The position numbers and the translations under genes are program-made. From sequence record MH791398.1: a DNA stretch of 64,000 bases. One strand, 5' to 3'. This document shows, one piece after another, positions 1 through 64,000 of the stretch; position 1 is the first letter of the stretch, and the number at the start of each line of letters is the position of its first letter. A model generated the notes under the pieces. The model made no database searches. It had not been told where the DNA came from and saw only the letters and a program-made list of their open reading frames with translations.

Positions 1-327
1 CTTAACCAGTGGGCTGGTTGCATCACGGATCAAATGCATTATGATTATCTGTATCACACCGTAGTTAAATGTCAGTTACCTTTTATGAAGGCTGCTAAAG
101 CTAGTAACGACTGGGATTATATCCTCATCGTAAAACTCCTAGCTCGTCACTACAGCGTATCCGATTCCAAGGCTAAGGACTTCATCGAACTTCATGATGA
201 AACGCAACTGAGAGCGATTAAGAAGCTTTACAAGGGTATTGTTACTTCACCCGATTGTGATTTTTTGAAGTTTGCACCAAATAAAACAGAAAGAACCCGC
301 CTATATGGCGTGGTCAAGAAATGGTAA
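1..327 (+). CDS. 62: Clamp loader small subunit gp62, 3' part (truncated by window start)
   Basis: Open frame from base 1 (LNQWAGCITDQMHYDYLYHTV...). DQMHYDYL motif and position directly upstream of regA match T4 order 45-44-62-regA-43. Confidence 0.8.
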   Translation, partial: LNQWAGCITDQMHYDYLYHTVVKCQLPFMKAAKASNDWDYILIVKLLARHYSVSDSKAKDFIELHDETQLRAIKKLYKGIVTSPDCDFLKFAPNKTERTRLYGVVKKW

Positions 328-331
328 AAAT

Positions 332-694
332 ATGATTCGTATCGGTATTCAGGAAGCAACAGACTTCCTTTCAATTCAAGAAACCTTAACCCGCATCGGT
401 ATTGCAAACCGAGAACAAAAAAAGTTGTGGCAAAGTTGTCACATTGTTAGAAAACATGGTTTCTATTATATTGCTCACTTCAAAGAGCTATTGCGTCGGG
501 ATGGGCTTGATGTTGTGATCTCACAAGAGGACATTGACCGTCGTGACGACATTACATCTCTTTTAGAAGATTGGGGTTTGTGCTCTATCATAGACCTAAT
601 CAATCCACCAAAAGTTTATGAATTTCACATTATCCAACATAAAGATAAACCAGATTGGACCTTAAAAAGTAAGTATATTTTCAAGAAAAGTTAA
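332..694 (+). CDS. regA: Translational repressor RegA
   Basis: DFLSIQETLTRIGIAN...KLWQSCHI...YYIAHFKELL..DG is the RegA signature. ATG at 332 preferred over the track start at 272. Confidence 0.95.
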   Translation: MIRIGIQEATDFLSIQETLTRIGIANREQKKLWQSCHIVRKHGFYYIAHFKELLRRDGLDVVISQEDIDRRDDITSLLEDWGLCSIIDLINPPKVYEFHIIQHKDKPDWTLKSKYIFKKS

Positions 695-700
695 ACCATC

Positions 701-726
701 TATGGGGATCTGATAAGATCCCCGTA
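701..726 (+). promoter_or_regulatory. Hairpin just upstream of the gp43A Shine-Dalgarno; candidate autogenous translational operator or terminator
   Basis: GGGGATCT-GATA-AGATCCCC, followed by AAGAGGA and the ATG at 746. T4 gene 43 has an operator hairpin in the same position. Confidence 0.5.
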
Positions 727-745
727 TCTATAAGAGGATTATGTG

Positions 746-2266
746 ATGAATTTTTATACAAGTGTTTGGCTAGATGGAAATACCATTTACGACCGATATT
801 TCGATGATAACGGTAATGATAAGATCCGAAAGGTTAGATATGAACCAACTATGTATCGTCATGTTGGTGACCATATTGATACTCCATATCGGGATATTTT
901 CGGTAAGCGTTGTTTGCCTAAGAAACTAGATTCTGTTAGCGAAGCTAGGAAATGGTTTAAAGATATGCAGTCTATGGGGAAAGACGTATTGGGTATGGAT
1001 AATTACACATTCCAATATATCTCTGATACTTACGGCTCTAATGTGTATTATGATTATACATATCTTGATATTATGTTTTTGGATATCGAGGTCCCAACTG
1101 ATGGACCTTTCCCACAAGCAGAAGAAACGAAGTATGAAATAGATACCATTCAGATCTATAGTACCAAATCAAAAAAATATTATATCTGGACTATTCGTGA
1201 ATGGGATGCATGTAAATCTATTCTGGATAAGAAGGTTCTTGACGACGTTGAATATGTTTTGTGTGGGTCTGAAAAAGAAATCCTGATTAAGTTCATGCAC
1301 TTTTTCTGTACGAATACACCCCATTATCTTAGTGGGTGGAATAGTGAGTTTTTTGATATTCCCTATATCATGGGTCGTATTAAAAAAGTCCTTGGTGAAA
1401 AATTTATCCATAAACTGAGTCCATTTGGTGAGACTACAGAGATCACCCAAAAGGATGACAACGACGAAGATTACACCACCTACACTATCCAAGGTGTAAA
1501 CTGTGTTGACTTCATGGCAGCATATAAGAAGTTTACTTTTACCACACGACCAAACTATAAACTAGATACGATTGCGGAAGCAGAACTTAAAACAAATAAA
1601 GTCGAAATGACTTATAAAACCTACTTGATGTTTGCTGAAAAGGATCCACAGACTTATATCGATTACTCTATTCGAGACGTTGAAATTATCAAACGACTGG
1701 AAGAAACATTGAGTTTGATATTCCTGATTGCGTCTGTATCCTATTATGCGAGTATCAACGCACCAGACGTATTCAGTCCGTTGAAAACTTGGGATGCTAT
1801 CATTTATAACAGCCTCCTTGCCAATAACGTAATTATCCCTGAAAACAAACATGCCCAACGGTCTAAGTTCGCTGGCGCATATGTTAAGGACCCGATTCCG
1901 GGGTTGTATGAGTGGCTTATTTCGTTTGACTTGACTTCCCTTTATCCACACGAAATCATGGGTAAGAATATCTCTCCCGAGACTTTGGTTGATCAGGTTG
2001 ATTTCCCTCGCATCTTGGTTAAAGACCGTATGGTTCCTGATATCGAGGGGATGGGTTTGGTTAACAAGACGTTTGATGTTCCTCATGAAGGTAAATATTC
2101 CGTCGCCCCAAATGGTGTTCGTTATAGAAATGACAAACGCGGTTTCCTTCCTATTGAAGTTGAGAAGGTGTTTGTCCAACGGAAACAAGCCAAGACCGAA
2201 GAGTTTAAAGCTGATGCCCTTGCAACTAGAGCTGCTGCGATCTTGGCAAAGAGGAATGATAAATGA
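746..2266 (+). CDS. 43A: DNA polymerase gp43A (family B; exonuclease and N-terminal palm; split gene, part A)
   Basis: ExoI FLDIE, ExoII GWNSEFFDIPY, ExoIII YSIRDV and motif A SFDLTSLYP. ORF stops within the fingers domain. Confidence 0.95.
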   Translation: MNFYTSVWLDGNTIYDRYFDDNGNDKIRKVRYEPTMYRHVGDHIDTPYRDIFGKRCLPKKLDSVSEARKWFKDMQSMGKDVLGMDNYTFQYISDTYGSNVYYDYTYLDIMFLDIEVPTDGPFPQAEETKYEIDTIQIYSTKSKKYYIWTIREWDACKSILDKKVLDDVEYVLCGSEKEILIKFMHFFCTNTPHYLSGWNSEFFDIPYIMGRIKKVLGEKFIHKLSPFGETTEITQKDDNDEDYTTYTIQGVNCVDFMAAYKKFTFTTRPNYKLDTIAEAELKTNKVEMTYKTYLMFAEKDPQTYIDYSIRDVEIIKRLEETLSLIFLIASVSYYASINAPDVFSPLKTWDAIIYNSLLANNVIIPENKHAQRSKFAGAYVKDPIPGLYEWLISFDLTSLYPHEIMGKNISPETLVDQVDFPRILVKDRMVPDIEGMGLVNKTFDVPHEGKYSVAPNGVRYRNDKRGFLPIEVEKVFVQRKQAKTEEFKADALATRAAAILAKRNDK

Positions 2267-3438
2267 ATCTAGATTATACCGATGAACAATTGGAAAATAT
2301 GACAGACGATGAGCTGAAAAAGCTCATCTCTGACTGTCGGAAATATGAGAAAGTATGTAACGTAACCCAACAAGCAAAAAAGGTATTGATCAACTCTCTT
2401 TATGGGTCTTTGGGTCATCCTGTGGGTCGTTATTATGATCTACGAATGGCAGAATCAATTACGATGGGTGGTCAGTTATCCATTAAATGGATTGCCAGAA
2501 AAACGAACGAGTATTTCAATAAGCTGTGTAACACAGAAGACGTAGATTACGTTATCTATTGTGATACCGACTCTCAATATGTTTGTGTTGAAAACTTCGT
2601 TAAAATGATGGCAGACAAGAAAGGCGTTAAGATTGAGGATGTTGAACCTATTAAATGGGTTGATATGCTTGATAAGTTCGCAAAGAATATGGTCGAGCCA
2701 TATATCGATGAATGTTATCGCGAACTGAAAGATTACATGAACTATTTCGACCATAAATTGTTCATGGACCGTGAAGTAATCGCAACTCGTGGGTTCTGGA
2801 CCGCTAAGAAACGATATGCTCTATCTGTGTGGGATAACGAAGGTAAGAGAAAGCTAGACTCTCATGGTAATGTAGTTCCAAAGCTCAAGATTATGGGTAT
2901 CGAGACACGCCGTAGCAGTACACCACCTTTTGCGTCAGAATGTCTTGAAAAAGCGATTGACATCATTTTGACTGAGAATGAAACAAATCTCCATGCTCAC
3001 GTTGACAAGGTAAAGGGTGAATATCCAAAACAGGATTATCGTAAGATTGCACAAGTAAGTAGCGCAAATAATATTGAAAAGAACTCAGACGAATTTTTCA
3101 ATCATAAATCTGGTTGTCCCGGTCACGTTAAAGCAGCTATTAACTACAACAAGATTTGTGATCAGTTGAAATCAGTATCCTATGTTGACCCAATCCGTTC
3201 TGGTGAAAAAATTCAGTATGCGATGTTGAAGGTCCCGAATAAATATCATATCGAAACTATTGCTTGGCCTTCCGGTGATAAGATCCCAGACGAATTCGGA
3301 ATTAATCCGGAAAAAGATATTGATTTCGTTGGTATGTATTGTAAACACTTCCAAAAGCCGCTTGGTAATATCTGCGATGCTATTGGGTGGAAACAAGAAA
3401 GCCCCGCGAATTTTTCTCTGGATGACTTGTTTGGTTAA
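2263..3438 (+). CDS. 43B: DNA polymerase gp43B (split gene, part B)
   Basis: Motif B KVLINSLYGSLG, motif C YCDTDS, KKRYAL, and C-terminal clamp-binding-like SLDDLFG. ATGA overlap with 43A. Confidence 0.95.
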   Translation: MNLDYTDEQLENMTDDELKKLISDCRKYEKVCNVTQQAKKVLINSLYGSLGHPVGRYYDLRMAESITMGGQLSIKWIARKTNEYFNKLCNTEDVDYVIYCDTDSQYVCVENFVKMMADKKGVKIEDVEPIKWVDMLDKFAKNMVEPYIDECYRELKDYMNYFDHKLFMDREVIATRGFWTAKKRYALSVWDNEGKRKLDSHGNVVPKLKIMGIETRRSSTPPFASECLEKAIDIILTENETNLHAHVDKVKGEYPKQDYRKIAQVSSANNIEKNSDEFFNHKSGCPGHVKAAINYNKICDQLKSVSYVDPIRSGEKIQYAMLKVPNKYHIETIAWPSGDKIPDEFGINPEKDIDFVGMYCKHFQKPLGNICDAIGWKQESPANFSLDDLFG

Positions 3439-3503
3439 AAACAAAAATTAAATGGAGAGGTTATTGATGATATAATCTCTCCATAATCAAAAAGGAAAAT
3501 AAA

Positions 3504-3914
3504 ATGCCAGAACAAAAAAGTAAGTATCATGATATTTTGGTTGCAGGTGACCATTACAAAAAGGTAAAAGAACATATAAATATAGATATTTCGGATACAA
3601 TACGAGATAAGTGTTTCACCCAAGAATTTATCGACCAACCGAATTATTCAGATGATATGGTTGAGCTTGTTAGTAGGGTGGTGGAAAATTCCATTAATAA
3701 AGAACTTATATCTAGGTTCGCCATCAAAGTCAATTCAGATAGAGATGTGATTAAAATCGAGTTTGAAGCTCCATTTAAAGGTTCGAGTGAGTTTAAATCC
3801 ATCTTCCTTACAAGAGATTCGACATATATCCGCCTTTCTGGATTAAAACATTTACCAGAAGATATAAAGACGAAAAGAAAGAACCATGAGATTTTAGAAA
3901 AAGAATTTAAATAA
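3504..3914 (+). CDS. Hypothetical protein at the locus where T4 has imm/42/bgt
   Basis: 136-aa ORF with AGGA SD; no recognisable motif. Confidence 0.6.
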   Translation: MPEQKSKYHDILVAGDHYKKVKEHINIDISDTIRDKCFTQEFIDQPNYSDDMVELVSRVVENSINKELISRFAIKVNSDRDVIKIEFEAPFKGSSEFKSIFLTRDSTYIRLSGLKHLPEDIKTKRKNHEILEKEFK

Positions 3915-3940
3915 TTAAATATTAATATAGGAAAATTAAA

Positions 3941-5050
3941 ATGGCTAAAAAAGCAAAAACGGTTAATACTGGTGCCCTTCTGGAACGTCTGTCTGGTACT
4001 TCCTCAAATAAAATGAGTTCTATGCTATCCGATAGCGTTTTCTTTAACGACAAGGATGTAATCCGGACTCGTGTCCCGATCATTAACCTGATGTTGAGTG
4101 GTCATCTTGATGGTGGTTTGAAGCCGGGTCTAACTTGTATTGCCGGACCGTCTAAACACTTTAAATCTAACCTGAGTTTGGTTCTGGTTTCTGCTTATCT
4201 TCGTAAGTATCCGGATGCAGTTTGTCTGTTCTTTGATAATGAATTCGGTTCTACTCCTGATTATTTTACTTCTCAAGGTGTAGATATTGACCGGGTTGTA
4301 CATTGTCCGTTTATTGACGTAGAAGAACTTAAATTCGATATCGTTAAGAAACTGGAAGCAGTCAAACGTGGTGATAAGGTTATTATCTATATTGACTCTA
4401 TCGGTAACGTTGCTTCTAAGAAAGAACTTGAAGATGCGAAGAATGAAAAGTCTGCACAGGATATGACCCGAGCAAAGCAGATCAAGAGTCTGTTCCGTAT
4501 GGTTACCCCTTACCTGACTGTTAATGACATCCCGTGTATTGCTGTAAACCACACATACGAAACCCAAGAGATGTACAGCAAAACTGTTATGAGTGGCGGC
4601 ACCGGACCGATGTATTCCGCTGACACCGTTATCATTCTTGGTAAGCAACAGGACAAAGATGGCAAAGAGCTGTTGGGTTATAACTTTGTGATGAATGCGG
4701 AAAAGAGTCGCACTATCAAAGAAAAATCCAAATTGGACTTGCAAGTTTCCTTCCAAGGTGGTATTAATACATACTCAGGTTTGCTAAAGATTGCACAAGA
4801 ACTTGGTTTTGTTACCAAACCACAAAACGCACGTTATCAGCGCAATTATCTCGACCTCGAAACTGGTGAGATGTATCTGATCACCGATGATGAAAAGAAA
4901 TGGACAGAAGAGGATTCCAACTCTCTGGAATTCTGGAAACCTATGTTTTCTCACAAGCCTTTTATGGATGCTGTGTCTGATGCATACAAACTGAAAGCAG
5001 TTGAAGTATCTCAGGAAGTGTTTGATGAAGTTGACCAGTTGTTCGGTTAA
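3941..5050 (+). CDS. uvsX: RecA-like recombinase UvsX
   Basis: Walker A GPSKHFKS, FFDNEFG, IDSIGNVASKKE and SGGTGPMYSAD are typical of UvsX. Confidence 0.97.
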   Translation: MAKKAKTVNTGALLERLSGTSSNKMSSMLSDSVFFNDKDVIRTRVPIINLMLSGHLDGGLKPGLTCIAGPSKHFKSNLSLVLVSAYLRKYPDAVCLFFDNEFGSTPDYFTSQGVDIDRVVHCPFIDVEELKFDIVKKLEAVKRGDKVIIYIDSIGNVASKKELEDAKNEKSAQDMTRAKQIKSLFRMVTPYLTVNDIPCIAVNHTYETQEMYSKTVMSGGTGPMYSADTVIILGKQQDKDGKELLGYNFVMNAEKSRTIKEKSKLDLQVSFQGGINTYSGLLKIAQELGFVTKPQNARYQRNYLDLETGEMYLITDDEKKWTEEDSNSLEFWKPMFSHKPFMDAVSDAYKLKAVEVSQEVFDEVDQLFG

Positions 5051-5072
5051 TAAATCAAACCCTAAATAATAC

Positions 5073-5098
5073 GACCTAGGAAACTAGGTCTATTTCTT
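5073..5098 (+). terminator. GAAA-tetraloop hairpin after uvsX
   Basis: GACCTAG-GAAA-CTAGGTC followed by TATTTCTT. A CTAAATA late-promoter-like motif lies just upstream (5062-5068). Confidence 0.5.
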
Positions 5099-5109
5099 AC
5101 AGGTAATAT

Positions 5110-5400
5110 ATGGAAGAAATAAACGAAGATACCTATAAAGATGTAATCAATGACGCATTAAAGAATGTACAAACAGAATTGGTTATCCGGATTGATAGTG
5201 AGAATTTTCTTGTGTTTATCAACGATATACAGTATCATGATGGGAAGGTTGTATTAGATTGGAGTACTCCACACGAAGACATGAAGGAAGAACTATACCC
5301 ACATGTTAAAAATGCAGTACAAGCCATGTATAACCAAGCCAATGTCGAGATTGAAAAATCTTTCTTTGGGCGTTTTCTTGATCTTTTCAAAAGGAAATAA
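5110..5400 (+). CDS. 40: Head vertex assembly chaperone gp40
   Basis: Lies between uvsX and 41. VFINDIQYHDGKVVLDWSTP..KEELYPHVKNAVQAM resembles gp40. Confidence 0.8.
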   Translation: MEEINEDTYKDVINDALKNVQTELVIRIDSENFLVFINDIQYHDGKVVLDWSTPHEDMKEELYPHVKNAVQAMYNQANVEIEKSFFGRFLDLFKRK

Positions 5401-5401
5401 A

Positions 5402-5917
5402 ATGACAGAACAAACCTGCGACCGTAATGATTGTTATGATGTAACTGGATTTCCAGAGGATACCCTTGTTACCTTTTGTGCCCCCGACATTTACGGGGAC
5501 ATGAGGGAACAAACATGGACTCTATATCAACTTCTAGAGATTCAACAGGGTAACCGGATCCTTCTAAAGGGGCCGGAAACCGGTAAATACGCAACGATCT
5601 TACGTATGGTCGATACGGAGTTCACAGAACCGGTCAACCCCAACGTATGGGAAATCCATATGTCTAACGGGAAATCTTGGTTGTGTGCAGAGAACCATCA
5701 AGTTCTGAGTCTATATGACCGCAAGAGCCCCTATCAGGCTCTATATGCAGCTCAATATTGTACTCCTGATGGTGGTGTTGTGAATCGGGTAAAACGGGTT
5801 CGTCAATACAAATATAAGGCTAGGTTCTGGATGCATATCATCACCGAGGACGATGTGCCGTTCGTGCTGAATGATACCGGTATTCTTCATTTTTCCTCAC
5901 AGAAAAAGGTTGTATAA
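5402..5917 (+). CDS. Free-standing Hint/intein-fold protein, probably splicing-inactive
   Basis: Block A-like GFPEDTLV, block B-like WEIHMSNGKSWLCAENHQVL, block F/G-like HIITEDDVPFVLNDTGILHFS. ATG at 5402 after AAGGA SD. Confidence 0.6.
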   Translation: MTEQTCDRNDCYDVTGFPEDTLVTFCAPDIYGDMREQTWTLYQLLEIQQGNRILLKGPETGKYATILRMVDTEFTEPVNPNVWEIHMSNGKSWLCAENHQVLSLYDRKSPYQALYAAQYCTPDGGVVNRVKRVRQYKYKARFWMHIITEDDVPFVLNDTGILHFSSQKKVV

Positions 5918-5920
5918 ATA
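5913..5920 (+). promoter_or_regulatory. T4-type late promoter consensus TATAAATA
   Basis: Exact gp55 consensus at the Hint-ORF stop, upstream of gene 41. Confidence 0.4.
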
Positions 5921-5990
5921 ATTAAAAAGTCGCTTGCGTTATGGGATAATCTTTAACGTAAGCGACTTTTCTTTTTTACAGGTGTTTTTA

Positions 5991-7550
5991 ATGAGTATTT
6001 CACAAATTATTATCAATAACCTCGTTTTCAACGGCGAGTATTTTGGTAAGGTGTACCCTTTTCTTAAATCCGAATATTTCTCTAAGGGGCCTTATCGTAT
6101 TGCATTTGACTTGATTGATACCTATGCAAAAAAGCATAACAAAGCTCCGTCGGTTGCGGCTCTGGATGTTATGCTGGAACGCAAACAGAATATGAGTCAA
6201 GTAGAGTATGACCAGACTAAAGTTTTGGTATCTCGAATTGAACAAATCCCAGAAGATAAAAACTGGTTGATTGAAGAGACAGAATCTTTCTGTAAAGAAC
6301 GTGCTATCGATATTGCATTATCTGAGTGTATCCAGATCCGTGAAAACTTCGCCAAACCACTGGATGAGCAAGACCCGAAAATAAAAGATATCGGGGCAAT
6401 GCAAGAGATCATGAAAAAGGCTATGTCTGTTGGCTTTACTTTTGACGTTGGTCATGATTATATGAACAGCGCAGAAGAACGTTGGGAAGCATATAACCAA
6501 AAGACAAATAAGATCCCGTTCCTGAATCATATGCTGAACCGGATCACCAAGGGTGGGGTTGAACGTGGTACGCTTAACGTTATTCTAGCCGGTACTGGTG
6601 TTGGTAAGTCTATCGGTCTGTGTCACCTTGCAACCGAGTATATGCAACTCGGGTTAAACGTGTTGTACGTCTCGTTTGAGATGTCGGAAGAAACTGTAGG
6701 TAAGCGTATTGACGCAAACCTAATGGACCTGACTCTGGACGAGCTAGATAGTGGACTTATCCAAAAATCTGAGTTCATGAACCGGTTCAACAAAAAGGTT
6801 GCAGGTAAAAAGCTTGGTAAGCTTTATGTTAAGCAGTTCCCAACATCAGGGGCAAACGTAAACCACATCAGAAACCTGATGGATGAGCTTGAAATGAAAA
6901 AGGGTTTCAAGCCAGATGTTATCTGCTGCGATTACCTAGGTATCATGGCGTCGTCTCGTATGAAATTCTCTGATAACTCTTACTCTTTCATCAAGGCAAT
7001 TTCAGAGGAAGTTCGTGGTCTGGCAATAGAGAAGAAAGTTGTTGTATGGTCTGGTGCGCAAACCAACCGTGGGTCTTCTGGTTCCCTTGAGATTGACAAA
7101 GCGGATATCGCGGATTCGTTTGCACTTCTCCATGGTTGCGACTTCGTATTGGCAATTTCAGAAGATGAAGATCTGGTACAGATGGGACAACAGTTGTTTA
7201 AGCAACTTAAATCTCGTTATGGAGATATCAACACCCATAATAAATTCTGTCTGGCTGTTCAGAAAAATTATATGAGGTGGTCAGATCTCGACGACACAAC
7301 ACCATATACCGTTGTGTTTGAGCGCAAAGATTTGGAAGAGAAAACGGATATTCAGGAGGATGCTGTTATTGTTCGTCAAGGAGACCAAATCACATCGATC
7401 CCCGTTGAGATAACTCAAGAAATGGAAGATGTCATCGACACAACCCCCATGGGTAGTTCTATGTTCAAGCGAAGGATGAGCAAAACCGAAGTTGATTTTA
7501 ATGACCTCCTTGCAGAACAATCGGTTGACGAAGATATCCCTTGGGATTAA
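5991..7550 (+). CDS. 41: Replicative DNA helicase gp41 (DnaB family)
   Basis: Walker A AGTGVGKS, SFEMSEE, CCDYLG and QLKSRYGD, plus an acidic C-terminal extension. ATG at 5991. Confidence 0.96.
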   Translation: MSISQIIINNLVFNGEYFGKVYPFLKSEYFSKGPYRIAFDLIDTYAKKHNKAPSVAALDVMLERKQNMSQVEYDQTKVLVSRIEQIPEDKNWLIEETESFCKERAIDIALSECIQIRENFAKPLDEQDPKIKDIGAMQEIMKKAMSVGFTFDVGHDYMNSAEERWEAYNQKTNKIPFLNHMLNRITKGGVERGTLNVILAGTGVGKSIGLCHLATEYMQLGLNVLYVSFEMSEETVGKRIDANLMDLTLDELDSGLIQKSEFMNRFNKKVAGKKLGKLYVKQFPTSGANVNHIRNLMDELEMKKGFKPDVICCDYLGIMASSRMKFSDNSYSFIKAISEEVRGLAIEKKVVVWSGAQTNRGSSGSLEIDKADIADSFALLHGCDFVLAISEDEDLVQMGQQLFKQLKSRYGDINTHNKFCLAVQKNYMRWSDLDDTTPYTVVFERKDLEEKTDIQEDAVIVRQGDQITSIPVEITQEMEDVIDTTPMGSSMFKRRMSKTEVDFNDLLAEQSVDEDIPWD

Positions 7551-7590
7551 ACTATGTGGGTACTAGTTACCCACTTGTTGAGGTTGTATT

Positions 7591-8541
7591 ATGAAAGACG
7601 AATTTATTGGTTCTACTTTTAAGACTCCAAAAGGTGGGGTACTAACTGTGGTTGGTATATTTGGAAAAACCAAGACGCATAATAAGGTGTATCTGGCGAA
7701 ATGTTCAATATGTTCATTGGATACAGAATTATATCCTGATGGATTTAGGTCTACTAAGGGTAGTTTTAAATTGGGACAAACCCCATGTGGATGTGCAAAA
7801 TCCCCACAATTAAATTCTCGTCAGAGGTCAATAATAATCAAAAGATTGTTGAAATCAGAAAACATGAACCATATTTTTGTTGGATTTGTTGGTGGTGAAT
7901 ATAAGACGAATACGACAAAGTTGATATGTATTTGTCCAACACATGGCGAGTATCGAGTATCATATGCAAACTTTTCTAACAAAGGTTCTCGATGTTCTAA
8001 ATGTGGAATCAATTACACATCGAGACTGAAAAAATTCAAAGACCCATATAATACAGCAAAAAGTAGATGTGAAGGTTTTGGTGTTGAATTTATTGAATTC
8101 GTTGGTGGTGAATACATAAACCAGAAAACATTGGTTTTATATAAATGTCCAAAACATGGTTTACATAGGAAATCATTCTCAGCCATCGTGAATACTGATA
8201 GTGGTTGTCCAAGCTGTGCTTCTTCTGGATACGATAAATCAAAGTCTGGGTGGTTTTATATCTTTGAATATACAAAAGATAATGATACCGTATACAAATA
8301 CGGGATAACAAATAGAGATCCCGATATTCGTTCGAAAGAACATATTAAGGGTATTCATAACGTTGTTTCTAATTGTGTATTGGTGAAACAATTTGAAGAT
8401 GGAAATCTCCCACTCATAATAGAGTCCAAAATAAAAGCTAAATACAATGGTGTATGTGATTGGTTGTCCTCTGGAAACACAGAAACTGTAACCAAAGATA
8501 ATCTTAATGATATACTTTCTATTGTTGAGGATTTAACGTGA
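7591..8541 (+). mobile_element. Free-standing homing-endonuclease-like gene (repeated Zn-ribbons plus C-terminal GIY-YIG-like domain)
   Basis: Repeats CPTHG...CSKC and CPKHG...CPSC; WFYIFEY...YKYGITNRDPDIRSKEH. AT-rich codon use, inserted between core genes. Confidence 0.75.
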
Positions 8542-8987
8542 GTATTAAAACTATTATGGACGGGATTTATTCCGTCCGTATGCTAGACCTATTAAGAAAA
8601 CCATTTCGTAATTGGGAAGCATACAAGCGCGGTATTATCGACGAAGCCGGTGAGTTTATTAAGAAGCCGGAAACCGTGAGAGAAAAAGCGGCGTATACAT
8701 CATTTCACGCAGCAATTAGATCACTGAAAATAAACCTTCAAAAGTATGGGGGCGAGTCGGTATCTAAATCGTTGGCGGTGAAGGCTGGATATGACACTTT
8801 AACAGAATCATATGGTCAATCAGAATACACGATTGAAATGTTGTATGAAGAGATGATCGCTGGTGATTCCGGGGGTAATGTGACAAACATCGCAACTGGG
8901 GTAAAATCTGGTTCTGTTACAGATAAAGGTCCGTCTGTCATGGGGAAGAAAAAAGAGCGTCGTAAAATTGAAGTAAAAGCCCCGTAA
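8538..8987 (+). CDS. Conserved T4-like hypothetical protein upstream of primase (61.1-type)
   Basis: RMLDLLRKPFRNWEAYKRGIIDEAG...AYTSFH motif, which I recall from larger T4-like phages at this locus. Confidence 0.65.
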   Translation: MSIKTIMDGIYSVRMLDLLRKPFRNWEAYKRGIIDEAGEFIKKPETVREKAAYTSFHAAIRSLKINLQKYGGESVSKSLAVKAGYDTLTESYGQSEYTIEMLYEEMIAGDSGGNVTNIATGVKSGSVTDKGPSVMGKKKERRKIEVKAP

Positions 8988-9000
8988 TTGGGGCTTTATT
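8976..9000 (+). terminator. Rho-independent terminator
   Basis: AAAGCCCC-GTAATT-GGGGCTTT-ATT; nearly identical to the hairpin at 31266. Confidence 0.7.
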
Positions 9001-9044
9001 GTTTCTGGTGAGTGTGATATCATAGGTTGAAAGAGGATTTTTAT

Positions 9045-10100
9045 ATGAACATAATTTATATCGAACGACAGTTTGCAACTAGACTTAGTTACCGGATGGA
9101 ATTGTGCACAGATCATTCCCGTGGTGTTGAGGTAAAGTATAATTTCCGTTGTCCTATATGTGGTGATAGTAAAACTGACTACAGCAAAACCCGTGGGTGG
9201 CTATACGAATCAGAGGGTCATGTTCGGTACGGTTGCTTTAACTGTAACGTTAATATGAAGCTAACCAACTATCTGTATGATAATGAACCAGAAATGTACA
9301 GAGAATTTGCAAAGGAAAAATTTGCAAACAAAGACGACAGCGAATGGTTCGAAACTAAAAAAACAGTTGAGAAACCAGTTGAACTAATCACAAAAAGTGT
9401 GATACCATATTCAACTTGTATAGCGGATCTCCCAGAAAATCACCCAGCCGTGAAATGGGTTGCTTCTCGTAAAATCCCAAAACATCAATACAAACTGTTC
9501 TTCTTTACTGCGGATTGGAAGAAGGTTGCTAATAGTGTTAAGCCAGAAACCTATCTGTATGACGATAAGAAAGAATATCGATTGGTTATCCCGATCTATA
9601 ACAAAGATGGAACATACTCATCTTTGCAGGGTCGAGCATTAGATCCAAACGTTGATAAAAGTAGACGATATTTGACTATCAAGGCTGATGACAAAGCGTC
9701 GAAAGTATATGGTATGGAACGTGTGGATCCATCAAAGACAGTTTGGATGTTGGAAGGACCAATCGACAGCGTGTTCATCCCCAACGCATGTGCTATCGTC
9801 GGTGGTGTTATGGCTCTCGAAGATGCACCGTTCCCAGATAAACGGGTATGGGTACTTGATAAAGAGGGTCGGTCCTTCGACACACTAAAACGGATCGAAA
9901 ATCTGATCAAAGCCGGTGAAAAGGTTGTCATCTGGGATGAATGTCCGTGGTCTTCCAAGGATATCAACGATTTCATAAAAAATGATGGTGCTACCATTGA
10001 TGAAGTGGTACAATACCTGAAAGACCACACATATAGTGGTTTGAGAGCTGAACTTGCACTTAGCAAGTGGCGCAAATTTGGACATAAGAGGATTTCGTGA
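9045..10100 (+). CDS. 61: DNA primase gp61
   Basis: Zn finger NFRCPICGDS...CFNC, RLVIPIYN, QGRAL, TOPRIM LEGPIDSVF and SKDIND. Confidence 0.96.
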   Translation: MNIIYIERQFATRLSYRMELCTDHSRGVEVKYNFRCPICGDSKTDYSKTRGWLYESEGHVRYGCFNCNVNMKLTNYLYDNEPEMYREFAKEKFANKDDSEWFETKKTVEKPVELITKSVIPYSTCIADLPENHPAVKWVASRKIPKHQYKLFFFTADWKKVANSVKPETYLYDDKKEYRLVIPIYNKDGTYSSLQGRALDPNVDKSRRYLTIKADDKASKVYGMERVDPSKTVWMLEGPIDSVFIPNACAIVGGVMALEDAPFPDKRVWVLDKEGRSFDTLKRIENLIKAGEKVVIWDECPWSSKDINDFIKNDGATIDEVVQYLKDHTYSGLRAELALSKWRKFGHKRIS

Positions 10101-10462
10101 TGTATACTGAAAATGAACAAGATTATAAAATGACCATTTCTGAGGTTCTTTACAACGTTTCTGTTGGAATTTTTCCTGAGTGGTGGTGTTTTGAAATTGG
10201 TCTCTGTAACCAATCGTGGCATTACTGTATTGACTTTGAGAAAATCACAAATGAATATGCCACAGAAGATGGTATGTGTGATGTTTTCTCGTTGTTTTGG
10301 GTAGAGTGGGATCATTTTTCCGGTGATAGCAGCTATCCTGTAAAATCCCCTTATGGTGATAACGCCTATGGGATGTACAATGAAGCAGATAGTCACTATG
10401 ATCTTGCTTATGGTGAGAGTCGGAAACAGCTTGCAGAATTTTTATCTAAAAAATTGAAATAA
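10097..10462 (+). CDS. Hypothetical protein; paralog of 39224-39598
   Basis: Shares GLC, W.H(F/Y)SG...YP and YG..R..LAE motifs with 39224-39598. Confidence 0.65.
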   Translation: MMYTENEQDYKMTISEVLYNVSVGIFPEWWCFEIGLCNQSWHYCIDFEKITNEYATEDGMCDVFSLFWVEWDHFSGDSSYPVKSPYGDNAYGMYNEADSHYDLAYGESRKQLAEFLSKKLK

Positions 10463-10474
10463 GAGAGAACAAAA

Positions 10475-10966
10475 ATGGAAATGAATTTTATTAGTGGTTT
10501 TGAGTATGGTGTTTGTCCTGATTTTCAACGAGAAGGGGACGCAGCTATTGACCTTCGTACCCCGGAAGCTATTATGTTGAAACCGGGTGAAGATATCATC
10601 GTTAACACTGGTATGCGATTTGATATGAGTCAGATCGATACTGGTATTCCGGGTGTTGGTATTGCTGCAATGGTTCTCCCCCGTTCGGGTCTCGGGTTCA
10701 AATTCTATACCCGGTTGGCTAACACTGTTGGTCTTATCGATGGAAACTATCAGGGTGAGGTCATGGTGAAGGTCCGGAATGAACATATTGTTAACGAAGA
10801 CGACCCGATGAGCTTCAACAAGGTTTTGCATATTCCGAAGGGTGAGCGTTTCTGTCAGATGGTGTTTATCCCTGTATTCAACCAGATCAAGTTTAACCAA
10901 GTTGATGATTTCGATACACAAACTGTTCGTGGTTCTGCTGGGATTGGTTCTTCGGGGACAAAATAA
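10475..10966 (+). CDS. dut: Trimeric dUTPase
   Basis: Motifs DAAIDL, PRSGLG, GLIDGNYQGE, FCQMVF and RGSAGIGSSG. Confidence 0.95.
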   Translation: MEMNFISGFEYGVCPDFQREGDAAIDLRTPEAIMLKPGEDIIVNTGMRFDMSQIDTGIPGVGIAAMVLPRSGLGFKFYTRLANTVGLIDGNYQGEVMVKVRNEHIVNEDDPMSFNKVLHIPKGERFCQMVFIPVFNQIKFNQVDDFDTQTVRGSAGIGSSGTK

Positions 10967-11619
10967 TGGTTACCGATTATATTACTGACTTTGAGACTTT
11001 GAATACGGTAGAAAAAGCTACCTTAGTTGAATTTTCTGTGATACCATTCAAAATGGATATTGAACATCCACCTACATTTCAAAGTCTGGTTGAATCCGGA
11101 AAGAAAATTAAATTCGACCTGAAACATCAAAAGGCTCTAGGACGTCGTGTGAGTGCGTCCACCGTGGAGTGGTGGAAATCTCAGGGAGAAGCAGCAAAAT
11201 CTCTCTTGAAGCCATCCAGCGACGATAAGACCCTATATGATGGATATATGGACATCAAAGATTGGTTTGTGGAAACCGGGGTTGAGTTTAAGAAGTCCCA
11301 TATCTGGACTCGTGGGGAAATGGATATCATTTGGTTCCGTAGTTGGTATTGTGATGCTATGGACCTAGCAGACGATGATATTTCTGCTGCTATGCCAGTG
11401 ATGTTCAATAACTTCCGTGAAGTAAGAACCGCAATCGAAGCAAACATGGATCGCGATGTTACGTATTGCCCCCTTCCTAACGGGAGTCTTCCGGGTTTCG
11501 TAAAACATAACTCACTTCATGATTGCGCTCGTGACATTCTTATGTTAATCTATTCAAAACGATATGCGTATGGTCTGGAAGATATTCCGACTGACGTAGA
11601 CCCTAACTCAATGAGGTAA
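10966..11619 (+). CDS. dexA: Exonuclease A (DexA, DEDDh family)
   Basis: ITDFETL, TVEWWKSQ, WTRG, REVRTAIE and HNSLHDCARDILML. Confidence 0.9.
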   Translation: MVTDYITDFETLNTVEKATLVEFSVIPFKMDIEHPPTFQSLVESGKKIKFDLKHQKALGRRVSASTVEWWKSQGEAAKSLLKPSSDDKTLYDGYMDIKDWFVETGVEFKKSHIWTRGEMDIIWFRSWYCDAMDLADDDISAAMPVMFNNFREVRTAIEANMDRDVTYCPLPNGSLPGFVKHNSLHDCARDILMLIYSKRYAYGLEDIPTDVDPNSMR

Positions 11620-11624
11620 TTGAA

Positions 11625-11816
11625 ATGGCTATTAAATATCTGTCTATCGAAGAATTTGAATCCATCGTTAACCAAGAGGGTGTTGTAATGCGCTCATCAT
11701 ACGACCCGGAAGGGTATACTCAAGCGTATTATCTGGATGGTGAGCTGGTTGCGCAGATGGATTGCACCGATAACGTAACCGTTCGGTTTATCGAGGTGGA
11801 TGATGGGAGCGAGTGA
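11625..11816 (+). CDS. Hypothetical protein
   Basis: 63-aa ORF packed in the operon. Confidence 0.5.
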   Translation: MAIKYLSIEEFESIVNQEGVVMRSSYDPEGYTQAYYLDGELVAQMDCTDNVTVRFIEVDDGSE

Positions 11817-12108
11817 TCTAAACCCATTCAACAATCCATGGGTTGATGTCAATGTTGATTATCAAACCAGAATTAAACCGGGGGGTTTCTTAAACCCTTC
11901 TCAAGAAGAATATATTACGTTTGAGCGATTCATAGATCTAACTTCCGTTAATGATATGGTTTCTGTAGTTCCGGACCTTGTTCACCCATCAATGGAGCGG
12001 CATCGACACTATCTTAAGATCGGTTCAAACCGTATTCATTACATGGCTACGAAAATAAAATTCACAACCAGTAAAGATACGTTATATTCTATAGAAAAAG
12101 GTTTATAA
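11800..12108 (+). CDS. Hypothetical protein
   Basis: GAGGTGG SD; overlaps the upstream stop. Confidence 0.5.
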   Translation: MMGASDLNPFNNPWVDVNVDYQTRIKPGGFLNPSQEEYITFERFIDLTSVNDMVSVVPDLVHPSMERHRHYLKIGSNRIHYMATKIKFTTSKDTLYSIEKGL

Positions 12109-12126
12109 GGGGATTCGTCCCCTTTT
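12106..12126 (+). terminator. Rho-independent terminator
   Basis: AAGGGGA-TTCG-TCCCCTTTT. Confidence 0.75.
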
Positions 12127-12141
12127 ATCATTGAGGTATAA

Positions 12142-14145
12142 ATGAAAGAACAAGAAGGTAAAATCCTAAGTGATTACGAACATATTTTCCTCAATAGTGA
12201 TATGTATGTTGGGTCGCTTTCGGAAGAAACCCATTTAGTGTTGGTTGATGGGAATTTTGTAGAAAAGCAATACATTCCGGGTTTGGTTAAAATTATCGAT
12301 GAAATTATCGATAACTCGGTTGATGAAGCTATTCGTACCGATTTCAAATTTGCTAATAAAATTGATATTGTTGTTGATGACCAGACCAATCAGGTATCCA
12401 TTTCTGATAATGGTCGTGGTATCCCACAATATGACGTAAAGACCCCGGAAGGCGAAACCATCCCATATCCACAAGCTTGTTACACCCGAGCCCGTTCCGG
12501 TGGTAACTTCTCGGCTGATCGTAAGGGTATCGGTAAAAATGGTGTTGGTTCGGTATTGACCAACCTATACTCTACAATGTTCCGTGCGACAACTTGTGAT
12601 GGGAAAAATACGGTCACAATCTATTGTACACAAAATGCAGAACACCAATCCTACACCAAGAAAAAAGGTGGCACTCAGGGTACAACTGTTGAGTTTATTC
12701 CAGATCTTCTTGATAAATTTAACATCTTTGGCGGTATGCCCCCTGATGTAGTTGATGTTATCCGTTCTCGGGTAGAAATCCTTTCTGTTTTGTTCCCACA
12801 AGTAAAATTCACATTCAATAAGAAAAAAGTAGATTCCAAGTTCAAGAAATTTGCTAGTGACTTTGGGGATCCTGTTATCTTTGAAAATGAGAATTGTTCG
12901 TTCTTTATCGGTACATCAGATGAATTCCGTCAACTGAGTTATGTTAACGGGGTTCACACTAAGCAGGGTGGTAACCACGTTGAATATCTGATAAACAGTC
13001 TATGTGATGAATTGACCCCCATGATCAAGCGTAAGTTTAAGGTCGAGATTAACAAAGCCCGTATCAAGGAAAACACTTTGCTGTTCCTTTCTCTTCGTGG
13101 CTTTGAGGGTGCCAAATTTGACGGACAAACTAAAGAACGGTTGAGTAATTCCAACGGTCAGATCAAGGATCACTGCGGGATCGATATCAAGTCCATAGCC
13201 AAAAAGATGATATCCAACGATTCTGTTATCATGCCAATTGTAGAGAGTGCAATTGCAAAACGGGATGCGGTGGAAAAGGCACTAGCGACAAAAGCACAAA
13301 AGAAGGCTTTAACTGCCAACGTACCAAAACATATCCAAGCGAACAAATATGGAAAGAAAGGGTTTGAAACCACTCTGTTCTTGACCGAGGGTGATTCTGC
13401 AAGTGGCCCACTGGGTATAACTCGCGACCACGACACTCAGGGTGGATTCCCGTTGAAGGGTAAACTTCTATCTGTTCATAAATGCGAAAAGGTAAAGGTA
13501 ATTGCCAACAAAGAGATTGCCAATATTATTTCAATTCTTGGTATGACTCTAGATGATACAAAAGAGCTACCATCAGGAGATTTCTTTGTAAATAAAGATG
13601 GTTTCATTGTTGCAGAAAATGATGAAATGTTGGTAAATGGTAAATGGGTTGAAACTCGTGGTATTGTAAACGGTAAGGATTGGGAACAAACTCTACAGCC
13701 TGATATGTTAAAATATCGTGGTCAAAAAGGGGTTCGACGTAACACCAAGGCAAATTATGATTATGTTGCTATCTTGGTAGATGCGGATCCAGATGGACGA
13801 GGACATATCAGTAACCTGATAATCTCGTTGTTCCATAAGTACTGGAAACACTTTATTGATCAAGGTCGTTTGTTGGTATGCCGTACCCCGGAATTCATTA
13901 GTCGAAACGGGAAAGAAACCGTTTGGAGTTATGATACGGTAGAATTTCACTCCAAGACGTTCAAGGGTTCTGGGTGGAAGCATGAACACGTTAAGGGTCT
14001 GGGTCAGTTAGACCGAGCTGACTACAAGAAATGTATTCGAGATCCTTATATGGAGGTTGTTCGGGTTGATGAACAAGCAGCAGATGCGTTAGAAATGTTC
14101 TTTGGAACCGAATCGGACCTTCGTAAGGTGTGGATGGATGATTAA
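12142..14145 (+). CDS. 39+60: DNA topoisomerase II large subunit, gp39 and gp60 fused in one ORF
   Basis: GHKL motifs EIIDNSVDE, DNGRGIP, GKNGVGS; TOPRIM LTEGDSA, PLKGK, DADPDG, KGLG. No stop or bypass gap. Confidence 0.96.
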   Translation: MKEQEGKILSDYEHIFLNSDMYVGSLSEETHLVLVDGNFVEKQYIPGLVKIIDEIIDNSVDEAIRTDFKFANKIDIVVDDQTNQVSISDNGRGIPQYDVKTPEGETIPYPQACYTRARSGGNFSADRKGIGKNGVGSVLTNLYSTMFRATTCDGKNTVTIYCTQNAEHQSYTKKKGGTQGTTVEFIPDLLDKFNIFGGMPPDVVDVIRSRVEILSVLFPQVKFTFNKKKVDSKFKKFASDFGDPVIFENENCSFFIGTSDEFRQLSYVNGVHTKQGGNHVEYLINSLCDELTPMIKRKFKVEINKARIKENTLLFLSLRGFEGAKFDGQTKERLSNSNGQIKDHCGIDIKSIAKKMISNDSVIMPIVESAIAKRDAVEKALATKAQKKALTANVPKHIQANKYGKKGFETTLFLTEGDSASGPLGITRDHDTQGGFPLKGKLLSVHKCEKVKVIANKEIANIISILGMTLDDTKELPSGDFFVNKDGFIVAENDEMLVNGKWVETRGIVNGKDWEQTLQPDMLKYRGQKGVRRNTKANYDYVAILVDADPDGRGHISNLIISLFHKYWKHFIDQGRLLVCRTPEFISRNGKETVWSYDTVEFHSKTFKGSGWKHEHVKGLGQLDRADYKKCIRDPYMEVVRVDEQAADALEMFFGTESDLRKVWMDD

Positions 14146-14147
14146 CA

Positions 14148-14180
14148 AAAAGGGAACCGATGGGGTTCCCTTTTCTTTTT
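14148..14180 (+). terminator. Rho-independent terminator
   Basis: AAAAGGGAACC-GATGG-GGTTCCCTTTTCTTTTT. Confidence 0.8.
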
Positions 14181-14215
14181 TATTGTGTATAATAGTGGAA
14201 AATAGAGGAATAATT

Positions 14216-14542
14216 ATGGCTAACCTAAATGATATCGCTCACTCAGTAAGACCTACAATCTCAATTGGAGACAAATCCACCGTGTGGTTTATCCGTGAAA
14301 AGCTTGTAGGGTGGTTTGAAGAAAGTGTAGAATACTGGCTTGAATGGTGTAAAGAAGATGGTATAGAACCTATCGAAGAGGTTCTAAAAGAAAATATGAA
14401 GCTTCTCAACGCAATAAAAACATGTTCTACAATCACAAAGAAAACTGTTGATTGGAAACTGGTTATGGGTTATGATGTTGACATTGATAAGCTTGCACTC
14501 GACTGGTTAGATCTATATCTTGACTATGAGGTTAAAAAATGA
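14216..14542 (+). CDS. Hypothetical protein
   Basis: GAGGA SD, ATG at 14216, with a TG-TATAAT -10 element just upstream. Confidence 0.6.
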   Translation: MANLNDIAHSVRPTISIGDKSTVWFIREKLVGWFEESVEYWLEWCKEDGIEPIEEVLKENMKLLNAIKTCSTITKKTVDWKLVMGYDVDIDKLALDWLDLYLDYEVKK

Positions 14543-14811
14543 GTATGTACAAATTCCGAAGTGACTATGAAAAAGAAGAGTTCATTTCTGTTGGTGAGGT
14601 TTTTCACGAATTTGAAGAGGATGGTATTAACTCAAACAAGTTAATCGTTGATTTTCTTAAAAAGACTGGTCGTGACGAATTTGAACTTGTGCCGTTTGTA
14701 CCTGATGAAAAATACGTTATCGATTTAGAAGAAACTCCCGATGAACTGAAAGACTTGATCTATCATTTCAGCCAAGCTGACATCGAAAACTATCTTGTGG
14801 AGATTGAATAA
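14539..14811 (+). CDS. Small acidic protein (YKFKS paralog family)
   Basis: MYKFRSDYEKEEFIS...YHFSQADIENYLVEIE; similar to the next ORF. Confidence 0.65.
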   Translation: MSMYKFRSDYEKEEFISVGEVFHEFEEDGINSNKLIVDFLKKTGRDEFELVPFVPDEKYVIDLEETPDELKDLIYHFSQADIENYLVEIE

Positions 14812-15098
14812 TGAACAAATACCGGTTTAAAAGTGAGAACCATAAACAGGAATTTCTGAATTCTTCGTGGGATTTTGAAGATGAGATGGAATTCAACTAC
14901 AACGAATCCATCTGTAAATTCTTGGATATGGAAGGTATTGACGAATTTTATGTTGACGAAACAGAAGACCATCAGTATTGTATCCTAATCGAAGACGACG
15001 ACGGTAATTTTGGAATCGCAGAAGTCATCCATATCGGTAAACCGCTTCTGTTCCACTTCTACCCAGAAGACGTACATCATTATCTCGAAGTAGTTTAA
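14811..15098 (+). CDS. Small acidic protein (YKFKS paralog family)
   Basis: KYRFKSENHKQEFLN...FHFYPEDVHHYLEVV. Confidence 0.65.
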   Translation: MNKYRFKSENHKQEFLNSSWDFEDEMEFNYNESICKFLDMEGIDEFYVDETEDHQYCILIEDDDGNFGIAEVIHIGKPLLFHFYPEDVHHYLEVV

Positions 15099-15120
15099 AA
15101 GGTTAAATGAGAAATACATT

Positions 15121-17355
15121 ATGAAAATTGTTACAAATAAACAACCTGTATTTGGGACTGTTATGGAAGAGTCCCGCGATTTTGGTATGAAGTTTGATGA
15201 AAAAGCTTATACCATTCTTAGTTCTGGGCTTTATAAATTCAAGATCCGAGCTTTCATTCGTGAATTGAGCTGTAACGCAATCGATGGTCACATTGCATTG
15301 GAAAAGATTGGTGGAACCCCACCGAAATATTTTGATGTAGAGCTTCCGTCTGATATTAATTTGCAATGGAGACTCCGCGATTATGGTATTGGTATGGACA
15401 AGGATGGTATTTTCAACTTGTTCACCACATATTTTGCATCAACCAAGGAAGATTCTGACGATTTTATCGGTGCATTTGGTCTTGGTTCTAAAAGTCCGTT
15501 CTGCTACACAACAACATTCACTGTAACATCGTGGTGTAAGGGTCTCAAAACCGTCTATAGCATCTTCATGAACAACGGTATACCAAAGTGTGTCCCCATC
15601 TTCGAAGAACCGTCAGACGAGCCCACAGGTATCGAAATCGTAATCCCTATCGATCAAGATGATATTACCGAAGTTCGGAATGAAGCTCGGGTGGTGTACC
15701 ACACATTTGATAAAGATGGATTTTATCCAAACATCATCAATCAGAATTTCGAGTTGACTAACTACAAGTCATCTGGTTACTATGGTTCCATCATGGATAA
15801 TGGCGTATATGCTGTTATGGGTGGTGTTTCTTACAAGATCCCAGCAAAGCTTTACGAAAATGAGGTTTGTTCGGTATTCTTTAATAATTCATATAACTTT
15901 ATCGATTTTCCTGTTGGGTCTCTCAATCCTCTCCCGAACCGGGAAGAATTGAGTCTTGATAAACACACACTGAATACACTGAATTCTTATTTTAAATCCC
16001 AATCGGACCAAGTTATTGATGAAGTCAATAAAAAGGTTTCTGAACATGGAAAGGATGCACGAAGTAAAATTCATGCTATTTTGTCTATGGATTTTGGTGA
16101 GCATATCTTTAACAAAGTATCAAAGATTATTGACCATAACGGCAAGTCTCTTCAAGATTGGCGCTTCTTCTACGAAAGTATTACATCTTCGAAAGAATGG
16201 TCTTTGTTTAAAGATTTCTGTGTGGATTACAGTTATAAAAACAAAAATTTCGTTTATATCGATACATTTAGTAATGCGGTGCGAAATGTTTGGAATCTTG
16301 AACGTGCAAGATATTACGGGTCGTCTCGTAAAATCGAGTTTAATGACTATTTCATGCCGTCAGTAAAGAATAAGCGATATCCATTCCCAATCCTTCTGTC
16401 TAATATGGATGGTAAGTGGAAGGTACGGATCAAGCTTCTTATGAAGTATGGTATCATTCCTAATGAACGGGTTGTTGTTATGAGCGATTACCCTTATTCT
16501 CGCAAACCTTTCAAGAATGTAACTCGAAATCTCTTTATCCAGATTGCAAAGCGTTACCACAAAGACGATATCGATGTTTTTCATGTAGAGAAGTTGTATG
16601 ATAAGCACGTTCAAGAAATTGAAGAGAAAGAAGCAGAAGAGAAGCGCCAACGTCGTTTAGAAGCACAGCGGAATAGGGCTAAAACTCCACGTTACAAACC
16701 AGACAACTCGCATTATTATAATAAAGGGTATCGCAGTACTGGCAATTTCCTTGCCAAGGATGTACACGAGCTTAGTGGGCTGTATGGTCTTCGTTCTGGC
16801 GAATATATTGTTGTTGATGGTCATGAAGTTACAGATGGACTTCAAAGTTGGTTATCTGAGATGTTTGATACAACGTTGTATGCATTTCCGAAAACCCTTG
16901 AACGACGGGCTAACATGAATGAGAATTTGACTCTCATTACAAAGGAAATGATCAAAGGTAAACTTGTTGAATATCTCAATAACAATTTAAAGGGTAATAA
17001 AATTGGTTGGAATATCAATAGGTCTGATAAGCCAAGGGTCGATATGGAAATTACTCGGGAAATGAAGGACTATTTTGGTATCTCGGAATCCGGTGATTGG
17101 GATCATGATCTTGGTAATATTTATGTTCATGCTCAAGAATATTTGACTGAACATGAATATCAAGTTTATACCGATGTTGTTGAAAACCATCGTCAGAGTA
17201 TGTATGATGTATATCATAATTTTTATGACGAAATGAAAAAGCAATTCCCCATGGAATGTGCGATTCTTAGGTTGAAGAAAAATTATAGTTGTGTAAAAAA
17301 CGAAGAGTTCGAACTTGCAACTAAACTTATTATGGAAAACTACAAAGGGGTGTAA
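15121..17355 (+). CDS. rIIA: RIIA protein (N-terminal GHKL-like domain)
   Basis: ILSSGLYKFKIRAFIRELSCNAIDGH, RDYGIGM, YFASTK, IGAFGLGSKSPFCY and LPNREELS. Confidence 0.95.
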   Translation: MKIVTNKQPVFGTVMEESRDFGMKFDEKAYTILSSGLYKFKIRAFIRELSCNAIDGHIALEKIGGTPPKYFDVELPSDINLQWRLRDYGIGMDKDGIFNLFTTYFASTKEDSDDFIGAFGLGSKSPFCYTTTFTVTSWCKGLKTVYSIFMNNGIPKCVPIFEEPSDEPTGIEIVIPIDQDDITEVRNEARVVYHTFDKDGFYPNIINQNFELTNYKSSGYYGSIMDNGVYAVMGGVSYKIPAKLYENEVCSVFFNNSYNFIDFPVGSLNPLPNREELSLDKHTLNTLNSYFKSQSDQVIDEVNKKVSEHGKDARSKIHAILSMDFGEHIFNKVSKIIDHNGKSLQDWRFFYESITSSKEWSLFKDFCVDYSYKNKNFVYIDTFSNAVRNVWNLERARYYGSSRKIEFNDYFMPSVKNKRYPFPILLSNMDGKWKVRIKLLMKYGIIPNERVVVMSDYPYSRKPFKNVTRNLFIQIAKRYHKDDIDVFHVEKLYDKHVQEIEEKEAEEKRQRRLEAQRNRAKTPRYKPDNSHYYNKGYRSTGNFLAKDVHELSGLYGLRSGEYIVVDGHEVTDGLQSWLSEMFDTTLYAFPKTLERRANMNENLTLITKEMIKGKLVEYLNNNLKGNKIGWNINRSDKPRVDMEITREMKDYFGISESGDWDHDLGNIYVHAQEYLTEHEYQVYTDVVENHRQSMYDVYHNFYDEMKKQFPMECAILRLKKNYSCVKNEEFELATKLIMENYKGV

Positions 17356-17379
17356 GCCCCTTTTTAATGAGGAAATAAA

Positions 17380-18573
17380 ATGGAAACTATCCATATTGAA
17401 AAACTTGAAGCATTGATTCGTAGCGGTATTTACGATGTAACCGGTTATAAAATAAAAGAACTTGACAACAACAGAACTTTTGCATATTACAACCTAGACG
17501 ATCTCGATGTTGTAGAACTTGTTATGTATATCGAGGAAGAACTTGATATAGATCTTGGCGATCTCGATGTACTTGAAGGATGGGAAGCCCTTACAATTAA
17601 AGAATTGATTAAATTGATGGTTGGGACTAATAAAATCGATTTGCAATTTGATGTACATGATTATTCTGAAAATAAAGTCGAAGAAAGTCGTGATGATAAA
17701 ATTATCCGACTTCATAATCTCGGAATCAGCCAAAACGAAATTTCCCGTCAAACTGGTATCCCTCGTTCAACAGTAGGTGATGTAGTTCGTCGCTATAAGG
17801 GAATTCAGAAGAAGTCGGATAAAACAATCCATTTGAAGGAAATAATCGAACCGGTTCATACCCCCGTGGTATCTTGGAATGCAAGTTATGACTTTATTAA
17901 CTGCTTCATTGATGGAACCCCATACGTTGCAGACCGAGCCCACCCACGGTTTGAAGATGCGTTTCAACTCCTGATCCGCGACAATGATGTGGTCGGTGCG
18001 GTAAACCTGATTTCTATCAAAGAAGCAATCAAAACCTATTCTTCTGGTGATATTCGGATTGAAGGCGACACACTCTACTATCGTGATATTGTTCTTGATA
18101 CATCGATGACCCGAAGAATCATTGATATGTGGGCGTCCGGGGAAGAGTTTGAGTATATGGTTACCTTCCTGAAAAACCTGTTACAGAATCCGCGCCGTGC
18201 GGCTGTATACGAGCTTTTTGACTTCCTGACTCATAGTGACATCAAAATCACCAACGATGGTCATTTCCTAGCGTACAAGCGCGTTACCGAGGATTATAAG
18301 GATATCCGCACCCACACGTTTGATAATAGTATTGGTTCTAAGCCACGAGTCGAGCCATTTGAGGTAGATGACGACCGAAACAATACTTGTGCTGCGGGTC
18401 TTCATGCTGCTGCTCGTCACTACATCCCATACTATTCATCTTGTGAGAATGACCGGGTTGTGATGGTTAAGATCAACCCAGCCCACGTCGTTGCTATCCC
18501 AACTGATTACGACAATGCGAAACTTCGTACTTGGACTTATGAAGTAATCTCAGACGTAACTCACGAGTTCTAA
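17380..18573 (+). CDS. rIIB: RIIB protein with an N-terminal acyl-carrier-protein-like domain
   Basis: HTH LGISQNEISRQTGIPRSTV and rIIB core FLKNLLQNP...ITNDGHFLAYKRV...CAAGLH...VKINPAHVVAIPTDY. Residues 1-82 are ACP-like (LDDLDVVELVMYIEEELDIDL). Confidence 0.93.
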   Translation: METIHIEKLEALIRSGIYDVTGYKIKELDNNRTFAYYNLDDLDVVELVMYIEEELDIDLGDLDVLEGWEALTIKELIKLMVGTNKIDLQFDVHDYSENKVEESRDDKIIRLHNLGISQNEISRQTGIPRSTVGDVVRRYKGIQKKSDKTIHLKEIIEPVHTPVVSWNASYDFINCFIDGTPYVADRAHPRFEDAFQLLIRDNDVVGAVNLISIKEAIKTYSSGDIRIEGDTLYYRDIVLDTSMTRRIIDMWASGEEFEYMVTFLKNLLQNPRRAAVYELFDFLTHSDIKITNDGHFLAYKRVTEDYKDIRTHTFDNSIGSKPRVEPFEVDDDRNNTCAAGLHAAARHYIPYYSSCENDRVVMVKINPAHVVAIPTDYDNAKLRTWTYEVISDVTHEF

Positions 18574-18575
18574 AT

Positions 18576-18596
18576 AAGGGGAGAAATCCCCTTTTA
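18576..18596 (+). terminator. Rho-independent terminator after rIIB
   Basis: AAGGGGA-GAAA-TCCCCTTTT. Confidence 0.75.
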
Positions 18597-18678
18597 ACAT
18601 ATGAGAAAATCAAAATCAAAACATGAGTACATTGTGATATATAATGTTTATAACAAAACACATAAGGTACTTTAAATA

Positions 18679-19632
18679 ATGGCTATCAGTAATTACGAAA
18701 CTGTCATCTCACAGATTGTCGAGATGAAAGAGAACAAGGGTATGGGTTCGCGAGCAATTGCGAAAGAACTTGGTATTTCTAAATCTTCCGTAAACTATTA
18801 TTACGAGCGTTTCATGGAAGAGAACAATATTGTGGACGATATCAAAACCGGTCCCCGTGTTCTAGTTCTGGATATTGAAACCGCTCCGATTATGGCTCAT
18901 GTATGGCGCTTGTTTAAGACCAACGTTGGTCTGAATATGATCGAGTCCGATTGGTATATGCTTAGTTTTGCTGCTAAATGGTTTGACAGTGATGAAATCA
19001 TTTATATGGACCAGCGAAATGCACCAAATATCGAAGATGATTCAGAAATGCTGAAAGTTCTATGGGAGCTTCTTGACGAAGCTGATATCGTTCTTCATCA
19101 GAATGGTCGTCGGTTTGATATTCCAAAAATTCGCAGTCGTATGATCGTTCATGGTATGAAACCGTTCTCTACCGTGAAGCATATTGATACTCTTGAGATC
19201 GCAAAACGCACGTTTGGTTTTACTTCCAACAAGCTGGAATATATGACCGATAAGCTATGCACAGAAACCAAGAAATCTAAACATACTCAATTCCCCGGTT
19301 TTGAATTGTGGAAAGAATGCTTGGCTGGTAATATCGAAGCTTGGAAAGAGATGGAAGAATATAATATTGATGATATCGTATCTCTCCAAGAACTATATGT
19401 TAAATTGGCTCCATGGTCGGATCGTCTTCCGAACTTCTCTCTTTATACAGATTCAGACAAATTCACTTGCGTATGTGGAAATCATGAGTTTGAAGATGCC
19501 GGGTTCGCGTATACCGAAGTTAGTAAGTTCAAACAATATAAATGCACCCACTGTGGTAAACACTGGCGTGGTCGCAAGAACCAAATCACTAAGATTAAGT
19601 CAAAACTTCTGTTGACTAATGCTCGTGAATAA
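18679..19632 (+). CDS. HTH plus RNase H-like (DnaQ/YprB-type) exonuclease with C-terminal Zn ribbon
   Basis: N-terminal HTH MGSRAIAKELGISKSSV; VLDIETAP, HQNGRRFDIP, YNIDDIVSL; CVCG...CTHCG. Confidence 0.8.
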   Translation: MAISNYETVISQIVEMKENKGMGSRAIAKELGISKSSVNYYYERFMEENNIVDDIKTGPRVLVLDIETAPIMAHVWRLFKTNVGLNMIESDWYMLSFAAKWFDSDEIIYMDQRNAPNIEDDSEMLKVLWELLDEADIVLHQNGRRFDIPKIRSRMIVHGMKPFSTVKHIDTLEIAKRTFGFTSNKLEYMTDKLCTETKKSKHTQFPGFELWKECLAGNIEAWKEMEEYNIDDIVSLQELYVKLAPWSDRLPNFSLYTDSDKFTCVCGNHEFEDAGFAYTEVSKFKQYKCTHCGKHWRGRKNQITKIKSKLLLTNARE

Positions 19633-19642
19633 TAGTAAACTA

Positions 19643-19670
19643 TAGGGAATCCTTCGGGGTTCCCTTTTTC
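19643..19670 (+). terminator. cUUCGg terminator
   Basis: AGGGAATC-CTTCGG-GGTTCCCTTTTT. Confidence 0.8.
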
Positions 19671-19686
19671 GTTATGAGGAAATAAA

Positions 19687-19980
19687 ATGGTTGATATGTT
19701 TGGTAATGAGCTTGTGGTCGGTGATTATATCGTCCACGGTATGGACAACGGTTCTACCCTGTTATTGGGTCGTGTGTTCAAGCTAGGTGAGAAGAAATGT
19801 TGGTTCTACTATGTTCATAAGCATGAACAGGGGTACTATGAAATGTGGTTGAACAACCGTCATAACCGAGACTATGACAGAGTTGTTAAGTATACTGGTG
19901 ATATCCATCTGATCAATAAAGGGTTGGGTGGTATTCGTGATGAAAATGGTAAATTGGTTGATCGATTTTTAGAATTTTGA
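19687..19980 (+). CDS. Hypothetical protein (DMFGNELVVGD start)
   Basis: GAGGA SD; start motif common in phage proteins. Confidence 0.6.
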   Translation: MVDMFGNELVVGDYIVHGMDNGSTLLLGRVFKLGEKKCWFYYVHKHEQGYYEMWLNNRHNRDYDRVVKYTGDIHLINKGLGGIRDENGKLVDRFLEF

Positions 19981-19981
19981 G

Positions 19982-20272
19982 GTGTATATGTTTAAATATA
20001 AAGTGTGGTTTGCGTCGGAAGAACAAAAAGCTGAAATGATCAGGTATATAAATGAAGATGAGTTGGGACCTTGTAAAGTAGTTGTACCATATCTTGAAGA
20101 AATTGATGTTGGGGTGAAATATGATTTTGAATCAAATAAAAAACTAGAAACTTATTCTTATTCTGACGGGACGTTAAAAACCGTATTTAATGGGAAATAT
20201 AACGATGGTATAAACCTCTTTATACCGGAAGATATTGACGATGGTCGGGTGTGTTGTGAGGCAATAGAATGA
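19982..20272 (+). CDS. Hypothetical protein
   Basis: GAGGTG SD; FASEEQKAEM resembles the YKFKS family start. Confidence 0.6.
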   Translation: MYMFKYKVWFASEEQKAEMIRYINEDELGPCKVVVPYLEEIDVGVKYDFESNKKLETYSYSDGTLKTVFNGKYNDGINLFIPEDIDDGRVCCEAIE

Positions 20273-20565
20273 AAATTTTTCAAGAATACAAAAACGGCAA
20301 GCTAATTGAAACCAAAGGCCCATTTTCTGTAATCCGGTGTAGTCGTTATTATCTGGTGGCGGTTATTAACGGGGAGAAGATAGAACTAGGTCAGTGCAAT
20401 GATTATGAAAAAACTTATAAAAAAGGTATTGACCAATGGATCTCTAAGGTGTACTCTAGGTGTATTGATACAGAAGAGAGTTACCGTTGGCAGGCTGAGA
20501 ACCTTATCAAGCAAGCTGACGGAGAACGAGAGATTATTGAATTAATCAAATCACTGAGGGAATAA
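20269..20565 (+). CDS. Hypothetical protein
   Basis: ATGA overlap with the upstream ORF. Confidence 0.6.
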   Translation: MKIFQEYKNGKLIETKGPFSVIRCSRYYLVAVINGEKIELGQCNDYEKTYKKGIDQWISKVYSRCIDTEESYRWQAENLIKQADGEREIIELIKSLRE

Positions 20566-20567
20566 TT

Positions 20568-20681
20568 ATGGAAATCATCGATATCATTTATCAACCAGTA
20601 TGTTTTTGCCCTGAATGTGGCGGTGCCCTTGATGGTGGTATCGACGATGTGTGCGAATACTGCACAACAGAAGAGGAATAA
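20568..20681 (+). CDS. 37-aa Zn-ribbon peptide (not in the ORF track)
   Basis: MEIIDIIYQPVCFCPECGGALDGGIDDVCEYCTTEEE; GAGGGA SD. Confidence 0.55.
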   Translation: MEIIDIIYQPVCFCPECGGALDGGIDDVCEYCTTEEE

Positions 20682-20686
20682 CAATT

Positions 20687-20944
20687 ATGGATATGATCGA
20701 ATACTACGACTCTTTGGGTTGGAAACCTTTTCGTGAGTATATGTGTGATGTCATCTATATGGAATATGATGCACAACTGGTGATTCGCACAAAAGATCTT
20801 GGAGAACCACCACATTATAAAGATGTCTTCCTTGTTACCTTAAACTGGGAACAGGGACACGGCAACAACTGGTATTTTGAAACAGAAGATGGTTTGATTT
20901 TCAAGCCAGACGAAGTAAAAGAATTTTTGTTCGATTATAGTTGA
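20687..20944 (+). CDS. Hypothetical protein
   Basis: GAGGA SD; ATG at 20687. Confidence 0.6.
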   Translation: MDMIEYYDSLGWKPFREYMCDVIYMEYDAQLVIRTKDLGEPPHYKDVFLVTLNWEQGHGNNWYFETEDGLIFKPDEVKEFLFDYS

Positions 20945-20968
20945 CTCCCATAGCCGTTAGATTATAAT
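20941..20968 (+). promoter_or_regulatory. sigma70-like early promoter
   Basis: TTGACT-N16-TATAAT. Confidence 0.6.
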
Positions 20969-20998
20969 CATGGTTATCAACTGTTCTGAGGTAGTACA

Positions 20999-21565
20999 AT
21001 GAAAGTTTCATATGAATGCGATTACACCAGCTTTGAACATTGCAAAGGCGTTGACATTGTTGTTAAACATTTCACAAAATTTGCGGTTGTTGCATCTAAA
21101 ATAATCGACGATTCAAATATGGAACTTCTTGTTACTCAATATGAAGGGAACCAATACGAATTCTCTTTGTCCTGTGGAAAGAAACTCAGTATGATCCGAG
21201 TTGTTAACCTACGTACTGGTCATTATGAGCACGACACATTTTCCCTTGGGGAAGAATTCCAAGGGAGAGGACTTGTTAAACATATGTTCCGTTGTACTAT
21301 TGACATATGCGAGGCACTTGGTATAACAAAAGTTGTTACGTCCGCGATTCTCGATGGTCGGATCGTATGGTTGAAACGTGGATTTGTTCCGTTCTGCTGC
21401 GAAACCTACTTCAAACGACTTGAAAATCTGGGTGTTCGTGTTCCTGTTTGTGAACGTAACGAATATTGGTTCAATCAAGAAAACCTGAAAAAATACGAAA
21501 GAGAGGTGGCAGAAATCTCTTGGCACGGTTATGCTATGGTTGAGACTCTAAAACAATATGCATGA
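20999..21565 (+). CDS. Putative GNAT-fold acetyltransferase
   Basis: Motif A-like FSLGEEFQGRGLVKHMF and late motif GRIVWLKRGF. Confidence 0.55.
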   Translation: MKVSYECDYTSFEHCKGVDIVVKHFTKFAVVASKIIDDSNMELLVTQYEGNQYEFSLSCGKKLSMIRVVNLRTGHYEHDTFSLGEEFQGRGLVKHMFRCTIDICEALGITKVVTSAILDGRIVWLKRGFVPFCCETYFKRLENLGVRVPVCERNEYWFNQENLKKYEREVAEISWHGYAMVETLKQYA

Positions 21566-21576
21566 AGGAAAATATA

Positions 21577-21747
21577 ATGAAAGTAACTGAAATTGGTGTT
21601 AAGTTGTGTGGTGTTTATGTGGTTTGTCCACATTGCAATAAGGAACTGGATGGTTGGTGTGTAGACCCACGAGGGCAAACTACAACTTGCGACTTCTGTG
21701 ATAAAGAGTTTGAAATCCACTCTGATGCAGATCTGGAATTACTATGA
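21577..21747 (+). CDS. Small Zn-ribbon protein
   Basis: CPHC...CDFC. Confidence 0.6.
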   Translation: MKVTEIGVKLCGVYVVCPHCNKELDGWCVDPRGQTTTCDFCDKEFEIHSDADLELL

Positions 21748-21998
21748 GTCGAGTAAAAATTATCGCAAAATTGAAGAAGATTGAAGAACTTCGTAGTCAA
21801 ATAGAAGAACTTCGGTCTAAATGTCCACATAATGCGGTTATCCTGAAACTAGGTTCCAATACCGGAAACTGGGATGGATTTGATTTATATTGGTACGATA
21901 TCGAGTGTGAAGATTGCTTGAAGACTTGGAGAGAAGACCAAGAAGGTAGTAATTACAGTATTTACAATGACCCTCGTGTTGTTAAGGTGATCCGATGA
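21744..21998 (+). CDS. Hypothetical Zn-binding protein
   Basis: Coiled coil followed by CPH...CEDC; ATGA overlap. Confidence 0.6.
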   Translation: MSRVKIIAKLKKIEELRSQIEELRSKCPHNAVILKLGSNTGNWDGFDLYWYDIECEDCLKTWREDQEGSNYSIYNDPRVVKVIR

Positions 21999-22288
21999 AC
22001 CACCGTCTATCCAAATCTCAAAATAGAAATGTGGTTAGTGCTTTCGTCATGAGTGGTTGTGCGAACAAACAAACTCTTGCTGATTTCATCATATCTCTTG
22101 CTAGATCACAAATGTACATGGATTTCACCCATTACAAATATTTTATTGATGATTCTATCATCTTTGCAACCGATTCCATGAGCCAATTGGTTACCGGGGT
22201 TGGGTACGAAGAGTTGAAAGAAGAGGTCGACAAAAAGATTTTTGACCCTTCTGGCGTTTTTGGAAATAAAACTGTTGACCCGATATAA
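21995..22288 (+). CDS. Hypothetical protein
   Basis: ATGA overlap. Confidence 0.55.
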   Translation: MNHRLSKSQNRNVVSAFVMSGCANKQTLADFIISLARSQMYMDFTHYKYFIDDSIIFATDSMSQLVTGVGYEELKEEVDKKIFDPSGVFGNKTVDPI

Positions 22289-22333
22289 ATTTTGATGTAG
22301 TATACTCATATCAACTGATGAGAGGAAATATAG

Positions 22334-23110
22334 ATGTCTTTGATTAAGAGCCAAGCCCGAGTGATTGTTGAGAAACGGATTGCAGAAGTCGTGGAAATTG
22401 CAAAGACACTCTACCCCGAAATGGCTGGTTTTAAGTATACGTTTAAAGAATGTACAGGTCGCTGTGCAGGTATCGCCAGTTACACCAATAAAGGATGGAG
22501 CGATACAGAGTACACTATCAAGATTAACATCAATTTGATGGTGCAAGGGATGAAGGAATGGAATCATATTTTCCACAACACGATCCCTCACGAAATTGCA
22601 CACCTTGTTGATTATGTTATTCGTGGTAAAAGTAACCATGATCGTGTGTGGGAACGGATTGCAAAATCTCTTGGTTGTGATGGTGTATCCCGTCATAGTC
22701 TCCCGGTTGCTGGTCGTGGACGTGTGGTTTACATGGTTCCGGGGTATGGTAAAGTAACTGTTACAAATAGCACCCATATGGTCATTCAAGGTAAAAATTA
22801 CGACAAGCCGTTTACTTGTGGTGGTGGGGCCTTTGAGATTAAGAAGGAACATCTTCTTTCTGGAACTGTAATGGACTCAATCCCTGACGGATACGGCCAT
22901 TATCTGGAAGGTGAGACAATCATCGCGAAAAAAGAATCAAAGGTAATGGCTCCATCTGGAATTATGATGCGAGCACCTACAAAGAAGGCCATCAAAATCT
23001 GGGAAAGTGGTTCTAATCGTTGGGGATCTTTCAATCGTGATTATGGTAAAGGTCGTCTTGAAACAGTTGAAAATCAGTATAAACTGTGTAAAATGTGGTT
23101 TGGAAAATAA
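22334..23110 (+). CDS. SprT-like zinc metalloprotease-domain protein
   Basis: GRCAG...TIPHEIAHL...NHDRVWERIAKSLGC. Has its own promoter (TTGACC at 22275, then N17-TAGTAT). Confidence 0.8.
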   Translation: MSLIKSQARVIVEKRIAEVVEIAKTLYPEMAGFKYTFKECTGRCAGIASYTNKGWSDTEYTIKININLMVQGMKEWNHIFHNTIPHEIAHLVDYVIRGKSNHDRVWERIAKSLGCDGVSRHSLPVAGRGRVVYMVPGYGKVTVTNSTHMVIQGKNYDKPFTCGGGAFEIKKEHLLSGTVMDSIPDGYGHYLEGETIIAKKESKVMAPSGIMMRAPTKKAIKIWESGSNRWGSFNRDYGKGRLETVENQYKLCKMWFGK

Positions 23111-23122
23111 GAGGAAATCCTG

Positions 23123-23386
23123 ATGAAAAATGTAAGTTGGAACGAAGCAGGGCGTTGTGCGGATCGGTTGATGTTGGCATGTAAACCTCATCTCCAAGGA
23201 AAAATTATTTCTCCGTTGAAAGATATCTACGGAAACAACCTTCCGGGGCTATTGAAAGATGTGGTTTACTACAGTTCAGTTTATGGGACACCAGTGTGTT
23301 GTGCTATGGATTACGTTGTTGTAATCGACGCATGTAAAATCCTTGATGAGAAAGGTTTTTTGGAATTGGAGGTTGGAAATGTATGA
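23123..23386 (+). CDS. Hypothetical protein
   Basis: GAGGA SD. Confidence 0.55.
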   Translation: MKNVSWNEAGRCADRLMLACKPHLQGKIISPLKDIYGNNLPGLLKDVVYYSSVYGTPVCCAMDYVVVIDACKILDEKGFLELEVGNV

Positions 23387-23714
23387 CGCAAAAGATTTAC
23401 TGACAGAAATTACCATTCGGAACAAGCATAGTACAGATGAGATTGTTGAGGAAATACTGAATGCTGTAATTCGGGATATGCTCAATCGTCGTTCTCTGAT
23501 TGGAACCATTAAATATTCGGTGGTGTGTGATTTTATTTCTGCCAGAATTCCAAAAACAGTTGAATTTGATAAAAACCTTGTATTGGTTGAAATTATCAAT
23601 CAAGCGAACCTTCGTGGTTTTGATTGTGAATTTGATAACCACAAGGAGTTGTTTAATTTTGGTGTGAGTGTCGAATCCATCAAAGAATTCACAAAAAACC
23701 AAAAGAACAATTGA
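23379..23714 (+). CDS. Hypothetical protein
   Basis: GGAGG SD; ATG at 23379. Confidence 0.55.
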   Translation: MYDAKDLLTEITIRNKHSTDEIVEEILNAVIRDMLNRRSLIGTIKYSVVCDFISARIPKTVEFDKNLVLVEIINQANLRGFDCEFDNHKELFNFGVSVESIKEFTKNQKNN

Positions 23715-23769
23715 CTTCAATTTCGGGGTATGAGATTATACCCCTATCAAAACAAAAGAGAGAAATAAT

Positions 23770-24285
23770 ATGAGCTTTACCACTTCTGATTTTTGCAAAG
23801 CCTACGGTTGGAACGAACAAGAAGTTACCATGAAACTCTCTGGTGATTTTCTTCACAAACCTACAGGTACGATCCTTGGTAATTTGTTTGATCTCAAAAT
23901 CGACGTAGAAAACCGACTGAAAAAATTCGAACGTCAGGCCAAAAAAGCACAGCGAGAAGCAGAACTAAACGACCTTGTTCCTGCGGCCATCGACATTCTT
24001 CAAAACTCTCTCCCGGAGGCGAAGGTATGGAAAAACAAAACCATGCCGAACGTCATCCTCAACGAAATCCATTTCTATATTGTCCTTGGTAAGAGTCTGG
24101 ATTCTGACGTTATCGTTCGCTTCCATCACCCAGACATGACAGGTGAACAGGTAGCACGTTACACCGGAATGAAGGTCAAATATGAAACAGGCCGTGAGAA
24201 TAACTGCATCATCTCAGGGTTGAACATTGAGAAGGCTGCAAGTGTAATTGAAAAGGTTGCTATGATGACAGGTGACGCAGAATGA
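23770..24285 (+). CDS. Hypothetical early protein
   Basis: Preceded by a TTGACT promoter-like element at about 23711. Confidence 0.65.
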   Translation: MSFTTSDFCKAYGWNEQEVTMKLSGDFLHKPTGTILGNLFDLKIDVENRLKKFERQAKKAQREAELNDLVPAAIDILQNSLPEAKVWKNKTMPNVILNEIHFYIVLGKSLDSDVIVRFHHPDMTGEQVARYTGMKVKYETGRENNCIISGLNIEKAASVIEKVAMMTGDAE

Positions 24286-24517
24286 CCAAAACTAAAAATT
24301 TCTCATTACACGGTGACCCTTGCAAATTTTATGTGTATAGTTACAAACTACGTTCTTACACAAAATGGATTATTGGTCAATCAAATCTATACAATTTTAT
24401 TACAAATAAGAATAAAAATAGTGAGTTTGATAAAGAATGTGAAAAGATGTTCGAACGTAGTGAGACGGCGTAGCCGCCTGTTCGCTTCGCTCACTCTTTC
24501 TAATTATAGATCTTCTA

Positions 24518-24525
24518 TATAAATA
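24518..24525 (+). promoter_or_regulatory. T4-type late promoter TATAAATA
   Basis: Exact consensus in an intergenic gap upstream of the transglycosylase gene. Confidence 0.6.
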
Positions 24526-24677
24526 CTTATAGAGATTTTATACTTTGATTGCACTTGAAACTAAAAAGATTTGACTTCTAAATTCATGTGTGGCTAAATA
24601 ATATTTTGGGCTTTGCTTGTTTTTAGATGAGTGTTAGAAAGTCCACAATTCACCCCTTCCACTAAAAAGGATCGAAG

Positions 24678-25205
24678 ATGAAAAGTGGTAGTATATTAGT
24701 AGGGCTCATCCTACTTCTAACGTCGATATCGGCAAATGCTGTTATGTATGAAAACCGTGAATTAACGGATAATCAGATTTATACAATTCAGCGAGCTTAT
24801 GAGCTGGGAGAGTCTTCCGGTTATGGGCTTACACTGGCTGCAATCGCTCTTACCGAGAGTCGTGCAGGTAAATTTTTAATCAACAATCGTACCGGTGATT
24901 ATGGTGTGTTCCAGAACAACCTGAAATATACGGTTAAACGAGTTGAACAGCTAACTGGCGCTAAGATGGGTTGGAGACAACAGCGAAAGCTAAGGTCTGA
25001 ACTCATTAACAGTATGGAGAGTTCCGCAAACTATGCACTTATGGAGCTTGAGTACTGGAAGAAAATCCGAAATGGCGACTGGAAAATGGTTGTTAAAAGC
25101 TATAACGCTGGATACAACCCAAACAGTGCTGATGGGATTGAGTATTACGAACGGATCGCAAAAAATATCAAGTTTTTACGATCTTGTGGTTGCTATCGTC
25201 AGTGA
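24678..25205 (+). CDS. Lytic transglycosylase (SLT family) with signal peptide
   Basis: AIALTES (catalytic Glu), GVFQNN and SYNAG; hydrophobic N-terminus ending in ANA. Confidence 0.85.
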   Translation: MKSGSILVGLILLLTSISANAVMYENRELTDNQIYTIQRAYELGESSGYGLTLAAIALTESRAGKFLINNRTGDYGVFQNNLKYTVKRVEQLTGAKMGWRQQRKLRSELINSMESSANYALMELEYWKKIRNGDWKMVVKSYNAGYNPNSADGIEYYERIAKNIKFLRSCGCYRQ

Positions 25206-25219
25206 TATGAGTATAATAG

Positions 25220-25253
25220 GTCTTGTCCTTCGGGATGAGACCTTTTTCTTTTT
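25220..25253 (+). terminator. cUUCGg terminator
   Basis: GGTCTTGTC-CTTCGG-GATGAGACCTTTTT. Confidence 0.75.
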
Positions 25254-25267
25254 GGAGACTAGAAAAC

Positions 25268-25375
25268 ATGAGCGAACTAATTACTATATCAGTACTTACT
25301 ATTGGTGGTCTTGTGTGGTATGGTTCCTGTGTTCTGGCTGCAAAAGTTCTGTCTGGTGATTTTGATAAGGAATAA
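25268..25375 (+). CDS. 35-aa single-TM peptide (not in the ORF track)
   Basis: MSELITISVLTIGGLVWYGSCVLAAKVLSGDFDKE; GGAG SD. Confidence 0.45.
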   Translation: MSELITISVLTIGGLVWYGSCVLAAKVLSGDFDKE

Positions 25376-25379
25376 TGAT

Positions 25380-25718
25380 ATGGTTCGTCGTGAAATGAAA
25401 ATTCAGAATGTATATGTATGCCGTTTGATTCGTTCTATTCAGATGGGTATCGCCGTTAGTGGGTCTTCATATATCGACAAATTCCTTTATGAGTTATACG
25501 GCCATAAGGACTGGGATGGATTGGATGTATCATGGACTCAATACTTTGTATCCAAGATGGACGAAGTGGTTAGTGAACTTCAGCGTGGTACTAAGGTATG
25601 TTGGGAAGATTCAGATCTGTTCGCCTTAATCGCTAAGAAAGATCCTATGTTTTGGGATTCTATTGGTGTCCCGATGAAAACATGTGAAGATATTCGTTAT
25701 CAGACTATAGGAGAGTAA
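25380..25718 (+). CDS. Hypothetical protein
   Basis: AAGGA SD; ATG at 25380. Confidence 0.55.
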   Translation: MVRREMKIQNVYVCRLIRSIQMGIAVSGSSYIDKFLYELYGHKDWDGLDVSWTQYFVSKMDEVVSELQRGTKVCWEDSDLFALIAKKDPMFWDSIGVPMKTCEDIRYQTIGE

Positions 25719-25721
25719 ATC

Positions 25722-25982
25722 ATGGCTAAGTGGTATGATGATAGTGGGATCCGTAAAGTTCGCTATGTAGTTGTTAACGAGTATGCCATTGGGTACATCT
25801 ACGAAGAAGATCAGAATACAGTAGGTATTCTCCGAGGATCTCTTCTCCGAGGTTATCCTTCTCTGTCCGAAGAACCAATCTCTACTTTCGGAAAAGAAAT
25901 CCGGGATGCTACCCTTGAAGATTTTGAAATCTATCGTGTGATGGTGCCAAAATTTGTTGTTGACCAAATTAATGTAATGTGA
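25722..25982 (+). CDS. Hypothetical protein
   Basis: GGAGAG SD. Confidence 0.6.
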   Translation: MAKWYDDSGIRKVRYVVVNEYAIGYIYEEDQNTVGILRGSLLRGYPSLSEEPISTFGKEIRDATLEDFEIYRVMVPKFVVDQINVM

Positions 25983-26014
25983 TTTAATAAATTTAAATCA
26001 AAAAGGAGATAATT

Positions 26015-26272
26015 ATGATATTTAAAATTGGTCAGTCTTATAAAATCGTTTCTATGTTTGGTGTTGCTGTTGAGCACATGGATTGTCTTAACGACGTCAT
26101 TGTCTGTACAGACTTCGACGAAGACTCTGGAGTTGCTTGGTTCGATGGACTGATGTGGACAAACTTCGGGGACCGTGGGAATTATATTCTTGCGATGAGT
26201 GATGAGGGTATCGAAAACTTCGGAACTGATTATGGAAGTTTCCTCTCCAACGTTCTGGAAGAGGTGAAGTAA
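26015..26272 (+). CDS. Small acidic protein (KIGQSYKI...LEEVK type)
   Basis: AGGAG SD; resembles 47892 and 53366. Confidence 0.6.
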   Translation: MIFKIGQSYKIVSMFGVAVEHMDCLNDVIVCTDFDEDSGVAWFDGLMWTNFGDRGNYILAMSDEGIENFGTDYGSFLSNVLEEVK

Positions 26273-26529
26273 TGGCTGTTGGGTTTGGTGGTTGCGATAA
26301 CCATTTGGAAACTATTGAATCCACAATCAACAATGGAATTGACTTTGCTCGTTCTCAATTTCACAAAGGGATGTCGTCCGAATTTTGTGAAGAATGTGGA
26401 GATAGGATCCCGGAAGGGAGAAGGAAAATAATGGTTGTTCATTTTTGTGTTAAATGTCAAAGTGACCTAGACAAAAAGATGAAACCATTATATAATCGTC
26501 GTGGAAGTAAAGATTCTCAACTTAGATAG
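26272..26529 (+). CDS. DksA/TraR-family C4 zinc-finger protein, YbiI-like
   Basis: CEECGDRIPEGRR...CVKCQ. The C-terminal YNRRGSKDSQLR matches the E. coli YbiI tail as I recall it. Confidence 0.9.
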   Translation: MAVGFGGCDNHLETIESTINNGIDFARSQFHKGMSSEFCEECGDRIPEGRRKIMVVHFCVKCQSDLDKKMKPLYNRRGSKDSQLR

Positions 26530-26539
26530 GAGAAACGAT

Positions 26540-26842
26540 ATGTTTTACGCACTTCGTAAGAAAGGGACTAAAGGAATTTTCGTTGGTATCCATACCGTAG
26601 GTTCACAGGGTGATTTTCAAAATGGTGTTCAAGCATGTTTCTCTCTGGAGTGTTACATACCGTTTATTACAAACCGTGTAGGGTATCTGGAACGTGTTCT
26701 TTCTGGTGAACATGATGTACCTTGGTACAACTCAGAACCACAAAATCCAGAACTTGAAGAATACTATAAAACAGGTAAAGGGTATGAAGCCCTTCAAGAG
26801 TACGAAATTGTTGAACTTGGTGTAATTGATGAAATTTGTTGA
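26540..26842 (+). CDS. Hypothetical protein; paralog of 61576
   Basis: MFYALRKKGTKGIFVG...EYEIVEL. Confidence 0.6.
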   Translation: MFYALRKKGTKGIFVGIHTVGSQGDFQNGVQACFSLECYIPFITNRVGYLERVLSGEHDVPWYNSEPQNPELEEYYKTGKGYEALQEYEIVELGVIDEIC

Positions 26843-26894
26843 TCTCGTTTTGCCTTTGTGAGATAATGTTTTTGTTGAAACAAAGGGGGATTTC

Positions 26895-27080
26895 ATGAAA
26901 CCTTTCAAAAACCAAGAGACCGAAAACTTCTGTCAGAAAGTTGCAGAAGTGTATCAATCTGATACAATCGAAGCTAATATTATGTTTGAGAATTACATTT
27001 CTGAACATGGTAAAAATATGATGCGATGGGAAATGATCGCCATGAAAGATCGTATCAATTTCATCATTAAACACTATTAA
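26895..27080 (+). CDS. Hypothetical protein
   Basis: 61-aa ORF after a promoter-like TTGATC...GATAAT element. Confidence 0.5.
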   Translation: MKPFKNQETENFCQKVAEVYQSDTIEANIMFENYISEHGKNMMRWEMIAMKDRINFIIKHY

Positions 27081-27088
27081 GGAAAAAT

Positions 27089-28003
27089 ATGAACGCTTAT
27101 ATCACTATCGGTGCTAGTTCGAGTGGAAAAAGTACTTGGGCCGAAATGATGGTCAAAAAGTCACAAGGTAAGATGGTTAATATCAACCGTGATGATACTC
27201 GTCGTAGCCTGTTCCAGATCAAGAGCTGGAAGGGTTATAACTTCGGGAAAGACCGTGAGGCTCTGGTTACTGATGTTAACTGGCGCAAGGTTCTTGCTGC
27301 ACACGAGGCCGGAAAACAAGTTGTTATCTCTGATACAAACCTGAATGAAAAGTTTCGTAAGGTTATGATCGGTCAACTTAAGGAACTGGGGTATAATGTG
27401 ACGCTGGTTTGGTTTCCTGTTCCGATGGAAGAACTGAAACGCCGTAATTCCACTCGTGGTGGTTGGTCTGTAAATGATTCCGTTCTGGATCGTATGGTTA
27501 CCCAGTTTGATGACCAATTCCATCGTTATGAGGTTTATGGTGGAATTGTTGTTGATTATGAACCAAAGGTAACATATACTCCTGATGAATCTCTTCCGAT
27601 GGCAGTTATCTTTGATGTTGATGGTACTATAGCAGAAAAGAATGACCGAGATCCGTTTGATTGGGCTCGTGTCAAGGAAGACACCCCTCGTCATACAGTT
27701 ATCCAATATGCACAACTTCTGAAATATCGTGGTTATGTTATCATTGTTGCGTCTGGTCGTGATGGTGTATGTATGCAGGACACTTATGACTGGTGTATTA
27801 AGCATGGTATGCCTATCGACGTTCATATCCAACGAGAACAAGGAGATCAACGTTCTGATAAGATCATCAAAGAGGAACTGTTCTGGCGTCATATCGCACC
27901 ATACTATAACGTAACCCATTGCGTTGATGATCGAGACCAAGTTGTTAAAATGTGGCGTGACCTTGGTATCGAATGTTTTCAGGTTCAACCCGGAGACTTT
28001 TAA
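27089..28003 (+). CDS. pseT: Polynucleotide 5'-kinase / 3'-phosphatase
   Basis: P-loop GASSSGKST, NRDDTR, HAD FDVDGT, SGRD, and VDDRDQVVKMWRDLGIECFQV. Confidence 0.96.
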   Translation: MNAYITIGASSSGKSTWAEMMVKKSQGKMVNINRDDTRRSLFQIKSWKGYNFGKDREALVTDVNWRKVLAAHEAGKQVVISDTNLNEKFRKVMIGQLKELGYNVTLVWFPVPMEELKRRNSTRGGWSVNDSVLDRMVTQFDDQFHRYEVYGGIVVDYEPKVTYTPDESLPMAVIFDVDGTIAEKNDRDPFDWARVKEDTPRHTVIQYAQLLKYRGYVIIVASGRDGVCMQDTYDWCIKHGMPIDVHIQREQGDQRSDKIIKEELFWRHIAPYYNVTHCVDDRDQVVKMWRDLGIECFQVQPGDF

Positions 28004-28004
28004 T

Positions 28005-28202
28005 ATGAACTGGTTTACAAAAAAGAGAAAATCTAAAGGGGAACGCCTGAAAGCTCAGGCTACCCACACTGATGATTTTGGTGCATTATACAAGTATGTA
28101 AACGGTCGTCTGTTTCATTTCAGACGACACCCCTACTTGGATGACATTTGTGTTTGGGGAATTATTAACCTCCCCAAAGACCACAAGATCTATAAGAGGT
28201 AA
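28005..28202 (+). CDS. Hypothetical protein
   Basis: ATG at 28005 after a GGAG SD. Confidence 0.5.
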   Translation: MNWFTKKRKSKGERLKAQATHTDDFGALYKYVNGRLFHFRRHPYLDDICVWGIINLPKDHKIYKR

Positions 28203-28203
28203 T

Positions 28204-28755
28204 ATGGTAAAATATCTTCTTTTATGTCTTTTAATCTCTACTCCTTTACATTCAGAGGTTTTAGATACTCAGAGGGTATGGAGAGAACATATCATAAATG
28301 ATGCTGCTTCGTTGAAAGAACGTCATTTGGTTGGTTCATTCCAACACCCAGATTACGAAGATGATATTGACCTTCCGTATATGCTTCATATAGGCTCTAT
28401 ACAGGCTCATAGGGCATTTTATCTTAATCTGACAACCATGAAGACAGACATACACCCGAAAGCTCCTATAACCGTTTCTATTGGCGATAACGAAGCAACT
28501 TATAGTTCTCAGAACTCAAGTTTTAAAGGGGTTGCTTCCACAATAAGAAATTCGGACTCTTCCATTGCGTTGAAGCTTTTTTCTTACGATGAACTGTATG
28601 GATGTACAGGATCTTATAGAATGCTATGGGAATCGGATTATATTTCTGTACGGTATGTTACGCCTGCACTAGAACATAGGTCATTAACGTTAGATCTGAA
28701 AGGTCTCATTGAGACTATGGAGTATGTCTATGGGATCCCAGAAACGTGTAAATAA
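28204..28755 (+). CDS. Hypothetical exported protein
   Basis: Signal-peptide-like MVKYLLLCLLISTPLHSE; GAGG SD. Confidence 0.6.
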   Translation: MVKYLLLCLLISTPLHSEVLDTQRVWREHIINDAASLKERHLVGSFQHPDYEDDIDLPYMLHIGSIQAHRAFYLNLTTMKTDIHPKAPITVSIGDNEATYSSQNSSFKGVASTIRNSDSSIALKLFSYDELYGCTGSYRMLWESDYISVRYVTPALEHRSLTLDLKGLIETMEYVYGIPETCK

Positions 28756-28808
28756 TTAAATGGTGGTCAATGATGTGATATGATCACCAGTGAAATAGGA
28801 GATTAATC

Positions 28809-29090
28809 ATGTTTGCATTGACATTTTCCGACGAATCAGGAAAAACACATTTAATTTTTCAAAATGAACGGGCTCTACTCTTTAAGTCAAAAAAAGAAGC
28901 CGAAGACTATGAACGCGATATATTCGTTCCTTACTTGGAAACTTCCATAGAGAAAGGGGTATTGGTTAAGAAACGCCCAATTCTTGGTGATGTTTATAAA
29001 CCATTATCTCAAGAAGAAATCCGAAAGATGTATCAGATTGGAAGTACCATTCGTGTGCTTGAAGTCAAAGATCTAAAATATAAGAAGTGA
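28809..29090 (+). CDS. Hypothetical protein
   Basis: AGGAG SD. Confidence 0.55.
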   Translation: MFALTFSDESGKTHLIFQNERALLFKSKKEAEDYERDIFVPYLETSIEKGVLVKKRPILGDVYKPLSQEEIRKMYQIGSTIRVLEVKDLKYKK

Positions 29091-29100
29091 GAATTTTGAT

Positions 29101-29325
29101 ATGAGTTTTGAAAACGATGTTAAAGAACTAATTCGACGGTTTGATAATTCAGTTCCTCCCCCTTTTCGAGTTGGGGTTATGAAGAAATCCGACACGGTTT
29201 TTGAGATTGCGGTCGTTGATCCTTTTGGTCAACCTATCCAAATCTTTACCGTTTATGAGTATAAAGATAAGGTTTATTATTGTCATGGACAACAATATAA
29301 ATCACCAGAAAAGGATATCAACTAA
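29101..29325 (+). CDS. Hypothetical protein
   Basis: Packed in the operon. Confidence 0.55.
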   Translation: MSFENDVKELIRRFDNSVPPPFRVGVMKKSDTVFEIAVVDPFGQPIQIFTVYEYKDKVYYCHGQQYKSPEKDIN

Positions 29326-29849
29326 TGAAGATTAAAACTCTGGTTACTATGGCATTGGCTGTGAGTAATGAAAGTAAATGCCCTAGCCATAAGGTGGGAA
29401 CCGTTATCGTTAAAGATGGTCGGGTTATTTCTACTGGGTATAATGGTACTCGTGCGGGTGGTATTAATCCTGATGAACATGCTATTAATATGAAATGGGC
29501 TGGATTCCAACGTGGAATGGTGCGCCTTTATCCAGAACACGAAGAGGAATATAGTAACTGGGCTAATATCCATGTTGTTCATAGTGAAATGAATGCCCTT
29601 CTATATGCAGCCCGCGCTGGTCAGTCGGTTGATGGTGCTACGTTGGTAACGTCTCTTAGTCCGTGTTCTAACTGTGCAAAGCATATGGCAGCGGCTGGGA
29701 TCAAGAAAGTTATTTATCATACCCGTTATAGTAAATCTCCTGATGGGTGGGAGAAGATACTTGAGGATCAGGGTATAGAAGTAGTCCATTGTGGTGATGT
29801 AATTGATTTTAACAATTATGCGGTTCGAGTAAACCGCATTCAAAAGTGA
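29325..29849 (+). CDS. cd: dCMP deaminase
   Basis: SKCPSHKVG, STGYNGT, HSEMNAL and SPCSNCAK. Confidence 0.95.
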   Translation: MKIKTLVTMALAVSNESKCPSHKVGTVIVKDGRVISTGYNGTRAGGINPDEHAINMKWAGFQRGMVRLYPEHEEEYSNWANIHVVHSEMNALLYAARAGQSVDGATLVTSLSPCSNCAKHMAAAGIKKVIYHTRYSKSPDGWEKILEDQGIEVVHCGDVIDFNNYAVRVNRIQK

Positions 29850-29860
29850 GAGATAATAAA

Positions 29861-30265
29861 ATGAGTGATTCTTTTATGCGTCAGGCCCTAGTTGAACAAG
29901 AGCCCCGTAGTTATGAAAACCTAACTGATGTACAGAAAGTTTTCTTCAAATCTGTTGTTGAGGAAGTTCTTCATTCCGGAGTCGTCGATTTGGTTTTTGA
30001 AAAGGTTGATGGTACTATCCGTGGTGGTCAAGCAACTTTGGATACTGAGGTAATTGTTGAAGCTATTGGTAAACCTACCGAAGGTAGTTCCGAATCCAAA
30101 CCTCGTAAAGTAAATCCAGATGTTGTTCGCTTCTTTGATGTGGACAAGGGTGCATTTCGGACATTTAAACTTAGCAATTTGATTCAAGTTGGATTTACCA
30201 CTGTTGGTGATATTCATCATATGATAGAAGCTATGAGCTTGGGTGTGGTTGATATCGATGTTTAA
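29861..30265 (+). CDS. T4 31.1-like (WYL_2/DUF2693-type) protein
   Basis: LVFEKVDGTIRGGQATLD...FFDVDKGAFRTFKLSNL; lies between cd and 31. Confidence 0.7.
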   Translation: MSDSFMRQALVEQEPRSYENLTDVQKVFFKSVVEEVLHSGVVDLVFEKVDGTIRGGQATLDTEVIVEAIGKPTEGSSESKPRKVNPDVVRFFDVDKGAFRTFKLSNLIQVGFTTVGDIHHMIEAMSLGVVDIDV

Positions 30266-30509
30266 AATCGAAGTTCAACCAAGTCGAGAACTGTGTTATC
30301 ATGATTTCGTTGATATGTTTGAAGGTGAGGTATTAAGTGTACCAACCCTTCATAAAATGAACCTTATTATTAGTGAAATAGAACACAGAAATATTTGTAG
30401 GACGGGTCATTCATATACAAAAGATTATATGGTTATCGATCAAGACCTATTTTTGATGAAACGGTATTTTAATGAAATCTCATACAAATTATTAAATGGA
30501 TACCAATAA
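30258..30509 (+). CDS. Hypothetical protein
   Basis: Overlaps the upstream stop. Confidence 0.45.
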   Translation: MFKIEVQPSRELCYHDFVDMFEGEVLSVPTLHKMNLIISEIEHRNICRTGHSYTKDYMVIDQDLFLMKRYFNEISYKLLNGYQ

Positions 30510-30554
30510 CATGCTATACTCGTTGTATATAAACCAATAAAAAGAGAAAACGAA

Positions 30555-30932
30555 ATGCAACAAAAAATCGACCAAAGTAAACTTGGATTTAAAGCTATGG
30601 GTGATCATCTCATCCTGCGATGTGAAGCCGCTCGGGCGGGGGAAGAAGAAAAATCGTCTGCTGGTATTGTTCTTGCTACGGCAACCCAAAACAAGCAAGG
30701 TGGTATTCCTACCCATGGGGTCATCGTCTCTGTTGGTGGTAATTGCCCTAAAGACTTCAATGAAATGATTGGTGCCGAGGTTGCCCTACCAACTACCGGT
30801 AATTTCGCTAAATTCTGGGATCCTCGTGTAATTCGAAAAGAATTGAAAGAAGATAGCGGAAAAGATATCATCTATGTTACCTGTCATCATCTGGCTGTGC
30901 GTGGTGTTTACACTCACACAGATAAAGAATAA
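30555..30932 (+). CDS. 31: Co-chaperonin gp31 (GroES analogue)
   Basis: FKAMGDHLILRCEA...EEKSSAGIVL...IPTHGVIVSVGGNCP...HHLAV. Confidence 0.92.
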   Translation: MQQKIDQSKLGFKAMGDHLILRCEAARAGEEEKSSAGIVLATATQNKQGGIPTHGVIVSVGGNCPKDFNEMIGAEVALPTTGNFAKFWDPRVIRKELKEDSGKDIIYVTCHHLAVRGVYTHTDKE

Positions 30933-31046
30933 TGGAAACTTCTTGCATCTTTCAATGGATTAAAGAAAATCCAGAAGAATACCAAAAGATCTTGACAGAA
31001 GAAATTGATAAAGAAATCATCGAAAATTTAAAAAAGGAAATACAAA

Positions 31047-31262
31047 ATGGCAAAGCAAAAGAAAGCAGTACAAAAAGTTGAAGAGAAGAAACTGACCGGT
31101 CGTCAGGGTTATAAGCGCAAATCAAACGGTCGTGTTGACCAGTTCGGTGATGCACTCCGGGCTCGTGTTCGTCGGGCTATGAAAGCAGAAGCGTTTGCTT
31201 CCAAGTCCCTTTCCCATGGTACTAAGGAAGTGCTTTCACAAGCAGTATCCTTCAAGTTTTAA
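31047..31262 (+). CDS. Small basic protein, T4 30.9-like
   Basis: MAKQKKAV...GYKRKSNGRV...RARVRR; position downstream of 31. Confidence 0.75.
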   Translation: MAKQKKAVQKVEEKKLTGRQGYKRKSNGRVDQFGDALRARVRRAMKAEAFASKSLSHGTKEVLSQAVSFKF

Positions 31263-31265
31263 AAG

Positions 31266-31289
31266 AAAGCCCCTTAATTGGGGCTTTTT
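31266..31289 (+). terminator. Rho-independent terminator
   Basis: AAAGCCCC-TTAATT-GGGGCTTTTT. Confidence 0.8.
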
Positions 31290-31348
31290 GTTATTGACAT
31301 CATTAAAAAACCAAGTAAAATAGGCCATACAAACTAAGGAGAATTGTT

Positions 31349-31579
31349 ATGAAGGTTGTTGTTACCCGCGAACAGTTTATCAAAGCCCATCTGAATTATG
31401 TGAATAGTAAAGAAAGGGATGAACTTGATAAACTTCTTGGTTTCCCTGTGAGTATTTCGACTGCAAATCAACTTTTCTTGGACATCAATACCTTGTTTGT
31501 TTTTGATATCAAACATGTAGAAATAGACTTTGTTGATTTCGCTTACTTGGCTCCTTTCTGGCCCAAGAAAAAGAATTGA
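31349..31579 (+). CDS. Hypothetical early protein
   Basis: AAGGAG SD; TTGACA promoter directly after the terminator. Confidence 0.6.
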   Translation: MKVVVTREQFIKAHLNYVNSKERDELDKLLGFPVSISTANQLFLDINTLFVFDIKHVEIDFVDFAYLAPFWPKKKN

Positions 31580-31587
31580 AAAACCTG

Positions 31588-31616
31588 TTGCAATCCGTGT
31601 TTGGTTTTGAGATACT
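31588..31616 (+). promoter_or_regulatory. Early promoter
   Basis: TTGCAA-N17-GATACT with an extended -10 TG. Confidence 0.6.
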
Positions 31617-31661
31617 AATCCCGTAGACAGAAAAGACATTCGAAACATTGGGAGATTTATT

Positions 31662-31889
31662 ATGACTACTATGACTGTTCAATTCGTATTTGGTACTCGT
31701 TCTGCTGCTCGTGCTGTGTCCTTCGGTAAAATGACCGACAACGGTAAAGATTCCACTAATCGTTGGGGTCGGTCCGTCACTGTTAATGTAGAAAAGAAAA
31801 CTCCGATGACCCTGACCCGTACTGGTCGTCGTGGTCCTTCCACCCAGACCACCGTGGTTGTTAAGAAAATGAAAACCATGGTTCGCTAA
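31662..31889 (+). CDS. Small very basic, Thr-rich early protein
   Basis: GGGAGA SD; rich in R/K/T with few acidic residues. Confidence 0.65.
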   Translation: MTTMTVQFVFGTRSAARAVSFGKMTDNGKDSTNRWGRSVTVNVEKKTPMTLTRTGRRGPSTQTTVVVKKMKTMVR

Positions 31890-31899
31890 GGATAAATTT

Positions 31900-32271
31900 A
31901 TGGATATTATCAACGCAGCGGTATTTTGCTCGATTTTCTTTGTTATTGTATTTTTAATAATGTGTTGTTTTGAAGTATACCGTGGAAGAAAGCTTGAAAA
32001 TCTCCCATCTCATTATAAGCAAGCTTTAAGTGAAGCTGGGTATGCCTTGTATTGTGATTACAAAAACAAGTTTTTTAAGTTTAACAAGTGGGGGATCCGG
32101 AAACATTCAGAGCAGAAACCAATTGTTCTAATGACTGCGGACGACCTTTATCCAAAGTTGAAAGGTTGCTTTACGTACACAACAAACAAGATTTATGTTG
32201 ACATCAACAAGATCGATTTATTGTATAAATCTTGTAATACACTAAAACAAAAGCCATTGAAGGAGTGGTAA
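31900..32271 (+). CDS. Hypothetical membrane-anchored protein
   Basis: N-terminal TM segment AAVFCSIFFVIVFLIMCCF. Confidence 0.55.
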   Translation: MDIINAAVFCSIFFVIVFLIMCCFEVYRGRKLENLPSHYKQALSEAGYALYCDYKNKFFKFNKWGIRKHSEQKPIVLMTADDLYPKLKGCFTYTTNKIYVDINKIDLLYKSCNTLKQKPLKEW

Positions 32272-32272
32272 A

Positions 32273-33265
32273 ATGGAAAAATATCTTGTTGGTGGTGCAG
32301 TTCGAGATCAAATAATGGGGAAACCGGTCAAAGACCGTGATTGGGTTGTTGTAGGTTCCACAAAAGAAGAAATGGAGGGTCTTGGTTATAAGTGTGTCGG
32401 TGCTCATTTCCCAGTATACCTTGACAATGATGGTGAAGAGATCGCATTGGCTCGTACAGAGGTATCAACTGGTATTGGGTACAACGATTTTCAGGTCGAT
32501 TTCAACCCAGATGTAACTATCGAAGAAGACCTATACCGTCGAGATTTCACCATAAACGCTATCGCGTATGACCCCATAAACTCTGTTTATATCGATCCTT
32601 ATCATGGTATCCAAGATATTGGAAAGAAACTGATTCGTATGGTAAACCCATATGCGTTTCGTGATGATCCTCTTCGTGTTTTCCGTGCAATTCGTTTTGC
32701 TGGACGCTACGGATTCAAGATGGAACCAGAAACTGAAAAGGCAGTAACCGATATGATTGTTGGTGGTGCTTTGGATATGGTATCTAAAGAACGGGTATTC
32801 ATTGAGTTCATGAAGTGTATGGAAGATATGAGCCATGTTGATGTGTTCATGGGTATACTTCGGGAACTCGACGTGGTAGAATTCTTTGGGTTCGATCGGG
32901 ATTTTGTTAAGAACCTCAGTAAAGATGGAAAGACCTATACAGATAGCACCATTGCAGACCTTTGCTATTACTGTGAAGATTTTGATAGTTATTTGAAGGT
33001 TCATGAGAAACTACATCTTACTTCATATCAACGGATGGAAGCGGAGATGTACTACTTTTCTGGGTCTCGGTTCGAAGTTCTCGATTATGCGGGTGCAACT
33101 CACGACACACCGAAGCTTCACTATGCATTGATGCACCAACCGATTCGTCAAGAACACATCGATTTGTGGCGATCTGTAAGTGCTAAGGACTTCCCAGAAC
33201 TCCAAGGAAAAGAACTTGGTAAAGCAATAAAACAGCGTCGTAAGGAATTGATTGATGAAGTATAA
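32273..33265 (+). CDS. cca: Class II tRNA nucleotidyltransferase (CCA-adding enzyme) without the C-terminal HD domain
   Basis: YLVGGAVRD, DRD, ALARTE, EEDLYRRDFTINAIA and DDPLRVFRAIRF. Confidence 0.93.
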   Translation: MEKYLVGGAVRDQIMGKPVKDRDWVVVGSTKEEMEGLGYKCVGAHFPVYLDNDGEEIALARTEVSTGIGYNDFQVDFNPDVTIEEDLYRRDFTINAIAYDPINSVYIDPYHGIQDIGKKLIRMVNPYAFRDDPLRVFRAIRFAGRYGFKMEPETEKAVTDMIVGGALDMVSKERVFIEFMKCMEDMSHVDVFMGILRELDVVEFFGFDRDFVKNLSKDGKTYTDSTIADLCYYCEDFDSYLKVHEKLHLTSYQRMEAEMYYFSGSRFEVLDYAGATHDTPKLHYALMHQPIRQEHIDLWRSVSAKDFPELQGKELGKAIKQRRKELIDEV

Positions 33266-33440
33266 AATCATTTTTCTGGTGTTTGGTATCATGGTGTTTG
33301 TAAATTCTGTTTATACAGAGTATACTGATAAGAAATTCAACGAGAATATGTTTGAATACGTTGAAGGTAATTTGGATCGAACTCATAATCGACCCGGATA
33401 TAATATGAAAATAGTAGTTGATTATCAGACTCCCGATTGA
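33255..33440 (+). CDS. Small membrane protein
   Basis: N-terminal TM helix. Confidence 0.5.
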   Translation: MKYKIIFLVFGIMVFVNSVYTEYTDKKFNENMFEYVEGNLDRTHNRPGYNMKIVVDYQTPD

Positions 33441-33474
33441 TATAATTGTTTTGAACTTACGAGAGAGATAAAAC

Positions 33475-33726
33475 ATGATTCAGATTCGATATCAAGCTAG
33501 CAACTACTCCCCGGAATTGGTAACTGGTCGATACGTCCGTGAAGATTTTGATGGTGGTTATCTTGTTGTTGAAGCAGCAACAAACTTCGTCAAAGGCCCC
33601 TTTTACGGAAAGTTAGGTCATGGACCAACTCTCCGTGAATATATCACTGATGGATCAGAAATACCTCAACACGTAAAAGATGAAGCAAAGAAATTGGTTT
33701 TTCGTATGACTATTTGGGAGATTTAA
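33475..33726 (+). CDS. Hypothetical protein
   Basis: GAGAG SD. Confidence 0.55.
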   Translation: MIQIRYQASNYSPELVTGRYVREDFDGGYLVVEAATNFVKGPFYGKLGHGPTLREYITDGSEIPQHVKDEAKKLVFRMTIWEI

Positions 33727-33727
33727 A

Positions 33728-34234
33728 ATGAGTAAACATGATGCAAAAATGACTGCAATTGCCTATAGTCTGGTTTCTGATGCATTTGCAACTGTATTTG
33801 ACCGTGGTGGACGTCCTTATTTCGAGCATTGTATGGAAGTGTGTCGGAAGCTTGGCCCTAAAGCAGATGACAAGCTGAAACAGGTTGCACTTCTCCATGA
33901 TTATCTAGAGGATGTACAGAATGCAACTGCTGATGACCTTATTGAAATGGGTTTTAACCCAGAAGTAGTAAAATCGGTGGTTCTCCTGACCAAAAAACAT
34001 GGTAACGATTATAAAGACCCTGTGGTTTATGAATCTTACCTTCAAGGTATCGAATCCAACCGGATGGCGTGTCTTGTAAAGATGTGTGACTTCCGTCATA
34101 ATAGTGACCTACGTCGCCTCAAGGGAGTAACCGAAAAAGATATGAAACGTTCCTTCAAATATCAGGAGGGGTTCTATCGTCTTTCTGCCGTGGCTAATCA
34201 AAATGGTTGGTCTTCTGAACAAAAAGGAATGTAA
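33728..34234 (+). CDS. HD-domain hydrolase, small alarmone hydrolase (RelA/SpoT HD, Mesh1-like) type
   Basis: GRPYFEHCMEV, ALLHDYLED, VVLLTK and LVKMCDFRHN. Confidence 0.8.
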   Translation: MSKHDAKMTAIAYSLVSDAFATVFDRGGRPYFEHCMEVCRKLGPKADDKLKQVALLHDYLEDVQNATADDLIEMGFNPEVVKSVVLLTKKHGNDYKDPVVYESYLQGIESNRMACLVKMCDFRHNSDLRRLKGVTEKDMKRSFKYQEGFYRLSAVANQNGWSSEQKGM

Positions 34235-34236
34235 AA

Positions 34237-34629
34237 ATGGGTAAAATTTTTGAAGTGATTTTTGGTGAAGCAGGTACTGGTAAAACATCTCGACTTCTAG
34301 CAAAAGCGGCTGAACAAGTGGTTATCAGTCCAGTCATTGTGTTGATTGATGAACTGGATGAACAACATGCGTTTGAACGTCTTTATGAATACGTGTCCCC
34401 AGATACAGAGACGTTTGAATTGGTTGTTTCTTCTGTCCAATCCGGTTCCAATTTCAATGGGCCTCTTGGTCTCAAAGAACAACTAGAGAAAGCGTTGGAG
34501 ACAGTACCTGATGCGACCCATGTTTTTATTGATGTGTGTGGGTATATCCCGTCTCAGGTTATTGATATCATCGGAGAACGCGAATTAATTGTAACAAAAC
34601 AGTTGATTCGTGGTGCATCAAGTATTTAA
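34237..34629 (+). CDS. Small P-loop protein
   Basis: GEAGTGKT and VLIDE. Confidence 0.6.
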   Translation: MGKIFEVIFGEAGTGKTSRLLAKAAEQVVISPVIVLIDELDEQHAFERLYEYVSPDTETFELVVSSVQSGSNFNGPLGLKEQLEKALETVPDATHVFIDVCGYIPSQVIDIIGERELIVTKQLIRGASSI

Positions 34630-34639
34630 GAGGTGATTT

Positions 34640-35080
34640 ATGACCGGTTACGTTTTATCCATGATTGGACTGTTGGTAATTCTGATCGGTCTAGTTCATT
34701 GGAATAATGCAATGGGTAAGAAATTTCGTGGTATTTTTATTGATGATATTCGAAATCCGTCTGATGTAGGTTGGGTTCATTATGACCCAGATATTCAGTG
34801 GACTATTGTTCGGACGTATTCAGACTTTAAGGATGAGATCCGGACGAACGGTATCCCGAAATATATTAGCTTTGACCACGACCTAGCTGATTATGATGAG
34901 GATGGCATTGAATATACAGGGTTGTCATGTGCAAAATATCTTGTTGATATTGCACAATATGACAACAAAGAACTCCCCGAATATATCTATTACCATACAC
35001 AAAACCCAATTGGTAAAGATAACATAAAGGGTTATATTGAAAGTTATCAAGCATTTGTGAGACGAGAACATGAAGACTAA
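34640..35080 (+). CDS. Cyclic-phosphate-processing receiver-like domain with an N-terminal TM helix
   Basis: FIDDIRNP, ISFDHDL, YTGLSCAKYL and HTQNPIG. Confidence 0.7.
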   Translation: MTGYVLSMIGLLVILIGLVHWNNAMGKKFRGIFIDDIRNPSDVGWVHYDPDIQWTIVRTYSDFKDEIRTNGIPKYISFDHDLADYDEDGIEYTGLSCAKYLVDIAQYDNKELPEYIYYHTQNPIGKDNIKGYIESYQAFVRREHED

Positions 35081-35825
35081 AGTAATTTGTGGATTTCCCG
35101 GTGCGGGGAAATCCACGGCAGTAAAATACAATAAGTTTCCTCAATATAAAATTGTGAATCTTGACAGTTCCAAATTTAAAACCAATTGGCCAAACGAATA
35201 TCTAAAAGAGATTCAGTCTCATGTAGAAAGCGGGACCTTTGATTTTATAATGGTGTCAACACATTCAGAAGTTGTGAAATTTGTTGTTGATATGGGGTAT
35301 GACGTTGAGCTTGTATACCCAGAAAAACCTGTGTATGAAAACAACCAGTGGTATCAAGATAACCAACGTTCTAAGATCAAAGAAATGTTTTTGACTCGGT
35401 ATCAAGAACGAGGGGATTCCCCAGAATTTATTGAATTTATCTCGGATAATTTCTGGACATTTGTGGATGATCTGTCTGGTGTAGTTGGAGAAAATGTAAC
35501 CCACCATCGAGTAAACACATGCCTCAACGATGTCTCATTCTTTATTTGGAGTATCTTGGGTAGTGACGGTGGATCGGAACGTTCTGTTATCTCTCATTGG
35601 GACTCATGGCAGGATGATGGTAGTTCGATTGGATTCTATGACTGTGTGCTGAAACCAGAATTTTTCGGGGACGAACTATACCAAACTATCCTTTGTGGTG
35701 TGCAGGATCCTCGTTTCTACGTGAATATAGACAGTGAAAATAGCATTCTTTCTGTGACCAACAACACAACAGAAAAAACTTTCGAATTTAACTTTAAAAT
35801 TGTATTGACAAAGAGAGAATTTTGA
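35070..35825 (+). CDS. P-loop kinase-like protein with an extra C-terminal domain
   Basis: VICGFPGAGKST; LDSS. Confidence 0.6.
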   Translation: MKTKVICGFPGAGKSTAVKYNKFPQYKIVNLDSSKFKTNWPNEYLKEIQSHVESGTFDFIMVSTHSEVVKFVVDMGYDVELVYPEKPVYENNQWYQDNQRSKIKEMFLTRYQERGDSPEFIEFISDNFWTFVDDLSGVVGENVTHHRVNTCLNDVSFFIWSILGSDGGSERSVISHWDSWQDDGSSIGFYDCVLKPEFFGDELYQTILCGVQDPRFYVNIDSENSILSVTNNTTEKTFEFNFKIVLTKREF

Positions 35826-36187
35826 TGATTTCTAAAATTAAAGATATGTTTTATAGTGACCCACTTCCACCATCTATCCCAACCACGGATGCGATGATCC
35901 AGCAGCTAGAAGATCTAAAAGAACAAGCTGAAAAACGAGCTGAAACTGATACCAATGCTATTGGGTATACGATGGTACAGATGGATGACCTCACTAATGC
36001 ATACATGAAAGACCTGAAAGATCTTGAAGCTTCTTATGAAGCACAGAAACAACTTTTGGCTAATGAACATCAACATACCATTGGTGAGTTGGAGACTGTT
36101 GTGTCTAAGTTGAAGTCGTCTAAGGTAAAATCAACTTCTATTGCTCTTACTCTTCGCACACAACTTGATATTCTCAAAGGTTGTTAA
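35822..36187 (+). CDS. Coiled-coil hypothetical protein
   Basis: Heptad-rich sequence. Confidence 0.55.
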   Translation: MMISKIKDMFYSDPLPPSIPTTDAMIQQLEDLKEQAEKRAETDTNAIGYTMVQMDDLTNAYMKDLKDLEASYEAQKQLLANEHQHTIGELETVVSKLKSSKVKSTSIALTLRTQLDILKGC

Positions 36188-36192
36188 AGTTG

Positions 36193-36223
36193 TTGACAGA
36201 GTATCCCCTGATGTGGGATACTC
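36193..36223 (+). promoter_or_regulatory. Early promoter with an internal perfect 9-bp inverted repeat
   Basis: TTGACA-N18-GATACT; GAGTATCCC-7nt-GGGATACTC. Confidence 0.7.
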
Positions 36224-36252
36224 TTTTTGTCGAAACAAACCGAGGAATAGTT

Positions 36253-36366
36253 ATGAAAATATCACTGGAAATGCTGATTGCTAAGTATGGTAAAAAAGCT
36301 CGCTTGTATGATGTTCTCATGGCAGAATTCAAAATGAACAATATTAAATGTGTAGGTAAAGTATGA
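36253..36366 (+). CDS. Small hypothetical protein
   Basis: GAGGA SD; ATG at 36253. Confidence 0.5.
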   Translation: MKISLEMLIAKYGKKARLYDVLMAEFKMNNIKCVGKV

Positions 36367-36812
36367 AAAGAACAATTAACGCAATTAACAACGTAGCATC
36401 AATTCTTGGATTCCGTCCCGCCAACGGTACAGATACCGGTGCTCGTGGGTTCTCTGTTTTGGATGGGTTTGGTCGGGTGCGATTTGTGTCATTCAAAGTG
36501 ATGTGTAATTTGGCTGCTAGTTTTGCGTATATTCAAAAAACACCAAAAAACATCAAATCACCATTTTATGATATTACCTTCAACAGTGAAGGGTCTGTGT
36601 TGATTCGATTCAATAATGGTATTTCACTATTTCACGATAAAGAAATTGTAGACCGGGTTATTCAAACATTAAAAAGTGTATCCCCAAACCTATGTCATGA
36701 ACTTCAATACGCAAAGAAAAAGAATGGTCATCATGGTTCTTATATTAAATGGAGCCATTTTTGGGGTGGTTATGGTGTTGTAATGGTAAGTCCTTCTAAA
36801 AATAAGGTATAA
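36363..36812 (+). CDS. Hypothetical protein
   Basis: ATGA overlap. Confidence 0.6.
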   Translation: MKRTINAINNVASILGFRPANGTDTGARGFSVLDGFGRVRFVSFKVMCNLAASFAYIQKTPKNIKSPFYDITFNSEGSVLIRFNNGISLFHDKEIVDRVIQTLKSVSPNLCHELQYAKKKNGHHGSYIKWSHFWGGYGVVMVSPSKNKV

Positions 36813-36815
36813 ATT

Positions 36816-37106
36816 ATGGATTATTCAGCAAAAAGTCTTAAAGAAGCTATTTTGAACACGGAAGACGTTAGTGGTATTGACGTTACCCCAGTTATTCGAA
36901 AAGTTTATGAATTTATGGCAAAAACCAAAAGTCTAGCTTATCGTTATATGGGGGATGAACTTATGTCTCTTGCTGCACAAGAACAGAAAAGTTTTTCTCG
37001 TGTATCAGATAAATTTATTTCTGAACTCCGAAATTTGGGGTATACTGTTTCGGTAGAACAACAACGTGGATTTAACTGTCCACCAATCTATACCATCAAG
37101 GCATAA
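36816..37106 (+). CDS. Hypothetical protein
   Basis: AAGG SD. Confidence 0.55.
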   Translation: MDYSAKSLKEAILNTEDVSGIDVTPVIRKVYEFMAKTKSLAYRYMGDELMSLAAQEQKSFSRVSDKFISELRNLGYTVSVEQQRGFNCPPIYTIKA

Positions 37107-37107
37107 T

Positions 37108-37404
37108 ATGATCATGTTCAAAGATATAAAAACAAAGCATTTCCACGAATTGAAATTTGAAGTTGTGATTTCTCCAAAGGATTTCTGTATTGATGTAGAG
37201 ATCTGGAAAGACCATTTCTATGAAAGTTTTGTTGATTTTTGTGATCAATATGTTGATGATTTTAATACCTCCATCGTTCCGGATGATGATAATGTTCTGG
37301 AATTTGTGATAACTTCTGACACAGTTGGTGGTATTATCGATGCGTATAAGTATGTTGAAAGTTACCTTTCGGAATGTGCATATACAATTAATACTATGGG
37401 GTAA
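37108..37404 (+). CDS. Acidic hypothetical protein
   Basis: ATG at 37108, immediately after the upstream stop. Confidence 0.55.
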   Translation: MIMFKDIKTKHFHELKFEVVISPKDFCIDVEIWKDHFYESFVDFCDQYVDDFNTSIVPDDDNVLEFVITSDTVGGIIDAYKYVESYLSECAYTINTMG

Positions 37405-37408
37405 TTAG

Positions 37409-38377
37409 ATGAGTAATTTGATTTTTGAGTGCGTGTTTGGATCTAAGTTGTATGGAACAGACACCCCGGAAAGTGATACTGATTATAAGGGTGTATTCCT
37501 CCCAGAACCACGACAGATCATCATGGGAACAAAAGAGGTTTATCACAGGGATACCGGAGCCAAAGGATCTGCGAACACGGCGGACGACATCGATAGAGAG
37601 TATTTTTCTCTGAAAAAGTTCATTCAAATGGCTTCCAAGGGGGAAACTGCGGCTATTGATATGCTTCACGCACCTATCGATAAAGTGATGACAAACTCCG
37701 AGATCTTCCAACATTTGCGAAACAACCGGTCTGATTTTTACACAACCAAGATGAAAGCTTATCTTGGCTATGTTCGTAAACAGGCGAGTAAGTATGGGGT
37801 TAAAGGGTCTCGTCTCCAAGAGCTTAATTCTGTGTTGTCTTTCATCGAGAATCGTCCTGTAAGCTTGTATGGGGATGACCGATTGGGTGGTCTTGTATCT
37901 GGTATGCCCCAGAGTGAAAACTTGATTATTGGTAAGTTTGTAGACCCCAGCCATCAGACCGTCTATTATTACGAGGTACTTGGTCGCAAATATCTGTTTG
38001 GGATCCGTTACTCTGAGTTTGTAGAACAGATTATGAAGATCAAATCTGAATATGGGGCTCGGGCTGAAAAGGCTTCGTCTGGTATCGATTGGAAGGCGAT
38101 GAGTCACGCAATTCGTGGTGCAGAACAACTTCTTGAAATTTACACAACTGGTGATCTTCAATTCCCCTTGAAAAATGCGGAATACATCAAGCTTGTAAAA
38201 CAAGGTAAGTTGGATTTTTCAAAGGAAGTTCAACCGTACCTTGAGGATGTTATGGACCGAGCGGAGGCAGCGGCGGTAATCGCATCCAAAAACGGTATGC
38301 CCGATGAAGTAGACCACGATTATTGGAACAATTTCATTTATGAATATTATGTAAACGAGGTAATTGAACGTGGATAA
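37409..38377 (+). CDS. Pol-beta-superfamily nucleotidyltransferase, T4 NrdC.11/RlaP-like
   Basis: VFGSKLYGTDTPESDTDYKGVFLP, FSLKKFI, YVRKQASKYG and DWKAMSHAIR. Confidence 0.85.
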   Translation: MSNLIFECVFGSKLYGTDTPESDTDYKGVFLPEPRQIIMGTKEVYHRDTGAKGSANTADDIDREYFSLKKFIQMASKGETAAIDMLHAPIDKVMTNSEIFQHLRNNRSDFYTTKMKAYLGYVRKQASKYGVKGSRLQELNSVLSFIENRPVSLYGDDRLGGLVSGMPQSENLIIGKFVDPSHQTVYYYEVLGRKYLFGIRYSEFVEQIMKIKSEYGARAEKASSGIDWKAMSHAIRGAEQLLEIYTTGDLQFPLKNAEYIKLVKQGKLDFSKEVQPYLEDVMDRAEAAAVIASKNGMPDEVDHDYWNNFIYEYYVNEVIERG

Positions 38378-38591
38378 AAGTGATAGCTTTAGGGTAAACG
38401 ATATGGTTTTTAAGAGACCAGTTCATGTTGTAGTTGATATGGACAAAGTTGAATCAATTGGTGACATGAAAGAACTATTGATGATTGTTCTTGGTTCTAT
38501 GTGCGGTGGTAGTGGTATGGAAACAAAGTTAAACCTATATCTACCGGAAGAACTTGTAGACACCAAACCATTTTTAAAGAGGGTTTCGTAA
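38364..38591 (+). CDS. Hypothetical protein
   Basis: GTG start with GAGG SD. Confidence 0.45.
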   Translation: MNVDKSDSFRVNDMVFKRPVHVVVDMDKVESIGDMKELLMIVLGSMCGGSGMETKLNLYLPEELVDTKPFLKRVS

Positions 38592-38869
38592 TGCTTAGTG
38601 CTTATGTAACAATGATTTATGTTTTTGCTTTTATCAATACAATTACGTCAGTTCGTAGTGTCCTGATCTTGGACGGGAAACTTGAGCCAAAATTTGGATT
38701 CGATTTTGACCTTATCGAACGGTATGAACCGATCCGGAAAAAGAAGGTTGGTCTTGGTTTTAACCCAAAACCCTTTCGTTGGTGCGCTATCCCAGTTACA
38801 GTACTAATCGATTCTGTTATTTGGCCCGCTACTATTCTTGGTTGGATTGTCAAAATCTTCAAAAAATAA
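38591..38869 (+). CDS. Hypothetical membrane protein
   Basis: Two hydrophobic segments; SVIWPATIL motif. Confidence 0.55.
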   Translation: MLSAYVTMIYVFAFINTITSVRSVLILDGKLEPKFGFDFDLIERYEPIRKKKVGLGFNPKPFRWCAIPVTVLIDSVIWPATILGWIVKIFKK

Positions 38870-38870
38870 G

Positions 38871-38899
38871 TTGACTATAGTTCTGGGAGATGGGATACT
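38871..38899 (+). promoter_or_regulatory. Early promoter
   Basis: TTGACT-N17-GATACT with an extended -10 TG. Confidence 0.7.
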
Positions 38900-38927
38900 C
38901 TAGTTGAACTTGAGAAGGAGATGAATT

Positions 38928-39143
38928 ATGTGGTTGATTAATATGTTTTACAAGATGTTTCGTTTTGTATTCACCAATATGATTCCTTTCCTTCTGTACT
39001 TCGCGTTTTGGGCTCTGAACGTACACACCATGATCTATATTCCGGGGGCTCCGAATGAGGTATACCTTCGGTTTGTGGCTGCGGTTTTGTTCCCATTTGG
39101 TGTAGTATGGGGTATGGTTGACGCTGTTATGTTGTTGATTTAA
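38928..39143 (+). CDS. Small membrane protein
   Basis: Two TM segments; PFGVVWG. Confidence 0.6.
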   Translation: MWLINMFYKMFRFVFTNMIPFLLYFAFWALNVHTMIYIPGAPNEVYLRFVAAVLFPFGVVWGMVDAVMLLI

Positions 39144-39223
39144 TTGATAAACCCTAAATACTACTGACAGTATTAACTGTTGTGTGAGAACCAAATGGTT
39201 CCTCTCTCGATAAGAGGGTAAAA

Positions 39224-39598
39224 ATGAAAACAATAAAGCAGTCTATTATTGAGTCACTTGAAACCGCACTTGAAAATGATTTTACAAATTATAGACAAAC
39301 TGCGGGTCTTTGTTCAAATATCTATTACGACCTCAAGAAAAAGCAAAATCACATAATGCCAGATAAAACAAAATCTTTTGTTGGGACGATATACGCGATC
39401 CTTCAAGAGACTTTTGTTACTTGGCCTCATTATTCTGGAATGCTGGGTTATCCTATTCCTTCTGGGTGTGGGATTAAACCTGACATATTCTACAAGATGA
39501 TGAGAAAAGACGCTGGTATGTATGATGGTGTTTATGGGGATTATAGGTATGATCTTGCTGAATGGATCATATCTGAATTGAAGAAAGATATAGGTTGA
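39224..39598 (+). CDS. Hypothetical protein; paralog of 10097-10462
   Basis: GLCSN...WPHYSGMLGYPIPS...YGDYRYDLAEW. Confidence 0.65.
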   Translation: MKTIKQSIIESLETALENDFTNYRQTAGLCSNIYYDLKKKQNHIMPDKTKSFVGTIYAILQETFVTWPHYSGMLGYPIPSGCGIKPDIFYKMMRKDAGMYDGVYGDYRYDLAEWIISELKKDIG

Positions 39599-39633
39599 CA
39601 TGTTCACGGTATAGGGAGATAATCCTTATACCG
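39595..39633 (+). promoter_or_regulatory. Early promoter with an inverted repeat enclosing the -10 element
   Basis: TTGACA-N17-GATAAT; CGGTATAGGG-AGATAAT-CCTTATACCG. Confidence 0.65.
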
Positions 39634-39656
39634 TTTTATTTTTTTGGAGAATCTAA

Positions 39657-39848
39657 ATGTTTGAAGTTGATTTTGATTTTGATGGTATGGAGATTTTGGT
39701 TGAACGTCGCAAGGCCGTTTCTAAGATGAAACCAATCTGTTCTGAATGTGGTTCTGAACAGATCCAGATCACCAACTGGTTCAATCAGATTTGTGATATG
39801 CGATGTCGTCGGTGTAAACATAAATTTGTTATTGACAGTGGTGTTTAG
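39657..39848 (+). CDS. Small Zn-ribbon protein
   Basis: CSECGS...CRRCKHKF. Confidence 0.6.
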   Translation: MFEVDFDFDGMEILVERRKAVSKMKPICSECGSEQIQITNWFNQICDMRCRRCKHKFVIDSGV

Positions 39849-39890
39849 ATCTGAGAAGATATCGATATTGGAACAGTTGAGGTGATTGAT

Positions 39891-40082
39891 ATGGAAACTT
39901 TGTTTGCTCTGGTTCTTACATCATGTGTAATCGATATTAACAACAATCCTGTGTGTGAGACTTTCCAAGTCGAATTATCAACCACCAAAGAGATCTGCGA
40001 AGAAAGGAAATTGGAAAATATGTCTTTTCTTTTTGAAGAAGATCGTTTAGACTGCGAACTTGTAAAATACGAAAAGGAATAA
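39891..40082 (+). CDS. Small hypothetical protein (Cys-containing, hydrophobic N-terminus)
   Basis: GAGGTG SD. Confidence 0.5.
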   Translation: METLFALVLTSCVIDINNNPVCETFQVELSTTKEICEERKLENMSFLFEEDRLDCELVKYEKE

Positions 40083-40086
40083 AATT

Positions 40087-40764
40087 ATGAACCCATTTGT
40101 AAAATATGTACATCAGTACCTTCGTGGTGAGGTTGATGTATATAAAAACCCATATAACTATGTCCGGAAACCGCTTAACGGACGTCAGGCTGCGACATAT
40201 ACAGCTCGTATCCTAAACAGAAAATTTCTTCATAATCTAATGAGGGAATATGGACCACGTACTTCGTTTGATATCTATGGTCATATTAATTATTCTTGTG
40301 ATTATAATTGCTCATCAAATTCCGTTGTTATTAAAGTAGGGAATACCAAAAAGTATAGGACTGGTGTAGCTAGTCATATTCATCATCTACTTACTACCGT
40401 TGCACAAGTAACAAATGGTCTGGTTGTTGGTAGTCTAGTAGTTCATACGTCTGATGATGCGGTTACATCTCGTGGTCTCCCTATTCGAAAAGATATGGAA
40501 TCTTATGTTGATTTTGAAATCCACCTCGACCTAGGTCAATTGTTTGGTGCAATAGAACCATCTAAAGATATGAAAGAGCAGCACACATCGATCCCCACAC
40601 TACCTCTCGAAGACGCATTTAAAATTCTGAATGATGAATACAAACGTCTTAGTTGTGATTTTGAAAATATCACCAAGGAAATAGACGTTCTCACCACAAA
40701 ACAAAAAGTGGTACATGAAAAACTGATGGAATTCAAATCTAAGTATACCAATTTTGGGGAATGA
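40087..40764 (+). CDS. Hypothetical protein with a C-terminal coiled coil
   Basis: AAGGA SD. Confidence 0.6.
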   Translation: MNPFVKYVHQYLRGEVDVYKNPYNYVRKPLNGRQAATYTARILNRKFLHNLMREYGPRTSFDIYGHINYSCDYNCSSNSVVIKVGNTKKYRTGVASHIHHLLTTVAQVTNGLVVGSLVVHTSDDAVTSRGLPIRKDMESYVDFEIHLDLGQLFGAIEPSKDMKEQHTSIPTLPLEDAFKILNDEYKRLSCDFENITKEIDVLTTKQKVVHEKLMEFKSKYTNFGE

Positions 40765-41177
40765 CAATGAAGATTACTACTTACGCAAAGAAAGTTTTTA
40801 AAAACGAGATTGACGTTTTCGGTAATAAACTGGGATTCGGAAAATATAGCGGACTCCGATACCAATATGGAATGAACAAGTTTATCAACACCCTTCAACG
40901 TATGGTTCAGATGAACGAGTATTATGAACCAACCTGTCTTAAGGGGTTTGATAAACATGTATATATCCGAATCAAGGATTTGGAACCAAATGACTTCTCC
41001 CCGGCTCGATGGGTCATTTCATTTCATCGGAAACCGGATAGTGGCGAGAAAATGATTGAACAAATCTGTCGGATTGGTCGTTCTATTGAAAGTATGACCA
41101 AACAAGAAAATTTCGATATTGGGACAGTTGTTACTGGCGGAAAGCTTCAATCTGTATCATTCGTTTTCTACAAGTAA
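40761..41177 (+). CDS. Hypothetical protein
   Basis: ATGA overlap. Confidence 0.6.
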   Translation: MTMKITTYAKKVFKNEIDVFGNKLGFGKYSGLRYQYGMNKFINTLQRMVQMNEYYEPTCLKGFDKHVYIRIKDLEPNDFSPARWVISFHRKPDSGEKMIEQICRIGRSIESMTKQENFDIGTVVTGGKLQSVSFVFYK

Positions 41178-41185
41178 GGTGTTGT

Positions 41186-41611
41186 ATGAAATTTATTATT
41201 CGGGTAAAATATAGAACTGGTGATAGTTTTAATACATACGACGATGAACGAATTCTGGCACCGGTTTGGTTTGACAACGATGATGCTATGAAGGCACTTG
41301 TTGAGATTTACGAGTTCAATGAGTTCTATAACGCATACAACAACGAACGTTGGACACCAGAAAAACAGGAAATGGTTAAGGATCTGGCTTCTCGTCGTCC
41401 ATGGGCCAAGGATGTAGAAGATCCTTTCGATTTCTTCTCATCCATGAATATTCATCACTCTGATGGTAGGATCAAAATTGATATGGATTTCGTAACGGGA
41501 TATTTCGAACACTTTGAAAGTGCAGAAATTGAGGTTAAGATTGACAAGACCACAGATTATGGATACAGTGGTGGTTATGATGATCTGGTAAAGAAGTATG
41601 GTAATCATTGA
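41186..41611 (+). CDS. Hypothetical acidic protein
   Basis: AAGGTG SD; YRTGDSF motif. Confidence 0.6.
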   Translation: MKFIIRVKYRTGDSFNTYDDERILAPVWFDNDDAMKALVEIYEFNEFYNAYNNERWTPEKQEMVKDLASRRPWAKDVEDPFDFFSSMNIHHSDGRIKIDMDFVTGYFEHFESAEIEVKIDKTTDYGYSGGYDDLVKKYGNH

Positions 41612-42047
41612 CATCTATTCCGGGAGCCGGGATTGGATTGAACGTGAGTTGTCAAACTTCACAGAACACCCATTTACATTCGACGGTGTGTATTATCGGA
41701 CGATTGAGGCTTTCCTACAAAGCCTCAAATATGAAAACCCCCCAGACATAAACAATTTGAGGGGTCATGAAGTTTATAAGGTTTGTCATTCTAATAGGGG
41801 GTGGCAGAAAGACCTTACTATGTGGTATAAAGGAAAGCCTGTAAACCGTCTCAGTGAAGCGTATAGCAATCTTTTGTATAACGCATACCTTTCAATGGCC
41901 GAACAGAACAAATCATTCCTAGAGGCGCTGGTACACTCAAAACCGCATATATTGGCCCATACTATGGGTTGTAAGGATCCACACCTCACAATTCTGACGG
42001 AAAAAGAGTTTTGTGACATTTTGAACGAGATTAGAGAACAACTTTGA
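41598..42047 (+). CDS. NADAR-family ADP-ribose hydrolase, T4 30.3-like
   Basis: LSNFTEHPFTFDG...EAFLQSLK, QNKSFLEAL and TILTEKEFCDIL parallel T4 gp30.3 along its length. Confidence 0.85.
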   Translation: MVIIDIYSGSRDWIERELSNFTEHPFTFDGVYYRTIEAFLQSLKYENPPDINNLRGHEVYKVCHSNRGWQKDLTMWYKGKPVNRLSEAYSNLLYNAYLSMAEQNKSFLEALVHSKPHILAHTMGCKDPHLTILTEKEFCDILNEIREQL

Positions 42048-42442
42048 CCCCACATTCTGTTTTGTTCCGTTACCTTGACGGACTCCCCGTATCCGACGAC
42101 GAAGTTAAAATTCTTGTTGACTATGCGAAAGAAAAATTTAATAATAAACCGTGTATTTTGTATAGGTGGTCGTCTAAGAATCCACACGATGATCACACGA
42201 TGAATAGCTTTTCTTCTTGTGCTAAAACTGCTCGGTCTGTTGGGTCATACTTCCAGAAGACAGACGATGGACACACATACGAAGTAGAAGCAGTTCCAGT
42301 CCTTTCGATCGATAACATCAGGTTCATGATCCACAAGTTCTGTGATTATGAACCGTACAGAAAGATTCTACTTAGGATCTTGAAACGGGAAGGGGAATAT
42401 CTCGTCCTAAACTCCGACATAATTTCAATGAGGATTATCTAA
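42044..42442 (+). CDS. Putative ADP-ribosyltransferase-fold protein (R-S-ExE)
   Basis: ILYRW, NSFSS and REGEYLV. TTG start overlaps the NADAR stop (TTGA). Confidence 0.5.
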   Translation: MTPHSVLFRYLDGLPVSDDEVKILVDYAKEKFNNKPCILYRWSSKNPHDDHTMNSFSSCAKTARSVGSYFQKTDDGHTYEVEAVPVLSIDNIRFMIHKFCDYEPYRKILLRILKREGEYLVLNSDIISMRII

Positions 42443-43239
42443 TGTATAAATTATTTGTTACTTATAAAGACTTCAATATCAATCATGCAATTGTAGATTT
42501 TAAACAGTTTGCTGGTGGGGAATGGAACGTCAAACTTCCAAAAGATGTTATTGAATATGGGGCTTATGAGGCAGATACTGTTCGTGTTGATGCAAGTATC
42601 CACGATGGCGATATCATGAAACTGGCGATCCTTACGGATGCACTTCACCGATTCTTCGGAACTGGTGTGCGATACGTTTTGGACCTATCCTATCTCCCTT
42701 ATGCTCGACAAGACCGAGTTATGGCAGTAGGTGAAAGCCTGTCTTTGCGTGTCTTTTGTGATTTTATTAACTCAATGAAATATGATTTGGTTTGTCTCAC
42801 CGATCCACATTCCGATGTAGCAACCGCATTGATCAATAACGTATTTGTTAACAAACAGTGTTGTTGGGGTTCTCAAGGGATTTCCCGTCGTAATTATGAT
42901 GCTATTGTATCCCCAGATGCAGGTGCTCTGAAAAAGATTTATCCTCAAGCTCAAAGTGCGGGACTACCTGTAATTGAAGCCATGAAGACTCGTGACATCA
43001 ACACTGGTGAAGTTAGCGAACCTCGTTTCAATGCTGACGTCAAAGGTAAGCGGTTGTTGATCGTAGACGATATTTGTGATGGTGGTCGTTCTTTCCTAAA
43101 TCTTGGTAAAGTATTGAAAGAGTCTGGGGCGGTTCGAGTGGACCTGTTTGTTACCCATGGAATTTTTTCTTACAACGCAAAAGAAAACCTTGCACAGTAC
43201 ATCGACAACGTATATACTCGTTTCGACTGGACAAAATAA
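42442..43239 (+). CDS. PRPP-synthetase-like enzyme; probable Adps of the NARP1 NAD+ reconstitution pathway
   Basis: QFAGGE, YLPYARQDR, DPHS, SPDAGA, K.RD and IVDDICDGGRSF. Confidence 0.9.
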   Translation: MYKLFVTYKDFNINHAIVDFKQFAGGEWNVKLPKDVIEYGAYEADTVRVDASIHDGDIMKLAILTDALHRFFGTGVRYVLDLSYLPYARQDRVMAVGESLSLRVFCDFINSMKYDLVCLTDPHSDVATALINNVFVNKQCCWGSQGISRRNYDAIVSPDAGALKKIYPQAQSAGLPVIEAMKTRDINTGEVSEPRFNADVKGKRLLIVDDICDGGRSFLNLGKVLKESGAVRVDLFVTHGIFSYNAKENLAQYIDNVYTRFDWTK

Positions 43240-43249
43240 GGAACTAAAC

Positions 43250-43429
43250 ATGATGAGTATCGAAACTATGACCCAAATCATTAACTCCCGTATCGATGAA
43301 CTTCTGGCTAACCAATCTGTTCAGGAAATGTTGATGCGAGAAAAGGCGAATGGGATGAACGAAGAAGGGATCAAGAATCTTGTTCATAATCTGGCTATCG
43401 GTACTCTCTGTTTTGGAGAAAAGAAATGA
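43250..43429 (+). CDS. Small hypothetical protein
   Basis: AAGGA SD. Confidence 0.55.
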   Translation: MMSIETMTQIINSRIDELLANQSVQEMLMREKANGMNEEGIKNLVHNLAIGTLCFGEKK

Positions 43430-43863
43430 TTAATTCAATTACATATGTATTGAAGAAAGAAGACTGTCACGAATCATATCAACCCATCACCATCAAGATT
43501 ATTGGTGAAATTCCAATGGACGAAGTGAAAAAGGTATACCGGATCCGGATGTTTGACCGATATCATGACTGGTTCCGTTCGGAAGAAAATGATATCGAAA
43601 TCATTGATACTGGTCGTGATACTATCGGTGACCATAAATTCGTCGAGTATGATCTTAAAGATGGTAAAGTTTTGACAGTAGTTTTCTCTAAACTGGTAAA
43701 CCATGATCATATGGATGAATTCATTGGACGTATCATTCATAAACAGCGCCTTGGTAGTAGCCTCGGTAGTTGTCGAGCAAAACGGGCTGGGTTTATTTGT
43801 GGTGAACGAAAGTTCGGAAAAAGTGAATCTCTTCGTATTGACTGTGATGGGAACAAATTTTGA
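43426..43863 (+). CDS. Hypothetical protein
   Basis: ATGA overlap. Confidence 0.55.
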   Translation: MINSITYVLKKEDCHESYQPITIKIIGEIPMDEVKKVYRIRMFDRYHDWFRSEENDIEIIDTGRDTIGDHKFVEYDLKDGKVLTVVFSKLVNHDHMDEFIGRIIHKQRLGSSLGSCRAKRAGFICGERKFGKSESLRIDCDGNKF

Positions 43864-44051
43864 TGAGTAAATGGCAAACCCCCGGTCGGGTTATGACAAA
43901 AATAATCGACCTCGCCCTCGAAAATATTGGATATAATCTATCCGATCTGGTGGTACATTCTTACAAAGATGAAGGTGATTGCATTCTTGTAAACTTAGAG
44001 TTTAAGGAAGGTGGTGATCTGGTTATTCAAAGAACAAGGTTGGTGTTATGA
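43860..44051 (+). CDS. Small hypothetical protein
   Basis: Overlap-coupled. Confidence 0.5.
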   Translation: MMSKWQTPGRVMTKIIDLALENIGYNLSDLVVHSYKDEGDCILVNLEFKEGGDLVIQRTRLVL

Positions 44052-44590
44052 GAATTTATTTTATTGACAATATTCCTTATGTTGTAGAAAACGCCGACGG
44101 GGATGTTTCTGATTATGCGGACCTCCGTTGTCGGCTGGATCGGTTTACCATGTCAAGTAACTATGTGGTTGACTATAAAGATGATATTTTTGTTTTCATA
44201 AAAAATCGCTATTCGTCCGAAAAAATAGTTTTGTTTTCCTTCGATAGTGTGGTAGAGTATATTCAACAGTTTGAAGAGGAACCTGTTAGTAAATTCACCA
44301 GAATGGTAGGATTTGAAGATACCCCAAAAATCATCAATGAATACCGCAAAAAATTTGCTTTTAAACCTAACGTGACCTCGATATACTACAAATCAGATAG
44401 ACATCGGGTCGAATTTATGAGAGACCATCGAAACATCGGTTGGCTTACTGCGATTGATAATTTTGTGATGGATGGTCAGGTTTGTAAAATTTGTGATGAT
44501 GGTTCTGTAAATTTTGTTGACGTTAAAACAGAAACAACGTATTCTATGAAAAAAGATACGTTAGAAAAATACTTTACCCAAATTATGTAA
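44048..44590 (+). CDS. Hypothetical protein
   Basis: ATGA overlap. Confidence 0.55.
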   Translation: MRIYFIDNIPYVVENADGDVSDYADLRCRLDRFTMSSNYVVDYKDDIFVFIKNRYSSEKIVLFSFDSVVEYIQQFEEEPVSKFTRMVGFEDTPKIINEYRKKFAFKPNVTSIYYKSDRHRVEFMRDHRNIGWLTAIDNFVMDGQVCKICDDGSVNFVDVKTETTYSMKKDTLEKYFTQIM

Positions 44591-44606
44591 TAAGGAAAAT
44601 GAGAAA

Positions 44607-46133
44607 ATGAAATATCCACATATGACTTCCGACTTCTACAAATGGGGTCACATTGATCAGTATGTTAATGGAACCGAACTGGTAATCGCCAACCTAACAC
44701 CCCGATCTGACCGTCTGGCTAATACCATCCATCAAAACGGGAAAATGGTATTCTTTGGTCTGCAATTCTCCCTACAATATATGGTTGAAATGTGGGATCA
44801 AAACTTCTTCAAGAAGTCCAAAGAGAAAGTTATTCGTCGTTTTGAACGTCGTGTAAAAAACTCAATCGGTAAAGACCACGGCGATTCCATGATTAAAGCC
44901 CTCAGCGACCTTCATGATCTGGGTTATCTGCCTCTGGAAGTTCGTGCAATTGAAGAAGGCAACTGGATCAATATGGGTATCCCGGCTTTTGTAGTTAGTA
45001 ACACCCTGAAAGAGTTTTTCTGGTTGGTTAACTACATGGAAACCTTCCTAAGTGCAATGGTATGGCCCATGTGTAATGCTGCCGTAGTATCCGCTCAATA
45101 TCGCAAGACCTCTAACAAGTGGGCTCCGGTAACTGGCGCAAATGATTTCTGGGCTCTGATTGCAAACCACTGTTTCGCCGCCCGTGGTCATCGCGGTATC
45201 GAAGACGCCACTATCTCCGGTATGGGTCAGCTTCTGTTTAGTGCTGGTACTGACACTGGTTGGGCTATCGATTACATTGAAGACTATTACGGTGGTAATA
45301 GCGATGAGGAACTGATTGGTTGTTCTGTTAATGCATTCGAACACGCAACCGCAACCCAACGTATCGCTTACTTCCGTGGTCTTGGTTTTGAACATGCAGA
45401 ACGTGAAAGCCTCCGCCGTCTTTTCACAGAAACTTATCCGACCGGGATCCTGAGTTACGTTGCGGATAGTGAAGATTATTATCGTCTGCTGTCGGTTGAC
45501 CTTCTGGCACTGAAAGACGAAATCGAAGCCCGTCAACCGGATTCAAACGGTCTGTGTAAGTTTGTAGTTCGCCCAGACAGTTCCCCCAAGACTCCTTACG
45601 AGGTGATCATGGGTGACCCGGAAGCAGAAGATGAGAACGAACGTAAAGGGTCTCTGCAAATCCTGTGGGATATCTTTGGTGGTACTGTGAACGAGAAGGG
45701 TTTCCGTGTTCTGAATCCGAAAGTTGGTATCATCTACGGTGAAGCGATTGACGGTGAACTGCAAGAGAAGATCTATGCTGGTATGGCTGCTGCTGGCTGG
45801 TGTGTTTCCAACGTACTGATGGGTACTGGTAGCTGGGGTTTCCTTAAGAATGCATCTCGCGATAGCTTCTCTATTGCAATTAAAGGTACTCACTCTATCG
45901 TTGATGGAATTGATATCTCCATGCAGAAGAACCCGAAAACTGCGTTGAACAGTAAGAAATCCGCTCGGGGTCGTCTGCGGGTTGAAAAAGTCGATGGTGA
46001 TTATGTTCTTTTCGAGAACCAAACCGCCGACGAGTTCAACCAAGGAGAACTGAAACTTGCTTTCCGTGATGGTAAGATTGTTAACTTCCAAATCTGGAAA
46101 GACATCCAAGCTCGTGCTCTGGCTGGTCTGTAA
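44607..46133 (+). CDS. Nicotinamide phosphoribosyltransferase-like enzyme; probable Namat (NARP1)
   Basis: TSDFYKWGH, FFGLQ, HCFAARG, EH, SYVADS, VVRPDS, IIYGEAI, RDSFSIAIK, KSARGRL. Confidence 0.92.
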   Translation: MKYPHMTSDFYKWGHIDQYVNGTELVIANLTPRSDRLANTIHQNGKMVFFGLQFSLQYMVEMWDQNFFKKSKEKVIRRFERRVKNSIGKDHGDSMIKALSDLHDLGYLPLEVRAIEEGNWINMGIPAFVVSNTLKEFFWLVNYMETFLSAMVWPMCNAAVVSAQYRKTSNKWAPVTGANDFWALIANHCFAARGHRGIEDATISGMGQLLFSAGTDTGWAIDYIEDYYGGNSDEELIGCSVNAFEHATATQRIAYFRGLGFEHAERESLRRLFTETYPTGILSYVADSEDYYRLLSVDLLALKDEIEARQPDSNGLCKFVVRPDSSPKTPYEVIMGDPEAEDENERKGSLQILWDIFGGTVNEKGFRVLNPKVGIIYGEAIDGELQEKIYAGMAAAGWCVSNVLMGTGSWGFLKNASRDSFSIAIKGTHSIVDGIDISMQKNPKTALNSKKSARGRLRVEKVDGDYVLFENQTADEFNQGELKLAFRDGKIVNFQIWKDIQARALAGL

Positions 46134-46193
46134 TAAAATAGAAAGGGGTTGCGTATTGCAACCTCAACACAACTAAAATAAAAGGTTAATATA

Positions 46194-46478
46194 ATGGCTA
46201 AGATGAATAAAGAACAAACTGCAAAATTTAATTCACTGTTTGAAGATACCCTGAGTTGGGGTGATAGTACTTGCACTGGGTTGTTTGAATGTCTGGGTGG
46301 TCCAAACCTCGGTTATCTGGCGACTGAGATAGACGGGGACGATTTGCAGATTTTTGAATTTACTGGTTCTTACTGGGAATTCTTGGGTTCTATTCCTATT
46401 AACTCAAAGACAAAAGCGAAGTTCAAAAAGATTGTTCTCCATCTGATGGATAAAGATTTCGATACTCTGGAATTTTAA
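46194..46478 (+). CDS. Hypothetical protein
   Basis: AAGG SD. Confidence 0.55.
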   Translation: MAKMNKEQTAKFNSLFEDTLSWGDSTCTGLFECLGGPNLGYLATEIDGDDLQIFEFTGSYWEFLGSIPINSKTKAKFKKIVLHLMDKDFDTLEF

Positions 46479-46482
46479 ATGA

Positions 46483-46518
46483 AAAAGGGTTGACTTGGGT
46501 CAGCCCTTTTGTTATTAT
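46483..46518 (+). terminator. Terminator hairpin overlapping an early promoter
   Basis: AAAAGGGTTGAC-TTGG-GTCAGCCCTTTT; TTGACT(46490)-N17-TATTAT. Confidence 0.7.
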
Positions 46519-46549
46519 ACACCCACATAATGTTGTAGGGGATTTTTAA

Positions 46550-47530
46550 ATGCTTGGTACTGTATGTATGACTGGTATTTTCGATAAGTCTAAATCAACT
46601 TTTACCGCTCATAAAGATACAAAAATGGGTACGGTTACCAGAAAAAGTATGATGCAGATATGTGGGATTGACGACCCGTCACTCCTTACATTGGATGTGG
46701 TATCTAAAAATTCTATTAAACTAAAGGCAAAGCTGATGCCTAAAGTTAAACAAAATCTAAATGCTTTGTACAACCAACTGGTTTTTGTGTCTGGTATGCC
46801 AACTGAATGTCATGCTCTGCGGATTAGTTCAGATCTACTTCCGTTGTTTGACCACCCAGTGTTAGGGTCTCTTTACGATGTGGATATGTTATCCGTTGTG
46901 GACATGTTGCTAAATCGTTGCAAAAAAGTAATTGATTCAAACGGTATCGTGATATCTACTCACCCGGATCAGTTTGTTATCATCAATTCTGTCGGCGAAG
47001 ATACCAGAAATCAATCTTTTGCTACCCTCATGTATCACAAATATTTTATGGAACGGTTGACTACATCAGACAAATCTTGTATTAATATTCATCTTGAAGG
47101 CAACTTAGATCATCTCCCAGAACTTGATAATGGTCAATATTCGGATCTTATTCCTTGGCTCTCATTTGAGAATAGCGATAAAAACGGTAAGATCTTCACG
47201 GGGGACACCCAAAATACGTTGCTTATTTGTGAAAAATATGGTATAAAAATGTTGTATGACTGTCATCACCATCTTGTTATGACCGGTGAATTTTTGGATG
47301 TTGATTCATCTACGTTTGAACGAATCCTTTCCACTTGGGGAAACCAAAAACCGTTTTTCCACGTTTCACAAAGCCGTGAAGTAGACAAAGTATCCCGCTC
47401 ACATAGCGATTATATTGATGATCCTATGGTCATCCAACAAGCTAAAATCCTGTCTGGTTTGGGTTGTCTAGAAGTTGAAGCGAAAGCAAAAACATCTGCT
47501 GTACTGGATTTATTTTCAAAAATTGGTTGA
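46550..47530 (+). CDS. uvsE: UV-damage endonuclease (UvsE/UVDE family)
   Basis: LRISSDLLP, STHPDQF, FENSD, YDCHHH, FFHVSQ, HSDYI and EVEAKAK. Confidence 0.88.
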   Translation: MLGTVCMTGIFDKSKSTFTAHKDTKMGTVTRKSMMQICGIDDPSLLTLDVVSKNSIKLKAKLMPKVKQNLNALYNQLVFVSGMPTECHALRISSDLLPLFDHPVLGSLYDVDMLSVVDMLLNRCKKVIDSNGIVISTHPDQFVIINSVGEDTRNQSFATLMYHKYFMERLTTSDKSCINIHLEGNLDHLPELDNGQYSDLIPWLSFENSDKNGKIFTGDTQNTLLICEKYGIKMLYDCHHHLVMTGEFLDVDSSTFERILSTWGNQKPFFHVSQSREVDKVSRSHSDYIDDPMVIQQAKILSGLGCLEVEAKAKTSAVLDLFSKIG

Positions 47531-47667
47531 TTTCACGTCCCAACTTTTGTAATATAGCCCATGAAGAAACAAGAAGGAGTTAATCAAAACTCAAATGAAT
47601 GACGGTTCTTATGGCGTAAAAGAAAAAGTTTCTGTTGGTATTCGCAAATCTTATGAGGATTAAGATC

Positions 47668-47889
47668 ATGATGTATAAGTTCAAATCAGAAGAAGCTATG
47701 AACCAATTTGTTTCTGAAATGCCGCGTACAGATCAACACAACCTACTGCTTGCTGGTATTGTTGGTCTAGACCCTTTCCGTGTTCATGACGAACCAGCAT
47801 ATAAAGATTTGGGTGGATTTTGGGTTAGTAAAGGTGGACAAGATTTCTTCATCACCGACTATGAAAAACAATTCTTGGTGAGGGTATAA
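47668..47889 (+). CDS. Small protein (YKFKS paralog family)
   Basis: MMYKFKSEEAMNQFVS; GAGGA SD. Confidence 0.6.
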   Translation: MMYKFKSEEAMNQFVSEMPRTDQHNLLLAGIVGLDPFRVHDEPAYKDLGGFWVSKGGQDFFITDYEKQFLVRV

Positions 47890-47891
47890 TT

Positions 47892-48131
47892 ATGATTGAA
47901 GTAGGTAAAAAGTATCGGATCACAACACCGGTTAGTGAGAGACATATCGTTGGTGTTGGTGACGTTATCGAAGTGTATCACGTTGGTTGGCTTGGTGTAA
48001 AAGCATTTGGTATCAGTAAAGACCAAGATGGAGACATATACGACGGTTTCCTTTTGTTTGATGTTCCGGGTGGATATTCTAAAGATGAATATTTCAAACT
48101 TGTAGAAGAATGCTTGGAGGAAGTAGAATGA
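47892..48131 (+). CDS. Small acidic protein (EVGKKYRI...LEEVE)
   Basis: GAGGG SD. Confidence 0.6.
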   Translation: MIEVGKKYRITTPVSERHIVGVGDVIEVYHVGWLGVKAFGISKDQDGDIYDGFLLFDVPGGYSKDEYFKLVEECLEEVE

Positions 48132-48289
48132 AAAAGCTAGGTCATCAATCAGATCGAGAAAAGATTTTGAATCGTACCTTTAAAATGTATGTTCGGAAAG
48201 GTCGATATACCAAGGAGGATTTCCATTCTTTCTGTCATTTTGCAAAAGGGAAATCTGAATACACTCTTCTTAACCTTCTGGGGGTTTAA
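48128..48289 (+). CDS. 53-aa hypothetical protein (not in the ORF track)
   Basis: ATGA overlap; fills the gap exactly. Confidence 0.45.
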   Translation: MKKLGHQSDREKILNRTFKMYVRKGRYTKEDFHSFCHFAKGKSEYTLLNLLGV

Positions 48290-48291
48290 AA

Positions 48292-48567
48292 ATGGAACTG
48301 AATTATATTTATGCAGATAAACGTATCTTGACTAACGTTCGATATGACTATGATTATACATCATATCCATGGAGAGCCTTCCAATCCGATGGTTATTCTT
48401 TGTTGGTGTATAAGAAAGGTGATATTGTTTACTCCATGGAAATCGTTGATAAAGACGTTTATCGGGATAGTATGTATTTTGGGTTTAAATGTGATAACTA
48501 CTGCTCGATCAATCCAAGTATTTATCTATTTGACGTAACTAAAATGGATATGAGTCTTCAACCATGA
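48292..48567 (+). CDS. Hypothetical protein
   Basis: GGGGG SD. Confidence 0.5.
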   Translation: MELNYIYADKRILTNVRYDYDYTSYPWRAFQSDGYSLLVYKKGDIVYSMEIVDKDVYRDSMYFGFKCDNYCSINPSIYLFDVTKMDMSLQP

Positions 48568-48749
48568 GAAATATGACAAAGCAAGAGATCCGAGAGAATT
48601 TGATTCGTTGTGTGGGTGTCGACAATAAGAAACATCGATGCTTACCATGGGAGGATAATTGTCTTTGTGGTATCCGGGTTAAGATCAAAAATCCTAATGA
48701 AAAACAAGAAAGTAAGTACGAATTTTCTTGTTATGAATGTACTTATTAA
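48564..48749 (+). CDS. Small Cys-rich protein
   Basis: HRCLPW..CLCG...CYEC. Confidence 0.5.
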   Translation: MRNMTKQEIRENLIRCVGVDNKKHRCLPWEDNCLCGIRVKIKNPNEKQESKYEFSCYECTY

Positions 48750-48759
48750 GAGGTAAAAG

Positions 48760-49305
48760 ATGATTAGTTTAGTTTTTGCGGTTGGCGAACAAGGGCAATT
48801 CGGGCATTGTGGTACTATGCCTTGGCCCCATATCCGAGAAGATATGCAGAAATTCAAAGACGTAACTTCCAAAAAAGTTCTGATTATGGGTCGAGGGACG
48901 TTTGAATCTCTCCCAAGTAAACTTAAAGATCGTATGCATATTGTGTTATCATCTAATCCTGATTCAGTCACTAAGAGTGGTGAGGGTCCGGATGTTATCT
49001 CTGATGATATGGAGTTGATCAATCAGATGATTGAAGATAACCCAGAAACTGATTTTTGTGTTATTGGTGGCCCGAGTATGCTTTATCATTTCATGTCTTC
49101 TGGAATGGTTGACGAAGCTCATGTAACCGTTATATCCTGCGCTACAATGCCATCTAAGCAATTCTGTGACGTAAACCTCGATATGGGGTTGGTCAAGGAA
49201 ATCTCAAGCAGTATGTGTATCATGGATAGTCAGGTTCTTACCACCAAAGAGGGACTGAGTGTTGTATATACTCATTTCAAAAATTTCAAAAAGGAAAGTA
49301 AATGA
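48760..49305 (+). CDS. frd: Dihydrofolate reductase
   Basis: GQFGHCGTMPW...EDMQKFK, IMGRGTFESLP..L.DR and VIGG. Confidence 0.93.
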   Translation: MISLVFAVGEQGQFGHCGTMPWPHIREDMQKFKDVTSKKVLIMGRGTFESLPSKLKDRMHIVLSSNPDSVTKSGEGPDVISDDMELINQMIEDNPETDFCVIGGPSMLYHFMSSGMVDEAHVTVISCATMPSKQFCDVNLDMGLVKEISSSMCIMDSQVLTTKEGLSVVYTHFKNFKKESK

Positions 49306-49595
49306 ATATCAATGAACTAATCGAAAAAGAAAATCCTACTGTTGAAGAGTCCATTTTTGTGCAAAATTTTATGATCGACGCGATGGTTAAACAGTTGGAA
49401 CACCAGCGAGAAACAATCAAGACACATGAAGCGACAATTCAAAGTCTAGTTGAATCAAATACGGAACTCCGCGCCGGATTTACCGAAATGCAGCTTGCTA
49501 TGACGTCTTTCTATGAGCAGATGGAAAACGTTAAGAGTTCTACTGAGGCTCTTGGGGGTTATAGCAAATCTACCGGCGGGATCTTGATGCAATGA
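49302..49595 (+). CDS. Coiled-coil hypothetical protein between frd and td
   Basis: ATGA overlaps on both sides. Confidence 0.6.
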   Translation: MNINELIEKENPTVEESIFVQNFMIDAMVKQLEHQRETIKTHEATIQSLVESNTELRAGFTEMQLAMTSFYEQMENVKSSTEALGGYSKSTGGILMQ

Positions 49596-50464
49596 CATTA
49601 CTCCCACAAGGTAAGTATGAATCAGAATATTACAATCTAGTAAAGAATGTTTTTGAATCTGGTCACGACATCTTTAACTCCCGTACTGGATATGTTTGTC
49701 GAACTATCCCAACTCATATTATGGTTTATGACCGTTGTCCGATGATTTCTCATAAACATGTTTTCTTCAAGATGTTTATCGCTGAGTTTGTTGGTTATCT
49801 GAGAGGATATACAAGCGCAAAGCAATTTCGTGATCTCGGAACTCGTACATGGGATGCCAACGCAAATGAGACCAAAGCATGGTTAGCCAATCCAAACCGA
49901 CTGGGTGAGGATGATATGGGTAATGTCTATGGTGCAATCGCCCGTGACTTTGGTAACATGGGTGGGGAATACGACCTACTCTGGGATGTGTATGAAGATC
50001 TAAAAGCTGGTATTGATAATCGCGGTGAGATCATTACCTTTTGGGATCCTTCTCGGTTCGAAGAAGGTTGTTTGCGTCCTTGTATGATGATGCACCAGTT
50101 CCAGCTTATCGGTGATACCCTTCATCTCACTTCGTATCAACGTAGCACTGACATCCTTCTAGGTGGCCCCGCCAATATGCTCCAAGCATGGTTTTTCCTA
50201 GAACTGATGGCTAAGATTACTGGTCATAAGGTTGGGAAGGTTACCCATGTTATGAACAACGTTCACATTTACGAAAATCAATTTGCTGCATGTGAAGAGT
50301 TTTTGAAACGAGAACCACACCCACTCAACAACCCTGTGTTGGTGTTTGACGATAAATGTGTTGATCTGAACTATGTACTTGATGAAAAGAACAAAGTTTA
50401 CGATATTGTAACAATTGATGGTTATCTTCATAACGGAAAACTAGATATTCCGTTTGCTGCTTAA
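49592..50464 (+). CDS. td: Thymidylate synthase (Vibrio/Pasteurella-like ThyA subtype)
   Basis: WDANAN, GCLRPCM, YQRSTD and NVHIYENQ. Confidence 0.95.
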   Translation: MTLLPQGKYESEYYNLVKNVFESGHDIFNSRTGYVCRTIPTHIMVYDRCPMISHKHVFFKMFIAEFVGYLRGYTSAKQFRDLGTRTWDANANETKAWLANPNRLGEDDMGNVYGAIARDFGNMGGEYDLLWDVYEDLKAGIDNRGEIITFWDPSRFEEGCLRPCMMMHQFQLIGDTLHLTSYQRSTDILLGGPANMLQAWFFLELMAKITGHKVGKVTHVMNNVHIYENQFAACEEFLKREPHPLNNPVLVFDDKCVDLNYVLDEKNKVYDIVTIDGYLHNGKLDIPFAA

Positions 50465-50470
50465 AAATCT

Positions 50471-50510
50471 AGCCGAAAGTGTTGACACGCTTTCGGCTTT
50501 TCTGTATCAT
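50471..50510 (+). terminator. Terminator with the -35 element of the next promoter at its apex
   Basis: AGCCGAAAGTGT-TGAC-ACGCTTTCGGCT-TTT; TTGACA(50482)-N17-TATCAT. Confidence 0.75.
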
Positions 50511-50539
50511 ACTTATATGAACTTAATAGGAGACATTCC

Positions 50540-50854
50540 ATGAAAACACATTTTGTTTTAGTTGCTCTTAATCCTGCATCTGGTGACGTGGAAAACTGGA
50601 TCATCCCAACCGAAAATGATAAGTCCGGTATGGACGTGTCCATTTCCTTCATGGAATCAAAATACAAAAAACCCGTAGAGGTTTATTCGTTCGAACGAGT
50701 TTTGACTTTCTCGTGGAATTGGGGACTGTACACCACAGAACAAAAAACCCATTGGGTAAACTCAAATCTCAATTACATGGTATATAGTACCGAAAATGGG
50801 TTCACCGAATATGGAAAATCCTTGTTTGTTGAACCCATATACGACGAGGAATAA
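50540..50854 (+). CDS. Hypothetical early protein
   Basis: AGGAG SD. Confidence 0.6.
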   Translation: MKTHFVLVALNPASGDVENWIIPTENDKSGMDVSISFMESKYKKPVEVYSFERVLTFSWNWGLYTTEQKTHWVNSNLNYMVYSTENGFTEYGKSLFVEPIYDEE

Positions 50855-50856
50855 AA

Positions 50857-51519
50857 ATGTACACTCAAATTCATAAAGATACTGCGGACTATTTTGGTTA
50901 TCCGATCTGTCTATCTCTTGCTATGACTGGTATCAAAAGTATGATTAACCACGAATCGTCTTATGTTCAGGAGATAGAATCAAAACTAAAATCAGTAAAC
51001 CGCGCTCCGGTTTTCAGTCTATGGGATTATGATTTCATCATCACACAAACCCATTCGGGGAAGAGAATTCTCAATATTTTAAACAAAAATATTACACCAG
51101 CATATATCGGGGTAATTGACCTCGGGAACTGTTGGAAAGTTAACCTACGCGAGTTGATTGAAGTAGCATCTGACCTTTACAAGACATTGGTAGATGAGGG
51201 ATTCGATCATAAGAAATATTTTATTAAATCCTTCGTACCAGATGCACAATTTGAGATGACGGAGTTCTTTTTATCAACCAAGGTCTGGTCTTTGAAATTA
51301 GGTTCAGAAAGTACCTTTTACGCGACTTTCTACTTTTGTCATAAAATTAGGATGAGTATTTCCACCGGATTTTATAATCCACCTTTAATCACAGATTGGT
51401 TTACTGGTACTGTTGGAAGTAAAGAAATGACACGATGGACTGATTGGTATAAATTCGAATCTTTGGAAACCAAGTTAAAGCGCCATTCAGCGATCCTTGC
51501 CGCACAGGTTCTTGTATGA
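50857..51519 (+). CDS. Hypothetical protein
   Basis: GAGGA SD. Confidence 0.6.
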   Translation: MYTQIHKDTADYFGYPICLSLAMTGIKSMINHESSYVQEIESKLKSVNRAPVFSLWDYDFIITQTHSGKRILNILNKNITPAYIGVIDLGNCWKVNLRELIEVASDLYKTLVDEGFDHKKYFIKSFVPDAQFEMTEFFLSTKVWSLKLGSESTFYATFYFCHKIRMSISTGFYNPPLITDWFTGTVGSKEMTRWTDWYKFESLETKLKRHSAILAAQVLV

Positions 51520-51989
51520 GATACGTTTTCTTAGATGTTGATGGGCCTCTGAATAACTACGAAACTTCGGAGGTTACCCACACAAACCAAACGTCGTCAT
51601 ATGTCTCGTCAGAAGCGGTATGGGAGGTTGTTGATGGAATCATATACCTTATATGTCCATGGATGTTAAACAACCTGTACGACGTTCTGAGAGCTTATGA
51701 CGACGTTAAACTAATCGGGATCTCTTCTTGGTTTCGGGGTGGTGTTGTTGACTGTGTTGGTTCTACAGTTTTCACTGAAATCACCGGTCTTAAACTAGAT
51801 GGGGTAATCGGCTATACAGGTGGTGGTGAATATCGGTTTACTTGTGCAGAAGAGTATGCTAAAGTTAGGGGTGTTGAGAAATACGTTATTATTGATGACC
51901 TTCGATATGACCATAGTCATTTGGTAAAGATCCATAGAGAGGGGTTGTCTTCTGAAAAAGCCAAAGAGGCTATAAGGATGCTAAAATGA
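51516..51989 (+). CDS. HAD-family domain of the Swiss-Army-knife RNA-repair type
   Basis: VFLDVDGPLN, ISSWFR and YVIIDD...EGLS. Confidence 0.75.
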   Translation: MRYVFLDVDGPLNNYETSEVTHTNQTSSYVSSEAVWEVVDGIIYLICPWMLNNLYDVLRAYDDVKLIGISSWFRGGVVDCVGSTVFTEITGLKLDGVIGYTGGGEYRFTCAEEYAKVRGVEKYVIIDDLRYDHSHLVKIHREGLSSEKAKEAIRMLK

Positions 51990-52333
51990 AATTTTCAAGA
52001 GAGTCTGGTGAATATAGTGTGGAATCAAGGGATATACTCCCTATTATTGATGAGCACGTTCGAACCAGAATGGAAAAGCACAAATCGGAATTGAACGCCA
52101 TTGAGGACAATGAAAAATTTGTCATCGAGTTATCAAAACTATTTTATATCTATAAACCAACCGATCAGGTTATAGATGAAATTAGCGATGAAGTATTAAA
52201 ATTATACCCGAATGTTAACGTTGATGATTTGTATTATTGGATTTATGAACAATATACTTTGGAATTGGTAAATTTTAATATTTCCACTCGGTTGTTTCGT
52301 CGCTCTGATATTAGGAATAAAAAGAAAAAATGA
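51986..52333 (+). CDS. Hypothetical protein
   Basis: ATGA overlap. Confidence 0.5.
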   Translation: MKFSRESGEYSVESRDILPIIDEHVRTRMEKHKSELNAIEDNEKFVIELSKLFYIYKPTDQVIDEISDEVLKLYPNVNVDDLYYWIYEQYTLELVNFNISTRLFRRSDIRNKKKK

Positions 52334-52656
52334 TTTATCATGATACTGAAAAATGTTGTATGAATGAAAATGGAATGATTATTGCTAAAATCATGGAGGA
52401 ACGTATTGTACCTGCATTGTCTATTTTCGACAACCTACCTAAGAACGAAATAGAGGAACCGTTGCAGGCGGCTTTTTATGATTTAACACGTAGTGGTTAC
52501 ATTCAGGAAATTTATCATTCTGAATTTTGTAAATTACAAGATGTCGAAATTCCTCTGACCCAATCAATTCGCCATGAGATCCATTTAATCTATACCTCAT
52601 GTCTCAATTATCAGATCGTGAAATATAAGATGTGTAGAAGTTTTAAGGGTGAATGA
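52330..52656 (+). CDS. Hypothetical protein
   Basis: ATGA overlap. Confidence 0.5.
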   Translation: MIYHDTEKCCMNENGMIIAKIMEERIVPALSIFDNLPKNEIEEPLQAAFYDLTRSGYIQEIYHSEFCKLQDVEIPLTQSIRHEIHLIYTSCLNYQIVKYKMCRSFKGE

Positions 52657-53023
52657 TATGCTTCCGGGGTTTAAGAAGATATCGAAGTTGTATCTAGACG
52701 ATCAGGGTTTGTTATCAAGGGATATGCTAGTCCCAACTTATTACCAAAATGTGGTATACGCATTTGTAAGAGGATCTAAAATCCTCTACATTGGTAAAGC
52801 AAATGATCTATGGAAGAGATTCGATACGTATAGGAATTGTGTAAATTGGAGAAACGCCAGACAATCTAATGTCGACAAGAACAAAAAGATGGTAGAGACT
52901 ATCAACAAGGGGAATTTATGGTTGTATGTTTTCCGTTCTTCTAGTATGATGTTGGATATGGATGAACAGCGGCTGATTCGGGAATATCGTCCTGTTTGGA
53001 ATATACATTTTAACGGTGATTGA
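52649..53023 (+). CDS. denA: Endonuclease II (DenA), GIY-YIG family
   Basis: NVVYAF...LYIGKANDLWKRFDTYR and MDEQRLIREYRPVWNIH; lies between td and rnlA as in T4. Confidence 0.8.
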   Translation: MNDMLPGFKKISKLYLDDQGLLSRDMLVPTYYQNVVYAFVRGSKILYIGKANDLWKRFDTYRNCVNWRNARQSNVDKNKKMVETINKGNLWLYVFRSSSMMLDMDEQRLIREYRPVWNIHFNGD

Positions 53024-53363
53024 TATGAAAATTATTGATATTAATATTTGGAATGACTTCGAAGGTTACGAAGAAAAAGCCGGTGGTAAGACCTTTGCAT
53101 ACATCGAATCCGGATTAGAAGATAAGGATAAACAAGAATATGTACTTCATAGTGTAGCCTCTATGCTGGCTACAGTACAAACAGAAGTTAAGTACAATTC
53201 TTATTATCCAGAAAGTGAGTATGGGTACAGTCGTTGGGAACTCGTTCTATATGGAGTCAATGAAGAAAAGATTTGTGCCATTTGTGATTATTTTGGTCAA
53301 CTAAACCATATTATCCACCTTGACGACGAGCCATTTTCTGTTGAAGTATATTCAGAGAGTTAA
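53016..53363 (+). CDS. Hypothetical protein
   Basis: Overlap-coupled; alternative start at 53025. Confidence 0.55.
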   Translation: MIDMKIIDINIWNDFEGYEEKAGGKTFAYIESGLEDKDKQEYVLHSVASMLATVQTEVKYNSYYPESEYGYSRWELVLYGVNEEKICAICDYFGQLNHIIHLDDEPFSVEVYSES

Positions 53364-53365
53364 AA

Positions 53366-53605
53366 ATGAACAAAGATATTAAAATTGGCACTTTAGTAAA
53401 ATTGGATCCAAAAAGCCCTTGGGCATATGATGGTCATGGTGGGGAGACGAACCCTGTTGATGTAATTGGTGTTGTTATTCCGGTTCCACAATACAGAGTA
53501 TCTGAATGGTCAACTGAGCCGGGGTGGACTTGGGTGCAGTGGCCCAACGATGCCGATAATTGCTATCCTGATGAAGAAGATTGTTTGATTGAGGTAGAAG
53601 AATGA
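53366..53605 (+). CDS. Small acidic SH3-like protein
   Basis: IKIGTLVKL...WVQW...CLIEVEE. Confidence 0.55.
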   Translation: MNKDIKIGTLVKLDPKSPWAYDGHGGETNPVDVIGVVIPVPQYRVSEWSTEPGWTWVQWPNDADNCYPDEEDCLIEVEE

Positions 53606-53838
53606 AACATGATGCAATTTTAAAAAATTCGTCTCCATATCCGTTTAACGAAAACAAAGCACTTGGTTATGTTTTTTGTGATACCAAAAATCGTTTTAAT
53701 GATGGCGAGCAAATAGTTACCTCTTTTATCATCGAATATATTCGGGATTGCAACGATGTAACAACCCATATTGTAACCAAGTCAGGAACAGTTTATAAAC
53801 TGGTGTATGGCGATATGCAGGATAATAGTGACATATGA
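53602..53838 (+). CDS. Small protein; paralog of 54793
   Basis: MKHDAIL...GYVFCDTKNRFNDGEQIVTS...TKSGTVY. Confidence 0.65.
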   Translation: MKHDAILKNSSPYPFNENKALGYVFCDTKNRFNDGEQIVTSFIIEYIRDCNDVTTHIVTKSGTVYKLVYGDMQDNSDI

Positions 53839-53913
53839 AATATATATTGATCGTAACCATTTTTCTGGTTATTCTATTTGCGGGGTGTTGGGGACACGCA
53901 CCAATGTCTATAC

Positions 53914-54234
53914 ATGAACACGACCGTGATGAATAGATGTCGTTCTGTAAACCTGAATAAAGAACCTTGTGACGTCGTTGTTATGCGCCCTTCTAAGTGG
54001 GGGAATCCTTTCCCCTTACGCAGAGAAGAAGACAGAGAGGTTATTTTAGAGAAATATAAAAACTGGTTGACAGAACAGATACGAACAGGTAACCTTACTC
54101 GTGAAGATTTCAAAGAACTTGAAGGTAAGCGTTTAGGGTGTTGTTGTAAACCTAAACTGTGTCACGCCGATATTCTGGCTTATGTAGTTAACAAGTTATT
54201 TGAGCCATCATTAGACAAACTATTTGGTATATGA
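53914..54234 (+). CDS. DUF4326-family protein
   Basis: RPSKWGNPF...YKNWL...LEGKRLGCCCKPKLCHADIL; start codon uncertain. Confidence 0.8.
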   Translation: MNTTVMNRCRSVNLNKEPCDVVVMRPSKWGNPFPLRREEDREVILEKYKNWLTEQIRTGNLTREDFKELEGKRLGCCCKPKLCHADILAYVVNKLFEPSLDKLFGI

Positions 54235-54244
54235 GGAATATGTT

Positions 54245-54514
54245 ATGACAAAAGAATTTTTTGTTGATATGGACGTCCAGTTTATGTACCCTACTGACCA
54301 TTTCCCGAAAGGTGGTATACCGTTAGGGAAAGTTATCGACTATATCCCTTCTCTTGGTAGCCATATGGGTAAGTCTGATATTATGGGTATGGTTCTCAAG
54401 AAAGCTCGTGAACGCGGTGATATTAAATTCATTATCGGGTTTCCTGAAATTACAGAAGAAGACACGAAACGTCGGATTGAACTTATGCGTAAACAGGCGG
54501 AGAATTTGGTATGA
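54245..54514 (+). CDS. Hypothetical protein
   Basis: GAGGA SD. Confidence 0.55.
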   Translation: MTKEFFVDMDVQFMYPTDHFPKGGIPLGKVIDYIPSLGSHMGKSDIMGMVLKKARERGDIKFIIGFPEITEEDTKRRIELMRKQAENLV

Positions 54515-54789
54515 TTACTTTCCATCGTGAACGAATTATAAAGGATCGGTTTAAAGTCACACCAGAAGAATTCATCAAATACCTAATGGAAGTGCGTTGT
54601 TATGAAGGAAAATATCATTTTTACGTAAATAATGGTATTAATAAAGGTATGCTTTCGTGGGCTTGTGAATACCCATGGAAAGAGACAAATTACGACCTTT
54701 GTGATTTTGATCCGTATAACCCAACTTCATCATTGCAAAAAGAGATCCGTTCTGACATTATCAAGTTTCTAGAATCATTTGAGGAATAA
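54511..54789 (+). CDS. Hypothetical protein
   Basis: ATGA overlap. Confidence 0.55.
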   Translation: MITFHRERIIKDRFKVTPEEFIKYLMEVRCYEGKYHFYVNNGINKGMLSWACEYPWKETNYDLCDFDPYNPTSSLQKEIRSDIIKFLESFEE

Positions 54790-54792
54790 GAG

Positions 54793-55014
54793 ATGAAACA
54801 CCATGCAACACTTTCTAAAGTCCGCCCAGTACCCGGAAATCGTCTTTCTGGTCTTATCTATGACGATTGTCTAACCCGGTTTGAAAATGGAGACAGTATT
54901 GTAACTTCACCAATCACAGAAAAGATTGAATTTGATGGGGAAGTTCGTTATGTAAAAACAGAAACCGGAACTGTGTATCTGATTGGGTCTTGGGTTCATG
55001 CATTGGATCTGTAA
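54793..55014 (+). CDS. Small protein; paralog of 53602
   Basis: MKHHATL...GLIYDDCLTRFENGDSIVTS...TETGTVY. Confidence 0.65.
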   Translation: MKHHATLSKVRPVPGNRLSGLIYDDCLTRFENGDSIVTSPITEKIEFDGEVRYVKTETGTVYLIGSWVHALDL

Positions 55015-55016
55015 GT

Positions 55017-55232
55017 ATGAAGTATGAAATTAAATTAGAATATGTTTTGGAAAACACCGAACTTGAGTGGATCCAACGTACTATTCAAAGTGATACCCCA
55101 ACCGCAGATGAAAAATATATCCTGTTGAAGTTGGTTGCTGCTTTGAAATCTCCATTGGTGGATACTATATTGGTTGACATCGTAGAACTACAAATTATTG
55201 AAAGGTATATCCTAAATGCAAATTGTAATTGA
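55017..55232 (+). CDS. Hypothetical protein
   Basis: ATG at 55017 after the upstream stop. Confidence 0.5.
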   Translation: MKYEIKLEYVLENTELEWIQRTIQSDTPTADEKYILLKLVAALKSPLVDTILVDIVELQIIERYILNANCN

Positions 55233-55381
55233 CCTTAAAAATGCAAAATTGACAAATCCAGACGATCTCGAAAACATTATGACATACGAACAATTTGCTT
55301 TGTATACATGGATTTATTACCCATGGTTCAATAAGAAAACAAATCAGGTTATTCTCACAAAAGAAGAATATAACCTGATCC

Positions 55382-55657
55382 ATGAATGGATTTGATATGA
55401 ATAGAATTAATGTAGAATTAGAAGCTCGTGGTGTTGAAATTTCTGGTGGATATGGAAACAACCCGTATATTTTCTTGACATTAGATCAGGTAGACCCAGA
55501 ACCAGTAATGGATTCAATTACCATATCCGAATTTATTAGCCACTTTGGTGACTCAGACGTATTAAGTTACTTCACTATCCAAGATATCCTAGCCCATTTC
55601 GGAGAATCCGAATTGTTGGCGGCTATGGATACCCAAACTATTATGGACGCTCTATGA
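55382..55657 (+). CDS. Acidic hypothetical protein with an internal repeat
   Basis: ISEFISHFGDSDVL / IQDILAHFGESELL repeat. Confidence 0.55.
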   Translation: MNGFDMNRINVELEARGVEISGGYGNNPYIFLTLDQVDPEPVMDSITISEFISHFGDSDVLSYFTIQDILAHFGESELLAAMDTQTIMDAL

Positions 55658-55836
55658 AAGTCGACTTAACAAATTTAGACGTAAAACACTTAGAAACTAT
55701 CACTCTTATTATCGCACGATCTGCCGATATCATGACTCGTTTGACTCAAGCTAAAAAGGTTGGGTGTGTCACATTCGAATTGTCCGAAACTGAACTGAAA
55801 GATCTTAATACTATCAATTTGGGGATTACAGAATGA
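55654..55836 (+). CDS. Small hypothetical protein
   Basis: ATGA overlaps. Confidence 0.5.
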   Translation: MKVDLTNLDVKHLETITLIIARSADIMTRLTQAKKVGCVTFELSETELKDLNTINLGITE

Positions 55837-57011
55837 AAGAACTTTATAATAACCTGTTGAAGCTAACCGAAGAACATGGCGATTGTTTCTTCTTTCGTGA
55901 CCATTGGTCTTCCATTGGAAACCATTTTCGGGTATTCTCCTATCACATCGCAGGATTAACCCAATGGATGCTCCCAGACGCTCTAGAGTGTCGTGGTATC
56001 ATGTTTGAATTGGTTAACGGTGAACCGTACCGGATCGCATCTCGACCCATGGAAAAGTTTTTCAACCTAGCAGAACGCCAAGCATGGAACCTAACAAATT
56101 CCGGTGTTGTTGGACTCGATAAACTGGAATTGGATTATTCTAATATCGACCGATATGAAGATAAAGCAGATGGTAGTTTGGTGAGTTCTTATCACTTCAT
56201 CGACCCAGAAGACGACAATCGCATTAACTACATGTTGAAAAGTAAGACCTCAATTAATAGCGAACAGGCAAATGATGCAAATCGTTGGTTGGTGAACCAT
56301 ACAGACCTTTTGGACTTCGTTATCGATTGCGAAGAGGCAGGGTATACTGTGAATCTGGAATGGTGTTCTCCGAAGAACCAGATTGTTATTATGTATCCAG
56401 AAGAAAGCCTCAAGATCCTGAACGTCCGCCATCGTGATACTGGGGAATATTACTCAAACAACAAGTTGATTCGGTCTCCTGTGTTCCGCAAATATGCAGT
56501 AGATCAGTTCATGTTTGAAGAAGGTACGGATGTTAATGCCGCGATTTCGAACATGTACAACGAAACTGGGATCGAAGGATACATTCTGGTTATGAAAGAT
56601 GGTAGCCGAGTTAAGATCAAGACCACATCATATGTGGCTCGCCACAAGCTGAAAGACTCCATTACCAACAACAAGGATTTGGTAATTGCAGTTGCTCAAG
56701 GTGTGTCAGATGACCTACGTCAACTGTTTTTGGATGATTCGTTATCTCTAACAAAAATCCAAGAATTCGAAGACCATGTGGTTAGTGTTGCTGGCTCAAC
56801 TTATACCAAGATCCGAGAGGCCCATAAGGCTTGTGCTGGAATGGAACGACGCGAATACGCAATCTCTATGCAGAACACATTCAAACAAGACCGTATGTTC
56901 TTTAACATCGTGATGAAGATGTTCCAAGCACCGGATCTGGAAGTGATGCCAGAGATTATGGCAGTCGTTATCAAGTATCCGGAAGAATTTGTCCCAACTA
57001 AATGGAAATAA
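55833..57011 (+). CDS. rnlA: RNA ligase 1
   Basis: LECRGIMF, RPMEKFFN, motif I KADGS, LKSK, NLEW, motif IV EGYIL, VKIKT, RHKLK. Confidence 0.95.
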   Translation: MKELYNNLLKLTEEHGDCFFFRDHWSSIGNHFRVFSYHIAGLTQWMLPDALECRGIMFELVNGEPYRIASRPMEKFFNLAERQAWNLTNSGVVGLDKLELDYSNIDRYEDKADGSLVSSYHFIDPEDDNRINYMLKSKTSINSEQANDANRWLVNHTDLLDFVIDCEEAGYTVNLEWCSPKNQIVIMYPEESLKILNVRHRDTGEYYSNNKLIRSPVFRKYAVDQFMFEEGTDVNAAISNMYNETGIEGYILVMKDGSRVKIKTTSYVARHKLKDSITNNKDLVIAVAQGVSDDLRQLFLDDSLSLTKIQEFEDHVVSVAGSTYTKIREAHKACAGMERREYAISMQNTFKQDRMFFNIVMKMFQAPDLEVMPEIMAVVIKYPEEFVPTKWK

Positions 57012-57013
57012 AA

Positions 57014-57328
57014 ATGTCTATAATTTTGAATTGCATCGAAAAAGAAAATATCGAAAAGAATGACGTAACTGAAATATTTATCTCGCGACTTCGCGATCTA
57101 GGTATTAGAGTTGAAAATTCAACCCCGGTATTTGCTATTAGTACTATTGATGAAAAAAAGTGTTTTGAGATTAAATCTAGTTTGGTTTATGATATTGAAT
57201 ACACGATCAATAAAATAAAAGAAGCAGATCCTTATGTTGTTATGGTTGTTAGTGCAGAAGAGATAAAATATTTATCGACTGGTAAGAAAGAATATAAAAT
57301 TAGAATGGAAATATTGGCTCCAAAATGA
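57014..57328 (+). CDS. Hypothetical protein
   Basis: GGAAA SD. Confidence 0.5.
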   Translation: MSIILNCIEKENIEKNDVTEIFISRLRDLGIRVENSTPVFAISTIDEKKCFEIKSSLVYDIEYTINKIKEADPYVVMVVSAEEIKYLSTGKKEYKIRMEILAPK

Positions 57329-57339
57329 TGTAAAATAAG

Positions 57340-57390
57340 TTGACAGTATAATCTAAACCCTATATCATCAATGGTATAGGGTTTTTTACT
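57340..57390 (+). terminator. Terminator hairpin overlapping the -10 of an early promoter
   Basis: TTGACA(57340)-N17-TATCAT; AAACCCTATATCA...TGGTATAGGGTTT-TTTT. Confidence 0.7.
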
Positions 57391-57402
57391 TAGGAGACTA
57401 TT

Positions 57403-57603
57403 ATGAAACTAACTAATATCATGCCCGGAGAGGGATACTGTATTGCGGTTTGGACTGGTGGTGATGGACACATTGAGTCGGAAAAGTGGCGTATTAACCT
57501 AGATGACATAGAATATTGGGATACCCTTGACGGGTGGTGTGTTGTAGACCTTAATAACGAGTTTTATTCTCAATTGGAAATTCAGTGGGTGGTTCCGGAA
57601 TGA
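57403..57603 (+). CDS. Small Trp-rich hypothetical protein
   Basis: GGAG SD. Confidence 0.55.
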   Translation: MKLTNIMPGEGYCIAVWTGGDGHIESEKWRINLDDIEYWDTLDGWCVVDLNNEFYSQLEIQWVVPE

Positions 57604-57905
57604 AAAATATCGAAAACGAGATCGTAAAGTGGTTGTTCTTTGCAGAAAACAATGGTAAGATTAGTTGGATGATGAATAATGTTTTGAAAATCGACGAATC
57701 TACTAGGATCTATTTCGACAAAGAAGAGAAATTTATATCTTTGATCGACTATAGTGAAAGTCCTAGGATCTTTGATAACGTATTTAGTGAGGAATCCTGT
57801 AAAATCTTATGGGATATGTACAACAATCACAACCGTCCTATTGACCTAAAGAACCAAGAAGAGGCATTGATGGTTTTGAAATCTCGTATTGAGGGTATGA
57901 AATGA
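57600..57905 (+). CDS. Hypothetical protein
   Basis: ATGA overlap. Confidence 0.55.
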   Translation: MKNIENEIVKWLFFAENNGKISWMMNNVLKIDESTRIYFDKEEKFISLIDYSESPRIFDNVFSEESCKILWDMYNNHNRPIDLKNQEEALMVLKSRIEGMK

Positions 57906-58174
57906 TGGATCCAATCTTAGAAGTTCGTATGTGGTGGTCAATTGGTATTGTTTGTGTTGGGTTTCTTCTTCCGTTGTTTGTTTTGGCAATCAGACAGGTT
58001 TTCTTTAATAAAGATGTGACTTGGTATCAAGCGGCTGGATATGTTCTGTGGATCGCGTTGTGGGTGTCTTTCGGAAAAGAAATAATTCCAGAAAAATACG
58101 ATGTGAAAACCGAAAGGGTTTATCAATGTGAATGGGTGGATAGGACCGTACCGAAATACCCAAAAATTGATTGA
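57902..58174 (+). CDS. Two-TM membrane protein
   Basis: Two hydrophobic helices. Confidence 0.6.
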   Translation: MMDPILEVRMWWSIGIVCVGFLLPLFVLAIRQVFFNKDVTWYQAAGYVLWIALWVSFGKEIIPEKYDVKTERVYQCEWVDRTVPKYPKID

Positions 58175-58180
58175 CTATAA

Positions 58181-58507
58181 ATGAAAATCCTGTATCCTAT
58201 GTGGTACAGGATTTGTTTTGTGAGAGGTGGTATGAAAAACATTGGTTGGAAATACTATGTGGTTTCTGAAAATATGGGCGATGTGTTTGATTTCGAAGAA
58301 AAATTCGGGATTGCTGCCTTATCTTTGGATAACTCGATTAAGGTAGACACATCATTGGTATTAGTAACTCTATATCATGGTGAAATCATCGATCCTGTTC
58401 TTCATTTACCCCGTGTGTGGGTTCGTGGTGATGAATGTTGGCGCAACCCGAAGACAGGTGATGATCCGGTTTTTAAATTACTGAAAAAGTTTGGATATAT
58501 CAGTTGA
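58181..58507 (+). CDS. Hypothetical protein
   Basis: Packed ORF; the start may be downstream. Confidence 0.5.
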   Translation: MKILYPMWYRICFVRGGMKNIGWKYYVVSENMGDVFDFEEKFGIAALSLDNSIKVDTSLVLVTLYHGEIIDPVLHLPRVWVRGDECWRNPKTGDDPVFKLLKKFGYIS

Positions 58508-58560
58508 CTTAAAATTTAAATCATGAGAATATAGCTGTATCGAAACAAGGGAGAATAGAT

Positions 58561-58737
58561 ATGAAAGAATATATGTTTAAAGTTGTTTATGTTGGTCAAG
58601 ACGATCAAGTGTACGACGAAACCCGTGAGTATCGTGCGGTAGACAAGTATGCGGCGGAAAAAGGGATTGGGCAGTATCTTCTGGATAACAAACATATCAA
58701 GTTTGTATCAGACCTGAAAATTTTCGAAGAGGTATAA
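58561..58737 (+). CDS. 58-aa early protein (not in the ORF track)
   Basis: GGGAG SD; follows a TTGACT promoter at about 58504. Confidence 0.55.
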   Translation: MKEYMFKVVYVGQDDQVYDETREYRAVDKYAAEKGIGQYLLDNKHIKFVSDLKIFEEV

Positions 58738-58772
58738 AGTGGAAGAATATCAACAAATTGGTGGTGAATGAT

Positions 58773-59168
58773 ATGAAAGGTAAAGGTAAATTTTGGGGTT
58801 GGATTTCTAAGCTTTTAAATTCAGAAAAGCAGCCTCAATATTGGGATGTTATCAACCCAGTTACACCAACACCCCTCCAAGAAAAAGTAGATAAGATCGT
58901 TGAGATTATTGATGGTTGTGGTGACCTTAGCCGCAAACACACGAAAAGAACCATCACAACTTTTGTTATCGGTGATGGTGTTAAGTTGGTATGGGGTATT
59001 TCAATTCCAATTTCAATAATGTATGATGACGATGGTAAAGTTCATGATATTTTCAATGAGGAAGAGAAAGAACGAATTTTAACATCTCTGAGAAATTTAT
59101 CCTCTCGCGTAGAGGAAAAGAAGAGAAAAGAAGAGTTTAAAAACTTTCTTAGAACGGAACTAAAGTAA
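58773..59168 (+). CDS. Hypothetical protein
   Basis: GGTG SD. Confidence 0.55.
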   Translation: MKGKGKFWGWISKLLNSEKQPQYWDVINPVTPTPLQEKVDKIVEIIDGCGDLSRKHTKRTITTFVIGDGVKLVWGISIPISIMYDDDGKVHDIFNEEEKERILTSLRNLSSRVEEKKRKEEFKNFLRTELK

Positions 59169-59175
59169 GGATATT

Positions 59176-59403
59176 ATGATGAAATTTGATATGACTTTTT
59201 CCGAAGCACTTGTATATGTTCTCGAAGGTAAGGGTTGGGTAGTCGGCGAACATTTCCAAAAGGGGGTTGTTATGTCCCGTGGTGGTATGGGTTCTTTGAT
59301 GGTAAAAGACTTCAAAAGCAACACAGAAACCCCAATGATTGTATCAGTTCGTAGTCTTCAACAGAAATATCGAGCTGTATTTACACAACCAGAGGTGATG
59401 TGA
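59176..59403 (+). CDS. Small hypothetical protein (MTFSEAL...G start)
   Basis: AAGGA SD; weak resemblance to the start of the DUF2829/Tad2 family. Confidence 0.55.
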   Translation: MMKFDMTFSEALVYVLEGKGWVVGEHFQKGVVMSRGGMGSLMVKDFKSNTETPMIVSVRSLQQKYRAVFTQPEVM

Positions 59404-59404
59404 T

Positions 59405-59791
59405 ATGTTTTGGTTGTTCAAAAAACATGTACCGAATATCAGACCGTTGGCGAAAAAGATTATCGAAGTAATAGACAACGACCCGTATACATGGAATCTG
59501 TCAAGAAAAAACGATGTTGATGGTTTAATCTTTACTTTTGAAATCGAAGAACCAAACCTACCAAGACGATTCAAGCCACATGAAATAAAATTGGTTTATC
59601 GTCAAGGTAACGTTTTGATTCATGAGATGAATGAACGTGGTATTTTACATAAAGACCAATTCAACCGGGATGAGAAAAAAGAATTGATACCCCGTTTGGA
59701 AGAGATCAAACGTAAATCAGAAATTCGCCAGTATAACATTATCGAAAACACAATCGCATATGGATTGAATAAAAGGGAACGATGGAAATGA
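59405..59791 (+). CDS. Hypothetical protein
   Basis: GAGGTG SD. Confidence 0.55.
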   Translation: MFWLFKKHVPNIRPLAKKIIEVIDNDPYTWNLSRKNDVDGLIFTFEIEEPNLPRRFKPHEIKLVYRQGNVLIHEMNERGILHKDQFNRDEKKELIPRLEEIKRKSEIRQYNIIENTIAYGLNKRERWK

Positions 59792-60051
59792 AAAGCTCCG
59801 AAATCCACAAAAAGATCACCGAGAAGCGAGAAGCTTTGATTCAAAACGCACTAAATTTCGTTTATGAATATCTTCTCAAAAAGACAAATGACTATAACGT
59901 GACGGTTAGTATCCCAAACGAGATCATCCCGTCCGAGATCCGTTCTGAACTGGTTGAGCGTATGGTCAAAGATGGATATGGGGTGTCTTGGTCTAAATCC
60001 AATGATATGTATAGCAGTTACTCCCGTCTTGTTGTTGTCATCAACGAATAA
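59782..60051 (+). CDS. Hypothetical protein
   Basis: Overlap-coupled. Confidence 0.55.
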   Translation: MEMKSSEIHKKITEKREALIQNALNFVYEYLLKKTNDYNVTVSIPNEIIPSEIRSELVERMVKDGYGVSWSKSNDMYSSYSRLVVVINE

Positions 60052-60074
60052 ATTTAAAATCAAGGAAATTAAAA

Positions 60075-60362
60075 ATGTTTGATAAAATCAAAGAAGAAAT
60101 GGATAAAATTGAAGCAGCCCACGCAGGCGGTGAGATGACTGCAAAACAAGCCGTGAGTACAGTTATTAAACTGTCAGAAATGATGGAAGATGTCGCAACT
60201 AAATTCGCTGATGCTGGTGTTGTATCATTTTCAGTGGGTGATTACGGTAGTGGTCGGACTTACTACCCGTTCGGTCATGAGTATTGGGATCTTGAACAAG
60301 CCGAAGATTACGGTCACGGTGACGGTCATGGTTATTGGATGAGTTCTTCGGATCAGTGTTAA
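60075..60362 (+). CDS. Small protein ending YWMSSSDQC
   Basis: AAGGA SD; helical N-terminus and Gly/Tyr/Asp-rich C-terminus. Confidence 0.75.
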   Translation: MFDKIKEEMDKIEAAHAGGEMTAKQAVSTVIKLSEMMEDVATKFADAGVVSFSVGDYGSGRTYYPFGHEYWDLEQAEDYGHGDGHGYWMSSSDQC

Positions 60363-60386
60363 TTTTTAAACAAAAGGAAAAATAAA

Positions 60387-60614
60387 ATGTCTCGTAGTAA
60401 TGAACTGGTAGAAAAAGCAAAACAACTGGCTGTACTCCTGAAAGAAGTACGTGATCTTGCTGGTCAGCACGATTATGGTGTAGAACTAGACACAGACTCC
60501 GATGAGATTGTGTTTAATGACTGGCTAAGTAGCTCTTGTTATGGTGAAGGTGGTGAAGGTTTTACCGTGTCTGTTGATGCAGAACCTAGCTACTGGGAAG
60601 AAAGTAGTTGCTAA
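60387..60614 (+). CDS. Small protein with WLSSSC and terminal YWEESSC
   Basis: AAGGA SD; carries the motif twice. Confidence 0.75.
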   Translation: MSRSNELVEKAKQLAVLLKEVRDLAGQHDYGVELDTDSDEIVFNDWLSSSCYGEGGEGFTVSVDAEPSYWEESSC

Positions 60615-60663
60615 TTTGATGAAATGGGGTCGTATTGACCCCATAAATTTTGAGGGTAATATT

Positions 60664-61572
60664 ATGATTTTGATTGGTTCTCGTGCTATGTTGGAATGCT
60701 TCTACGCTGATAGTATGGCCCCAACTAAAGATATGGATTATGATTTCATTTCCACTGAACAAGAATGGAGTGAATACCAAGCTCGTATGCAAGGCCGCTC
60801 TGTAGCCGTACAGAATCCAAATGTACGAGCTTTTGTGGTTGGGCGCGGTGATAGTCGGAGTTGCTATCACGAGGCTTATATCATTCAACCGGGGTCGTCT
60901 GATGAGATGATTGCTGACTACATGAATAACGAACATGGTAAGATCAAGGTAGCTACTCCCGGTCTACTTCTTGCGATTAAGATGTCCCACCGGTTCAAAA
61001 AGAACACGCGCAATTTCATCAAAACCATGAAATCCATTCACGAACTTCGTGACTTTGGTGTGGTGATGAATGAAAAAGAATTCGAGATCTTCAAGAAACG
61101 TGAAAAAGAATCCTTGACTTATGGACACCCAAAGCTTAATGTAGGTAAGAAAGATTTCTTCACCGATGATTTTTACACTATGGATCACGACACAGTTCAC
61201 CAAGCTATTGCCGTTGGAGAACGACCCGCTTATTTGTCATACATGGTTGATGGTGAAGAAGTGATGACATCAAAAACGAAGTTTGAACAGTGTGATATGC
61301 GTATTAAACTTCTTGGTGTATACGAAGAAGCTTGCGTTTTGGCACTAGAACGGTGTATAGTACCATTTCCGGGTAAGGTTCATCCAGCCAAAGCTTTTAT
61401 GATGGCATTGGAAAAGGTTTGTACTTCTATCACTTCTGGATGGTTTCGCGAGTATGCATACGAGAACTATACAAACGTGATGGATATTTATAATGAACAA
61501 ACCAAGATTGGGGAGAACTACGTTCAACTCTTCCTCAAGAACCAACACATGATTAAGCCATTTGAGGGTTAA
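60664..61572 (+). CDS. Uncharacterised nucleotidyltransferase-like protein
   Basis: ILIGSRAM...DMDYD (GS + DxD). C-terminal domain with DHDTVHQ and EEACVLALER. GAGGG SD, ATG at 60664. Confidence 0.65.
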   Translation: MILIGSRAMLECFYADSMAPTKDMDYDFISTEQEWSEYQARMQGRSVAVQNPNVRAFVVGRGDSRSCYHEAYIIQPGSSDEMIADYMNNEHGKIKVATPGLLLAIKMSHRFKKNTRNFIKTMKSIHELRDFGVVMNEKEFEIFKKREKESLTYGHPKLNVGKKDFFTDDFYTMDHDTVHQAIAVGERPAYLSYMVDGEEVMTSKTKFEQCDMRIKLLGVYEEACVLALERCIVPFPGKVHPAKAFMMALEKVCTSITSGWFREYAYENYTNVMDIYNEQTKIGENYVQLFLKNQHMIKPFEG

Positions 61573-61575
61573 GAT

Positions 61576-61839
61576 ATGTTTGCACTTGCACATAAAGAAA
61601 CTGGGAAGTTTGTAGGTTGGGAGGTGTTTACCAGCTACATAGATGGAGAAACAGACTATTGTCTAACAGAACCGGAATTCTCTAACAACGTTTGGTGTCT
61701 ATTGGCTTATATGGATGTCAAGCGTATTCTCGAAAGGGGAGAAATTAAAAGAGGGTTCAACACATTTTATTCAGATCCGGACGTTGATTTCTCTCTGGAT
61801 GAATATGAAATTGTGGTTCTAACTGGGGTAAAAGTATAA
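61576..61839 (+). CDS. Hypothetical protein; paralog of 26540
   Basis: MFALAHKETGKFVG...EYEIVVL. Confidence 0.6.
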   Translation: MFALAHKETGKFVGWEVFTSYIDGETDYCLTEPEFSNNVWCLLAYMDVKRILERGEIKRGFNTFYSDPDVDFSLDEYEIVVLTGVKV

Positions 61840-61999
61840 TGGAATTTATCATCAACGACGGGTTGTATGTTGCTTTATGTGCTCTTGTTTCAATCGGTGC
61901 TCATATGTGGAATCGGAATTGGGCTCTTTGGATGGTTGGTTCGGTCTTGTTTAGTCCAGTCATTTCAGGAATTTTACTGATGCTCGCGGGTAAAAAGGA

Positions 62000-62320
62000 A
62001 TGAAATTCGATGTAAAAATTGGCCCTAGTGTTTTCATGGTACAATCTGATGAATCACCCGACGATCTATTTGAAATGCGAGGTGGAGTAAAAACCAGAGA
62101 CGGGTTTATTCTAGGGCAATACAGGTACATCAAACCTTGGGTCGTTCATTGCCAAGATTGGGAGAATATGTTTAATATGTTCTCTTTCAATGAGGAACCG
62201 ATAAAACGAAGCATAGTCATATCTAACGGAGAAAAGATCTGGTATGCAGAAGGTTGTTTCGTTAGTGAATATGTGTACACAACCAAGAGTCTTTTTATAC
62301 TCATAGATTGGATTGGATAA
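62000..62320 (+). CDS. Hypothetical protein
   Basis: ATG at 62000. Confidence 0.5.
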   Translation: MKFDVKIGPSVFMVQSDESPDDLFEMRGGVKTRDGFILGQYRYIKPWVVHCQDWENMFNMFSFNEEPIKRSIVISNGEKIWYAEGCFVSEYVYTTKSLFILIDWIG

Positions 62321-62617
62321 ATGAAAATAAGTAAAGAAGAAGTAGGAAGTTATATCAGTACTGTTTTTTGGTTTACCGCAAAACAGGGTATCGATAACAC
62401 AAATGGTGTATATGGGGTGGATGGTATTATTGAAAAACATAATAGATATCTATTCTGTATAATCACATTAAAAAACGGTTTAGTTTTTCATGGTGTCAAT
62501 TCGGGTGGATTAGACCCAGAAAAATACGACAGGACATACGCCGAAAACGATGCATTTGAAGATGCATTTAATAAGGTATGGGAAGCCGTCGCAATTCACA
62601 AATCTTTTTCAAAATAG
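62321..62617 (+). CDS. N4 gp49/Sf6 gp66-family protein (possible Acb4-type nucleotide sponge)
   Basis: CIITLKNGLVFHG...DPEKYDRTYAENDAFEDAFNKVWE pattern. Confidence 0.6.
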   Translation: MKISKEEVGSYISTVFWFTAKQGIDNTNGVYGVDGIIEKHNRYLFCIITLKNGLVFHGVNSGGLDPEKYDRTYAENDAFEDAFNKVWEAVAIHKSFSK

Positions 62618-62620
62618 TTG

Positions 62621-62650
62621 TTGACTGGGTATCTCAGAAATGGGATACTC
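62621..62650 (+). promoter_or_regulatory. Early promoter with an internal inverted repeat
   Basis: TTGACT-N17-GATACT; GGGTATCTC-6nt-GGGATACTC. Confidence 0.7.
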
Positions 62651-62676
62651 TTCTTGTCGAAACAAAGGAGATAACC

Positions 62677-62889
62677 ATGGATACTAAAACGACTTATGAA
62701 CAGTGGGTTGAACAGAACCAAGAGTATCTGATTCGCTACATCAAAGAGAACATATATTTGTGGGTTGGTGTAGAACAGAGAGATAATTGTAGTAGTATCT
62801 CTACCAAAGTAAGTGTTGAGTTATATGATAGAAGCGAACATGACTCACTGACTTCTGATAGCGCAGATGATTATTTCAATAAGGATTAA
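62677..62889 (+). CDS. Small early protein
   Basis: AAGGAG SD; ATG at 62677. Confidence 0.6.
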   Translation: MDTKTTYEQWVEQNQEYLIRYIKENIYLWVGVEQRDNCSSISTKVSVELYDRSEHDSLTSDSADDYFNKD

Positions 62890-62891
62890 TT

Positions 62892-63578
62892 ATGAATAGC
62901 AAAAAGATTTTTAATTCCAAGTTCCAGAATCTCGGACAGTTCGCTCAACATGTATCAGATGACGAAATCAAGAACGAACCTATGTTCTTCAACTGCGATT
63001 TGGCTTTTGCTATAAATCATGGTGGTCCTATAACTAGGAGTTTCATCGCCAAATTACCGGAAGAATGGCAATATGGCGATGTTGTGTTTGATTCTCGTGT
63101 ACACATGCTTATGCCCGGTTGGTATCCCGCAATCCCCGGTTATCATCATGATGATGTTCCGCGCCCGGACATCCCTGTAGGTCAGCATTTCATCACCGCA
63201 GGTCAACCAGACTATGACAACCCTCGTTATATGTCTGAACATATTCTTGGTTTGGTTAACGGTGATATCTGCCCTACTCATTTTGCAGTAGGAGAAGCCG
63301 AGTTTAGCCAAGTTCCAGATGGCGAACTCATTTACCGCCAATGGCACAAAGAAGTTTTGGAAAAGATTGACAATGGTGAACTGGTGTTGCATACTGCCCC
63401 TGACCGGACGTTGTTACAGTTTGATTGGCAAACATGGCACACCGGGTCGAAGACGGTTGGTAACGGTTGGCGCTGGTTTGGTCGTGTATCCCGTAACACA
63501 GATCGTGTAAAGAAAATCAGTAATGAAATTCGTCGCAACGCACAAGTTTACCTTGAGTTCCCGATGGAAGGCTGGTAA
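62892..63578 (+). CDS. Putative 2-oxoglutarate/Fe(II) dioxygenase (DSBH fold)
   Basis: HxD in PGYHHDD, distal His in WHTG, and Arg in GWRWFGR. Confidence 0.65.
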   Translation: MNSKKIFNSKFQNLGQFAQHVSDDEIKNEPMFFNCDLAFAINHGGPITRSFIAKLPEEWQYGDVVFDSRVHMLMPGWYPAIPGYHHDDVPRPDIPVGQHFITAGQPDYDNPRYMSEHILGLVNGDICPTHFAVGEAEFSQVPDGELIYRQWHKEVLEKIDNGELVLHTAPDRTLLQFDWQTWHTGSKTVGNGWRWFGRVSRNTDRVKKISNEIRRNAQVYLEFPMEGW

Positions 63579-63645
63579 AAATATAGTTGACACAGAAAAC
63601 AAAACAATTTAATATCTAATCTCAATAAACAAAAAGGAAATAAAA

Positions 63646-64000
63646 ATGAAAACTCTGAAACAAATCTGGGCATTTATCACCGCTAAAATCCTGACCTTCA
63701 CCACCAAAAACGTTACCGTCGAAGATCAGTATACCGGGGCGGCTGAACGGATTATCAACGAAATCACCCGTCTTCGCACCGCACACGTCAAGTCTATCAA
63801 AGAAGAAAAACGGCTCCGTAGTCTGGCAGAAGAGAAAACCAATCTCGCGGTTAAGAAAGAAAACGAGATTCGTGGTCTTCTCAAGAAAGGGGTGAATGTA
63901 GAAAGTCACGGTAAGCTGGGTATCCTGTATCGTCGGACTTCCGAGGCCCTTACCAAGAAGGCTGATGAGTTTGTTGGGATGCGCTCCGAGATCGAGGTTG
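63646..64000 (+). CDS. T4 e.6-like coiled-coil (PspA-like) protein, truncated by window end
   Basis: VEDQYTGAA...KSIKEEKRLR...HGKLGILYRRT matches T4 e.6 as recalled. TTGACA promoter at about 63586. Confidence 0.8.
   Translation, partial: MKTLKQIWAFITAKILTFTTKNVTVEDQYTGAAERIINEITRLRTAHVKSIKEEKRLRSLAEEKTNLAVKKENEIRGLLKKGVNVESHGKLGILYRRTSEALTKKADEFVGMRSEIEV

Follow-up and report, generated by a model that had tools for sequence, protein, structure and literature searches.

Small acidic proteins with a shared C-terminal tag are encoded together with a nucleotidyltransferase-like enzyme in distantly related bacteriophages

Introduction

Why would two adjacent small genes of a phage end in almost the same few codons, directly upstream of a gene for a putative nucleotidyltransferase (NTase)? 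This question is raised by a locus at positions 60075-61572 of a 64-kb stretch of DNA from record MH791398.1 (hereafter, the window), which derives from an Aeromonas T4-like phage (Ceceduovirus) and shows 100% identity to Asswx_1. Small gene A, small gene B, a stem-loop, and the enzyme gene follow one another in this order, all on the plus strand, and the module lies near rnlA. A domain scan of its neighbors in the window found no informative domains. An initial annotation, made from the letters alone, had described the two small open reading frames (ORFs), the second with an internal motif copy, a hairpin separating them from the enzyme, and a 302-amino acid protein with a Pol-beta-type site; every one of these sequence features was confirmed at its position. 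We found that many distantly related bacteriophages share a two-part gene set, in which one to five small acidic tail-tagged proteins are followed by a nucleotidyltransferase-like enzyme. This points to a system of an enzyme and its tagged partners without an earlier description, and our searches of the literature on the domains, the families, and phage protein NMPylation found no account of such a module.

Results

Two adjacent small proteins end in the same tag

We searched the window for ORFs of at least 30 amino acids with the ending W-x(1-2)-S-S-x(0-3)-C. Only 2 of the 1,088 ORFs ended in this way, and these were the adjacent genes A and B; thus, chance was ruled out as the source of the pair.

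Small protein A (60075..60362, plus strand; 95 amino acids) is an ORF in the window and an annotated coding sequence in relatives. It is acidic, with a pI of 4.5, and its single cysteine is the last residue. A profile search matched it to PHROG 899 (E 2e-19), and within the family of tail-tagged small proteins it represents a subtype with a Gly-rich loop, the profile of which retrieves 173 representative clusters. The AF2 model of A (pLDDT 88.4) contains helices at residues 2-17 and 23-48 and strands at 52-54, 61-64, and 87-90. In this prediction, a helical hairpin packs against a sheet of three strands, the third of which is the W-x-S-S stretch. Comparison of the model with the PDB using Foldseek returned E values of 0.5 or worse, and the only matches were to coiled coils of RNA polymerase. 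Conservation marked two stretches of A. The Gly-rich loop together with the second strand (GDYGSGRTYYP, amino acids 55-65; 60237..60269, plus strand) contains D56, Y57, G58, G60, R61, T62, Y63, Y64, and P65, which are invariant in the close A subfamily, while G58 and Y63 are conserved in at least 90% of 136 family members. The C-terminal tag, YWMSSSDQC (amino acids 87-95; 60333..60359, plus strand), is followed directly by the stop codon; among the 136 sequences, which had themselves been chosen for having the tail, its W88, S91, and C95 never vary, and S92 is kept in at least 90%.

Small protein B (60387..60614, plus strand; 75 amino acids) also matched PHROG 899 (E 1.2e-6). It has a pI of 4.05 and two cysteines, and it belongs to a subtype with two motif copies. 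The internal copy, DWLSSSCY, spans amino acids 45-52 (60519..60542, plus strand), and the C-terminal tag, YWEESSC, occupies amino acids 69-75 immediately before the stop codon (60591..60611, plus strand). Both are supported by the B-type alignment, in which D45, W46, S49, C51, G53, E54, W70, S73, S74, and C75 are invariant.

A direct BLASTP comparison of A with B gave no significant match (E 0.64). Because BLASTP was blind to it, the homology of the two proteins emerged only with profiles: aligning the A-type with the B-type profile by hhalign gave a probability of 94.3% (E 9.6e-8). Judged by these profiles, A and B both belong to PHROG 899 as distant paralogues, and the initial view of them as otherwise dissimilar is wrong in the strict sense. 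The profile of a further subtype, A5 (YGMGG), gave no signal against the B-type profile.

The family to which they belong comprises proteins of 41-175 amino acids (median 88), and 90% of its members have a pI below 5. In a set that was not chosen for the tail, the motif ended 140 of 156 profile matches. The spacing of the two serines from the tryptophan is fixed and the cysteine lies one to four residues further on in all members; the distance from the tryptophan to the terminal cysteine was 5 residues in 35, 7 in 272, and 8 in 9 of 319 proteins. Additional internal W-x-x-S-x-C-like copies were found in 44 of these 319. The bodies of the small proteins are divergent, and the tag is the sole feature that all of them have in common. 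It is also present on a protein with a WYL_2 domain, and the motif was seen on proteins outside the clusters of the main family. The R-x(4-6)-H motif of HEPN proteins was not conserved among the 136 aligned small proteins, and the Pfam search gave no HEPN match.

The downstream gene encodes a nucleotidyltransferase-like enzyme

The enzyme gene (60664..61572, plus strand) encodes 302 amino acids and begins at the start that is annotated in relatives. The protein consists of two Pfam domains, DUF7277 (E 1e-20, 74.7 bits) and DUF7275 (E 2.1e-71, 240 bits), both well above the cut-off of 27, and it matches PHROG 2141 (E 8.8e-126); none of the PHROG matches carries a function. Its AF2 model has a pLDDT of 91.6. 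The motifs IGS (amino acids 4-6), D25-x-D27, DHDTVH (174-179), and EEACVLALER (221-230) are all present, and most of their residues are invariant over 59 homologues.

The N-terminal alpha/beta domain, DUF7277 (amino acids 1-87; 60664..60924, plus strand), holds the putative catalytic residues G5, S6, D25, D27, and E70, which are invariant in the 59 homologues (43-68% identity). In the model, an hG[GS]-type motif, I-G5-S6, follows strand 2-4 and opens helix 5-13; the carboxylates D25 and D27 lie at strand 26-30, and E70 is placed on a later strand, 67-73. The predicted order of strands and helices in this part matches the Pol-beta NTase core. The helical domain, DUF7275 (amino acids 102-288; 60967..61527, plus strand), has many invariant polar residues, and its invariant positions include K106, H109, H155, H175, D176, H179, E221, E222, C224, E229, R230, K251, and C253.

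When the model was compared with solved structures by Foldseek, the top three matches were all NTase folds: two chains of MenT1 (8an4; E 1.1e-3, probability 1.00) and the NTase-like 5uvd (E 0.017), while TUTases and poly(A) polymerases ranked lower. The match to MenT1 is weak, with a target-normalized TM of 0.46, and no match had an E value below 1e-3. For the DUF7275 part, neither Foldseek nor a profile search of the PDB found a solved-structure match, and sequence searches of the PDB with the enzyme, single or as a profile, returned noise alone. Across all 59 homologues, the Pfam search gave just DUF7277 and DUF7275 and no above-noise match to a named NTase family; NCBIfam gave no match, and the PADLOC models yielded a noise-level match alone (PD-Lambda-5_B, E 0.022) and no named anti-defense family. 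The assignment of the enzyme as a putative Pol-beta-type NTase is based on its signature, its predicted fold, and these weak structure matches.

The enzyme had been called an orphan, which proved wrong: it matches 2,457 protein clusters (clustered at 90% identity) at E ≤0.001 and 731 phage records at tblastn E ≤1e-5. A pattern scan of 185,579 species genomes turned up only five enzyme loci, all on metagenome-assembled contigs. We looked for a fusion of a small protein with the enzyme; longer enzyme ORFs do occur (L119, 411 amino acids), yet the added part belongs to another domain.

The small proteins and the enzyme co-occur across phage lineages

The initial annotation had pointed to gene neighborhoods as the place where a link between the tail motif and the enzyme should be visible. 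We therefore analyzed the neighborhoods in both directions. At the 80 loci found with the enzyme as the query, 209 ORFs ended in the tail motif, and 202 of these lay on the same strand and within 3.5 kb upstream of the enzyme gene, a zone that holds 7.6% of all ORFs. Starting from the small proteins, we found the enzyme within 2 kb downstream at 35 of 36 loci, and the single exception was cut by the end of a contig. The loci of this second search were collected with a subfamily alignment, the full alignment of 136 sequences having no conserved stretch. For distant relatives of the small proteins, two of three contigs inspected were too short for a useful view of the neighborhood. The co-occurrence is near-obligate: with enzymes clustered into lineages at 60% identity, small ORFs were present in 38-40 of 42 lineages, with one to five small tagged genes per enzyme.

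The pair was found in Ceceduovirus, Mosigvirus, Dhakavirus, Lazarusvirus, Otagovirus, Phapecoctavirus, and Busanvirus, as well as on jumbo-phage contigs of 355-371 kb. Its position in the genome varies, being near rnlA, between e.6 and e.2/nudE, or between genes 41 and 61. We looked for a third gene family traveling with the pair across lineages and found none. Because the neighborhood test was passed in both directions and across distant lineages, a functional module of small proteins and enzyme is well founded.

A stem-loop separates the small genes from the enzyme gene

Between B and the enzyme gene lies a stem-loop (60624..60644, plus strand) with an 8-bp stem, a 5-nt loop, and no U-tract. 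Its 71-nt context folds at -18.9 kcal/mol (z -3.3), and 0 of 200 shuffled sequences folded as well. A terminator scan did not call this stem-loop. Of 17 distinct short intergenic regions from other lineages, 13 carry a GC-rich stem-loop at the corresponding place, in some cases with a U-tract. The element probably attenuates read-through or stabilizes the upstream RNA. A sigma-70-like site at 60635-60662 was taken as a chance occurrence, since transcription from it would begin within the enzyme gene.

Discussion

Our results describe a two-component phage module, in which one to five small, acidic proteins with a predicted fold would act together with a Pol-beta-type nucleotidyltransferase (DUF7277-DUF7275) encoded directly downstream. 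Pol-beta-fold enzymes use hydroxyl nucleophiles and include the protein O-nucleotidylyltransferases GlnD and GlnE. We propose, with a probability of roughly 0.4, that the enzyme recognizes a portable C-terminal tag and nucleotidylylates a serine within it. The tag, W-x-x-S-S followed by a cysteine at or beside the C terminus, would be portable between small proteins that otherwise share little. The enzyme would dock it and move a nucleotidyl group from an NTP to the hydroxyl of a tag serine, the cysteine being a less likely acceptor. Nucleotidylylation would then switch the small proteins on or off, or redirect them; their variable N-terminal parts may be the working ends, probably binding host proteins early in infection, and the stem-loop or terminator would keep the small proteins more abundant than the enzyme. 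We infer direct recognition of the tag, as well as the type of reaction, the residue that accepts the group, and the part played in infection, from the near-obligate pairing at shifting genome positions, the tag as the only common feature, its internal repeats, its presence on the WYL_2 protein, and the invariant G-S/D-x-D/E residues. Several features speak against tag nucleotidylylation, however. The tag is partly built into the predicted fold (strand 87-90) and is not a free tail, the distance between the tryptophan and the cysteine varies, and MenT1, to which the enzyme comes closest among solved structures, has tRNA and not protein as its target (PMC10435456). The NTase assignment itself is limited by the weak Foldseek match and the missing named Pfam family described above.

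Modification of a small partner by an enzyme of this class is well known. GlnD acting on PII, GlnE on glutamine synthetase, and CitX and MdcG on acyl-carrier proteins all put a nucleotide-derived group on a small-protein hydroxyl; CitX and MdcG modify a serine of a small acidic carrier protein, and in GlnD an NTase domain is joined to a His/Asp-rich domain that removes the group. Our searches found no sequence or structure match of the phage enzyme to any of these four, and thus the analogy is one of function alone. The closest precedent for the proposed chemistry is the HEPN-MNT type VII toxin-antitoxin system, where an NTase of the Pol-beta fold attaches an NMP covalently to a side-chain hydroxyl of a small partner encoded beside it (PMC11586414). 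In contrast to that system, the phage partners lack a conserved R-x(4-6)-H, the proposed acceptor is a serine or cysteine in a C-terminal tag rather than a tyrosine, the enzyme has 302 amino acids with a large helical domain instead of a minimal NTase, and several partners are encoded in a phage context.

An unlikely alternative is that the enzyme is a MenT/AbiEii-like RNA or tRNA 3'-end nucleotidyltransferase, used against the host translation apparatus or in its repair, with the small proteins serving as antitoxin-like regulators or as pseudo-substrate inhibitors whose tail plugs the active site. MenT1, a tRNA-modifying toxin and the best solved-structure match of the phage enzyme, is encoded downstream of a small helical antitoxin of 68 amino acids, which spans and blocks its active site (PMC10435456). 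The phage small proteins similarly lie just upstream and have a predicted helical N terminus; the intergenic stem-loop would provide an excess of inhibitor, and in this window the module is close to rnlA. In MenAT1, however, it is the helices of MenA1 that do the binding (PMC10435456), whereas in the phage proteins the tail is conserved and not the helices. Moreover, where MenAT has one cognate helix, the phage enzyme has one to five divergent paralogues with a conserved tag, and a WYL_2 protein unrelated to them bears the tag too. Such a range of partners for one enzyme suits substrates better than a single cognate inhibitor. The enzymes differ as well. DUF1814 toxins are marked by four sequence motifs, of which motif II reads S/T-x-D and motif IV is specific to DUF1814 (PMC10435456). 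The phage enzyme shows no DUF1814 (PF08843-type) profile match, and at motif II it has D-x-D in place of the T/S-x-D of MenT1 and MenT3; its K106 could correspond to the motif III lysine, while no aligned motif IV aspartate was identified. It also has an extra helical region of about 110 amino acids (about residues 190-302), which no solved structure covers. Last, MenAT belongs to cellular genomes and the phage module to lytic phages, in keeping with only five enzyme loci, all metagenomic, in the species-genome scan.

The tag could also be a site of RiPP-like maturation. Here, the enzyme would activate a tag serine as a leaving group, the serine would be eliminated, and the cysteine thiol would add to form a C-terminal thioether ring. 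Several paralogous precursor genes upstream of one modifying enzyme recall lanthipeptide loci, the fixed serines with a cysteine one to four residues away give spacings typical of lanthionine rings, and the invariant acidic and histidine residues of DUF7275 could serve a second, lyase-type step. Nevertheless, we consider this improbable. The leader-plus-core peptides of the initial annotation fit poorly with proteins of 41-175 amino acids; because the tail is predicted to lie within a folded domain, a leader/core reading is unsupported. Domain scans and neighbor families revealed no RiPP maturase, LanB/LanM/LanC, YcaO, radical-SAM, protease, or exporter genes nearby, and we know of no precedent for a serine that is activated by nucleotidylylation and then eliminated. 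A conserved tag on divergent bodies, with several paralogues per genome, and the very strongly conserved surfaces of DUF7275 would suit interchangeable targeting or specificity subunits, which the tag anchors to the enzyme while the variable bodies bring host targets, whether protein, RNA, or small molecule. Yet the bodies are small and uniformly acidic, and a stem-loop favoring a surplus of small proteins is more in line with substrates or inhibitors than with stoichiometric subunits, which leaves this reading with little likelihood. We strongly disfavor the view that the adjacency has no functional meaning and merely reflects shared ancestry and kept gene order, with the tail being a structural feature of one small fold. 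Gene order in T4-like phages is broadly conserved, many of our loci are related to one another, and the motif supplies a strand of the predicted fold. Against this, the pair persists while its genomic position and all other neighbors change, it is retained in nearly all enzyme lineages, including phage groups without general synteny, the reverse search recovered the enzyme at all but one locus, and the motif is also found on proteins that group apart from this main family.

Returning to modification of the tag by the enzyme, we can take the idea further, though here we are doubtful: W-x-x-S-S...C may be a portable tag that marks phage effectors for one dedicated enzyme, with a chemistry undescribed for phages. 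This might be an on/off switch by Ser-O-nucleotidylylation, a thioether crosslink between an activated serine and the terminal cysteine, or a protein-primed nucleotide tail. If so, it would represent a new class of viral post-translational control, operating across Straboviridae, Otagovirus, Phapecoctavirus, Busanvirus, and jumbo phages.

The module is widespread, with more than 2,400 enzyme clusters and 731 sequenced phages, including the well-studied RB69- and JS98-type coliphages, and both of its parts have so far been labeled merely as being of unknown function. The strict linkage of enzyme and tag offers a testable handle on an opaque block of early phage genes. Should the enzyme indeed modify the tag, two Pfam DUFs and several PHROGs would gain a function in one step, and phage-host biology would be extended by a new kind of effector set under enzyme control.

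A shared C-terminal tail in divergent small proteins

ORF A (60075-60362, 95 aa) ends in YWMSSSDQC and ORF B (60387-60614, 75 aa) in YWEESSC, with an internal DWLSSSCY at aa 45-52 of B; both tails, the internal copy, and the stem-loop following B were found where the initial annotation had placed them, as were all its other features. In the whole 64-kb window, only 2 of 1,088 ORFs, namely A and B, have a W-x(1-2)-S-S-x(0-3)-C end. The two proteins had been described as otherwise dissimilar. While BLASTP detected no similarity between them, both match PHROG 899, and the A-type and B-type subfamily profiles aligned with 94.3% probability. Single-linkage BLAST clustering placed 174 of 181 distinct tail-motif ORFs from related loci in one cluster, and a search of 1.84 billion representatives with the A-type profile retrieved 173 representative clusters (E ≤ 0.001). 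Among 156 family proteins with checked sequence (the listed profile hits and relatives found earlier), 141 ended in Cys and 140 in the motif.

We analyzed the tail in 319 members anchored on Trp. Because all members were selected by the motif, the figures for Trp and for Ser at +3 are partly circular. Position +1 is variable, and Ser occupies +2 in 73%, +3 in 100%, and +4 in 96% of members; no polar position is more conserved than the two serines at a fixed spacing from Trp. The distance from Trp to the terminal Cys is seven residues in 272 members, five in 35, and eight in 9, and this Cys is the sole cysteine in 140. The small proteins have a median length of 88 aa and a pI below 5 in 90% of cases, and 44 of 319 carry an internal repeat of the motif. 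No subtype is present everywhere, the tail being the only universal feature. The motif also occurs on a few proteins outside the main BLAST cluster. A further carrier is encoded upstream of the enzyme on a metagenomic phage contig (L079, 8449-9027). In this protein, an acidic linker lies between a WYL_2 (Sm-like SH3 barrel) domain at the N-terminus and the tail, which shows that an unrelated domain can bear it.

The AlphaFold2 model of A, built from 136 sequences, was confident (pLDDT 88.4) and showed a helical hairpin (2-17, 23-48) packed against a three-stranded sheet (52-54, 61-64, 87-90), with the final five residues forming a short turn. As the predicted fold places a strand at 87-90, the W-x-S stretch is modeled as the third strand of the domain rather than as a floppy peptide. 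This speaks against the leader-plus-core peptide reading proposed initially. A comparison of the model with solved structures found nothing similar.

A predicted nucleotidyltransferase fold in the enzyme

The enzyme (60664-61572, 302 aa; start as in the annotation of relatives) comprises DUF7277 (aa 1-87) and DUF7275 (aa 102-288) in Pfam and belongs to PHROG 2141. It matched 2,457 protein clusters (E ≤ 0.001) and 731 phage records (tblastn E ≤ 1e-5), and Foldseek found the fold also in giant-virus proteins. G5, S6, D25, D27, and E70 do not vary among 59 homologues (43-68% identity), nor do K106, H109, H155, H175, D176, H179, E221, E222, C224, E229, R230, K251, and C253, among others, in the helical domain. 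In the confident model (pLDDT 91.6), a strand is followed by the G-S helix, the D-x-D strand, a helix, and three strands, the last carrying E70, and this predicted order is that of the Pol-beta nucleotidyltransferase core. The best solved-structure match was MenT1 (8an4; E 1.1e-3, probability 1.00, target-normalised TM 0.46). The NTase-like protein 5uvd also matched, and terminal uridylyltransferases and poly(A) polymerases ranked below these two. Searches against named NTase profiles and PDB sequences gave no match. The original assignment as a nucleotidyltransferase thus appears well motivated by catalytic-type motifs and the predicted fold, though not by membership of a named family. In a 168-kb phage genome (L119, 6551-7786; IMG/VR UViG 650627003), the enzyme carries a 100-105-aa N-terminal extension before DUF7277.

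Co-occurrence of the small genes and the enzyme gene

The enzyme and the small proteins are the two parts of a jointly selected module. In 80 viral loci retrieved via the enzyme, 202 of 209 tail-motif ORFs (one to five per locus) lay on the same strand within 3.5 kb upstream of the enzyme, a zone holding 7.6% of all ORFs. Conversely, in new loci found via a different small-protein subtype, 35 of 36 had the enzyme on the same strand, no more than 2 kb downstream; in the remaining one, the contig stops ~100 bp past the small genes. The consistent neighborhood was therefore borne out in both directions. Because many loci are related, we also counted lineages: clustering enzymes at 60% identity gave 42, with small ORFs in 38, and two further lineages with small ORFs (L009 and L131) were missed only through the distance filter. 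As exceptions, four related loci had their tag-bearing ORFs on the opposite strand at a distance of roughly 5-7 kb from the enzyme, two identical loci encoded a tail variant ending C-S-Y, and one locus lacked its upstream DNA. Chance or synteny is effectively excluded as the cause of the pairing.

The pair is present in Ceceduovirus, Mosigvirus, Dhakavirus, Lazarusvirus, Otagovirus, Phapecoctavirus, and Busanvirus and on contigs of 355-371 kb. Its position varies: it follows rnlA in the window, is flanked in coliphages by e.6/e.8 and e.2/nudE, and in Acinetobacter phage AM101 occupies the interval from gene 41 to gene 61. No third gene family accompanied the enzyme across lineages. Among 185,579 species genomes of the cellular set, only five loci were found, all on MAG contigs and all five with small ORFs upstream.

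The neighborhoods of distant homologues in Streptomyces, Gordonia, and Vibrio K412 phages (L084, L085, and L086) contained no tail-motif ORFs. Their DUF7275 proteins (251-263 aa) matched DUF7277 no further than its first 27-37 positions, which hints at an association between the shortened match and the lack of tail-motif ORFs, in three cases rather than as a rule. In the Streptomyces phage, an RNA ligase gene precedes the homologue by 1.3 kb, and the Vibrio phage copy adjoins NAD-salvage genes.

Genomic setting and the intergenic stem-loop

Over 59700-62100, the sequence shares 100% identity with Aeromonas phages Asswx_1, AsSzw2, and Aszh-1 and 92-93% with AS-zj and CC2 (Straboviridae, Emmerichvirinae, Ceceduovirus). 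The three genes, all labeled "hypothetical protein" in relatives, belong to a long same-strand series of small genes that follows rnlA (55833-57011). A and B are preceded by A-rich translation initiation regions of the AAGGAAA type (60057-60080 and 60369-60392), nearly identical to each other and to those of two other genes (56996-57019 and 63628-63651); unlike the small genes, the enzyme gene has a GAGGG ribosome-binding site.

The stem-loop between B and the enzyme gene (60624-60644) folds better than 200 of 200 shuffles (z -3.3) and was not called in a terminator scan. A GC-rich stem-loop also separates the enzyme gene from the last small gene in other lineages, where 13 of 17 distinct short intergenic regions contain one. 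These stem-loops are unrelated in sequence; a U-tract accompanies several, and a promoter-like site comes after some. That position rather than sequence is conserved points to a regulatory function; attenuation, for example, would yield more small protein than enzyme.

Just 5' of A, an 89-aa ORF (59782-60051) hit the Pfam profile of DNA alpha-glucosyltransferase (AGT) below threshold (positions 235-289 of 355, E 5.8e-5, 22.8 bits, cut-off 25). It may represent either a short remnant of a DNA-modification gene or a relative of such a gene with the size of a domain. In CC2 (L001, 7896-8528), an HNH endonuclease gene is inserted directly 3' of the enzyme gene, before the homologue of ORF 61576-61839; phage Assk likewise matches in two pieces separated by a similarly sized gap, and the window has no counterpart after 61572. 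A 228-aa protein with no Pfam match (62892-63578) lies 1-3 kb 3' of the enzyme in 24 loci from Aeromonas and enterobacterial T4-like phages and not in other lineages; its IME08 relative carries an annotation of similarity to RB69 ORF132c. At three composite sites (57340-57384, 58171-58214, and 62621-62650), a sigma-70-like promoter overlaps a 10-13-bp stem-loop with a T-run behind it. These sites are similar to PeSLs, the promoter/stem-loop cassettes at which genomes of T4-type phages have been described to shuffle (PMC2839356, PMC4122927), and the second and third of them flank the module.

Discussion

Sequence comparison shows that the enzyme retains NTase-type catalytic residues and that its partners share the tag. 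Several divergent partners, together with the tag on unrelated proteins, look like substrates. We propose that the enzyme would recognize the tag and then nucleotidylylate a serine within it. This reading is favored since hydroxyl groups are the nucleophiles of Pol-beta-fold enzymes, among which are the protein O-nucleotidylyltransferases GlnD, GlnE, and MNT. The terminal Cys might tether the tail to the enzyme, in which the helical domain contains invariant Cys and His residues, or join later chemistry; a RiPP crosslink is a possible variant, set against the strand predicted for the tail of A. As the main rival to serine nucleotidylylation, the substrate of the enzyme could be RNA, as for MenT1, the best structural match, with the small proteins serving as antitoxin-like plugs (PMC10435456). 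The module resembles MenA1-MenT1, as well as HEPN-MNT, in pairing an NTase with a small partner, but by the tests that define these systems it belongs to neither.

The only family memberships of the module, PHROG 899, PHROG 2141, DUF7277, and DUF7275, have no assigned function, and searches across about 8.4 million papers and preprints for these families, RB69 ORFs, and phage protein NMPylation yielded no description of it. If the chemistry proves new, the module would be categorically new.
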